Below, piece after piece: positions 1-32,000 of a DNA stretch of 32,000 nucleotides. Under the pieces are notes generated by a model. It saw only the letters and a list, made by a program, of their open reading frames with translations, searched no databases and was not told the origin of the DNA. A program made the position numbers and the translations under genes. Within the stretch, counting starts at the first letter, position 1. Each line of letters starts with the position of its first letter. This stretch comes from Caldimicrobium thiodismutans. Its GTDB lineage: Bacteria; Desulfobacterota; Thermodesulfobacteria; Thermodesulfobacteriales; Thermodesulfobacteriaceae. The stretch spans positions 1,440,001 through 1,472,000 of the forward strand of contig NZ_AP014945.1 of NCBI RefSeq assembly GCF_001548275.1, written 5' to 3'.

Positions 1-378
1 ATAAAATTCAGGGAGACTTGGAAATTCTTCACTATCCATGACTGAAAGCTCGTAGAGCTCCTTTTCTTCTTCATCTCTTATGATGAGACGAGAGTCCTCT
101 TTAAGGAGATAGACCTCCTCTTCAGGAAAGTCTTTAATTATTTCAAGGAATCTTCGGCAGGGGACGCAAAAGGAGAGCCTTTCTCCTTCAATATCTGCAG
201 GCACTCTTCCTCTGAAACCCTGTTCAAGGTCAGTTGTAGTGATATAGAGGGTTTTTTCTTCTGGTTCAAAGTTGAGAAGAGCCATTGAGAGAACAGCCAT
301 GGAGGCCTTTTTATCAGCTACTCCATCTGCCCTTTTTAGAAGCTTTTCAAGGTGCGATTTGTCAAGTTTAGCCTGCAT
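1..378 (-). CDS. dnaN: DNA polymerase III beta sliding clamp, N-terminal 126 codons (gene runs off the window start)
   Basis: Absent from the ORF track because it is edge-truncated. My translation from the ATG at 378-376 is MQAKLDKSHLEKLLKRADGVADKKASMAVLSMALLNFEPEEKTLYITTTDLEQGFRGRVPADIEGERLSFCVPCRRFLEIIKDFPEEE... It follows the DnaN domain-1 pattern (TxTDLE, F.VP.R.F.EI.K..P, EFP.LP). Confidence 0.8.
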   Translation of the reverse strand, partial: MQAKLDKSHLEKLLKRADGVADKKASMAVLSMALLNFEPEEKTLYITTTDLEQGFRGRVPADIEGERLSFCVPCRRFLEIIKDFPEEEVYLLKEDSRLIIRDEEEKELYELSVMDSEEFPSLPEFY

Positions 379-408
379 AGGAGCCCCCTTGCGTGAAAAT
401 TTTTATAT

Positions 409-436
409 ATTATAGCACAATCCCCTTTTTTGTCAC
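409..436 (-). promoter_or_regulatory. Putative sigma70-type promoter for dnaN (-35 GTGACA, 16-nt spacer, extended -10 TGcTATAAT)
   Basis: The minus strand reads GTGACA (436-431), then 16 nt, then TGC TATAAT (417-409). It lies about 30 nt upstream of the dnaN ATG. Confidence 0.45.
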
Positions 437-511
437 CCTTTTTAGGGATTTTGCCCTTTATTTTTTGAATTTTTTGAATATAATAAAAAGAAAACATGCG
501 GAGGAAGATAA

Positions 512-1198
512 ATGCAAGGCCCTAACCTTAGCTCTGAAGAGCTGAATGAGGCAATTAAAGGGGTTTTTCGGAGTAGTTTTGGGGAGGAATTCAAAGAAAG
601 TATTAGCGCTGAGATATGGGCAAAACTTGAGGAAAAGTTTCTTGAATTTATGGAAAATAGGCTAAAGATAAGTGTTGAGCGACAAAAGGAGTTAACTCTT
701 CTTGAGAGAATTGTTCGTGTGGAAGAGGAATTGAAGGCTTTAAGGGAGCTTGAAGAAAAGAGATTTGAAAGTTTGATGAGAGAGATGAATGCAAGATTTG
801 AGGCTATGAATGAAAGGTTTGAGGCCTCACAGAAGGAGATGAACACCCGCTTTGAGGCTACGAATGCCAGATTTGAGGCTTTACAGAAGGATATGAACAC
901 TCGCTTTGAGGCTTTACAGAAAGAAATGAATACTCGCTTTGAAGCTATGAATGCCAGATTTGAGGCTTTACAAATAGACATGAACACCCGCTTTGAGGCT
1001 ATGAATGCTAGATTTGAGGCTTTGCAGAGGGATATGAACAGCCGCTTTGAGGCTCTGCAGAAGGAGATGAATGCCCGCTTTGAGGCTATGAATGCCAGAT
1101 TTGAGGCTTTAGAAAAGCGGATGAATTTTATGCAATGGCTGATCACAGGGGGCTTTGCCTTCTTGGGGGTGCTTTTAGCCCTTCTTAAGTTTCTTTAA
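512..1198 (+). CDS. Tail-anchored coiled-coil repeat protein (paralog P1), with 12 MNxRFEA-type units and a C-terminal TM helix
   Basis: A GGAGGAAG RBS lies 6 nt upstream of the ATG. The C-terminal hydrophobic segment is WLITGGFAFLGVLLALLKFL. The core LLERIVRVEEELKALRE is shared with the ORFs at 7189-7605 and 12955-13200. The architecture resembles DUF1640/Bdr-like tail-anchored coiled coils, but I cannot verify family membership. Confidence 0.8.
   Translation: MQGPNLSSEELNEAIKGVFRSSFGEEFKESISAEIWAKLEEKFLEFMENRLKISVERQKELTLLERIVRVEEELKALRELEEKRFESLMREMNARFEAMNERFEASQKEMNTRFEATNARFEALQKDMNTRFEALQKEMNTRFEAMNARFEALQIDMNTRFEAMNARFEALQRDMNSRFEALQKEMNARFEAMNARFEALEKRMNFMQWLITGGFAFLGVLLALLKFL
785..1120 (+). 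repeat. In-frame tandem coding repeats (21-nt and 33-nt units, 54-nt super-unit) inside P1
   Basis: Two unit types alternate, separated by ttacagaaggag-like spacers: atgaatgccagatttgaggct (MNARFEA) and atgaacacccgctttgaggct (MNTRFEA). RFEA occurs 12 times. Confidence 0.9.
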
Positions 1199-1277
1199 AG
1201 AATTTTGTTAATTCTATCTTTCCTTCTGGCTCTTAGATTCAAATTTTTTCCCTTTATATTTTTTCCAATTTTTGAGG

Positions 1278-1306
1278 TTGACCCAGAGGAAAATAATAAT
1301 TATGAT
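1278..1306 (+). promoter_or_regulatory. Putative promoter for the copper ATPase gene (-35 TTGACC, 17 nt, -10 TATGAT)
   Basis: TTGACC is at 1278-1283 and TATGAT at 1301-1306, about 33 nt upstream of the ATG at 1339. Confidence 0.4.
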
Positions 1307-1338
1307 ATTTAAAGTTTTAAGAAGTTGAGAGGGATGCT

Positions 1339-3363
1339 ATGGAAAGGGTTACCCTTAAAGTTGAGGGAATGACTTGTGTAAATTGTGCTAAGGCTATTGA
1401 GATCTCCTTACAAAAACTTAAAGGTGTAAAAAGGGTTGAGGTCTCTTTTGAACTTGGAAGGGTCTCTGTGGATTTTGAAGAGGAGTTTTTAAGTCTTGAA
1501 GAAATAAAGAAAGTTATTGAAGACCTTGGATATAAAGTAGCTTCTGGTGTCAAAAAGAAGGACTATCAAAGGGAAATCCTTGGCTTTTCCTTTCTAGCAA
1601 GTCTGGCAATTATGGGGCTCATGTTTTATCATCATCCCGTTAGCCTCTTTCTTCAGGCTTTACTCAGTATCTCTATTCAAATTATTGGTGGTTACAGATT
1701 TTATAAAGGGGCTTATGCAAGCCTTCGGGCAGGGATTGGGAACATGGATGTCCTTGTTGCCCTTGGAACCACATCAGCCCTTATTTATAGTCTTCTTGCC
1801 GTATTTAAGTTCCTTCCAGGGGAGCCCTTTTTTGAGACCAATGCTTTTCTCATTGCCTTTGTGAGGCTTGGAAAATACATTGAAGAGCGATCAAGAACCC
1901 GGGCCCTGAATCTTCTCAAAGAGCTTTTTGCTATACAAACCGCAAAGGTTATAATCTTAACCCCTGATGGAGAAAAAGAGGTATCTGTGAGTGAGGTTCT
2001 ACCAGGAGATATCCTTATAGTTAAGCCAGGAGATCTTATTCCTCTGGATAGCCTTGTGGAGGAGGGTTCTCTTGAGGTGGATGAATCCCTTATAACAGGG
2101 GAGAGCGTGCCTGTTTTAAAGAAAAAGGGAGATGCCCTTATTTCTGGAAGCCTTGTAGTAAATGGATTTGCTAAGGCTAAGGTTTCTGCTCTCCTTGAGA
2201 GAAGTTATATCTCCATGCTTTTGAATCTCGTTGAAGAGGCCTTGAGGCATAAACCTGGTATTCAAAGAATTGCAGACCTCGTTGCCCATTACTTTGTTCA
2301 AGCCATAGTTTTACTCTCTATTGGTATCTTTTTTTTCTGGTTTTTCAGAGGTGAGGGGATAGTTACAAGTTTTAATTTTGCTTTATCTGTGCTCGTTATT
2401 TCTTGTCCCTGTGCCTTCGGGCTTGCAGTTCCTTTAGGAATCTCCATTGGTCTGACAAGAGCCTTTAGAAGGGGTTTGCTTGTAAAAGATCCTTCTGTTT
2501 TTGAGAAGGCTAAGGAGATAAAGGTTTTAATCCTTGATAAAACCGGGACCCTTACAGAGGGGAAACCTCATATAGTTGATTTTAAGGTTTATGAAGAGGG
2601 AGCACTTTCTCTTGCCCTTGCCCTTGCTCAGACCTCCAAGCATCCCTATTCAAGGGCTATTGTTGAATTTACCCGGGAAAAAGGAATCCACCCAGCTGAG
2701 ATTGGAGAGTGCAGGGAGGAGCCCGGAAGAGGAATCTTTTGTGGAGAGTTTTTTCTGGGAAGGGATGAATTTGCCAGGGGGCTTGTGCTTAAAAGGGGTG
2801 AGAAAGTGCTTGCAGAATTTTGGGCAGAGGACAAAATTAGGGAATCTACACGAGAAATTCTTGATTACATAAGGGGCCTTGGGATTGAGCCAGTTCTTGC
2901 CACAGGAGACACCCCGGAGAGAGCCAGAGGGGTAGCTCAGGCCCTTGGAATTGAAAGAGTCTATGCAGGAGTCAGACCTCAGGATAAACTGAGGCTAATT
3001 GAAGAAGAACAGTCAAGAGGGGTAAAAGTGGCTATGGTGGGAGATGGTATAAATGATGCCCCTGCCCTTGCTAAGGCGGACCTTTCCTTTGTCATGGCTG
3101 AAGGAGTGGATCTTTCCAAAAGAATAGGAGATGTGGTCCTTATTTCCGGGTTAAAGGGGATCCAGGCCTTTTTTGAGATCGCTTTCTTATTAAGAAGAAG
3201 AATTTTTCAAAACTTATTCTGGGCCTTTATTTACAATCTGATTGGCATACCTATCGCAGGGGGACTTCTCTATTCCTATGGCATAGTGCTTAAACCTGAG
3301 ATTGCTGGTCTTATGATGGCCTTTTCCTCAGTAAGTGTGGTGTTAAATTCCATTAGAAAGTAA
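1339..3363 (+). CDS. copA: Cu(I)-translocating P1B-type ATPase
   Basis: The N-terminal HMA domain has GMTCVNC. The TM6 CPC motif is SCPCAFGLAVP. Also present are DKTGTLT, SKHP, GDGINDAPAL, a TM7 YN motif (FIYNLIGIP) and a TM8 MxxSS motif (MMAFSSVS). Confidence 0.92.
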   Translation: MERVTLKVEGMTCVNCAKAIEISLQKLKGVKRVEVSFELGRVSVDFEEEFLSLEEIKKVIEDLGYKVASGVKKKDYQREILGFSFLASLAIMGLMFYHHPVSLFLQALLSISIQIIGGYRFYKGAYASLRAGIGNMDVLVALGTTSALIYSLLAVFKFLPGEPFFETNAFLIAFVRLGKYIEERSRTRALNLLKELFAIQTAKVIILTPDGEKEVSVSEVLPGDILIVKPGDLIPLDSLVEEGSLEVDESLITGESVPVLKKKGDALISGSLVVNGFAKAKVSALLERSYISMLLNLVEEALRHKPGIQRIADLVAHYFVQAIVLLSIGIFFFWFFRGEGIVTSFNFALSVLVISCPCAFGLAVPLGISIGLTRAFRRGLLVKDPSVFEKAKEIKVLILDKTGTLTEGKPHIVDFKVYEEGALSLALALAQTSKHPYSRAIVEFTREKGIHPAEIGECREEPGRGIFCGEFFLGRDEFARGLVLKRGEKVLAEFWAEDKIRESTREILDYIRGLGIEPVLATGDTPERARGVAQALGIERVYAGVRPQDKLRLIEEEQSRGVKVAMVGDGINDAPALAKADLSFVMAEGVDLSKRIGDVVLISGLKGIQAFFEIAFLLRRRIFQNLFWAFIYNLIGIPIAGGLLYSYGIVLKPEIAGLMMAFSSVSVVLNSIRK

Positions 3364-3368
3364 GCTTT

Positions 3369-4166
3369 ATGTCTCAGGTTTTAGTTATTGCAGGATTTGA
3401 CCCCTCAGGTGGAGCAGGTCTTTTGATGGATGTGAAGGTTTTAACCCTGCAGGGCATGCAGGTCTCTGCAGTGCCTTCAGCTCTTACCTTTCAGAGCTAT
3501 TCCCGTTTTGAGGATTGGATTCCTCTGAATAGCCTGACCTTTGAAAGGTTTCTTAAAATAATTTTTGAGGATCTAAGGGTAGAGGGTATAAAATTGGGTA
3601 TGCTTGCAACCCCGGAGATTGTGGAAAAAACAGCCTTTTATATAGAGAGATATAAGGTGCAGATTAAGTGGGTTGTTGCTGATCCAGTGCTTAAGGCAAC
3701 TCTAAATAAGGCCCTTTTCCAGGGTAAGGACTATCTTGAGGTCCTTAAGGGGAGGCTCTTTCCTCTTGTGGATGTCCTAACTCCAAATGTCCCTGAAGCA
3801 GAGAAACTAACTGGCATTAAAATTAGAGATCATGCTGAAGCCAGAAGGGCTCTTAAGGTCTTGCAGGATTCAGGGATTAGATTTCCGGTGCTTACAGGTT
3901 TTAAGGGTGAGAACAGGATCTATATCCTCTTTTTGAATGAGAAGGGAAGGGTGAAGGGTTTTTCTGTTAAGAGTTTACCAGCTGAATTTCATGGCACAGG
4001 CTGTGCCCTTTCTTCTGCAATTTTAGCCTATCTTATGAAAGGCTATCCCCTGGATTTAGCCCTAAAAAAGGGGCTAACCTGGTTATGGAAAAGGTTAAAA
4101 AGGAGTTTTAATAGAAAGTTAGAGCTTCAAGGCTCTGGGAATTTACAACTACTTCCCTTTCTTTAA
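3369..4166 (+). CDS. thiD: Hydroxymethylpyrimidine/phosphomethylpyrimidine kinase
   Basis: Motifs VLVIAGFDPSGGAGLLMDVKV, LTPNVPEAEKLTG and GTGCALSSAILAYL are typical of ThiD (PfkB fold). Confidence 0.85.
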   Translation: MSQVLVIAGFDPSGGAGLLMDVKVLTLQGMQVSAVPSALTFQSYSRFEDWIPLNSLTFERFLKIIFEDLRVEGIKLGMLATPEIVEKTAFYIERYKVQIKWVVADPVLKATLNKALFQGKDYLEVLKGRLFPLVDVLTPNVPEAEKLTGIKIRDHAEARRALKVLQDSGIRFPVLTGFKGENRIYILFLNEKGRVKGFSVKSLPAEFHGTGCALSSAILAYLMKGYPLDLALKKGLTWLWKRLKRSFNRKLELQGSGNLQLLPFL

Positions 4167-4171
4167 GGGAT

Positions 4172-4204
4172 AAAAAATAAAAAAGGGCAGGTGAACACCT
4201 GCCC
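4172..4204 (-). terminator. Intrinsic terminator of the porin gene in the convergent thiD/porin gap
   Basis: A 9-bp stem GGGCAGGTG/CACCTGCCC spans 4185-4204. On the minus strand it is followed by a T-rich run (complement of aaaaaataaaaaa). Confidence 0.7.
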
Positions 4205-4223
4205 TTAAGGATTCTATGCTGGT

Positions 4224-5630
4224 TTAGAACTGGGTCTGGATGTAGAGATACCAGTCAGTAATGGAGTCTTCGTATTTAGTGGCAGGAGTGGTTCCAGATC
4301 TCTTTAAGAAGGCTTTGGCAGCGCCATCATACTGGACATTGTCAAAGCCAAGGGAGACTCTTGCAGCCTGGCCCTTGATGTAGTAATTGAGGGCAACACC
4401 CCATCTGGAGATCTCAAGATCTTTCTTGTGCACAACCGAAGTATCGGTCTCATAAGCATACTCGCCATCAGCCTTGGTTTTTTCATATCTGAAGGCAAGG
4501 GCTGGCTTTCCAAAACCAACCATCTGGTCAAAAAGAAGCTGTCCCTGAACATACCAGATCTCTGTATCTCCTTTCTTGGGACGCGCATCTGCAATCTCTC
4601 CATCTTCAATTATATATTTATAATATCCGTGGGTTTCATCAAGGGAGATATAACCCACCTGGAGATTGGGAACAAGGTTTCCAAACTTCTTTTCAAAGGT
4701 TGCATCAATGGTCCAGCCAGTTCTGTCAAGGGTCTTGTTATCTAAATCCGCAAGGGGTGGTGTATGTTTTTCCCTGTGATAGCCAAGGCCTATAACAAAG
4801 ATATCTTTGGCACCAAGGGTTGTATCAGCGGATTTTGCGGTAATGGTTGCTGCAGAATCAGGCTTAAAACCAAGCATTAGAGGCTGAAACTCAACTCTTG
4901 CATTCCACTCAAAATTCTTCTTATCATTGAGTTTCTTACCAGTTTGGATGGATGAATCTGTCCACCCCGCCCAGTATGGTATATTCACCCAGCTCCATGT
5001 TACATTACCATCTGGCAAATAATTCAATCTTCTCTCCGTTCTCACCAACTCAGTTCCCACCCAAATCTTATTTGCAGTGGATCTATCCTCATTGAATATA
5101 CCGATTCTGTAATTGAGGATACCTCCTGCAAGGTCTCCATGGAACATAAGCCCAAAATCAGTCCTATCAAGACCTAAACGAGCTCTACCTAAAATTCCCT
5201 GAGGATCAAAAAAGCTATCACTGGGAACAAGCAGGGCATAACCAGAGACAATCTGGTCCCTGGTAAAGGGCTTCCTGATCTTTCCCATAAGAACCTGAAA
5301 TTCCTTGGCAAAGGCAAAATTAACCCCCGCTTCACCAATCTGATCAGTTGTCCTTTCCTGATCAAACTCTCCATAGAACTGAACAAGCTTATTCACCTGC
5401 CCTGTAAAATAAATCTTGGCTTGACCAACTCTAAATTCATTCCGACTCCAGCCACCAGAAGTTGTTGAATTTGAGCGCTTGTCATAATTATTATACCAGA
5501 TCTTCATGTTCAGACCGAAATTAGCCCAGGTCTCATCACTGACCTTGATCTGAGCAGCATTAGCTTCCACCACATAACCTAAAGCCAAAACTCCTGCCAA
5601 ACCTAAAACCTTCCACCTTGCTACCTTCAT
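4224..5630 (-). CDS. Outer-membrane beta-barrel porin-like protein
   Basis: The signal peptide is MKVARWKVLGLAGVLALGYVVEANA. Amphipathic beta-strand patterns alternate, and the protein ends in an aromatic residue (YLYIQTQF), as OMP beta-barrels do. Confidence 0.75.
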   Translation of the reverse strand: MKVARWKVLGLAGVLALGYVVEANAAQIKVSDETWANFGLNMKIWYNNYDKRSNSTTSGGWSRNEFRVGQAKIYFTGQVNKLVQFYGEFDQERTTDQIGEAGVNFAFAKEFQVLMGKIRKPFTRDQIVSGYALLVPSDSFFDPQGILGRARLGLDRTDFGLMFHGDLAGGILNYRIGIFNEDRSTANKIWVGTELVRTERRLNYLPDGNVTWSWVNIPYWAGWTDSSIQTGKKLNDKKNFEWNARVEFQPLMLGFKPDSAATITAKSADTTLGAKDIFVIGLGYHREKHTPPLADLDNKTLDRTGWTIDATFEKKFGNLVPNLQVGYISLDETHGYYKYIIEDGEIADARPKKGDTEIWYVQGQLLFDQMVGFGKPALAFRYEKTKADGEYAYETDTSVVHKKDLEISRWGVALNYYIKGQAARVSLGFDNVQYDGAAKAFLKRSGTTPATKYEDSITDWYLYIQTQF

Positions 5631-5673
5631 AACCCACCTCCTTTAAGTTTTTTTCTTTTTTAACTTAGGGGTA

Positions 5674-5702
5674 TATATAACAAACTCTTTTAAATTTGTC
5701 AA
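5674..5702 (-). promoter_or_regulatory. Putative porin promoter (-35 TTGACA, 17 nt, -10 TATATA)
   Basis: The minus strand has TTGACA at 5702-5697 and TATATA at 5679-5674, about 45 nt upstream of the ATG at 5630. Confidence 0.45.
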
Positions 5703-5910
5703 GGGGAAATTTTTAAAAATTTTTTTCAAATTTTTCAAAAAGTAACTCCTGTAGCAGGATTTCAAGCAAATTTACAGATAATATTAACTTTAAATATTTT
5801 TATTAAATTAGTCAATGTTTAAAATTGCCTCTCATAATTTATAAATCCAAAATATTTTGCAAAACCCTTTTTTTTCTCTTATTTTTGTAAATTCTTCCTC
5901 TTTTTCTCCC

Positions 5911-6014
5911 CTATAGGCTTCATGGATTCACATTCTTATAATAAAAAGGAGGGGTGGAAAAAGGTAAAAAGGTTGGGAGGCAGATTTGAGGCTTAAAAGA
6001 CATAGGCACATATA
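5911..6014 (+). mobile_element. Short (~100 bp), diverged copy of the MITE-like element (copy 0), little more than the two termini
   Basis: The 5' part TATAGGCTTCATGGATTCA...GGGGTGGAAAAAGGTAAAAAGG aligns with TGCATAAGTTCATATCCTTACA...GGGTGGTAAAAGGTAAAAG of copy 1. The 3' part GAGGCTTAAAAGACATAGGCACATATA matches GAGTCTCAAAAGATATGGACGCATACA at 20 of 27 positions. Confidence 0.55.
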
Positions 6015-6016
6015 TT

Positions 6017-6200
6017 TGCATAAGTTCATATCCTTACAAGAAAAAGGGTGGTAAAAGGTAAAAGTAAAAGTAGGGGAAGTTCCTTGCGTGTCTGCCCTGT
6101 GTAGGGGTTTAAAATTTTAAACCCTTGTAGGGGTTCAAGATTTTGAACCCCTACATTGATGTAAAATCCTTTCGAGTCTCAAAAGATATGGACGCATACA
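6017..6200 (+). mobile_element. MITE-like element copy 1 (184 bp) with a REP-like double-hairpin interior
   Basis: Termini are TGCATAAGTTCATATCCTTACAAG... and ...GAGTCTCAAAAGATATGGACGCATACA. These form imperfect inverted repeats (14 of 19 outer positions) and are shared with the copies at 12529, 13412, 25313 and 31273. Confidence 0.75.
6104..6154. repeat. Two adjacent GTAGGGG-footed palindromic hairpins (REP/BIME-like) inside copy 1
   Basis: GGGGTTTAAAATTTTAAACCC spans 6104-6124. GTAGGGGTTCAAGATTTTGAACCCCTAC spans 6127-6154 with a 12-bp perfect stem. Confidence 0.8.
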
Positions 6201-6241
6201 TATATCTGGTTTTACTTTAAAATGGGAGTAAAATAATAAAA

Positions 6242-7153
6242 ATGAGGCTTTTTCAGATATTTGAAACCTTAAGAAAGTATCTTTCAGGGAAGGAAAGTGC
6301 TCTTGAGCTTACACTTATAACCCTTCTTGCAAGAGGCCATCTTCTTATTGAGGATCTTCCAGGGGTTGGTAAGACAACCCTTGCCCTATCCTTAGCTAAG
6401 ATTCTTGGGCTTTCCTTTTCTCGCATACAGGGAACAAGTGATCTCCTTCCTTCGGATATAACCGGGGCCTCAATTTACAATAAAAAACTTGAGAGTTTTG
6501 AGTTTCATCCCGGGCCAATTTTTGCCCATATTGTGCTTGTGGATGAGATTAATCGTATGAGCCCTAAGACTCAAAGTGCCCTTCTTGAACCTATGGAGGA
6601 GGGGCAGGTGACAGTGGATGGAGTTTCCTATCCCCTGCCCAGGCCTTTCTTTCTTATAGCCACTCAGAATCCCATAGAATATTATGGAACCTTTCCCCTT
6701 CCTGAAGCCCAGCTTGACCGCTTTTTAATGAAGATTTCCATAGGCTATCCCCCAAGAGATCTTGAAAGGGAAATTCTTAAAAGGGGAAGTCTCAAAGAGG
6801 AACTTTCTGAGATTCCCTCTCTTTTCTCACCAGAGGAAATTTTAAGGCTTCAGGAGGAGGTAAAAGAGGTCTATGTTTCAGAGAAGGTGCTTGATTATGT
6901 GCTTGATATAGTTTCTGAAACAAGAAAAAGCCCCTTTTTAAGATATGGTCTTTCCACAAGGGGAGCTCTCCTTCTTCTTGAGGCTTCAAAGGCAAGGGCC
7001 TATCTCTATGAGAGGGACTATGTTCTTCCTGAGGATATAAAGGCCCTTTCTTCCTTTGTGCTCCCCCACAGGCTTGGATTTAAGGAAGAATATGAGGGTG
7101 AAAAGGACCTTTTAATAATAAAAATCCTTGAAGAGATAAAGATTCCTCTTTGA
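6242..7153 (+). CDS. moxR: MoxR-like AAA+ ATPase
   Basis: Walker A is EDLPGVGKTTLA and Walker B is VLVDEINRMSPKTQSALLEPMEE. The ATQNP motif is present. Genomic context is DUF58 plus transglutaminase. Confidence 0.9.
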   Translation: MRLFQIFETLRKYLSGKESALELTLITLLARGHLLIEDLPGVGKTTLALSLAKILGLSFSRIQGTSDLLPSDITGASIYNKKLESFEFHPGPIFAHIVLVDEINRMSPKTQSALLEPMEEGQVTVDGVSYPLPRPFFLIATQNPIEYYGTFPLPEAQLDRFLMKISIGYPPRDLEREILKRGSLKEELSEIPSLFSPEEILRLQEEVKEVYVSEKVLDYVLDIVSETRKSPFLRYGLSTRGALLLLEASKARAYLYERDYVLPEDIKALSSFVLPHRLGFKEEYEGEKDLLIIKILEEIKIPL

Positions 7154-7188
7154 TTTCAGAAAAAGTGACCTTATAATTAATAAATAAA

Positions 7189-7605
7189 ATGGAGGATAGC
7201 GCTATGGAAAATCTGGCTGAGCTTGAAAATAAGCTCTTTCAAGGAATTCTTCCCCGTATAGAAGAAAAAATTTTTAAGGAGCTTGATAAGAAGTTTGAGG
7301 AAAGCCTTGAAGAGAAAATAAGGGAGCTTTTTGAAAGGCGTCTGAGAATCAATCTTGAGAGACTCAATGAAAATACTCTTCTTGAGAGAATTATTCGGGT
7401 GGAAGAGGAGCTTAAAGCCCTCCGGGAAGCCCAGAATCTCATGCTTGAGATGATGAACAGGAGATTTGAAGATGTAAATAAAAGATTTGACGACATGAAT
7501 AAAAGATTTGATGATCTTTTCAAACTTCTCAGTCTCTGGATGAAGATAATTGGCTTTGGCCTTGCCTTTCTGGGACTTCTTATGACTATTTATAGGTTTT
7601 GGTAA
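7189..7605 (+). CDS. Tail-anchored coiled-coil protein (paralog P2), with three 7-aa (M/V)N(R/K)RF(E/D)D units (MNRRFED, VNKRFDD, MNKRFDD) and a C-terminal TM helix
   Basis: It shares LLERIIRVEEELKALRE with P1 and P3 and has the C-terminal TM segment IIGFGLAFLGLLMTIYRFW. The true start may be the ATG at 7204, which has GGAGGA 7 nt upstream. Confidence 0.75.
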   Translation: MEDSAMENLAELENKLFQGILPRIEEKIFKELDKKFEESLEEKIRELFERRLRINLERLNENTLLERIIRVEEELKALREAQNLMLEMMNRRFEDVNKRFDDMNKRFDDLFKLLSLWMKIIGFGLAFLGLLMTIYRFW

Positions 7606-8534
7606 AAAGTTTTTCAAGGGTGAAGGCCTCTCTTAAAATTACAAAGGCCGGTCTTTTATACACTCTTCTTTCTATTTTCATAGGGATTGCGGCAGTAAAT
7701 ACTGGTAATAATCTTCTCTTTATAATGATTTCCCTTCTTTTGAGCTTTATGTGGCTTTCAGGGGTTTTTGGAAGGGCAAATCTCCTTGGATTGGAGAGTG
7801 AAGTCATACTGCCTAAGGAAATTTATGCTAAGGGGAAGGCCTTTTTTTTCCTCCGGATTAGAAAAAAGAGAAGTGGCCTCTGGCGAATAAAGATGCCCTC
7901 CTTTTTACTGCGCTTAAGCATAAACATCCGGGATTCAGCAGGGGTAGAAAGAAAGATTTTTAGTAAGATTGGGCTCCTTGAAAGAGAAAGGGAGATTTTG
8001 ATTGATGCGGTTTTTGAGAAGAGGGGTAGATACGAGGTATCTACTGTAGAGATTTCTTCTTTATTTCCCATTGGTTTTTTCATAAGAAGTATTAAGTATG
8101 AGCCTAAAAGAGAGTTTCTGGTTTTTCCTGAGCCAAAGAAGTGCCAGTCCCTTTCTGAGTTTGAAAGGAAGGTTTTGAAAGGGGAGAATAGGGGCTTCCA
8201 GGATCTGGGAACGGCACAATTTGAAGGTCTTAGTGATTATACAGCGGGTGTGCCGAAAAAATTCATTGCCTGGAAAAGTTTAGCTAAATGGGAGGAACTA
8301 CGAAGAAAGATATTTGCAGAGGAATTAACTTCCCCTAAGATTTTTGATGTCCTTAAACTTCCAGCTTCCTCCCTTGAGGATAAACTTTCCTGTGCGGTTT
8401 ATCTTATCCTTGAGGTTACTAAAAGGGGATCTCCAGTAGGCATGAGACTTGGGAAAGAGAGTTTTCCGGTTGGAACCGGGGAGGCCCATAAATTGAAGCT
8501 TCTTAAGGCCTTAGCTCTCTACGAAGAGAAATGA
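7599..8534 (+). CDS. DUF58 domain protein (MoxR-operon partner)
   Basis: The N-terminal double-TM segment with AAVNTGNNLLFIMISLLLS is typical of DUF58, and the gene sits between moxR and the transglutaminase. The track start is TTG; an in-frame GTG at 7620 is an alternative. Confidence 0.75.
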   Translation: MVKSFSRVKASLKITKAGLLYTLLSIFIGIAAVNTGNNLLFIMISLLLSFMWLSGVFGRANLLGLESEVILPKEIYAKGKAFFFLRIRKKRSGLWRIKMPSFLLRLSINIRDSAGVERKIFSKIGLLEREREILIDAVFEKRGRYEVSTVEISSLFPIGFFIRSIKYEPKREFLVFPEPKKCQSLSEFERKVLKGENRGFQDLGTAQFEGLSDYTAGVPKKFIAWKSLAKWEELRRKIFAEELTSPKIFDVLKLPASSLEDKLSCAVYLILEVTKRGSPVGMRLGKESFPVGTGEAHKLKLLKALALYEEK

Positions 8535-10498
8535 ATATTAAAAAATTTAGCTTTGAACAGGTCTTAGTTTACGGAAGCCTTCTTATTCCCTTTGGATTGC
8601 TTTTCAAGGTTATTTCCATAGAGGCCTGGGGGATCTGTCTATTTCTTTCCTCTTTAGCTTTTTTTCTTGAAAGAGGAAAAATCTTTTTTCCCCGCCTTTT
8701 TATCAACCTTGCAGGTATTCTTTTTATTGCTCTTTTCTTCCTGACAGTTAATCTTTCCAATTTTCTTGAAAATGCCTTAAGGACCCTTCTTTTTCTCCTG
8801 AGCCTGAAATTGCTTGAGAAAAAGGCTCTGAGGGATTTTTTTCAGATCTATCTTCTGGAATTTTTAATCCTTGCAGGGGCAAGTTACTTTTATACCCACT
8901 TTACTTTTTTTATATTGCTTATCTTACAGATATTTTATGTGGGTTATGCCTTATTTTTTCATCTTTATATGGTTGAGATGGAGGTAAAGACTATCTCCTG
9001 GAGGGAGCTTAGAGGGGGAGTTATCTGGTTTGGAGTTCTTCTCTGGGCAAGTCTATTTCTTTCAGGGGTTTTCTTTATCGGTCTTCCCAGGCTTAAGACC
9101 CCTCTCTTTAATTTAGCTAAAAACCCTGAAGAAAAGGCCAAAACTGGCTTCACAAATCAGATAAGGTTAGGTGTCTTTTCAGAAATTCAGGAGAGTGCCC
9201 GAAAGGTCCTGAGGCTTTCCTTTGAGGAGGGAAAGGTCTTAAATCCTGATAGCCTGTATTTCAGGGTTATGGTTTATGACTATTTTGATGGAAGATCCTG
9301 GCAGAGAAAGTATATCCCCGAGGAGATTCCTGGAAAGGGGGATATTACTGGTAGGGCCTTTAAAGGGACTATTTATCTTGAAGAGGATTTAGAGGGGTAT
9401 CTTCCAGTTCCTGATGGAACCATGGTTGTCAGGAAACTTGAGGGAGTGAGAACCTTTGCAGATGGAGTTTTCAAACTTGATACCCCTTTGATTTATCCTT
9501 TACGATATGAGATTCTTCTATTGAAAGAAACTAATTCCTATGCAGAAGACCTGCCTTTGCAGAGTAGTGGAAATTTGGCCCCTTATCTTCAGGTTCCACA
9601 TGTGGATGAAAGGGTGCTCTCTCTTGCTAAGAGATTGAAAGGCAAAGATGCTGAGGAGACAATTAAAAAGACCCTTGGCTATTTTCAGCAGGAGGGGTTT
9701 CGCTATAGCTTAACCAAGCTTCCTCTTACACAGAAGCCCCTGGAGACCTTTCTTTTTGAAACAAAAAGGGGGAATTGTGAATACTTTGCAGGAGCTACAG
9801 CCCTTTTATTCAGACTTAATGGTATCCCCTCTCGAGTGATAGGAGGATATAAAGGGGCTATTTATCATGAGAGAGGAGGTTACTATCTTGTGGAGGAGAG
9901 ATTTGCCCATTCCTGGGTGGAGGCCTGGCTTAATGGAAGATGGTTAAGAGTTGATCCAAGTCCATCTGCAAGCTTTGTTCTCCTTAGCCAGAATCAGGGC
10001 CTTCTATATAAGATTAAACTCTATTTAGACTGGATTAACTTTTATTACACCAAAATTATTCTTGACTTTGATTTTTCTAAACAAAAAAGACTGCTTAACT
10101 TATTTAAAAGTGATTTGCTAAAAAGAACGCAAAAAGATGGGAAAGAGTTTTCCTTTAGTGGCCTAAAGGGTTGGCTAAAAGTTGCCCTGATTGTCTTTGG
10201 GGTGGTTATATTTCTGGCAGTGCTATTTAAACATAAGAAAGAGTTACCTTTTTTCTGGTCCAGTGAGAAAAGGCTTTTATATCTATTTCTCAAAGAGCTT
10301 AAAAAGATGGGATATCCAAAGCTTGAATCAGAGGGACTCTTTGAGCTTGCAGAAAAGATAAAGAATGCTACCTTAAGGGAAGAGGTTTTGAGATTTATAA
10401 GTTTATATTCTGAGTACAGTTATAAAGATAGGCCCTTTGACAAAGAGGTCCTGAAGAGGCTTAGAGAATGTCTGAAGAGACTGCAAAGCTTGAGGTAA
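8531..10498 (+). CDS. Transglutaminase-like membrane protein (DUF3488 N-terminal TM domain plus TGase core)
   Basis: The Cys-His-Asp core is GNCEYFAGATALLFRLNGIPSRVIGGY, HSWVEAW and RVDPS. The N-terminus has multiple TM segments. The start ATGA overlaps the DUF58 stop. Confidence 0.85.
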   Translation: MNIKKFSFEQVLVYGSLLIPFGLLFKVISIEAWGICLFLSSLAFFLERGKIFFPRLFINLAGILFIALFFLTVNLSNFLENALRTLLFLLSLKLLEKKALRDFFQIYLLEFLILAGASYFYTHFTFFILLILQIFYVGYALFFHLYMVEMEVKTISWRELRGGVIWFGVLLWASLFLSGVFFIGLPRLKTPLFNLAKNPEEKAKTGFTNQIRLGVFSEIQESARKVLRLSFEEGKVLNPDSLYFRVMVYDYFDGRSWQRKYIPEEIPGKGDITGRAFKGTIYLEEDLEGYLPVPDGTMVVRKLEGVRTFADGVFKLDTPLIYPLRYEILLLKETNSYAEDLPLQSSGNLAPYLQVPHVDERVLSLAKRLKGKDAEETIKKTLGYFQQEGFRYSLTKLPLTQKPLETFLFETKRGNCEYFAGATALLFRLNGIPSRVIGGYKGAIYHERGGYYLVEERFAHSWVEAWLNGRWLRVDPSPSASFVLLSQNQGLLYKIKLYLDWINFYYTKIILDFDFSKQKRLLNLFKSDLLKRTQKDGKEFSFSGLKGWLKVALIVFGVVIFLAVLFKHKKELPFFWSSEKRLLYLFLKELKKMGYPKLESEGLFELAEKIKNATLREEVLRFISLYSEYSYKDRPFDKEVLKRLRECLKRLQSLR

Positions 10499-11376
10499 AG
10501 GAAGAAAAAGGGTTTTTGGAGAGGATTACCCCTAACCGAATTACCCTTTTGAGGATCTTTCTTTTACCCCTTCCCTGTGCTCTGCTTTTCTTAGAGGGAT
10601 ATTTAGCCAAGCTCTTTTCCCTTGGGCTTGGATCTCTCCTTGGATTTACTGATTATGTGGATGGGGTGCTGGCAAGGAGGCAAAAGCGAATTACTACCAT
10701 AGGGGCCCTTCTTGACCCTGTGGCAGATAAAATTTTTGTAACAGTAGTTTATCTTACCCTGGTTTTTCTTGGCTATTTTCCTTTTATACCTGTTGCTGTG
10801 CTTTTAAGTAGGGAGATTTTAGTTGCTCTTTTGAGGAGCTGGTTCCCTGAGGAATTGAGGGTAGTAAATGTAGCCCGATGGAAGACCTTCTTGCAGATGA
10901 CTCTGGCTGGACTTGCTATTTTATTAAGTATCTTTAACAGGAGTTATCTCATTATAATTCACTATGCCCTCTGGGGCCTTGCGCTCTTTAGCTACTTTTC
11001 AGCCTTGCCCTATTTTTATCGAGTTAAAAAGGCCTTGAGAAGAACGAGCCTTGAACCTCTTATTTGGGGAAAATCACTACTTTCTTTGAGTTTCAGCCTT
11101 TCTTTATTGATAGTTTTTCCCTTTTCAGGGAAGCTTTTCTGGATAATTCAATTAGCCCTTTCCTTTTATTTTTTCAGAAAGGGTCTTGCTAAGGCCTCTC
11201 CCCTTCACGCTCAGGAAGAATCTCTCCTTATTGTGGCAGTGCTCCTTGGAATCTCAGGGGAGGCCCTTTTCAGGGGAGAGCTATATTACAGCCTCTGGCT
11301 TGCCTTAGCCTTTAGCCTTTACCGAGATGGCATTAAAAGTTTGAAACTTATGTGGGAGATTTTAAGGCTGAGATAG
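10468..11376 (+). CDS. CDP-alcohol phosphatidyltransferase family protein with an extra C-terminal membrane domain
   Basis: The signature DG(x2)AR(x8)G(x3)D(x3)D appears as [27 protein letters not shown]. At 302 aa the protein is about 110 aa longer than typical PgsA-like enzymes. Confidence 0.8.
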
Positions 11377-12022
11377 CCTTTTGATAATCCTCTTGTCCAA
11401 AGATTGCTGAGCCTGCAACCAGGATATCTGCACCAGCTTGCAGAACAGAAAGAGCTGTCTTTGAATTTATTCCACCGTCAACCTCAATCAGGGTAGGAAG
11501 CCCTCTTTTAATTAGGATGTTTTTTAATCTTTCAATTTTTGGTAGGCACTGGGGGATAAATTTTTGACCACCAAAGCCGGGATTAACAGTCATAATAAGC
11601 ACAAAGTCAAGGAGATCAAGGACATAATCAAGGACCTCAAGAGGGGTATGGGGATTTAGGGAGACCCCGGCAAGCTTTTCTTGTTCCTTGATTTGGGTAA
11701 TAGCACGGTGAAGATGGGGGGTAGCCTCTGCATGTATGCAGATAAGATCTGCTCCAGCTTCGGCAAAGTCTTTAATGTATCTTTCGGGATGAATTATCAT
11801 CAGATGCACATCAAAGGGAAGAGATGTATGGGGTCTAAGAGCAGAGATTACAAGGGGGCCAAAGGTAAGATTAGGGACAAAAAGGCCGTCCATAATATCA
11901 AGATGGAGAAGATGAGCGCCTGCTTTTTCAACGCTGTTGACCTCTTCTCCCAGGCAAGAAAAGTCTGCAGATAGTATTGATGGGGCAATAAGGGGTCTAT
12001 CAGAAGGAAGACTAATGGGCAT
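11348..12022 (-). CDS. rpe: Ribulose-phosphate 3-epimerase
   Basis: Motifs are [41 protein letters not shown] and EVDGGIN. Confidence 0.92.
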
Positions 12023-12446
12023 CGGGATAGTCCTTCTTTATAGGAAAGGGAATAATTTTTTCCTCTTCTTTTTTGCGGGGTTTAGCCCTTGGTTGAACTG
12101 GCTTTTCAAGGGGTTTTTCAGGGGCTTTTTCAGGGCCAGAGACACCTCCTTCACCCAGAAAAGGCAAAAAGGACTGATACTGATTTAAAAGCTCTGCAGG
12201 AATGTGGGTAGTATACCAGAGGATCTGACTTCTTTGAATAGTAATGTAGGGAAGACCAAGAAGCGCCGGGAAAAGCCCTTTTTCCTGTGAAATCATAAGG
12301 GCAGGCCACTCCATTTCAAAAAAGTCCCTCTTTTCAAGGACAAACTTGAGGTTTTCGTAAAGGGGATTATAACAGACCAGCCCCAAGTAAAGCCCGGTTG
12401 GAAGCTGAATGAGGACAGGATTTTTAGCAACAGGCTGATTTTGCAT
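12012..12446 (-). CDS. Hypothetical protein with a Pro/Lys/Glu-rich C-terminal tail, overlapping the rpe start by 11 nt
   Basis: The track ORF extends to 12512. The ATG at 12446 (MQNQPVAK...) has GGAGGT 9 nt upstream, so I prefer it. I recognise no family. Confidence 0.6.
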
Positions 12447-12528
12447 AAATTTTAAACCTCCCTGCCTGTGCATGCAGACAGGCCAATTTCTAATATAATA
12501 CCTGAAAAACATTGAAAAATCAATATCC

Positions 12529-12792
12529 TGTATGCGTCCATATCTTTTGAGACTCTATATGATTTTTTCTACCTCGGTTGTAGGAAAGTGAACCTGTATT
12601 TTGTAGGGGCAAACCTATGTGTTTGCCTCCCTTATGGAAAATCTATGTGTTTGCCTGTTATGGGATCCTTTAAAGTATTGGGCAGACACATAAAGATTGG
12701 GCAGTCACTATAGGATTTGCCCCTCTTTTAACCTCTCATTTCTCACCTCTTATCACCCCTTTCTTTTTCTTGCAAGGATATGAACCTATGCA
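12529..12792 (-). mobile_element. MITE-like element copy 2 (264 bp), canonical orientation on the minus strand
   Basis: On the plus strand it reads TGTATGCGTCCATATCTTTTGAGACT...TTATCACCCCTTTCTTTTTCTTGCAAGGATATGAACCTATGCA. The interior has the hairpin GGCAAACCTATGTGTTTGCC and internal direct repeats (CTATGTGTTTGCCT twice, ATTGGGCAG(A/T)CAC twice). I found no flanking duplication. Confidence 0.7.
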
Positions 12793-12816
12793 AAAATTGT
12801 TGTAAATCCTTTGATA

Positions 12817-12838
12817 GGGGCAAATAATTATTTGCCCC
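12817..12838. repeat. Perfect 22-nt palindrome GGGGCAAATAATTATTTGCCCC (REP-like module outside a bounded element)
   Basis: Read directly. It is followed by the terminus-like fragment TGCATGCGTTGG...TCTTTTAAGCT at 12839-12873. Confidence 0.8.
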
Positions 12839-12954
12839 TGCATGCGTTGGTTTGCATTTAGTTCTTTTAAGCTTTTTATATTTTAATAAGTTTTATAGAA
12901 TTATTATGTATGCAGAATGAGATTTAATTCAGGAATTATAACAATAGAAGAGCT

Positions 12955-13200
12955 TTATAAAAATTTGAGTAGAGCTAAAAGGACACCTAAGAAGGCAAAG
13001 CCAGCTGTTATCAACCATTGCATAAAATTCATACGCTTTTCAAGGGATTCAAATCTTGCATTCATCTCTCTTATCAAACTCTCAAATCTCTTTCCTTCAA
13101 GCTCCCTTAAAGCCTTTAATTCCTCTTCCACACGAATAATTCTCTCAAGAAGAGTTAACTCCTTCAGTCGCTCTTCATTTAACCTCAGTTTTTTCTCCAT
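12955..13200 (-). CDS. Tail-anchored coiled-coil protein (paralog P3), C-terminal ORF with only one MNARFE unit
   Basis: The product is MEKKLRLNEERLKELTLLERIIRVEEELKALRELEGKRFESLIREMNARFESLEKRMNFMQWLITAGFAFLGVLLALLKFL. Its DNA is near-identical to P1. The ATG has no SD. It is probably the downstream half of a frameshifted gene. Confidence 0.65.
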   Translation of the reverse strand: MEKKLRLNEERLKELTLLERIIRVEEELKALRELEGKRFESLIREMNARFESLEKRMNFMQWLITAGFAFLGVLLALLKFL

Positions 13201-13334
13201 AGGTTAGATAATTTTTTCTGAATTATCTCCATTATCTCAGAACTAATTTTTCCCCTGATTTCATACCCTAAGGTCCCGCTAAAAATGTCTCTTACAGCTT
13301 CTGTTAATTCCTTGGGACTAAAATTAGTATTCAT
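13185..13334 (-). CDS. 49-codon ORF homologous to the N-terminus of P1 (upstream half of the split P3 gene)
   Basis: Too short for the ORF track. My translation is MNTNFSPKELTEAVRDIFSGTLGYEIRGKISSEIMEIIQKKLSNLWRKN*, which aligns with P1 residues about 4 to 52 (NLSSEELNEAIKGVFRSSFGEEFKESISAEIWAKLEEKF...). A strong RBS GAGGGAGG lies 5 nt upstream. Confidence 0.6.
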   Translation of the reverse strand: MNTNFSPKELTEAVRDIFSGTLGYEIRGKISSEIMEIIQKKLSNLWRKN

Positions 13335-13411
13335 AAAAGCCTCCCTCTAAGCGCAATCTATATATATTATATCAAGAAAAAATTAAAATAAAAGATGAAG
13401 TTTATAGCCCT

Positions 13412-13618
13412 TTTATGCGTAAACTTCTTGCATTGAACCAAAATTAATCATTTCTTGAATAAAATTTTTCTAATTCCCATATCAAAGTAGAGGCAAAACA
13501 ATGTGAATGCCAATTATATATTACATAGAGCAGACACGCAAAGGGCTTCCTCTACTTTCCCCTCTCACCTTTCACCTTCTTTACCCCCATGTTTCCTCTG
13601 AGGATATGAACCTATGCA
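13412..13618 (-). mobile_element. MITE-like element copy 3 (about 207 bp, diverged), canonical orientation on the minus strand
   Basis: On the plus strand TTATGCGTAAACTTCTT matches GTATGCGTCCATATCTT at 13 of 17 positions. The interior GCAGACACGCAAAGGGCTTCCTCTACTTT matches the reverse complement of copy 1 (GCAGACACGCAAGGAACTTCCCCTACTTT). The right end reads ...CTCACCTTTCACCTTCTTTACCCCC...GAGGATATGAACCTATGCA. Confidence 0.55.
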
Positions 13619-13641
13619 TTTTTTTATGCAGGGTTAAATAT

Positions 13642-14583
13642 TCACTCCTCCTTAAAAAAGTTTTCTAAGAATAAAAGAAGGCTGGGAATTTCTATATCAA
13701 AGTCAAAAAAATAAAGATTTGGGGCTTGGGGGAACTTTATAAAGTCCTTAAGAGTTGTTAAGTATTTCTCAGAGGGATCAAGCTTGAAATCTCTGTAATC
13801 ATAGTGGTCAGGAAAGGAAAGAAGTTTTTTAACAGGGATTTTTAAGTTTTTCAGGGTCATCTGAAATTGTTCGTTAGATCCAAGACCAGAAAAGGCGATA
13901 AAGGATTCTCCCTCTTTAAGGGTGGGGGGATGATGGCTGGCATCGAGGATGCGAAAATTTTTACGAAAGAGCTTAAAAATTGGTTTATCCTTAAAGGTAA
14001 ATTCAAAGGGAAGGACTTCTTGATAGCTAAGTATTATGGCAGATGCTCTTTTCAGAGAGTTTAGTGGTTCTCTCAATCTTCCCAAGGGAAGAAGTTTATC
14101 CTTAAGGTCATTTTTTTTCAGTAAGAGGAGATCTATATCGCGATACAAACGCCGATGTTGAAAACCATCATCTAAGAGGAGAAGTTCAATATTTAGCTCT
14201 TCAATCATCCTTTTTCCAGCCAAAACTCTATCCTCTCCCACTGCAAGGCTAACCTTAGGTTTACCTTGAAAGAGATAACTCAGCATATAGGCTTCATCTC
14301 CGGCCTCAAACAGGGTTGAACAAAGCATCCCTCTGTCAAGTATGACCTTATAACCTTTACTTTTTCTCTTGTATCCCCTCGAGAGAATCCCCACATGGAG
14401 CTTCTTTGAGAGATTTTCAGCAAGATAGCGCACAAGGCTTGTTTTTCCAGTTCCCCCGGCTGAGAGATTTCCAATGGAGATGACTGGAATGGAAAGTCTC
14501 TTAGAGGGCAGAACTTTTAAATCATAGAGAAGGTTTCTTATGGAGATGACCCAGAAATAGGGATTAATGAGATTGCTCAGCAT
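13642..14583 (-). CDS. lpxK: Tetraacyldisaccharide 4'-kinase
   Basis: The P-loop is VISIGNLSAGGTGKTS. The DDGFQH motif is present, and the length is typical of LpxK. Confidence 0.88.
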   Translation of the reverse strand: MLSNLINPYFWVISIRNLLYDLKVLPSKRLSIPVISIGNLSAGGTGKTSLVRYLAENLSKKLHVGILSRGYKRKSKGYKVILDRGMLCSTLFEAGDEAYMLSYLFQGKPKVSLAVGEDRVLAGKRMIEELNIELLLLDDGFQHRRLYRDIDLLLLKKNDLKDKLLPLGRLREPLNSLKRASAIILSYQEVLPFEFTFKDKPIFKLFRKNFRILDASHHPPTLKEGESFIAFSGLGSNEQFQMTLKNLKIPVKKLLSFPDHYDYRDFKLDPSEKYLTTLKDFIKFPQAPNLYFFDFDIEIPSLLLFLENFFKEE

Positions 14584-15550
14584 GTCTCTTTTTATAATCT
14601 ATGATAACAAGAATCAAAAAAATAAGACCTCCCAGGAAGGCGCTTAGATATTGACTAAGAGTCCTCCAGAGTATGACAAATAAACCGATGGTATCTTCAG
14701 GAAGATAAGGGGAAAAGATTGGTAAGGCCCCAAACTCTCCAACTCCACTTCCTCCAGGGGTTGGGCTGATAAATATGGCATAAAGAAGGGGTAGTTGATC
14801 CAGAAATATCTCTAAAATATCCCCTGAGGGATTAAAAGCCCTTACAAGGAAAATACCTACAAAGAGAAAGGAAAAATAAAGGCCAAAGCTTAAGAGCAGG
14901 GCCAGAATAAATTCCTTTTTCTTGGTGCGGAAAAAGATTTTGCAGGTTATAAAATATCTAAAAGCGGTTCTTCTAAGCTTATTAAGAAAGTTTTTCTGGA
15001 AAAGAGCATCTTTTTTAAAGAGAAGTTTATAAAGTAAAAAAAGGGTAAGAGAAAAGAGGAGTAGAGCACCCACAACTAAAAGAAATTCTTTGGTTTGACG
15101 AGAATCCCTTAGAAGGGCATTAAGGGTTAAGGGTAAAAAAAGAAGATAGAAGAAAAAGCCTGAAAAGCCCTTCATGGTAACTATAGTTAAAATCTGATAA
15201 AAGTGTCCTCCTCTACGGGAAAGGGTATAAAGGGGTAAGAGTTCCCCCCCTAAGTGTGCAGGAGTAACCGTTGACCCAAAGGTGTTTACTAAAGAAACAA
15301 GATAGCCATACCAGAGGGGATATTTAACTTTTAAGGCCCTGGCAAGGACAATTACCCTTAAAGTATCAAAGGTATGAAAGGAAAAGAGGCTCAAAAGGGC
15401 ATAAAATAGATTTTTCCTATCCAGAAGAAGAAGGGTTCTTAAAGCATCCTTTGGAAAGTATTTTAGCCCAAGATAGCCAAAGGAAATGAGTATTATAATC
15501 AGAGTGAGTATGAGGCCAAGAAAAAGATTTTTTATCATAATAGAGTTCAT
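14564..15550 (-). CDS. UPF0104/flippase-like (lysylphosphatidylglycerol-synthase TM region) membrane protein
   Basis: The protein is polytopic and contains SPTPGGSGVGEFG, typical of the TIGR00374/UPF0104 family. The track ORF starts at a TTG at 15565; the first ATG is at 15550. Confidence 0.7.
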   Translation of the reverse strand: MNSIMIKNLFLGLILTLIIILISFGYLGLKYFPKDALRTLLLLDRKNLFYALLSLFSFHTFDTLRVIVLARALKVKYPLWYGYLVSLVNTFGSTVTPAHLGGELLPLYTLSRRGGHFYQILTIVTMKGFSGFFFYLLFLPLTLNALLRDSRQTKEFLLVVGALLLFSLTLFLLYKLLFKKDALFQKNFLNKLRRTAFRYFITCKIFFRTKKKEFILALLLSFGLYFSFLFVGIFLVRAFNPSGDILEIFLDQLPLLYAIFISPTPGGSGVGEFGALPIFSPYLPEDTIGLFVILWRTLSQYLSAFLGGLIFLILVIIDYKKRHAEQSH

Positions 15551-15626
15551 TATATCACAGCACAAAGGCTTTTAAAACCTGAAAAATAAGTTATGGTAAA
15601 TATGGAGTCTTTGGAGAGGAGGGCTT

Positions 15627-16127
15627 TTGGGGATGGAACGCAGAATTCTATGGGCGCCCTGGCGAGGGGAATATGTTGGAGGAAAAAGGGAAAGGGGATG
15701 TATATTTTGCCCACCTGAGAAACCTCTTCCCCCGGAGGAAAGACCCATTCTTTATATGGATAAACTCGTTATGGTAATGCTAAATAAGTTTCCCTATAAT
15801 ACAGGGCACCTTCTTATTTCCCCTGTGCGTCATATTGCAGAACTTGAGGATCTCACAGAGGATGAGTCCCTCCATCTCATAAAGGTAACCCAGAGGGCAA
15901 TTATGATTTTAAAGGAGCTTTTAAAACCTCATGGGTTTAATGTGGGATTTAATCTTGGAAAAGTAGCAGGAGCAGGTTATCCCGATCATCTTCACCTTCA
16001 GGTTGTGCCTCGCTGGGAAGGGGATGTTAATTTCTTAAGTATTCTTGATGATGTTAGACTTGCCTCCCAACACTACCTTAGGGTTTATGAAATGCTTAAA
16101 CCTCATTTTGAAGCCCTCAAAATTTAA
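15627..16127 (+). CDS. HIT-superfamily nucleotide hydrolase/transferase (Ap4A-phosphorylase-like branch)
   Basis: The N-terminus has LWAPWRGEYV, and the histidine-triad variant reads DHLHLQVVPRW (HxHxQ). The track start is TTG; the ATG at 15633 follows the RBS GGAGAGGAGG. Confidence 0.8.
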   Translation: MGMERRILWAPWRGEYVGGKRERGCIFCPPEKPLPPEERPILYMDKLVMVMLNKFPYNTGHLLISPVRHIAELEDLTEDESLHLIKVTQRAIMILKELLKPHGFNVGFNLGKVAGAGYPDHLHLQVVPRWEGDVNFLSILDDVRLASQHYLRVYEMLKPHFEALKI

Positions 16128-16158
16128 AATTTTAAAAAATATGTAAGCCGGAGGTGTT

Positions 16159-17643
16159 ATGCGTAAAATCCCCAGAGTGATGTCAACCCAGCATCCTGAT
16201 AATGTATCCCTTCCATTCTTTGCAGAAACTCCGGATATGTCTGGAGAGGATGAAATCCAGGAGGCCTATTATGCCTTTTCCCATCTTGGCTGTGATGAGC
16301 AGATGTGGGATAGCGAAGGAAAAGAGGTTGATGACTTTGTGGTAAAAAAACTTTTAACCCGATATCCTCATTTCTTTAGAAAAAGACGCTTAGGAGAAGA
16401 AATTTTTTTAACCCTGAGAGTGCCTAATCCCTCTGTAGAGAAAGAGGAGGCTAAAATTTTAGTTGAGGCCCTGGAAAGCATTCCCCGTTCTATGGATGCA
16501 GCAAGGCTCTTTTATGGAGAGGTCCCATCCCCTCCTATCTTTGAAGTTATTCTTCCTATGACTACCTCAGCTGAGGAATTGAATAGGGTTTATTATTTTT
16601 ACAAAAACTTTATTTCTGGAAAACAGCATCAGGCTATCTATCCAGGCTCAGTAACCGTAGCGGAATGGGTGGGGGATTTTCTGCCTGAAAAGATTCAAGT
16701 GATCCCTCTTTTTGAAGATGTCTCTTACATGTTAAGAGCAGATGAAATTCTCAGGGAATATCTCAAAGACAAAGAGGAATCATACTTAAGGGTTTTTCTG
16801 GCAAGGTCAGATCCAGCCCTTAATTATGGAATTGTTGCAGCTGTGCTGGGGAATAAGATAGCTCTTAAAAAGGTTTATTCTCTCTCCCAGGAGCTTGAAA
16901 AGGAATTATTCCCAATCCTTGGGGCAGGTTCTCCCCCTTTTAGAGGTAATCTCTCCCCCTACACCGTAGATTATGTTCTCTCTGAATATTCCTTTGTTGA
17001 GACCTTTACCGTTCAGTCTGCCTTTAAGTATGATAATCCCATTGAGGATGCCATAACTGCTATAAAGAGAATCAAAAATTTTGTTCGCTATCCATTGGAA
17101 GATTTTGATGAAAAACTGGCTTTACAATGTATTGAGAAGACCTCTGAGGAATATCAGGATATTATTGAAAAAATAGCTAATCTTATCAATTTATTATCTC
17201 GTTATGTACCGAGACGAAGAATGAGAAAGCTCCATGTAGGGCTTTTTGGTTATTCAAGACAACTCGGGAAGATAACTCTCCCCAGGGCGATTGGTTTTTG
17301 TTCCGCTTGTTATTCTATCGGTCTTCCTCCGGAGATCATTGGATTGTCTGCCTTAACTCGAGAGGAACTTTTGAGGCTGAAAGAAATTTACAAAAACATG
17401 GAAATTGATCTTTCCTTAGCTATGCGATACTTTAATCCCAAGATCCTTGAGATGATCCCAGAAGTTAAAGAAAAACTTCTCAAGGCATTAAATCTTCTTA
17501 ACACCTTGAATCTCAAGGTTGAAACGGATCTTGATCATCGAGAAATTACAAGCCGAATTATCAAAGATCTAAAAAGGGAAAATTACTTAGGTCTTACTAA
17601 TCTGATTATTGAGGCAGGGCTTTTAAGAAGATTTCTGGGATAG
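16159..17643 (+). CDS. ppcA: Archaeal-type phosphoenolpyruvate carboxylase (PepcA)
   Basis: The N-terminus IPRVMSTQHPDN and the length of about 490 aa are the hallmarks of archaeal-type PEPC, as opposed to the roughly 900-aa bacterial Ppc. Confidence 0.8.
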   Translation: MRKIPRVMSTQHPDNVSLPFFAETPDMSGEDEIQEAYYAFSHLGCDEQMWDSEGKEVDDFVVKKLLTRYPHFFRKRRLGEEIFLTLRVPNPSVEKEEAKILVEALESIPRSMDAARLFYGEVPSPPIFEVILPMTTSAEELNRVYYFYKNFISGKQHQAIYPGSVTVAEWVGDFLPEKIQVIPLFEDVSYMLRADEILREYLKDKEESYLRVFLARSDPALNYGIVAAVLGNKIALKKVYSLSQELEKELFPILGAGSPPFRGNLSPYTVDYVLSEYSFVETFTVQSAFKYDNPIEDAITAIKRIKNFVRYPLEDFDEKLALQCIEKTSEEYQDIIEKIANLINLLSRYVPRRRMRKLHVGLFGYSRQLGKITLPRAIGFCSACYSIGLPPEIIGLSALTREELLRLKEIYKNMEIDLSLAMRYFNPKILEMIPEVKEKLLKALNLLNTLNLKVETDLDHREITSRIIKDLKRENYLGLTNLIIEAGLLRRFLG

Positions 17644-17734
17644 ACAATGTATAGGACGACAAAATTGTCAAAAAGGGGCATCATTTTTGTTATTTAGAAA
17701 GGGCCTATAACCTGAAAAGGCTTGTAAAAAGAGC

Positions 17735-17763
17735 TTGCATTGATAGGCACGGAAATTGATAAT
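17735..17763 (+). promoter_or_regulatory. Near-consensus sigma70 promoter (-35 TTGCAT, 17 nt, -10 GATAAT)
   Basis: TTGCAT is at 17735-17740 and GATAAT at 17758-17763, about 38 nt upstream of the ATG at 17801. Confidence 0.55.
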
Positions 17764-17800
17764 AAATATGCAACTAAATTAAAAAGGAGGAGGAAGAGCC

Positions 17801-18001
17801 ATGGTTAAGAAGTTGCTTGGTTTGATGGTTGCTTTAGGTCTTGCTGTTTCACCTGTTATTGCTGCTGAGCAGGCTGGAGCCCCTGCTGATCAGGGCCAGG
17901 ATGCCAAGAAGGCAGAGAAAAAGCCAGCCAAGAAGGCAACCAAAAAAGCCAAAAAGGCCAAAAAGGCTGAGAACGCTACTCAGGAAGCTCCCAAGCAGTA
18001 A
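17801..18001 (+). CDS. Small secreted Lys/Ala-rich (polycationic) protein
   Basis: A strong RBS AAGGAGGAGG is present. The signal peptide is MVKKLLGLMVALGLAVSPVIAAE. The mature part is AKK-rich (KKAEKKPAKKATKKAKKAKKAE). A terminator follows immediately. Confidence 0.75.
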   Translation: MVKKLLGLMVALGLAVSPVIAAEQAGAPADQGQDAKKAEKKPAKKATKKAKKAKKAENATQEAPKQ

Positions 18002-18014
18002 ACATTTCAATAGA

Positions 18015-18042
18015 GGGAGGGAAGATTATCCCCTCCCTTTTT
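18015..18042 (+). terminator. Intrinsic terminator (GGGAGGG / CCCTCCC stem plus T5)
   Basis: A 7-bp G/C-rich stem pairs 18015-18021 with 18031-18037. It has a 9-nt loop and is followed by TTTTT at 18038-18042. Confidence 0.75.
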
Positions 18043-18175
18043 CATAATATTTTGTTGAAATAAATCAAATTTCATAGGTCCACATTTTTACAAGATTTTA
18101 TTCCTCTATCTAAACCTAAAATTTATAATACTTTCAAAAGGCAAATTGCGACCTAGAGTAGCGGTTAGTTAGAAA

Positions 18176-18195
18176 GGGTTAAATATTTTGAACCC
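18176..18195. repeat. Orphan copy of the hairpin module GGGTTAAATATTTTGAACCC
   Basis: It is identical at 18 of 20 positions to GGGTTCAAGATTTTGAACCC inside element copy 1 (6131-6150). It is not flanked by recognisable element termini. Confidence 0.6.
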
Positions 18196-18307
18196 ATGCT
18201 ATAAATCAGTTAAAAAATTCCTGTTTCAGAAGAGATTGGGACATGGGGCAAACATTCAGGTCTGCCCAAATAGGCAGATTTAAGTCCCAAAAGAAATGGA
18301 TCCCAAA

Positions 18308-19495
18308 TCACTTGATCCCTGTCAAGGATTGGGCTAAGGATTCAAGGAAATAATCAAATTCGCGATAATTTACAATCAATGGGGGAGTAAGGCGTATAAT
18401 GTTAGGTTTTGGCTGGGTCACAAGGATTTTCTTTTTAAGGAGGGTTTCATAAATGGGTTGGGAGGGTTTGTGAAATTCAATGCCTATGAGAAGACCTTCT
18501 CCCCTTACTTCTTTAATAATTTTCTTTTCAGGGTCAAGGTAAATTAATCTTTCTTTCAATACCTTGCCTTTTAAGGCAACCTCTTCAAGAAAGCTTTTTT
18601 CAGAGACCACTTCCAGGACCTTTAAGGCCACTGCACAGGCTATGGGATTTCCTCCAAAGGTTGATGCATGGGTGCCAGGTTTTAGAGCTTGCATAACCTC
18701 AGACTTGGCAAGCATAGCAGAAAGAGGCAGTCCATTAGCTAAGGCCTTGGAGGTGCAAAGGATATCGGGTTCAATACCAAAGTGTTCATAGGCAAAAAGT
18801 TTGCCTGTTCTTCCAATTCCAGTTTGAATCTCGTCAAATATAAGTAAGGCCTTAAATTTTTGGCAGAGTTCCTTAACTTTTCCAAGAAATTCCTTAGTTA
18901 AAGGGAATATGCCTCCTTCTCCTTGAATAGGTTCAAGGATCATTGCGCAGACCTCATCAGAAAAGGCTGTTTCAAGGGCCTGGAGATCATTGGGAGGGAT
19001 AAAAATAACACCCTCAAGAAGGGGTTGAAAACCCTCCCAGTACTTAGGTTGTCCTGTAACAGACAGTGCCCCAAAGGTTCTTCCGTGAAAGGAGTTTTCA
19101 AGGGCAATAAATTTGTATTTTTGGGGACCATAGTTTTCAAAAGCTAATCGTCTGGCAAGTTTTAGAGCGGCTTCAATGGCCTCTGCTCCAGAATTAGCAA
19201 AAAAGACTTTTTCTGCAAAGGTAAGGTCAACAAGCTTTTTGGCAAGTTTTGCCTGGGGTTCGGTATAATAGAGATTAGAGGTGTGCCATAGCCTTTGCCC
19301 TTGCCTCTGAAGAACTTCAACCAAAGCGGGATGAGCATGCCCAAGATTGCAAACAGCTATTCCTGCTGTAAAGTCAAGATATTCCTCGCCATCTTCAGTG
19401 AAAAGTCTTGTGCCTGACCCTCTTACAAAGGCAAGCTTTTCCCTTTTATAATTTCCTGCCAGATAAAGCTCTCCCATTTCAACAAGATAGCCCAT
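18308..19495 (-). CDS. argD: Acetylornithine aminotransferase (class III PLP aminotransferase)
   Basis: Motifs are LDFTAGIAVCNLGHAHP, FANSGAEAIEAALKLAR, LIFDEIQTGIGRTGK and the PLP-lysine motif CTSKALANGLP. Confidence 0.85.
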   Translation of the reverse strand: MGYLVEMGELYLAGNYKREKLAFVRGSGTRLFTEDGEEYLDFTAGIAVCNLGHAHPALVEVLQRQGQRLWHTSNLYYTEPQAKLAKKLVDLTFAEKVFFANSGAEAIEAALKLARRLAFENYGPQKYKFIALENSFHGRTFGALSVTGQPKYWEGFQPLLEGVIFIPPNDLQALETAFSDEVCAMILEPIQGEGGIFPLTKEFLGKVKELCQKFKALLIFDEIQTGIGRTGKLFAYEHFGIEPDILCTSKALANGLPLSAMLAKSEVMQALKPGTHASTFGGNPIACAVALKVLEVVSEKSFLEEVALKGKVLKERLIYLDPEKKIIKEVRGEGLLIGIEFHKPSQPIYETLLKKKILVTQPKPNIIRLTPPLIVNYREFDYFLESLAQSLTGIK

Positions 19496-19498
19496 TTT

Positions 19499-20761
19499 TC
19501 ACCTCTTATCTATGACCTTAGGATATTTGCCTTCTCCCTTTTCAAAAGAGCTAAGAGAGGCAAATTTTACCTTAATAGGAAGATTGATCTCAAGTAAGAG
19601 TTTTTCTTCCAGTTTTTTGCGTAATTCCTCTTGAGCAAGAAAGGAGTCTGAAAAAAGTTTTTCCCCTAAGGCAAGGTATATTAATACCTCTTCAAGCCCC
19701 TCAATTCTTAGCAGATGAATCTGATAGGGTGGTAAATCTCCAAGAAGCTCACTCATTATCCTATCCACCTGAGCAGGATGGAATTTGATGCCCCTTACAA
19801 TGATAAGGTCATCTCTTCTTCCAAGGATTGGAGATGTATAGATGTAAGGGCTCTCACAAGGGCAAGGGTCTACCTGAATACTCAAAAGGTCTCCTGTGCG
19901 ATAGCGTATAAGAGGAAAAGCCTCTTTGGTAAGGGTGGTAATAACGAGTTCTCCCACCTCACCAGGAGCTACAGAATCTAAGGTCTCGGGATTTATGACC
20001 TCTATGAGAAAGTGTTTTTCTTGAAAATGAAGGCCTTTTTTTTCTTTACATTCATAAGCAAGGCCTGGCCCAAAGACCTCTGTAATACTGTAAAGGTTAT
20101 AAACATCAGCCTTGAAGGTTTCTTCGAGACGATTTCTTTGAGCCTCAGTAAAAGGTTCACCACAGAGAATTATTTTTTTTAACATAAGACTATTAGGATT
20201 GATCCCGGTTTGCGGAAGGACTTCAGAGAGCCAGAGGGCATAAGAAGGGCTGCAGATAAGCACAGTGCTTCTGTAATCCTGAAGGATTTTTAGTTGTTTC
20301 CGGGGATCTTCAAAATGAACGGGTATGACTGAGGCCCCTATCTTTTCAGCTCCACTCTGAATTCCAAAGGCAGAGGAAAAAAGCCCGGGGTGGAAAGTGA
20401 TCTGTAAAACATCTTCCTTAGATATGCCTAAGTTTTTTAAGGCAAGGGAACTGATTTCTGTTAAAGTAGCAAGATCATTGCGAGTATAACCAACCACAAT
20501 TGGTTCTCCTGTTGTGCCTGAGGTTGCAAGAATTCTTACCACCTCTCTTAAAGGCACAGCAAACATGTTATAGGGATAATTTTCTCGGAGATCTTCCTTC
20601 GTGGTGAAGGGAGCCTTTTTAAGGTGCTCAAGCTCGGAAAGATCTTCAGGATTAAAATTGAACTTGTCAAAGAGGTGTCTATAAAAGGGGACTTCTTTAT
20701 AGACCCGATTTAAGATCGCCTGAAGCCTCTCTAATTGTAAAATTTTTAAATCTTCTGGCAT
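19499..20761 (-). CDS. Phenylacetate-CoA ligase-like adenylate-forming enzyme (PaaK / coenzyme F390 synthetase family)
   Basis: The N-terminus is LERLQAILNRVYKEVPFYRHLFD. The AMP-binding motif is SGTTGEPIVVGYT. Its length and its position next to liv ABC-transporter genes fit this family. Confidence 0.75.
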   Translation of the reverse strand: MPEDLKILQLERLQAILNRVYKEVPFYRHLFDKFNFNPEDLSELEHLKKAPFTTKEDLRENYPYNMFAVPLREVVRILATSGTTGEPIVVGYTRNDLATLTEISSLALKNLGISKEDVLQITFHPGLFSSAFGIQSGAEKIGASVIPVHFEDPRKQLKILQDYRSTVLICSPSYALWLSEVLPQTGINPNSLMLKKIILCGEPFTEAQRNRLEETFKADVYNLYSITEVFGPGLAYECKEKKGLHFQEKHFLIEVINPETLDSVAPGEVGELVITTLTKEAFPLIRYRTGDLLSIQVDPCPCESPYIYTSPILGRRDDLIIVRGIKFHPAQVDRIMSELLGDLPPYQIHLLRIEGLEEVLIYLALGEKLFSDSFLAQEELRKKLEEKLLLEINLPIKVKFASLSSFEKGEGKYPKVIDKR

Positions 20762-20773
20762 GGCAACCTCCCT

Positions 20774-21514
20774 TTATAGTGGAGCCTCCCTGTCTACCTC
20801 TCTTCCAAGATAAGCCCTCTGAATCTCTGGATTTTCAAGAGCATTTTTGGCCTCTCCTTCATAAATGATTTTTCCGGTCTCCATTACATAGACCCGATCT
20901 GCAATCTTTAAGGCAAGTCTTGCGTTTTGTTCCACAAGGAGGATGCTCAAATTGTAATTCTCCCTGAGATTTTGAATATACTGAAAGATTTCAAGGACTA
21001 AATTAGGAGCAATTCCCATGGAGGGCTCATCAAGGAGTAATAGCTTTGGGTTGCTCATAAAGGCTCTGGCTATAGCAAGGATTTGTTGTTGTCCACCTGA
21101 GAGAGTTCCAGCTGGGGCCTTTCTTTTGGTTTTTAAAATTGGGAAAAGGGCATAGATCTCCTCAAGTTTTCTCTCAAATTCTTTTTTCTTTTTGAAATTA
21201 TACCAGGTATAGGTCCCAAGAAGTAGATTTTCTTCAACACTAAGGGGTTTAAAAAGGCCTTTTCCTTCTGGAACAAGGCTTAATCCCAAACGCACTCTCT
21301 CCTCTGTTGATAGGAATTCTATTTTTTGATTCTGAAAGAGAATTTCTCCTCCCTTAGGAAAAAGAATCCCCATCAGGGTCTTGAGAAGGGTGCTTTTTCC
21401 TGCTCCGTTAGCCCCAAGTAAGGCTACAATCTCTCCTTCTCCTACATGCAAAGAAATCTTTTTCAATATGTGTAGATTTCCATAATAGGCGGAAACACCC
21501 TTTAGATAAAGCAT
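20774..21514 (-). CDS. livF: Branched-chain amino acid ABC transporter ATP-binding protein
   Basis: Walker A is GANGAGKST, the signature is LSGGQQQ and Walker B is LLLLDEPS. Confidence 0.88.
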   Translation of the reverse strand: MLYLKGVSAYYGNLHILKKISLHVGEGEIVALLGANGAGKSTLLKTLMGILFPKGGEILFQNQKIEFLSTEERVRLGLSLVPEGKGLFKPLSVEENLLLGTYTWYNFKKKKEFERKLEEIYALFPILKTKRKAPAGTLSGGQQQILAIARAFMSNPKLLLLDEPSMGIAPNLVLEIFQYIQNLRENYNLSILLVEQNARLALKIADRVYVMETGKIIYEGEAKNALENPEIQRAYLGREVDREAPL

Positions 21515-21516
21515 AC

Positions 21517-22296
21517 TTAGAGTTCCTCTCCTAAATAGGCCTTAATAACCTCTGGATCCCTTTGAATCTCTGCAGGAGGACCTTCTGCAAGGACCTCTCC
21601 AAAATTTAGAACTGTGATCCTGAAGCTAATGTTCATAACCAGTTCCATATCATGTTCTATAAGAAGAATGGTAAGCCCATGTTTTTCATTAAGCCTTTTT
21701 AGGACTTCTCCAAGGAAACGTGTTTCTCTGTGATTGAGACCAGCGGCTGGTTCATCAAGAAGAAGTAGTCTGGGTTCTAAGGCCAGGGCTCTTGCAATCT
21801 CAAGGAGTTTTTGTTCTCCAGCGGGAAGATTTTTAGCAAGCTCCTTGGCTTTAGAGCCTAAGCCTACCTCCTCTAAGTAGGTAAGGGCCTGAGATTTAAT
21901 CTCCCCTTCGCGTGGATTTCCAAACTCCCCCAAAAAAAGGCTTTTAAGCATCCCCCAGGGCTTTTTGGCAAAAAGTGCCACCATTACATTTTCAAGGAGA
22001 CTGAGCTCAGTGAAGATTTCTAAAAGCTGGAAGGTTCGCGCAATCCCCATTTTGGCCCTATTTTCAGGAGAAAGAGAGGTAATTTCTTTTCCATGAAAGA
22101 AGATTTTTCCACTGTCTGGCTTTTCAAGACCATTTAGAATATTCAGGAGGGTTGTCTTACCAGCACCGTTTGGACCAATAAGGGCATAAATTTTCCCTTC
22201 TTCAAGGGAAAGGTTCACACCCTTTAATACCTCAAGGCCTCCAAAACTTTTGAAAATATTTGTTGCCTCTAAGAGATAAGCCATTTTTGAAACCAT
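21517..22296 (-). CDS. livG: Branched-chain amino acid ABC transporter ATP-binding protein
   Basis: Motifs are GPNGAGKTT, LPAGEQKLLEIARAL and LLLLDEPAAGLN. The C-terminus follows the LivG pattern. Confidence 0.88.
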   Translation of the reverse strand: MVSKMAYLLEATNIFKSFGGLEVLKGVNLSLEEGKIYALIGPNGAGKTTLLNILNGLEKPDSGKIFFHGKEITSLSPENRAKMGIARTFQLLEIFTELSLLENVMVALFAKKPWGMLKSLFLGEFGNPREGEIKSQALTYLEEVGLGSKAKELAKNLPAGEQKLLEIARALALEPRLLLLDEPAAGLNHRETRFLGEVLKRLNEKHGLTILLIEHDMELVMNISFRITVLNFGEVLAEGPPAEIQRDPEVIKAYLGEEL

Positions 22297-23213
22297 CCTT
22301 TAATTGTCCCCACCAGCCCCTCTCTAAAGAAGAGAAGCCCAAAGGTGAGAACCAAACCATAGAGGAGAACATCATATTCTTTAAAGGGTCTTAAGACCTC
22401 AGGCAGGAGGGTTATAAATAGAGCCCCAAGTAGGGCCCCCCAGAGAGAATGCATTCCCCCAATCATAACCATCATAAGAATCAGGATGGAATAAAAAATT
22501 GAAAAATTTGCTGGACTAAGAAAAGTCACGAAATGGGCATAAATTCCACCAGAGAGAGCTGTGTAAAAGGCACTGAGCATAAAGATTTTAATTTTTAAGG
22601 AGAGGAGGTTTACTCCAAGGGTTTTTAAAGCAATCTCACTACTATGGAGGGCTTTGAGCGTGCGTCCGTAGGTTGAGGTGGTAAGATTTTGGGAAAAAAG
22701 GAAAAAAACCCAGAAAAGGAGCCAGATAAAAATCAGATAAGCAAGGGGGCTTTCTAAGGTATAAGAGCCAAAGTTAAGCTTGGGTATATCTCCAAATCCA
22801 GAAGGACCTCCTGGTCCCCATTCATTTAACAAAAGATAGATAATTTCACCAAAGGCAAGAGTTGCCACAGCTAAATAATGCCCTTTTAGACGCAGGGCTG
22901 GAAGGGCTAAAAATATTGAAAAAAGGGCACTCAGGGAGGCGGAAATAATTATACTTAATGGCACAGGAATATTATATTTTAGAGTAAGAATTGCAGAAAA
23001 ATAAGCTCCAAGTCCATAAAAGCCATTATGTCCAAGGGAGATCTGTCCTGCAAGGCCCATAAGTAAGGAAAGTCCAAGGGCTGAGAGGGCATTCAGTCCT
23101 GCCATAACAAGGACAGTATTTAGATAGGGGTCTTTAAAGAGAAAACCTGCAAAAAGTAGTAAGAGACAAAAGAAAAGACTTCCTGAATAGGAATTAAAGA
23201 GGAGTTTTTTCAT
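22269..23213 (-). CDS. livM: Branched-chain amino acid ABC transporter permease
   Basis: The permease is polytopic, with GQISLGHNGFYGLGAY typical of LivM. Confidence 0.85.
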   Translation of the reverse strand: MKKLLFNSYSGSLFFCLLLLFAGFLFKDPYLNTVLVMAGLNALSALGLSLLMGLAGQISLGHNGFYGLGAYFSAILTLKYNIPVPLSIIISASLSALFSIFLALPALRLKGHYLAVATLAFGEIIYLLLNEWGPGGPSGFGDIPKLNFGSYTLESPLAYLIFIWLLFWVFFLFSQNLTTSTYGRTLKALHSSEIALKTLGVNLLSLKIKIFMLSAFYTALSGGIYAHFVTFLSPANFSIFYSILILMMVMIGGMHSLWGALLGALFITLLPEVLRPFKEYDVLLYGLVLTFGLLFFREGLVGTIKGWFQKWLIS

Positions 23214-24097
23214 AATTTTCTTAAACCAGCTGTCTTAGCAGATTGAAAGAGACCAGCAGGCCTGAAAAGCAGCATAAGAAGGAGTAGCAAAAGAGCTATA
23301 GCATCTTTTAAACCTGAGTGGATATAACCTGCTATCATAGATTCAAGAATACCGAGGAGAAAACCTCCAGCCATTACTCCCCAATTACTGCCCAGACCTC
23401 CAAGGATAGCAGAGGTAAAGCCTTTGATGGTGAGCATAGGACCCCTATCATATTCCATAAAAGTAATGGGGGTGATTAATATTCCTGCCAGCCCGGCAAA
23501 AATTCCACTCAGGATAAAAGAAAGCATTACCATTCGGCTGGTCTTAATTCCCATGAGTTTAGCTGAAAGCGCATCAAAGGCACAGGCCTTCATGGCTCGT
23601 CCTAATAGGGTTTTATTAAAAAAGACAACCAGAAAAAGTATGGTAAGAATTATAAATAGAAAGATCCAGAGAACCTGTTTTTGAATAATAGCAGATCCCA
23701 AGAGAATGGGGGCTCCTTCTGTAAGAGGGGCAAAGCCGTAAGGGTCCTTTCCAAAGGCAAACATCAAAAATCCCTTTAAAAGAATTGAAAAGGCTATGGT
23801 TACAAGGATTAAAAGAAGTGGATCTGCTTTTTCAAGAAGGGGTCTAATGGTGAGTCTCTCCATAAGTAGTGAAGTAAGGCCAGCTATTCCCAAGGTGAGA
23901 ATGAAGGCTACAGGATAGGTAAGCCCCAGTTTTTCCAAAAAAAACCACATCCCAAGACCACCGAGGACTACAAATTCCCCCTGAGCTAAATTAAGAATTG
24001 ATGTTGTATTATAGATAATATTAAAACCGAGGCCGATGAGGGCATAAATGGCCCCCACCGTTAGCCCCGAGAGAAAAAACTGTAGAAAAAGTTCCAT
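23210..24097 (-). CDS. livH: Branched-chain amino acid ABC transporter permease
   Basis: The N-terminus is FLSGLTVGAIYALIGLGFNIIYNTTSILNLAQGEF, typical of LivH. Confidence 0.85.
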   Translation of the reverse strand: MELFLQFFLSGLTVGAIYALIGLGFNIIYNTTSILNLAQGEFVVLGGLGMWFFLEKLGLTYPVAFILTLGIAGLTSLLMERLTIRPLLEKADPLLLILVTIAFSILLKGFLMFAFGKDPYGFAPLTEGAPILLGSAIIQKQVLWIFLFIILTILFLVVFFNKTLLGRAMKACAFDALSAKLMGIKTSRMVMLSFILSGIFAGLAGILITPITFMEYDRGPMLTIKGFTSAILGGLGSNWGVMAGGFLLGILESMIAGYIHSGLKDAIALLLLLLMLLFRPAGLFQSAKTAGLRKL

Positions 24098-24100
24098 TGG

Positions 24101-25249
24101 TTATTGGATAATTTCCCAGTCTCCCTTTTTCACTACCACCATTTCAAAGGAAGAGGCATCTAATCCGCAATGATCCTTTGGACTGATATTAAAAACTCCA
24201 CTTATACCTGGCCAATTTTTGATTTTATGTTCAATATAATCTCTAATTTTGGCAGAATCGGGGCCTACTTTCTTCATAGCCTCAACAACCATCATAAAGG
24301 CATCATAAGCATGGCCAGCAAAGGTTCCAGGCTCAGTTTTATATTTGGCTTCATAGGCGCGAACAAAACCTTCTAAGATCTTCTTTTGGGGATGTTTTTC
24401 AGGTAGCTTATCCCAGACTACGATCCTTCCAAGGGGAGCAATAACTCCTTCGGCTGCAGATCCTGCAAGCTGAATATTTTTCTTGCTTCCCCAGCCATGA
24501 GATTGAAAAAGGGGAATATTTAGTTTTAGGGCTTGCCAGTTTTTCACAACAATAACCTGGGTTGGTCCAACAGACCAGTTAATAATGGCCTGAGCTCCAG
24601 CTTTGTGAGCTTTGAGAAGTTGAACAGTCATATCTGAATCTTCAGGTTTATATCTTTCATCAGCTACTACCTGAATTCCAAATTTGGGTGCAAGCTCAAG
24701 AAGGGCTTTCCTTCCTTGATCTCCAAAACTATTGGTTATGGTAAGAATACCCACCTTTTGAATTCCCTTTTTTTGCATATAACGATAAATAGCTTCAACG
24801 GCACTTCTATCATACTGAGCGGTTTTAAAGACCCAGTATCTCTCATTAACAGGCTCGGTTATACCGGTTCCTGCAGCTAAGGAAATGAGAGGAATTTTGG
24901 CCTGTGAAATAATTGGAATAACTGCCATACTTTCTCCGGTTGTAGAGGGGCCAAGGATTGCAACTACTTTGTCCCGTTCAATAAGTTTTTTTGCAGAAAG
25001 CACTGCCTGGCTCTCTCCACTTTTGGAATCCTCTATAATCACTTCAAGGGGTCTTCCATTGATACCGCCTGCTTTGTTTACCTCCTCAGCCAGCAAGAGA
25101 AGGGTATTTTTTTCCTGTTCTCCAATAAAAGAAGCAGGACCTGTAACACTTAGAATAGCTCCGATTTTAATAGGCTCTTTAGAATAAGAAAAACCTATCA
25201 CACTAAAAAGAAAGGCTAAAATTAACAAAAGAACCCTCAGTCCAGCCAT
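24101..25249 (-). CDS. livK: Leu/Ile/Val-family ABC transporter substrate-binding protein
   Basis: It has a signal peptide. IKIGAILSVTGPASFIGE marks the type I periplasmic binding fold. It is the first gene of the liv operon. Confidence 0.82.
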   Translation of the reverse strand: MAGLRVLLLILAFLFSVIGFSYSKEPIKIGAILSVTGPASFIGEQEKNTLLLLAEEVNKAGGINGRPLEVIIEDSKSGESQAVLSAKKLIERDKVVAILGPSTTGESMAVIPIISQAKIPLISLAAGTGITEPVNERYWVFKTAQYDRSAVEAIYRYMQKKGIQKVGILTITNSFGDQGRKALLELAPKFGIQVVADERYKPEDSDMTVQLLKAHKAGAQAIINWSVGPTQVIVVKNWQALKLNIPLFQSHGWGSKKNIQLAGSAAEGVIAPLGRIVVWDKLPEKHPQKKILEGFVRAYEAKYKTEPGTFAGHAYDAFMMVVEAMKKVGPDSAKIRDYIEHKIKNWPGISGVFNISPKDHCGLDASSFEMVVVKKGDWEIIQ

Positions 25250-25279
25250 TTTAGACCTCCTGGTATAAAATTTTGTAAA

Positions 25280-25307
25280 GTTATAATGTAAAATCTCAAA
25301 ATGTCAA
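25280..25307 (-). promoter_or_regulatory. Putative liv operon promoter (-35 TTGACA, 16 nt, -10 TATAAC)
   Basis: The minus strand has TTGACA at 25307-25302 and TATAAC at 25285-25280. It directly abuts the element target duplication at 25308-25312. Confidence 0.5.
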
Positions 25308-25312
25308 TCTCT

Positions 25313-25564
25313 TGTGTGCGTCCAGGTCTTTTGAGACTTAAATAGTAGGGGTTTAAAATTTTATACCCCTTGAATTTTTTTTGTGGGTCTGTTGTAGTAC
25401 AGACATTCTTGTCTGTGTTTCTTTCACAGATTGGAGTGTATTTTACTTTCACAGGCAAGATTGCCTGTGTAACTTTTACAGACTTGTAAAGCCTCCCTTG
25501 TTTAGATATCTAATTCCTCTTTTACCACCCTTCCTTTTTTCTTGTAAGGATCTGAACTTATGCA
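25313..25564 (-). mobile_element. MITE-like element copy A (252 bp) with a perfect 5-bp target duplication TCTCT
   Basis: The TIRs are TGTGTGCGTCCAGGTCTTT... and ...AAGGATCTGAACTTATGCA. TCTCT occurs at 25308-25312 and 25565-25569. The interior holds four hairpins and no credible ORF. It differs from the reverse complement of 31273-31524 by 8 substitutions. Confidence 0.85.
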
Positions 25565-26934
25565 TCTCTTATAAGGATGGCAGAGAAGAATCCATCAAGG
25601 CCATGTCTATGGGGATAGCTCTTAAAAAAGGTTCCCTCTATTAAAGTTTCTCCTCTTTCAGCACAGAGTTTTTTTAAAATAGGAAGAGGGGAGTGTAGGG
25701 AGAACTCGGGATTTTTTTCAAGAAAGGTCTCAATGACCTCTTCATTTTCTTCTGGTTCGAGGCTACAGGTTGCATAAAGAAGTTTTCCTCCTTTTTTAAG
25801 ATAAGGGGCAAGCCCTGAAAGTAAATGTAATTGTTTTTTGAAATTTTCTCTGAAATCTTTTTTTCTCCTTACCCATTTGATATCTGGATGTCTACGAATG
25901 ATACCTGTTCCAGAACAGGGAGCATCAAGCAAGATTTTATCAAAGCTCCTAATTTTTAATCTTTTAAGTCCCTCTACAACATCCCCTTTAAAAACTTTGG
26001 GTTCTCTAAGGCCTAATCTTCTGAAGTTTTCTTTAAGTTTTTTCAAGCGGGATTCGTAAAGGTCAAAAGCAACTATTTCAGCCTGGTTATTTGTAAGTTC
26101 TGCTATGTGGGAGGTCTTCCCACCAACTCCGGCACAGGCATCAAGGATTAATTCCCCGGGTTTGGGATCAAGAAGAAAGCCAGCTAATTGACTGGCTGAA
26201 TCTTGGACACTAAACCATCCCAGCTCAAAACCCTTTAGCTCGGCAATCTCTCCTCTAAATTCTTTAAGCACAATCCCATAGGGGCTATATTTACAGGGCT
26301 CAGCAGAAGGAAGAACTTCCTCTTGTAGATATTTTAAAAAGTTTTCCCTTGAAACTCTTAGAGGATTTACTCTTATCACTAAGGGAGGTTTGCTGTTACT
26401 TGCCTGAAGAAGCCTTTCCAGTTCCTCAAGTCCAAAGCGCTTAAACCACTTAATTATCAACCACTCTGGAAAGGAGTATTTTATACTCATGTAATAAAGA
26501 GGATGCGCCCTTGGGGGTTCGGGAAGATTGGCTTTTTTTTCGGCAATTCTGTGCAAAATTGCATTGACAAAACCTCTTATCCAGCTTGCTCTCCTCCTCT
26601 TTAAAAGGAGCTTTAAGGTCTCCGCAAGAACTGCTCTCTCTGGGATTTTCGTAAAAAGCAATTGATAGATACCAAGCCTTAGGGCATTTTTAACCTCGGG
26701 GTCCAACTTATGAAGAGGAACTTTGGAAAATCGCTCAATCAAAAAATCCAGATAAAGGAGATGTCTCACAACACCATTTACCAATTCCCCTACTAAGGCC
26801 CTATCCCTTTTATCAGAAAGGGGATTTTGGGTAAGTAAATGGGTGAGGAGTGCATCTAAAGGGGGTTTGTCTTTTTCCCAAAAAATTAAGGCTCTAAGGG
26901 ATAGGGCTCTTGCATCCTTGAGAGAATTGGCCAT
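25558..26934 (-). CDS. rsmB: 16S rRNA (cytosine967-C5)-methyltransferase
   Basis: It has a NusB-like N-terminal domain. SAM/NOL1-NOP2-Sun motifs are DACAGVGGKT, LLDAPCSGTG and YATCSLEPEENE. I prefer the ATG at 26934, 11 nt after the uvrB stop; the track ORF starts at 26964. The last two codons, GCA and TAA, lie inside element copy A. Confidence 0.88.
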   Translation of the reverse strand: MANSLKDARALSLRALIFWEKDKPPLDALLTHLLTQNPLSDKRDRALVGELVNGVVRHLLYLDFLIERFSKVPLHKLDPEVKNALRLGIYQLLFTKIPERAVLAETLKLLLKRRRASWIRGFVNAILHRIAEKKANLPEPPRAHPLYYMSIKYSFPEWLIIKWFKRFGLEELERLLQASNSKPPLVIRVNPLRVSRENFLKYLQEEVLPSAEPCKYSPYGIVLKEFRGEIAELKGFELGWFSVQDSASQLAGFLLDPKPGELILDACAGVGGKTSHIAELTNNQAEIVAFDLYESRLKKLKENFRRLGLREPKVFKGDVVEGLKRLKIRSFDKILLDAPCSGTGIIRRHPDIKWVRRKKDFRENFKKQLHLLSGLAPYLKKGGKLLYATCSLEPEENEEVIETFLEKNPEFSLHSPLPILKKLCAERGETLIEGTFFKSYPHRHGLDGFFSAILIRDA

Positions 26935-26944
26935 ACAATTTCCT

Positions 26945-28963
26945 TTAAGCCCATTTGAGGGCAAGCTGTCTCAAGCTAAATAGTCTATCTCTAAGAATTG
27001 CTGCCCTTTCAAATTCATAGTTCTTGGCAGCTCTCTTCATCTCCTTTTCTACTCTTTCCATCTCCTCTTTTAGCTCTTCAAGGCTTGTGAAGTGTTCATC
27101 AATCTCAACAACTTTTTCAAGATCCACAAAATCAGCCTCAACCATTTTCATAAGAGGATCCTCTAAGGATTTGACAATTGTTTGAGGAGTTATCCCATGC
27201 TTTAGATTATATTCTTCCTGGATCCTTCTCCTTCTTTCAGTCTCCTGGATAGCTTTTTTCATGGAGGGAGTTAAAGTTTCCCCATAAAGAATGGCTGTGC
27301 CATTTACATTACGAGCAGCTCTTCCCATAGTCTGGATAAGACTTCTTTCTGAACGAAGGAAGCCCTCTTTATCCGCATCAAGGATAGCCACAAGGCTTAC
27401 CTCAGGTATGTCCAATCCCTCGCGCAAAAGATTGATTCCTATAAGGACATCATAGACCCCTCTTCTAAGATCCCTGATAATCCGAGCCCTTTCAAGGGTC
27501 TTTAAGTCTGAATGTAGATAACAGGCCTTGATCCCCAATTCCTTGTAGTAATCAGTAAGCTCTTCAGCCATTCTTTTAGTAAGGGTGCAGACAAGGACTC
27601 TCTCTCCTGCAGAGACCCTTTTTTTTATTTCAAAGTAAAGATCCTCTACCTGATTGGTGGAAGGTCGTACCTCTATTTTGGGATCCAGAAGTCCCGTAGG
27701 TCTTATAATCTGCTCAATAATTCTACCCTTAGCCTTTTCAACTTCATAATCTCCAGGGGTAGCTGAGACATAAATAACCTGATTAACCCGTTCTTCAAAT
27801 TCTGAAAAGGTAAGAGGGCGGTTATCAAGAGCAGAGGGGAGTCTAAAACCATACTCAACCAGAGTTTCCTTTCTTGAGCGATCTCCTCTAAACATTCCCC
27901 TTAGTTGTGGTATGGTGATGTGGCTTTCGTCAATAAAGAGGAGAAAATCATCCGGGAAGTAATCCAGAAGGGTATAGGGAGGCTCCCCGGGGTTCCTTCC
28001 ATCTAAGTATCTACTATAGTTTTCAATGCCCTTACAATAACCAGTTTCTTCAAGCATCTCAAGGTCATAGAGAGTTCTTTTTTCCAGTCTTTCTGCATAA
28101 AGGTAATGCCCCTGAGCCCTGAGATAACTAACTCTTTCTTTTAGTTCTTTTTTGATTTCTTCAATAGCTCGGAAGAGATTGGCTTCCGAGGTAACATAGT
28201 GGCTGGCTGGAAAAATTACCACACTCTGGATTTTACCCAGTACCTTTCCCCTGAAGGGGTCAATAACCTTGATATCTTCAATCTCAGCACCAAATAGGGA
28301 TAGCCTGAGGGCCTTTTTTTCTTCATGGGAAGGAAAGATCTCAATAAGATCCCCCCTTACTCTGAAGGTGCCGCGGGTGAAATCTGTCTCCACTCTTTGA
28401 TAATGCATGGTAACAAGTGCCCTTAAAAGTTCATCTCTTCTCAATTGTTGTCCCTTTTGAAGATATAGATGTTTGGAAAAATATTCATGTGGTGCTCCAA
28501 GCCCATAAATACAAGAAACACTGGCTATAACGATGACATCTCTTCGGGTGAGGACTGAGGTTGTGGCTGAATGTCTTAGCCTATCAATAAAATCATTAAT
28601 AGAGGCATCCTTTTCAATATAGGTATCAGTTGCAGGGACATAGGCTTCTGGTTGATAATAATCATAATAGGAAACGAAGTATTCCACTGCATTTTCCGGA
28701 AACAGTTTTTTAAACTCATTGTAGAGTTGTCCGGCTAAGGTTTTGTTGGGAGCGATGATAAGGGTAGGTCTTTGCACCTTAGATATAACCTGGGCCATGG
28801 TAAAGGTCTTTCCAGAGCCAGTAACTCCAAGAAGAACCTGGTGAGCAAGGCCATTCCTTACTCCTTCAACAAGCTGGGAGATGGCTTTGGGTTGATCCCC
28901 TCTGGGTTCAATCTCAGCTTTAAGTCTAAAGAGTAATTCCTTCTTAGGTATTAAGATCTCCAT
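26945..28963 (-). CDS. uvrB: Excinuclease ABC subunit B
   Basis: Motifs are GDQPKAI and [10 protein letters not shown]. Helicase motifs and a C-terminal UVR domain ([11 protein letters not shown]) are present. Confidence 0.95.
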
Positions 28964-29726
28964 AAAACCTTTTTACCTCTTCGGTATAATCCAGATTTTT
29001 TCCTTGATAAATGTATAGCGGGGCAAGGATCCTTAGGTCTTGCCTGACTCCTTTTAGGGCCTTAACAAGAAATAGTCTTGCCTCATCCCCGGGGTAGGAA
29101 TGAACAAGGCGTAACACTTTAGGTTCTAACTTGACCTCTCTTAGTAGGTCAAGAAATTCTGCAAGTCTTGAAGCCGTAAATATGGCATAGAATCTACCAC
29201 GATTTTTTAAAAGTTTAGCACAGGACTTAAGAAAGCTTTTGAGAGTAAAGGTCTCCCTTCGGGCAAGATTTTCAAGGAAGTAGGGACTTGTCCTGCCTGA
29301 ACCTGCCCTAAAATAGGGAGGATTAGCAAAGAGGACATCAAAAGAATTGGCTTTAAAGGGAGGATAAGTTATATCTCCTCGGAGAGCATAAGTTCTTTCT
29401 TCAAACTGATTGGCCTGGATACCTCTTTTTAGGGCCTCAGTGTAAAGGGGATCAATCTCAAGAAGAAAAAGCTTTGCCTGAGGAAACCTGATAAGGACAA
29501 GGAAACTTATGATACCTGTCCCTGCTCCTACCTCAAGGACTCTCTCATTTTTTTTAATCTCTAAAAAATGTGCAAGAAGCAGGGCATCTATCCCGAAACG
29601 ATAGCCTTGGCGAGGCTGAAAGACCTTTAAAGTCCCTTTATAAAAGAGGGTCTCTTCAAGAGCAGAGGTATAATTATTTTGGTAGTTCCTTTCTGTATCT
29701 TTCAAGCACATAGGAGATAGCTTCAT
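28944..29726 (-). CDS. NPPY-motif SAM-dependent methyltransferase, tRNA1(Val) m6A37 (TrmN6/YfiC)-like
   Basis: Motifs are [14 protein letters not shown], the SAM motif [12 protein letters not shown] and the catalytic FANPPYF. Confidence 0.7.
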
Positions 29727-31230
29727 TTTTAGTTTTTAATACCCCTTCAATTGCTTTTATTTCAACCTCTTCAAGAATCTCTTTGAAAAGTGGCCCGGGT
29801 TTGAATCCTATCGCAATCAGATCCTTTCCTGTTATAAGTCGTTCCCGTTTTTCAACCCTTTCCAGGTCTTGTTGAAAACTCAAGAGGTCTTTAAAAAAGG
29901 CCTTAAGTTTTTCTTCATAATCTTTTTCTTTATCCGGTCCCCGGGATGCCAGAGAGTCAGCCATTGCAACTATCCATAGAGAAAAGAGCTCCGAATGGGC
30001 CTTAAGGAGATTTCTTTTAGCTCGAGCACTCAAGGTCTTATTTTCCCACTCTTTAAGAAGATGGCACGGTCTCATGTGGTTTTTAATGAGGCTAAAAACC
30101 CAATCCGCAATCTCATTTTTAAAACGAAGGGCCTTAGCCCTTGCTATCCAGAGCTCGGCACCTTTTGATTCATGGCCATAAAAAGTTATTCTTTCCTCAG
30201 ATTCACCATAGGTATAGCCTTTGCCAAGGTCATGCAAAAAACTTCCTAATTTCACTGCGATAACAAAGTCTTCCTCATTAAATATTTCGGGAATTTCATT
30301 CAGCCCAAGATATTTTTTCGGTTCTTTAAGAATGATTTCTGCCCACTTTAGGGCCTCTAAGCTATGAGCAAAGACATCTAAGTGGTGAAAACTGGGTTGA
30401 GGAAGGCCTTTCGCTGGAATTATCTCTGGAAAGAGTATCTCAAGAACTCTATCCTCATCCATGGCCTTAAAGGCTAAATAGGCCTTGTCAGAAATTAAAA
30501 TATATTTTAGTTCCATGGAAAGTCTCTCAGGGGCTATGAGTAAAAGCTTCTGAGCCTGATTCTGAAAGTATACGCGCGTTTTTTCTTCAAGATAACCATA
30601 ATTTAAAGCATAAAAGCGATATCCCCTGAGGATTCGTAGGGGATCTTTTTTTATATTCTCTTCTCCTAAGGCCCGAATAATTCCTTTCTGGAGGTCAGAA
30701 TAACCATAAAAGGGGTCATAAAGATAGAAAGGGCCCTCAAAAAGCCCCTCCAGAGGAATAGCCATGGCATTAAAGGTAAAATCTCTTTCTCTAAGATCCT
30801 CTTCAATGGTTTCCCCACGATAAAGGGTAAGATCAAGGGTGTAGCCTCCTTTAGCCAAACGATAAATACCAAATTCTTCTGAAAGGGGAACAGGGCTGAA
30901 GGATAACACCTCAGCTAAGTATTGGTAAAGAGCGTAGATGTCATATTTTACTGCGATATCAAGGTCTGTAATTCTTTTACCCAAAAGAAAATCCCTTACC
31001 GCACCCCCAACAATAAAGAGATCTTCTCGATGGGAAAACTTTCTCAATTGAGATAATAGCCTATCCTTTTCAGGAAAGGTAAGTAATTCAATAAAAAGGG
31101 CTTTATCCTTTTCTGAAAGTTCAACCATTAAAGAATTTGGAATTTTTTTATCTAAAATATAAAACATTTTGGCTAATTTTAATAGGATTAGTCCAATTAT
31201 CTCAAAAATATTTTCCCCCTCTTTTGGCAT
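29674..31230 (-). CDS. cca: CCA-adding enzyme / poly(A) polymerase family nucleotidyltransferase with HD domain
   Basis: The head domain has GGAVRDFLLGKRITDLDIA and RDFTFNA, and the HD domain has HDLGK. I prefer the ATG at 31230, with GAGGAG 6 nt upstream; the track ORF begins at a TTG at 31254. Confidence 0.85.
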   Translation of the reverse strand: MPKEGENIFEIIGLILLKLAKMFYILDKKIPNSLMVELSEKDKALFIELLTFPEKDRLLSQLRKFSHREDLFIVGGAVRDFLLGKRITDLDIAVKYDIYALYQYLAEVLSFSPVPLSEEFGIYRLAKGGYTLDLTLYRGETIEEDLRERDFTFNAMAIPLEGLFEGPFYLYDPFYGYSDLQKGIIRALGEENIKKDPLRILRGYRFYALNYGYLEEKTRVYFQNQAQKLLLIAPERLSMELKYILISDKAYLAFKAMDEDRVLEILFPEIIPAKGLPQPSFHHLDVFAHSLEALKWAEIILKEPKKYLGLNEIPEIFNEEDFVIAVKLGSFLHDLGKGYTYGESEERITFYGHESKGAELWIARAKALRFKNEIADWVFSLIKNHMRPCHLLKEWENKTLSARAKRNLLKAHSELFSLWIVAMADSLASRGPDKEKDYEEKLKAFFKDLLSFQQDLERVEKRERLITGKDLIAIGFKPGPLFKEILEEVEIKAIEGVLKTKNEAISYVLERYRKELPK

Positions 31231-31272
31231 AGGCTCTCCTCTTTTTTTTGCCAAAAAGGCAGATACACCCCC

Positions 31273-31524
31273 TGTATAAGCTCAGATCCTTACAAGAAAA
31301 AAGGAAGGGTGATAAAAGGGGAATTAGATATCTAAACAAGGGAGGCTTTACAAGTCTATGAAAGTAACACAGGCAATCTTGCCTGTGAAAGTAAAATACA
31401 CTCCAATCTGTGAAAGAAACACAGACAAGAATGTCTGTACTACAACAGACCCACAAAAAAAATTCAAGGGGTATAAAATTTTAAACCCCTACTATTTAAG
31501 TCTCAAAAGACCTGGACGCATACA
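31273..31524 (+). mobile_element. MITE-like element copy B (252 bp) with a perfect 5-bp target duplication CCCCC
   Basis: It reads TGTATAAGCTCAGATCCTTACAAG...AAGTCTCAAAAGACCTGGACGCATACA. CCCCC occurs at 31268-31272 and 31525-31529. It is the inverted partner of copy A. Confidence 0.85.
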
Positions 31525-31564
31525 CCCCCTTTGCTTTTTTTAAAAAGATATTAAAATTTTAGTT

Positions 31565-32000
31565 ATGGGTATTTTAGCTTTGGATTTAATTAAGACATTG
31601 GAAGAGCTTGATCCTCCTGTCAGAAAAGCCATTATTAAAGTTCTGGAAAGAATTGAGCAGATAATTGAGGATACTGTTAAGCGAGAGGATTTTTTTGAGT
31701 TAAAAAATATTGTAAAAGAACTTGCTATAGCCCAGAAGAGAACTGAAGAGAGAGTTGAGGAACTTGCTATAGCCCAGAAGAGAACTGAGGAGAGAGTTGA
31801 GGAACTTGCTATAGCCCAGAAGAGAACCGAAGAGAGAGTTGAGGAACTTGCTATAGCCCAGAAGAGCCTTGCAGAAGAGGTAAAGAGGCTTGCTGAGGAG
31901 CAGATAAAACTTGCTGAGGCCCAGAAGAGAACTGAAGAGAGAGTTGAGGAACTTGCTATAGCCCAGAAGAGAACTGAGGAGAGAGTTGAAGAACTTGCTT
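31565..32000 (+). CDS. Coiled-coil repeat protein, N-terminal part (DUF3782-like; the gene runs off the window end)
   Basis: Absent from the track because it is edge-truncated. My translation is [81 protein letters not shown]... The N-terminus plus [11 protein letters not shown] repeats resemble the DUF3782 / PD-(D/E)XK-associated coiled-coil proteins common in thermophiles. The C-terminal domain is outside the window, so the family call is tentative. Confidence 0.7.
31718..32000 (+). repeat. Near-perfect 42-bp in-frame tandem repeats (14-aa unit [14 protein letters not shown])
   Basis: The unit is gaacttgctatagcccagaagagaactgaagagagagttgag. Three consecutive copies differ by one substitution each. 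A diverged stretch follows, then at least two more copies continue past the window end. Confidence 0.9.

Follow-up and report, generated by a model that had tools for sequence, protein, structure and literature searches.

Two repeats in tandem upstream of moxR

The window, by which we mean the whole 32,000-nt stretch of the Caldimicrobium thiodismutans genome analysed here, contains two repeats lying head-to-tail upstream of moxR. The first of them, copy 0, is a decayed short form and is separated by a gap of 2 nt (6015-6016) from the second, copy 1. The features of the locus are as follows:

5919-6014, plus strand: copy 0, an old, decayed short-form MITE of 96 bp
6011-6015, no strand: TATAT, left target duplication of copy 1, offset by one T (6016) and overlapping the end of copy 0
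6017-6200, plus strand: copy 1, a young MITE of 184 bp whose interior belongs to the type-II lineage
6017-6047, plus strand: left terminus of copy 1, TGCATAAGTTCATATCCTTACAAGAAAAAGG
6048-6069, plus strand: heptamer tract of copy 1 (GGTRAAA / GGTGAGA type), repeat number variable within the family
6070-6098, plus strand: type-II interior module of copy 1, TAGGGGAAGTTCCTTGCGTGTCTGCCC
6100-6124, plus strand: hairpin H1a, TGTAGGGGTTTAAAATTTTAAACCC, GTAGGGG-footed
6127-6155, plus strand: hairpin H1b, GTAGGGGTTCAAGATTTTGAACCCCTACA, GTAGGGG-footed
6175-6200, plus strand: right terminus of copy 1, AGTCTCAAAAGATATGGACGCATACA
6201-6205, no strand: TATAT, right target duplication of copy 1, which sets the element 5 nt from the -35 position
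6206-6234, plus strand: putative moxR promoter, placed by the register that the flanks of 121 right ends show

The tandem arrangement of a short decayed copy and a long one, proposed in a first-pass annotation of this DNA, is real, and so is copy 0 itself, although it starts at 5919 and not at 5911 as had been reported. It is made up of a left terminus, a heptamer-like tract, a GGCAGATTT module and a right terminus. Its end-to-end alignment with an 85-bp short form at genome position 1125675 scores 40, against a maximum of 11 in 500 shuffles (mean -2.7, sd 4), and at its two ends it shares 72-73% identity with copy 1. The termini of copy 1 carry no mismatch to the family consensus at either end, and the left terminus pairs with the right end as an imperfect inverted repeat. 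When copy 1 is aligned with a 319-bp form (E680927_319) and with other copies, about 135 nt are seen to be deleted at an AAAA microhomology; judged by this alignment, copy 1 is an internal-deletion derivative of the 319-bp form. The same annotation had described two adjacent GTAGGGG-footed hairpins within copy 1 and a TATAT on both sides of it, offset by one T. Both descriptions were borne out: H1a and H1b, adjacent and 88% complementary, are both present in the predicted DNA fold (z = -3.17), and the TATAT pair fits the 5-bp target duplication of the family.

A search of Rfam with positions 5600-6300 returned nothing at gathering score, and small-RNA and CRISPR-repeat readings were dropped, the matches being no more than low-scoring hairpin look-alikes (CRISPR-DR66, with 25 bits where the cutoff is 45, plus miRNA models). 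A consensus scan called no terminators inside the copies.

The putative moxR promoter would consist of a degenerate -35 hexamer, CTGGTT (6206-6211), a 17-nt spacer and a -10 hexamer, TAAAAT (6229-6234), with the moxR ATG at 6242. A consensus scanner called no promoter directly downstream of copy 1, the -35 being too poor. With a -10 ending 7 nt ahead of the ATG, the moxR mRNA would be leaderless, unless the true promoter is to be found elsewhere. The orthologous site in genome G010, where the element is absent, reads TTGACA-N17-TACAAT.

A family of about 150 MITEs

Sequences matching the left terminus of copy 1 (31-mer, up to 7 mismatches) occur 116 times in the genome and those matching the right terminus (26-mer, up to 6 mismatches) 156 times, where our own binomial estimate gives a chance expectation below 0.2 for the left and for the right ends. 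We could join 94 pairs of ends into elements of 68-481 bp, a further 22 left ends and 64 right ends being solitary, and the family is one of about 150 MITEs in a complete genome of 1.81 Mb. Its ends, TGCATAAGTTCATATC and TGTATGCGTCCATATC (the right end, given as reverse complement), form an imperfect inverted repeat of the TG...CA type; the left end reads TGyrTAAGTTCA and the right end, as reverse complement, TGTATGsGTCCA. The earlier description of a single family with conserved inverted termini and heterogeneous interiors stands. Duplications of 5-6 bp surround 14 of the 94 paired copies, against 1.8 expected, and always lie directly before a -35 hexamer. A clean duplication is found in only about 15% of the paired copies; in the remainder it may have been lost, or the left boundary may stem from another event. 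Tandem docking is seen at 4 of 98 left ends.

Five other members of the family lie in the window:

12529-12792, minus strand: copy 2, a 264-bp type-II MITE whose right end faces the gene at 12012-12512
13470-13618, minus strand: copy 3, partly decayed, its left end recognisable at 13588-13618 (6 mismatches)
about 18071-18306, plus strand: a decayed copy in which left-end-like and right-end-like sequences flank a hairpin at 18176-18195
25313-25564, minus strand: copy A, a type-I MITE of 252 bp, flanked by a duplication of its own, AGAGA
31273-31524, plus strand: copy B, a type-I MITE of 252 bp, flanked by a duplication of its own, CCCCC

The right flank of copy 2 reads GGATA TTGATT, while the right end of copy 3 is degraded and its low boundary approximate. 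Copies A and B were considered as the arms of a composite transposon (252-nt inverted arms, 97%), and this was rejected on the grounds that each has its own duplication and its own promoter. Copy A is docked on AGAGA/TTGACA of the gene at 24101-25249, and copy B is an independent insertion and not an arm of a composite transposon.

Right ends adjoin the -35 hexamer of promoters

A TTGACA hexamer (up to 1 mismatch) is found at an offset of 4-6 nt from 75 of 121 right ends, against a background of 2.8%. The offset from the right end to the -35 hexamer is 5 in 64 copies and 6 in 9, and a -10 signal follows at +28 to +34 beyond the right ends. In the typical arrangement the right end faces the gene and lies 5 nt, the length of the target duplication, upstream of TTGACA-N17-TAnAAT. 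The docking pattern with TTGACA was present at only 4 of 85 left ends. As to what lies downstream, for 111 of the 121 right ends a gene on the same strand starts no more than 200 nt away or a tRNA gene lies no more than 300 nt away; such a tRNA gene is found for 17 right ends, in a genome with 46 tRNA genes.

Related elements elsewhere show the same placement. Right ends are docked in this way in the relatives G004 (19 of 46), G009 (10 of 31) and G012 (3 of 8), and in G048, which belongs to another genus (15 of 26). An empty site was found in G005, which has a single ACCCC/TTGTAT where G000 has CCCCC-MITE-CCCCC/TTTTAA, and two further sites in relatives behave likewise. An IS on a Klebsiella plasmid has the duplication CCGGA before TTGAAT, one on a Nitrosophilus plasmid has AATAA before TTGACT, and in other phyla TTG stands at +6 in 47 of 81 sites. 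A published table of ISKpn28 insertions lists 5-bp repeats followed by TTGAC, TTGAT, TTGCG or TTGCC; these copies come from laboratory Klebsiella recombinants, and at least one of them arose during strain construction (PMC13733257). Oriented docking on the -35 is not mentioned in that paper, nor did we find it in the literature searched on promoter-targeted IS elements and MITEs and on ISKpn28.

Selection could be thought to produce such a pattern alone, if insertion were near random and copies survived where they are harmless or where they aid the promoter, for example as a UP-element-like A-tract. IS elements and MITEs in general survive preferentially between genes, and from its sequence the right end would place CAAAAGATAT near -60 to -52, about the usual position of an UP element. 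We nevertheless regard this explanation as very unlikely, since selection cannot by itself yield a register of a single nucleotide or a strict orientation; moreover, the register recurs in distant lineages of different genome composition and also in the ISKpn28 copies of the laboratory Klebsiella recombinants (PMC13733257).

The chances are slimmer still that the right end of the element carries an outward promoter, or at least a -35 box, to the genes downstream. The conserved block ...GCATACA-N5-cTTGACA does look like one unit, and outward promoters are present on many IS elements and MITEs, such as the Correia elements (PMC10969869). However, the hexamer belongs to the target, because the 5-bp duplication separates it from the end of the element; relatives free of the element retain the -35 and the -10 at the orthologous sites, and from one copy to the next neither the spacer nor the -10 shows any sequence relationship. 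An element of the IS200/IS605 or the IS91 type that targets TTGAC or CTTG was also considered, and was rejected because of the duplications, the remnants of an rve-type transposase inside the copies and the absence of Y1 and Y2 signals. The reading that we prefer is that of an element whose transposase places it next to a promoter that was already there.

A probable origin of the family from an ISKpn28-like IS481 element

Some copies retain fragments of a transposase gene in their interior, for example ...TDNGSEF...PKGNGYVERFNRILEE...YNGERPISGL... Compared with Pfam, these remnants pass the cutoff for rve_3 and rve_2; they also match rve, at 23.6 bits, which is under the cutoff of that model. 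In the reading frame given by the remnants, the right terminus would, in the parent IS, code for the C-terminus of the transposase, ...QKIWTHT. A full-length relative in G004 carries the same ends around a transposase gene (TGCATAAGTTCA...ATATGGACTTATACA), which in this IS copy is broken into two ORFs (104 and 210 aa), and in G042 an ORF of 355 aa is preceded by the same kind of left end, the right end coinciding with the end of the contig. The best NCBIfam model for the transposase of the relatives is IS481 (NF033577), with 181.7 bits against 94.7 for IS3; the match (E 2e-53) covers positions 1-282 of the 284 of the model, its score being below the curated cutoff of 224. By tblastn, the transposase of a relative is 46-48% identical, over 99% of its length, to genes on plasmids that bear the annotation 'IS481 family' or 'ISKpn28 family' transposase.

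Target duplications in the IS481 family range from 4 to 15 bp. The TG(C/T)...ACA ends found here are those of the IS481 type, and the 5-bp duplication lies within the range of the family. The copies share their end repeats with an autonomous IS, are small and numerous, have no intact transposase ORF and are accompanied by a target-site duplication, as expected of MITEs. In the complete genome we found no match to an rve gene and only three IS481-like fragments. The first-pass annotation had suggested a search for a DDE transposase carrying these terminal repeats: the shell does belong to a DDE element, of the IS481 type, but this genome no longer has a partner for it. The transposase superfamily is gone from it, and the MITE population is now stranded. 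A resident source of transposase is not needed for membership of the MITE class.

Taken with the docking data, this leads us to assign a probability of roughly 85% to the reading that both repeats upstream of moxR are MITEs of an ISKpn28-like IS481-family element with an rve-type DDE transposase, which docks 5 bp upstream of the -35 hexamer in one orientation.

A model for oriented docking

In the mechanism that we propose, a transposase acting in trans (trans-mobilisation) would cut the element at its TG...CA ends and make a 5-bp staggered cut directly upstream of the -35 hexamer of a sigma-70-type promoter, with the right end always on the promoter side. The -35 would be recognised either directly as DNA or through bound sigma or RNA polymerase. 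A promoter of this kind could be struck again, in which case the new copy would come to lie between the older copy and the -35, and the old copy would be pushed upstream and decay. Such repeated docking at one promoter would be the cause of the tandem of copies 0 and 1, in which copy 0 would be the old copy (about 27% diverged) and copy 1, with its consensus termini, the young one; the order of insertion is deduced from this arrangement.

The docking position avoids disruption of genes, and high copy numbers are therefore tolerated. As a result of docking, more than 100 genes have lost their native upstream promoter region to an element. The rule that relates the right end to the -35 also offers a means of mapping promoters in poorly studied thermophiles and of dating repeated strikes on one promoter.

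Since ISKpn28-type elements on enterobacterial plasmids show the same geometry, the trait may be general. We lean, by a small margin over an even chance, towards a broader proposition, namely that a widespread ISKpn28-like subgroup of IS481 targets sigma-70-type promoters. In this proposition the -35 would be recognised directly or via sigma region 4 or RNA polymerase; insertion would occur exactly 5 bp upstream and in one orientation; the transposase ORF, which would have no stop of its own, would end on the TGA in the target TTGAca; and the approximately 150 Caldimicrobium MITEs would sit upstream of a large share of the strong promoters, those belonging to about one tRNA gene in three among them. 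If true, this would be a bacterial counterpart of the tethered integration of Ty3 or of the ISAjo2 style, of which we found no description in the literature searched. Nucleotide-exact, oriented docking at the upstream edge of the -35 would be a rare case of transposition directed by a transcription signal in bacteria.

Mosaic interiors and the GTAGGGG hairpins

Interiors are of several lineages: some retain pieces of the transposase gene, type I has three hairpins, and type II has a variable heptamer repeat and GTAGGGG-footed hairpins. The number of heptamers differs among copies (7 units in E680927, more in E1479639), and in the alignment only some of the type-II copies have the H1a/H1b doublet, which is about 58 nt long. 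When up to 3 mismatches were allowed, the type-II module TAGGGGAAGTTCCTTGCGTGTCTGCCC gave 29 matches in the genome, of which 21 belong to paired copies; of the 8 that do not, 7 are no more than 165 nt away from the end of an element. The H1 hairpin is distributed in a similar manner, with 36 of its 48 matches inside paired copies and most of the others less than 200 nt from an element end. Judged from the sequences, the interior differences are indels and recombinants together with leftover transposase-gene fragments, and not the freely exchangeable cargo that had been suggested. They arise by deletion at microhomologies, by indel of the 58-nt doublet and by recombination at shared hairpins, with copies stemming from several lineages.

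Some hairpins that had seemed to lie apart from the elements fall into the same picture. The one at 18176-18195, taken for an orphan, is inside the decayed copy at about 18071-18306. Of the sequences listed at 12606-12632 and 12817-12838, the first is part of copy 2 and the second is a palindromic module that also occurs inside other copies.

Like REP/REPIN sequences associated with RAYT transposases, the hairpins are short, GC-stemmed intergenic palindromes with a GTAG foot, sometimes paired. On this likeness the first-pass annotation had proposed a chimera between a TIR-type shell and REP-type cargo, in which the GTAGGGG hairpins would be REP/REPIN elements moved by a RAYT (IS200/IS605-like Y1) transposase. 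The occurrence of the hairpins as a doublet, the insertion-like presence or absence of that 58-nt doublet among type-II copies, the finding of H1 in at least 3 different interior contexts and the presence of Y1 transposases in 3 of 13 same-genus genomes all speak for this proposal. However, Y1_Tnp (PF01797) is absent from the complete genome, in a search where the positive controls were matched, and the differing contexts of H1 can be put down to the endpoints of deletions and to crossovers at the hairpin. Unlike REP sequences, the hairpins have no independent population and reside in TIR-bounded elements or their neighbourhoods: outside these, GTAGGGG is near chance (129 observed against 106 expected from whole-genome mononucleotide composition). 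H1 was not found in G004, G009, G012 or G048, relatives that have related elements, and no other over-represented family of palindromic 10-mers was found outside the elements. The observations that the annotation itself had named as contrary to its proposal, hairpins no more frequent than chance and a missing Y1 transposase, are essentially those made in this genome. The chimera is the least probable of the explanations considered, scarcely to be credited; the idea of TIR shells that exchange REP cargo is set aside, and ordinary MITE mosaicism takes its place. A candidate second REP-like family, of CAGGCAGG palindromes, was also rejected, the over-represented 10-mers being only element-derived or coding-bias words.

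Comparison with known systems

The closest likeness is to the ISKpn28-like members of IS481, with which the family shares an rve-type DDE transposase of about 350 aa encoded by one ORF extending into the right inverted repeat, as well as the TG...CA ends, the 5-bp duplication and the full-length identity of the relative's transposase given above. It differs in that this genome has only about 150 miniature, non-coding derivatives and no intact IS, and in that the relatives score below the curated cutoff of the IS481 model.

The ISAjo2 subgroup of the IS1202 family has TGT...ACA ends and a 5-bp duplication, and inserts in a fixed orientation exactly 5 bp from a protein-binding site, the XerC side of pdif/dif; according to a published proposal, its transposase touches the host protein bound there (Harmer, Pong and Hall 2023, PMC10132070). 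The oriented 5-bp geometry is the same as here, but the site is a -35 hexamer and not dif/XerC, and the resemblance is functional only: the ISAjo2 transposases are large and TnsB-like, of 441-457 aa (PMC10132070), whereas that of the relatives is of about 355 aa (G042) and has IS481 as its best profile.

Correia elements (CREE/NEMIS) of Neisseria are likewise high-copy, TIR-bounded and non-coding, often lie just upstream of genes and form subtypes by internal deletion (PMC10969869). They differ in carrying their own promoters, whereas the elements described here adjoin a pre-existing promoter in fixed register and orientation and have a 5-bp duplication. The target duplicated by Correia elements is TA.

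Finally, the yeast retroelement Ty3 resembles the family in its nucleotide-exact placement relative to a binding site of the transcription machinery and in having tRNA genes as frequent targets. Ty3 is, however, a eukaryotic LTR retroelement tethered by TFIIIB, whereas the tether here would hypothetically be sigma or RNA polymerase.

Tandem elements upstream of moxR

A short and a long element lie in tandem upstream of moxR (5911-6206), as the first-pass annotation had described, and only small corrections to their coordinates were needed. The features at this locus are as follows.

5919-6014: copy 0, the short element
6017-6200: copy 1, 184 bp, both termini matching the family consensus with 0 mismatches
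6100-6124 and 6127-6155: two palindromes of copy 1, each footed by GTAGGGG
6011-6015 and 6201-6205: TATAT, flanking copy 1
6229-6234: inferred -10 of moxR

Copy 0 is a genuine element, although it starts at 5919 and not at 5911 as first placed. Its end-to-end alignment with an 85-bp short form found elsewhere in the genome scores 40, against a mean of -2.7 (sd 4, maximum 11) in 500 shuffles, and its ends share 72-73% identity with the ends of copy 1. The two palindromes, 88% complementary to one another, both appear as hairpins in the predicted minimum-energy DNA fold (z = -3.17). The TATAT duplication is ambiguous, as had been cautioned, since its left copy overlaps the end of copy 0. Copy 1 may have inserted by using the spacer 5-mer of copy 0 again, or by a cut 1-2 nt away from where copy 0 ends.

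Positions 5633-5743, which lie upstream of the divergent gene at 4224-5630, give short BLAST matches (72-97% identity) in many related genomes; these could reflect either conservation of a regulatory motif or low-complexity A/T sequence.

A MITE family of probable IS481-type origin

The elements upstream of moxR are MITEs, most probably of an IS481-type lineage. In the complete, single-contig genome (1,814,952 bp, 38.3% G+C) we found 116 left ends (31-mer, ≤7 mismatches) and 156 right ends (26-mer, ≤6 mismatches), where fewer than 0.2 of either would be expected by chance according to our own binomial estimate, which is not a tool output. Paired ends define 94 elements of 68-481 bp, and 22 left and 64 right ends are unpaired. 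The termini form an imperfect inverted repeat (left, TGCATAAGTTCATATC; right, as reverse complement, TGTATGCGTCCATATC).

Remains of a transposase gene survive in several copies (...VKTDNGSEFLGEFDRYLKEEGIRHYFNYPRFPKGNGYVERFN... at genome position 1367731; PKGNGYVERFNRILEES...YNGERPISGLQQVSPIKYL at 1279124), and in the 342-bp class FPKGNGYVERFN codons are fused to C-terminal codons ...QKIWTHT, which are the right terminus. A stitched 140-aa remnant exceeds the Pfam cutoffs for rve_3 (E 1e-10) and rve_2, and reaches 23.6 bits for rve, whose cutoff is 32.6. The DDE transposase anticipated for these terminal repeats can be recognised as IS481-like remnants here and as longer copies in relatives, but not as an intact gene in this genome, where only three IS481-like fragments were found and where neither an rve-domain match nor any other match to the 355-aa protein described next was detected. 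In G004, a genome of the same genus, the transposase falls into two ORFs that lie between TGCATAAGTTCA... and ...ATATGGACTTATACA. In G042, from another genus of the same family, a 355-aa ORF begins just inside a TGGATAAGTTCA end. The best NCBIfam model for its product is IS481 (181.7 bits, E 2e-53, near-full model length, below the curated cutoff of 224), followed by IS3 (94.7 bits). In a tblastn search, plasmid genes annotated as 'IS481 family transposase' or 'IS481-like element ISKpn28 family transposase' shared 46-48% identity with this protein across 99% of its length, and a gene from a Nitrosophilus labii plasmid shared 61%. The lineage has DDE (rve) ancestry, TG...CA ends and a 5-bp duplication.

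The GTAGGGG hairpins are not REP cargo

The first-pass annotation had proposed a chimera, in which a terminal-repeat shell carries REP-type hairpins moved by a RAYT/Y1 transposase. We reject this reading: the genome has no Y1 gene, the hairpins are almost confined to the elements, and the four relatives searched have none. PF01797 (Y1_Tnp) had no match in the complete genome, while control genomes were positive. GTAGGGG itself was counted 220 times, where base composition predicts 106 for the whole genome; 91 occurrences are no further than 400 nt from an element end, and the 129 elsewhere are near that whole-genome expectation. The GTAGGGG-footed interior hairpin H1 (GGGGTTTAAAATTTTAAACCCC, ≤3 mismatches) has 48 matches, 36 of them inside paired elements and the others mostly less than 200 nt from an unpaired end. 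Other interior hairpins are distributed similarly, apart from a few matches kilobases from any recognised end, and the hairpin at 18176-18195, at first taken for an orphan, is enclosed by degenerate element ends, the left one at ~18071 and the right one at ~18272-18306. H1 was absent from four relatives that carry related elements, and no other palindromic word family was found over-represented outside elements in the genome. Y1 transposases occur in 3 of 13 same-genus genomes, without any link to GTAGGGG hairpins; the lineage is therefore not devoid of Y1.

How the interiors vary

Clustering the interiors confirmed that they are heterogeneous and fall into several classes.

Interior classes of the family
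342 bp: 14 copies
250 bp: 11 copies, including copies A and B of the window; the 342-bp form less ~90 nt
200-270 bp: 10 copies, including copy 2 of the window
Remainder: several small groups and many singletons

The free exchange of cargo that had been proposed did not hold: the differences arise instead by indels, changes in repeat number, recombination and different deletions of the parent IS. In copy 1 and its nearest relatives the type-II backbone (one of several interior lineages, type I being another) runs from the left end through a variable number of GGTRAGA heptamers, TAGGGGAAG..CCTTGCGTGTCTGCCC, AATAATGTAAA, GGCAAACACATAGGTTTGCCCCTAC and GTAGTAGAAAAAATCC to the right end. A two-hairpin H1 insert of ~58 nt follows GTCTGCCC in five aligned copies, including copy 1; one copy has half of it and three, including copy 2, have none. 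Copy 1 lacks ~135 nt between ...TTGATGTAAAA and AATCC..., with the junction in AAAA microhomology, and is therefore derived by deletion from the 319-bp form found at genome position 680927. The deletion that distinguishes the 250-bp from the 342-bp class begins exactly where H1 ends. In a ~205-bp class, a type-II-like left context (GCCCCATGTAGGGG) is joined to a type-I right context with H1 at the junction, as would be expected of recombination or template switching at a shared hairpin.

The heptamer repeat next to the left terminus (GGTGAGA, GGTAAGA or GGTAAAA; in the window at 6048-6069 and 12730-12760) differs widely in unit number among copies genome-wide, and the copy at genome position 1479639 has long GAGGAGT and GAGAGGG runs; the tract is a minisatellite inside a MITE. 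Outside the window, at genome positions 224008-233207, several hairpins of the type-I interior (CACAGGCAATCTTGCCTGTG, CACAGACAAGAATGTCTGTG) are as much as 9 kb away from the nearest recognisable element end; they could be copies that have decayed or been rearranged, or could have supplied interior DNA.

The elements dock on promoters

The part that deserves further study is the docking of this lineage on promoters, in a register and orientation fixed relative to the -35 hexamer. Right ends are followed by 4-5 variable bases and then cTTGACA, with T at flank position 7 in 108/121 copies, and by a -10 signal (TAnAAT) at +28 to +34. TTGACA (≤1 mismatch) lies at offset 4-6 of 75/121 right ends, against 2.8% of random positions; only 4/85 left ends have the signal. 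Of 121 right ends, 111 are followed within 200 nt by the start of an ORF on the same strand or within 300 nt by a tRNA gene (45.5% in a crude random control). For 17 right ends a tRNA gene lies within that 300-nt distance; the genome carries 46 tRNA genes.

Direct repeats of 5-6 bp flank 14/94 copies (1.8 expected), and their right copy always abuts the hexamer (e.g. CAGCTC|TTGACA, AGAGA|TTGACA, CAACC|TTGACA). Joined element flanks matched to same-genus genomes revealed empty sites: G005 reads ...TATAG-ACCCC-TTGTAT... where this genome reads ...TATAG-CCCCC-[177 bp]-CCCCC-TTTTAA..., and the promoters of a tRNA-Met gene (genome 856 kb) and of a gene at 55 kb show the same pattern in relatives. 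Because the right copy of the duplication abuts the hexamer and relatives have uninterrupted sites, the hexamer belongs to the target and not to the element.

The layout at moxR is a decayed copy 0, 2 nt, an intact copy 1, TATAT and the hexamer position. If the promoter side defines the target, a second insertion would fall between the resident copy and the hexamer, and the tandem would arise because a repeat hit lands next to the hexamer. An old right end, 2-6 nt and a new left end are found at three other loci (old end ≤6 mismatches), and further, more decayed loci of this layout are also present. For moxR itself we infer the promoter only from the family register, because the hexamer in that register is poor (CTGGTT), a promoter consensus scan downstream of copy 1 called none, and the -10 ends 7 nt ahead of the ATG. 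The moxR locus of the relative G010 has a plain TTGACA-N17-TACAAT without the element.

Beyond the left end of copy 2, 12798-12872 holds two further pieces, an interior fragment of another subfamily (GGGGCAAATAATTATTTGCCCC..AAAGGATTTACAA) and a decayed right-end-like sequence (TGCATGCGT...TCTTTTAAGC), which suggest older nested or tandem copies at the promoter of copy 2 as well. At 31254-31273, only ~18 nt separate the start of a minus-strand operon (~31254) from copy B's left end, so the operon's promoter must lie within copy B or be hybrid; the left terminus, as noted at copy B, has an outward TTGTAA exactly 17 nt from its tip.

Docking elsewhere in the lineage

Docking appears to be a trait of the IS lineage, judging from the right ends of other genomes; reversed-pattern controls gave zero matches.

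Right ends followed by N5 and TTGAC
This genome: 47/105
G004: 19/46
G009: 10/31
G012: 3/8
G048 (different genus): 15/26

A Klebsiella pneumoniae plasmid carries, between IS26 and mph(A), an IS481-family element with ends TGTGTAAGTTCAC... and ...GTGGACCCATACA; it has CCGGA as a duplication on either side and is followed by TTGAAT-N17-TACATT. The 61%-identical element of the Nitrosophilus labii plasmid has AATAA flanks, then TTGACT, with TAAAAT 18 nt downstream. A search with an 18-nt word from the right end of the Klebsiella element gave 81 distinct sites in other phyla (including Nitrospirales, Peribacteria and Escherichia ruysiae), of which 47 have TTG at +6 and 32 have TTGACA (≤1 mismatch). 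In the parts of a 2026 paper on ISKpn28 available to us, 5-bp direct repeats are followed by TTGACG, TTGATC, TTGCGA and TTGCCT at 4/8 loci with repeats, the loci are mostly described as 'upstream of' genes, and a promoter preference is not discussed (PMC13733257). In the literature searched, we found no description of -35-directed insertion by this or any other IS.

A transposase since lost from this genome would have mobilised the elements in trans; by analogy with the case below, it may have recognised TTGAC itself or made contact with promoter-bound sigma or RNA polymerase. In function, the nearest precedent is the ISAjo2 group of the IS1202 family, for which contact with a bound host protein has been proposed (PMC10132070). 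Membership of that family is rejected: the transposases here are ~355 aa and IS481-like, compared with 441-457 aa and TnsB-like.

The annotated transposase ORFs of the Klebsiella (NZ_CP025462.1, L114:1640-1659) and Nitrosophilus (NZ_AP022827.1, L115:1675-1695) plasmids have no stop codon inside the element. Both end ...ACA-NNN-NNT-TGA, the stop being the TGA within the target's TTGAnn -35 hexamer, which is in frame because of the 5-nt spacing. The remnant frame in the genome of the window (...QKIWTHT, ending on ACA) fits the same borrowed-stop arrangement.

Other repeats in the window

Two ORF-bearing regions are linked by inverted repeats, one of 170 nt with 86% complementarity and one of 113 nt with 82% (632-1200 versus 12953-13218; 710-1132 and 31677-31999). 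Each region has in-frame tandem repeats, whose period is 54/33 nt or 42 nt, and the regions resemble paralogous genes that have internal repeats and bear no relation to the MITEs.

What the first reader, a model, noticed from the sequence alone, without database searches (positions are those of the whole stretch)
25308..25569. 252-bp TIR-bounded non-autonomous element with a perfect 5-bp target duplication, inserted exactly on the rsmB stop codon
The segment 25313-25564 is bounded by imperfect terminal inverted repeats, TGTGTGCGTCCAGGTCTTT... and ...AAGGATCTGAACTTATGCA. Thirteen of the outer 19 positions are complementary, and the termini are 5'-TG...CA-3'. The identical pentamer TCTCT flanks it on both sides (25308-25312 and 25565-25569). 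Deleting the element plus one TCTCT gives this minus-strand sequence: CTT ATA AGA GAT TGA CAT TTT. The ancestral rsmB would therefore end LIRD-stop, with its TGA nested in the TTGACA -35 box of the liv promoter. Today rsmB reads LIRDA-stop, and the element terminus supplies the last base of Asp, the Ala codon and the TAA. That the reconstructed empty site has a clean in-frame stop independently supports the boundaries. The interior holds only hairpins (25348-25369, ACAGACATTCTTGTCTGT, CACAGGCAAGATTGCCTGTG, CTTTACAGACTTGTAAAG) and no transposase, so the element behaves as a MITE. TG...CA ends with 5-bp duplications occur in several DDE transposase families (IS3/IS2-group, IS21-like). No autonomous partner lies in this window and I cannot assign a family.
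Basis: partly seen in the sequence, partly recalled or inferred. Interest (0 to 1): 0.78.

Follow-up and report, generated by a model that had tools for sequence, protein, structure and literature searches.

The report
Promoter-seeking miniature transposon family
The 252-bp segment is a real miniature transposon that landed on the last codons of rsmB, and it belongs to an abundant family in a hot-spring bacterium whose copies nearly always sit, in one orientation, 5 bp upstream of a gene's promoter.

Summary
Segment 25313-25564 is a non-autonomous transposon (MITE) with TG...CA ends and a 5-bp target duplication (TCTCT).

- **Second copy.** A 97%-identical copy lies in the same window (31273-31524, minus strand). 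It has exactly the same ends and its own duplication (GGGGG).
- **Empty site.** A related genome lacks the element. There rsmB ends ...AAAGATTGACA, the predicted empty site with one base different in the target pentamer, and livK starts 54 bp later.
- **Family.** At least five further family members or remnants lie in the window, and about twelve more in 85 kb of related contigs. The host is Caldimicrobium thiodismutans or a near-identical strain.
- **No partner.** No transposase was found in about 118 kb, so the partner and its family remain unknown.
- **New pattern.** In 13 of 18 left ends, the flank reads 5 or 6 nt, then a -35-like hexamer, a 16-17 nt spacer and a -10-like hexamer. A gene or tRNA transcribed away from the element follows (P about 1e-14). 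The promoter pre-exists in the empty site. The family therefore appears to insert orientation-specifically next to promoters. The closest known analogue is the dif-hunting IS1202/ISAjo2 group.
- **Inversion.** Copies A and B bound a 6.2-kb inversion in another assembly.

The parts
25313..25564 (+). MITE copy A (252 bp), the element of the finding
   Evidence: Boundaries are shared with copy B at 97% identity. The element is absent from the orthologous site in L005.
25308..25312 (.). Left copy of the 5-bp target duplication, TCTCT (AGAGA on the gene strand)
   Evidence: The single copy in the empty site of L005 reads AAAGA.
25565..25569 (.). Right copy of the target duplication, TCTCT
25313..25331 (+). 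Left terminal inverted repeat (TGTGTGCGTCCAGGTCTTT). The conserved left module runs to about 25345.
   Evidence: 12 of 19 positions match the right end in A and 14 of 19 in C and D. An nhmmer profile of left ends finds it at E = 1e-9.
25546..25564 (+). Right terminal inverted repeat (AAGGATCTGAACTTATGCA). The conserved right module starts at about 25510.
25348..25369 (.). Internal palindrome GGGGTTTAAAATTTTATACCCC, followed by T8 on the + strand (REP-like, terminator-like module)
   Evidence: (families D3, D4). The same module occurs in B, twice in C, and in F.
25280..25307 (-). livK promoter: -35 TTGACA (25302-25307), 16-nt spacer, -10 TATAAC (25280-25285). It starts 5 bp from the element's left end.
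   Evidence: 11 of 12 matches. It is conserved in the element-free relative L005. The livK ATG is at 25249.
25558..25566 (-). Present end of rsmB: GAT GCA TAA (Asp-Ala-stop). Bases 25558-25564 belong to the element.
25304..25306 (-). Ancestral rsmB stop codon TGA, nested in the -35 hexamer
   Evidence: Reconstruction. L005 RsmB (P0002) ends ...TKD-stop at the same place.
31273..31524 (-). MITE copy B (252 bp, 97% identical to A), flanked by a GGGGG duplication (CCCCC on the + strand at 31268-31272 and 31525-31529)
   Evidence: (I1).
6017..6200 (-). Family member C (184 bp): same termini, different interior, 6-bp duplication with one mismatch (GATATA/AATATA)
5919..6014 (-). Degenerate short member C2 (96 bp), 2 bp from C
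12529..12792 (+). Family member D (264 bp): same termini, no duplication retained
13412..13618 (+). Family member E: good right end, degenerate left end
18073..18305 (-). Degenerate family member F

Best explanation

**The insertion (shown).** A transposase supplied in trans cut the target with a 5-bp stagger at AGAGA. That pentamer is the last Arg codon plus two bases of the Asp codon of rsmB. Repair duplicated it. The element's right end supplies T-GCA-TAA, so RsmB gained one Ala and a new stop. The old TGA stayed behind inside the -35 hexamer of the livK promoter, which is left intact 5 bp from the element's left end.

**The family (shown).** The element belongs to an abundant, modular family in Caldimicrobium thiodismutans, roughly one copy per 5-7 kb of sampled DNA. 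Members share about 30 nt at the left end and about 55 nt at the right end but have interchangeable hairpin-rich interiors.

**Target choice (pattern shown, mechanism inferred).** The family inserts in one orientation, with the left end 5 or 6 bp upstream of the -35 hexamer of sigma-70-type promoters. Target choice therefore reads either the TTGAC-like sequence itself or a protein bound there.

**Partner (inferred).** The TGT/TG...CA tips, the 5-bp duplication and fixed-distance, fixed-orientation insertion point to a retroviral-integrase-type DDE transposase. TnsB/IS1202-like is the best fit and the IS3 family the next. No partner was found, and the family may be orphaned.

**Recombination (shown or assembly artefact).** Copies act as portable homology. 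A and B, in inverted orientation, bound a 6.2-kb inversion in another assembly.
For: **Boundaries and duplication**
- Copy B has identical ends and its own GGGGG duplication.
- J3 has GAAAA.
- P(5-mer match) = 0.0021, and P(at least 3 of 12) = 2e-6.

**Empty site**
- L005 reads ...AAAGATTGACATTTTGAGATTTTAAATTATAAC, with livK 54 bp after the rsmB stop.
- RsmB C-termini of relatives vary and one ends at the predicted Asp.

**Family**
- Termini were found by profile search at 12 complete and about 8 partial sites in the window plus L001 and L013-L016.
- The family is absent from 12.6 kb of a 78% relative.

**No coding capacity and no transposase**
-, and the gene tables.

**Promoter adjacency**
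- TTG lies at outward offset 5 in 9 of 18 left ends and at offset 6 in 4 of 18. Every other offset has at most one such end, and no right end has TTG at offset 5 or 6 (P = 3e-15 to 7e-15).
- Promoter match score is 8.06 of 12 against a background of 4.93 (Mann-Whitney P = 5e-9). The -10 alone gives P = 4e-7.
- The aligned consensus is TTGa.a-N17-TAaAaT.
- Downstream genes all read away from the element.
- The flanks of the 97%-identical copies A and B are unrelated, and the promoter pre-exists in L005.

**Inversion**
- L003 carries window 25313..31524 inverted, with hybrid flanks GGGGG-el-TCTCT and CCCCC-el-AGAGA.

**Analogue**
- The Tn7 tip is TGTGGGCG (PMC1475584) against TGTGTGCG here.
Against: - Seven of 12 complete copies have no recognisable duplication, and two have a 6-bp one with a mismatch.
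- The inverted repeat is weak: 12-14 of 19 positions.
- No autonomous partner was found in about 118 kb. The two big collection scans returned only chance hits, because the source genome is evidently not searchable there.
- Most right ends finish GCA, not the ACA of Tn7/IS1202.
- No second internal copy of the inner repeat exists near either end, unlike IS1202 and Tn7.
- The promoter pattern was noticed post hoc and rests on 18 ends from one species. The promoters are consensus matches, not mapped transcription starts.
- No presence/absence polymorphism was seen among four 99-99.7% identical strains, so recent activity is not shown.
Confidence: 0.8

Rival explanations
1. It is an ordinary MITE with essentially random target choice. 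Copies sit next to promoters only because, in a compact genome, insertions anywhere else are removed by selection.
For: - All copies are intergenic (gene tables).
- Intergenic space is only about 12% of the window (3.9 kb).
- At copy A there is no room between the rsmB stop and the -35.
Against: - Selection cannot give an exact 5- or 6-bp spacing and a single orientation in 13 of 18 ends.
- Several of these sites have roomy upstream regions, for example B, C, K3 and Y.
- No right end shows the pattern.
Confidence: 0.1
2. The mobilising enzyme is an IS3-family (IS2-group) or IS481/IS21-type transposase, not a TnsB/IS1202-like one. The apparent site preference then reflects insertion next to sequences resembling its own ends.
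For: - TG...CA tips and a 5-bp duplication.
- From general knowledge of IS families, IS2-group elements make 5-bp duplications, and IS3/IS30 members can insert next to end-like sequences.
- Copies C and B abut old left-end-like sequences.
Against: - No such transposase was seen in about 118 kb.
- To my knowledge, no IS3-family element inserts at a fixed distance and orientation from a short motif.
- The left tip is TGT, as in Tn7/IS1202.
Confidence: 0.2
3. The multi-copy coiled-coil PD-(D/E)XK nuclease (DUF3782 + PDDEXK_10) found inside the 1280-bp TIR-bounded element J3 is the protein that moves the family.
For: - J3 has the family's ends and a perfect GAAAA duplication, and this gene is its only ORF.
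- The gene occurs at 3 or more loci per genome at 93-96% aa identity.
- Both loci examined have family copies abutting the gene unit.
- No classical transposase was seen.
Against: - PD-(D/E)XK nucleases cut but are not known to join strands (TnsA needs TnsB).
- In L016 the gene lies between two complete copies, each simply sitting upstream of a promoter. J3 is therefore more simply a composite that carried the gene along.
- The J3 copy is interrupted by a stop.
- The protein family is widespread without any reported mobility (PMC1913061).
Confidence: 0.05
4. The elements are REP/REPIN-like palindromic units spread by a RAYT (HUH) enzyme, or IS200/IS605-derived palindrome elements.
For: - The interior carries a GTAG...CTAC palindrome (GTAGGGGTTTAAAATTTTAAACCCCTAC), present twice in C.
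- The element is rich in hairpins.
Against: - Those systems make no target duplication and have no terminal inverted repeats.
- Here three copies have clean 5-bp duplications and one has a matching empty site.
- No Y1 transposase appears in the sampled loci.
Confidence: 0.03

Closest known systems
IS1202 family, ISAjo2-type insertion sequences ('dif-site hunters'; PMC10132070)
   Same: - Left tip is TGT.
- Terminal inverted repeats are imperfect and about 20-26 bp long.
- The target duplication is 5 bp (3-5 bp in that group).
- Insertion is always in one orientation, with one end exactly 5 bp from a short recognised site.
   Different: - The neighbouring site here is a promoter -35 hexamer, not the XerC arm of dif.
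- Elements here are 160-340 bp and non-coding.
- Most right tips are GCA, not ACA.
- There is no second internal copy of the inner repeat.
- No TnsB-like transposase was found.
Tn7 and Tn7-like transposons
   Same: - TGT tip: TGTGTGCG here against TGTGGGCG in Tn7.
- 5-bp duplication.
- Orientation-specific insertion at a fixed distance from a recognised sequence.
   Different: - Tn7 needs TnsABC plus a target selector.
- Tn7 has several TnsB sites per end and one or a few attachment sites per genome.
- Here there are very many sites, one repeat per end, and no tns genes seen.
Classical bacterial MITEs (Correia/NEMIS of Neisseria, RUP, ERIC, MITEAba12)
   Same: - Small, non-coding and structured.
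- Bounded by terminal inverted repeats with a target duplication.
- Multi-copy and intergenic.
- They can alter gene ends and serve as recombination substrates.
   Different: - Those families have short sequence targets (for example TA) and no reported fixed spacing and orientation relative to the -35 box.
- This family is new by sequence: no Rfam, plasmid or phage match.
IS3 family, IS2 group
   Same: TG...CA tips and a 5-bp duplication (general knowledge of the family).
   Different: - No orfAB transposase was found.
- No comparable fixed-distance targeting is known for IS3 members.

Membership tests
MITE (non-autonomous TIR transposon) | Terminal inverted repeats at the exact ends | tested here: met
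   12-14 of 19 outer positions match. Random 252-mers reach 13 of 19 with P = 2e-4. The core motif GTYCATATCYTT occurs once at each end in 11 of 12 copies.
MITE (non-autonomous TIR transposon) | Target-site duplication of constant length that differs between copies | tested here: met
   TCTCT (A), GGGGG (B), GAAAA (J3). C and J2 have a 6-bp duplication with one mismatch. Seven older copies have none.
MITE (non-autonomous TIR transposon) | Empty site in a relative equals the flanks minus the element and one duplication copy | tested here: met
   L005 compared with the reconstruction.
MITE (non-autonomous TIR transposon) | Small, multi-copy, no transposase ORF | tested here: met
   Elements are 161-342 bp. 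About 20 copies or remnants lie in about 118 kb. The longest open frames are 65-69 aa with no family match, and annotated ones are spurious.
MITE (non-autonomous TIR transposon) | Autonomous partner with the same ends that encodes a transposase | tested here: inconclusive
   None was found in the window or the 5 further loci. The only long element with these ends (J3, 1280 bp) carries a PD-(D/E)XK nuclease gene. The whole genome could not be searched.
IS1202 family (ISAjo2 type) | Outer bases 5'-TGT ... ACA-3' | tested here: inconclusive
   Ten of the 12 left ends start TGTAT or TGTGT; H3 starts TGTTT. The right end is ...GCA in seven of 12 copies and ACA only in B and G1.
IS1202 family (ISAjo2 type) | 3-5 bp target duplication | tested here: met
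   5 bp, occasionally 6.
IS1202 family (ISAjo2 type) | Second copy of the inner part of the repeat 7-10 bp inside each end | tested here: not met
   Only one match to the core motif per end at 2 or fewer mismatches. A weaker look-alike (CTATATGATTTTTTCTAC) follows the left repeat in some subfamilies.
IS1202 family (ISAjo2 type) | Fixed orientation, 5 bp from a specific site (dif XerC arm) | tested here: not met
   The geometry is the same but the site is different: a -35-like hexamer, not a dif-like site.
IS1202 family (ISAjo2 type) | TnsB-like DDE transposase | not testable with these tools
   No transposase was found in the sampled DNA. The genome could not be scanned.
Tn7-like transposon | Several TnsB-binding repeats in each end, and tnsABC plus tniQ genes | tested here: not met
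   One repeat per end. No such genes appear in the gene tables.
REP/REPIN (RAYT-mobilised) | GTAG-headed palindromes, no target duplication, RAYT gene nearby | tested here: not met
   An inner GTAG...CTAC palindrome exists. However, the element has duplications, terminal repeats and an empty site, and no Y1 transposase was seen.
Known RNA families (Rfam 15) | Match at gathering score | tested here: not met
   No hits in the window. Around the element only chance-level hits were found, with E of about 0.6 or higher.

The most novel reading that the evidence does not exclude
The family is moved by a Tn7/IS1202-type (TnsB-like) transposase whose target selector reads the promoter itself. It would recognise either the TTGAC(A) -35 sequence or sigma factor/RNA polymerase bound to it. 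Every new copy would then be placed, left end first, 5 bp upstream of a -35 box. That would make it a bacterial 'promoter hunter', analogous to dif hunters and to eukaryotic elements that integrate at polymerase-bound promoters. It gives many unrelated genes the same sequence from -41 upstream.
Probability: 0.4. Interest if true: 0.8.

Novelty: new variant of a known kind. Interest (0 to 1): 0.6.

Why it matters
As a single MITE the finding is ordinary, though unusually clean: a matching empty site, a twin copy, and a stop codon donated by the element.

The family-wide geometry is what matters. A transposon that places itself at a fixed distance and orientation from promoter -35 boxes would be a new kind of target choice in bacteria. 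It would explain how a very dense repeat family can live in a 1.8-Mb genome without killing genes. It would also plant an identical upstream sequence at many promoters, which could evolve into shared regulation. The idea is directly testable once the transposase is found.

The copies also matter for genome stability and assembly:
- an inversion lies between copies A and B;
- contigs break inside the element;
- small 'hypothetical proteins' are annotated from it.

Tried and rejected
**Collection scans**
- I scanned genome contigs and metagenome contigs with the left-end pattern TGCGTCCANNTCTTTTGAGAC. Only 3 chance hits came back, all lacking the TGTA tip.
- Two viral-contig scans with left- and right-end patterns found nothing.
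- BLAST of the element and of the PDDEXK_10 protein against plasmids found no match.

**Contig look-ups**
- Exact-protein look-ups failed for the rsmB ORF read from its first in-frame TTG (the version starting at the ATG was then found), the P-type ATPase, the CCA enzyme and P0127. I therefore could not extend the window.
- What did work was translating the element and searching proteins. This found annotated pseudo-ORFs from other copies and identified the organism.

**Other negative results**
- Rfam at gathering and at E <= 1 found nothing meaningful.
- I looked for a second internal transposase-binding repeat and found none.
- I looked for an outward promoter in the right end that could drive cca next to copy B. 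No convincing hexamers were seen on reading the sequence.
- Literature searches found no MITEs described in Thermodesulfobacteria, nothing on mobility of DUF3782/PDDEXK_10 genes, and no MITE targeting of the -35 box.

**Explanations rejected**
- Chance repeat.
- REP/RAYT or IS200/605-type element.
- Integrase-type core site, because the 5-mers differ between copies.
- The promoter being part of the element, because the flanks of A and B are unrelated and the empty site already has the promoter.
Full report
**Observation.** TCTCT lies at 25308-25312 and again at 25565-25569. Between them is a 252-bp segment that starts TGTGTGCGTCC and ends GAACTTATGCA. It contains the listed hairpins. It folds much better than shuffled versions, with z = -4.4 both as RNA and as DNA. 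My count of complementary positions in the outer 19 is 12, not 13. Family members C and D reach 14 of 19. Random 252-mers from the window reach 13 of 19 with P = 2e-4. On the minus strand rsmB now ends GAT GCA TAA (25566-25558), and livK starts at 25249.

**A twin in the same window fixes the boundaries.** The repeat search found a second 252-nt copy at 31273-31524 on the minus strand. It is 97% identical, and identity stops exactly at the TG and the CA. That copy (B) is flanked by GGGGG on both sides. A 5-mer equals the 5-mer 257 nt downstream with P = 0.0021 in this window.

**The predicted empty site exists.** The nearest RsmB relative without the extra residue (P0002, 84% identity, 457 aa) ends ...LTKD. 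Its contig (L005) reads ...CTC ACT AAA GAT TGA CAT TTT GAG ATT TTA AAT TAT AAC..., and a livK orthologue starts 54 bp after the stop. Removing 25313-25569 from the window gives ...CTT ATA AGA GAT TGA CAT TTT GAG ATT TTA CAT TAT AAC... The target was AGAGA, the old TGA lies inside TTGACA, and the element's right end supplies T-GCA-TAA.

**It is one member of a dense, modular family.**
- The same termini (TGTATGCGTCCATATCTTTTGAGACT ... CTTGTAAGGATATGAACYTATGCA) bound further elements in the window: C (6017-6200), D (12529-12792), and the degenerate C2, E and F. Their interiors differ.
- Translating the element and searching proteins recovered small annotated 'hypothetical proteins' made from other copies. 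One, THC_1470 of Caldimicrobium thiodismutans, is identical to the window ORF 25237..25458. The window is therefore that genome or a near-identical strain.
- Four further loci from 99%-related assemblies (L013-L016), together with the flank held in L001, gave eight more complete copies and about six solo or degenerate ends.
- Allowing for how the loci were chosen, this is roughly one copy per 5-7 kb.
- A 78%-identical relative has none in 12.6 kb.
- No transposase domain appears in any of the roughly 118 kb.
- Rfam, plasmid and viral searches found nothing.

**Duplications across the family.**
- Three of 12 complete copies have perfect 5-bp duplications (A, B, and the 1280-bp J3 with GAAAA).
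- Two have 6-bp duplications with one mismatch (C, J2).
- Seven have none.
- P(at least 3 of 12 by chance) = 2e-6.
- Loss in older copies is expected. Besides point mutation, copies recombine, as shown next.

**Inversion between copies A and B.** In the NCBI assembly GCA_017880035.1 (L003), the segment window 25313..31524 (rsmB-uvrB-methyltransferase-cca) is inverted. The breakpoints lie inside the two copies, and the flanks are hybrid: GGGGG-element-TCTCT and CCCCC-element-AGAGA. This is the product expected from recombination between inverted copies. It also shows that the window carries the original arrangement. A metagenome misassembly across a 252-bp inverted repeat cannot be excluded.

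**New pattern: the left end sits 5 bp from a promoter.**
- Reading outward from 18 left ends, 9 have TTG at offset 5 and 4 at offset 6. Every other offset from 0 to 14 has at most one such end. None of the 14 right ends has TTG at offset 5 or 6, and at most one has it at any other offset (P = 3e-15 to 7e-15).
- Aligned on the TTG, the flanks give TTGa.a-N17-TAaAaT.
- Matches to TTGACA plus TATAAT at those fixed positions average 8.06 of 12, against 4.93 for random positions (P = 5e-9). The -10 alone gives P = 4e-7.
- In each case an RBS and start codon, or a tRNA gene, follows within about 40-70 nt and reads away from the element. The genes are livK, the coiled-coil gene next to B, moxR, bioY, purK, tRNA-Pro, relA, nrdR, a DAHP synthase, serS, the PDDEXK_10 gene, a tRNA cluster and zapB.
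- The promoter is not part of the element. The flanks of the 97%-identical copies A and B are unrelated, and the element-free site in L005 already has TTGACA-N16-TATAAC.
- Selection for harmless sites cannot by itself give an exact spacing and a single orientation.
- I therefore infer orientation-specific target choice next to -35 hexamers.
- Exceptions: H1 and J1 have no promoter visible. K1 and C2 abut another copy. E and F are too degenerate to include in the count.

**What moves it.** This part is inferred. TG...CA tips with a 5-bp stagger are typical of retroviral-integrase-type DDE enzymes (IS3, IS481, Mu, Tn7). The combination of a TGT tip, a 5-bp duplication and fixed orientation 5 bp from a recognised site is what Harmer et al. 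describe for ISAjo2-type members of the IS1202 family. Those elements carry a TnsB-like transposase and hunt dif sites (PMC10132070). The left tip here (TGTGTGCG) also resembles the Tn7 tip TGTGGGCG (PMC1475584). Membership is not established:
- most right tips are GCA;
- there is no second internal repeat;
- the target differs;
- no transposase was found.

I give about 0.35 to a TnsB/IS1202-like partner and about 0.2 to IS3-like. The rest goes to unknown or lost.

**A side lead.**
- J3 (L015:15837-17116) has the family's ends and a perfect duplication. Its only gene is a coiled-coil DUF3782 + PDDEXK_10 nuclease, interrupted there by a stop.
- The gene exists at three or more loci per genome at 93-96% identity, with heptad-number variation.
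- At a second locus (L016) the same 0.9-kb gene unit lies between two complete copies. One sits upstream of the nuclease gene's own promoter and the other upstream of a tRNA promoter.
- The simplest reading is a composite that carried the gene along. That the nuclease drives transposition is unlikely (about 0.05).

**Verdict.**
- As a MITE it is a new member of a known kind.
- The promoter-adjacent, orientation-specific placement (probability about 0.75 that it reflects target choice) makes the family a new variant worth following up.

Noticed in passing
window 25313-31524 compared with L003:3730-9937: The 6.2-kb rsmB-uvrB-methyltransferase-cca segment between copies A and B is inverted in assembly GCA_017880035.1. 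The breakpoints lie inside the copies and the duplications are swapped. This is either a real strain inversion or a misassembly.
   Followed up: partly
window 25237-25458 (minus); proteins P0121-P0127: The annotated 'hypothetical proteins' (THC_1470 of C. thiodismutans and six others in public databases) are translations of copies of this element running into the flank. They are almost certainly spurious genes.
   Followed up: yes
L015:15837-17116 and L016:9946-10835: A coiled-coil DUF3782 + PDDEXK_10 nuclease gene is present at 3 or more loci per genome at 93-96% identity, with 7-aa length steps (242, 249, 256 aa). It occurs once inside a TIR-bounded 1280-bp element with a GAAAA duplication, and once between two complete copies.
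   Followed up: partly
window 31565-32000 (continues in L002:2751-3686, L003:2649-3689): The gene next to copy B encodes a coiled-coil protein whose [13 protein letters not shown]-type repeats vary between strains (311 against 346 aa). Its C-terminal region looks nuclease-like (GEAK motif) but matches no Pfam family.
   Followed up: partly
window 12953-13218 compared with 632-1200: Between copies D and E lies an inverted, 82-86% identical partial duplicate of the coiled-coil gene at 512-1198. This suggests a past rearrangement in a repeat-rich intergenic region.
   Followed up: no
window 31230-31272: The right end of copy B lies only about 18-42 nt upstream of the cca start codon, so the original cca promoter must have been displaced by 257 bp. 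No convincing outward promoter is visible in the right end.
   Followed up: partly
window 6100-6155, 18176-18195, 25348-25369, 31469-31488: The inner palindrome GTAGGGGTTTAAAATTTTAAACCCCTAC has the GTAG head typical of REP sequences. It occurs as a doublet in copy C. It may be a separate module nested in the family.
   Followed up: no
L006:5200-5600 and 11380-11560: The 78%-identical relative lacks this family. It carries a different hairpin repeat (GGTAGCCGCAAGACCTTAAGCCTGCGAAG / CTAAAGGTTGCGGCTACC) in the corresponding intergenic regions.
   Followed up: no
L004 position 1; L001 positions 1-173: Public contigs of this organism start or end inside copies of the element, so the family fragments short-read assemblies.
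   Followed up: no
L003:5361-7378: uvrB is split into two ORFs (160 + 486 aa) in the GCA_017880035.1 contig but is intact (672 aa) in the window and in the JGI contig. This is a probable sequencing or assembly error.
   Followed up: no
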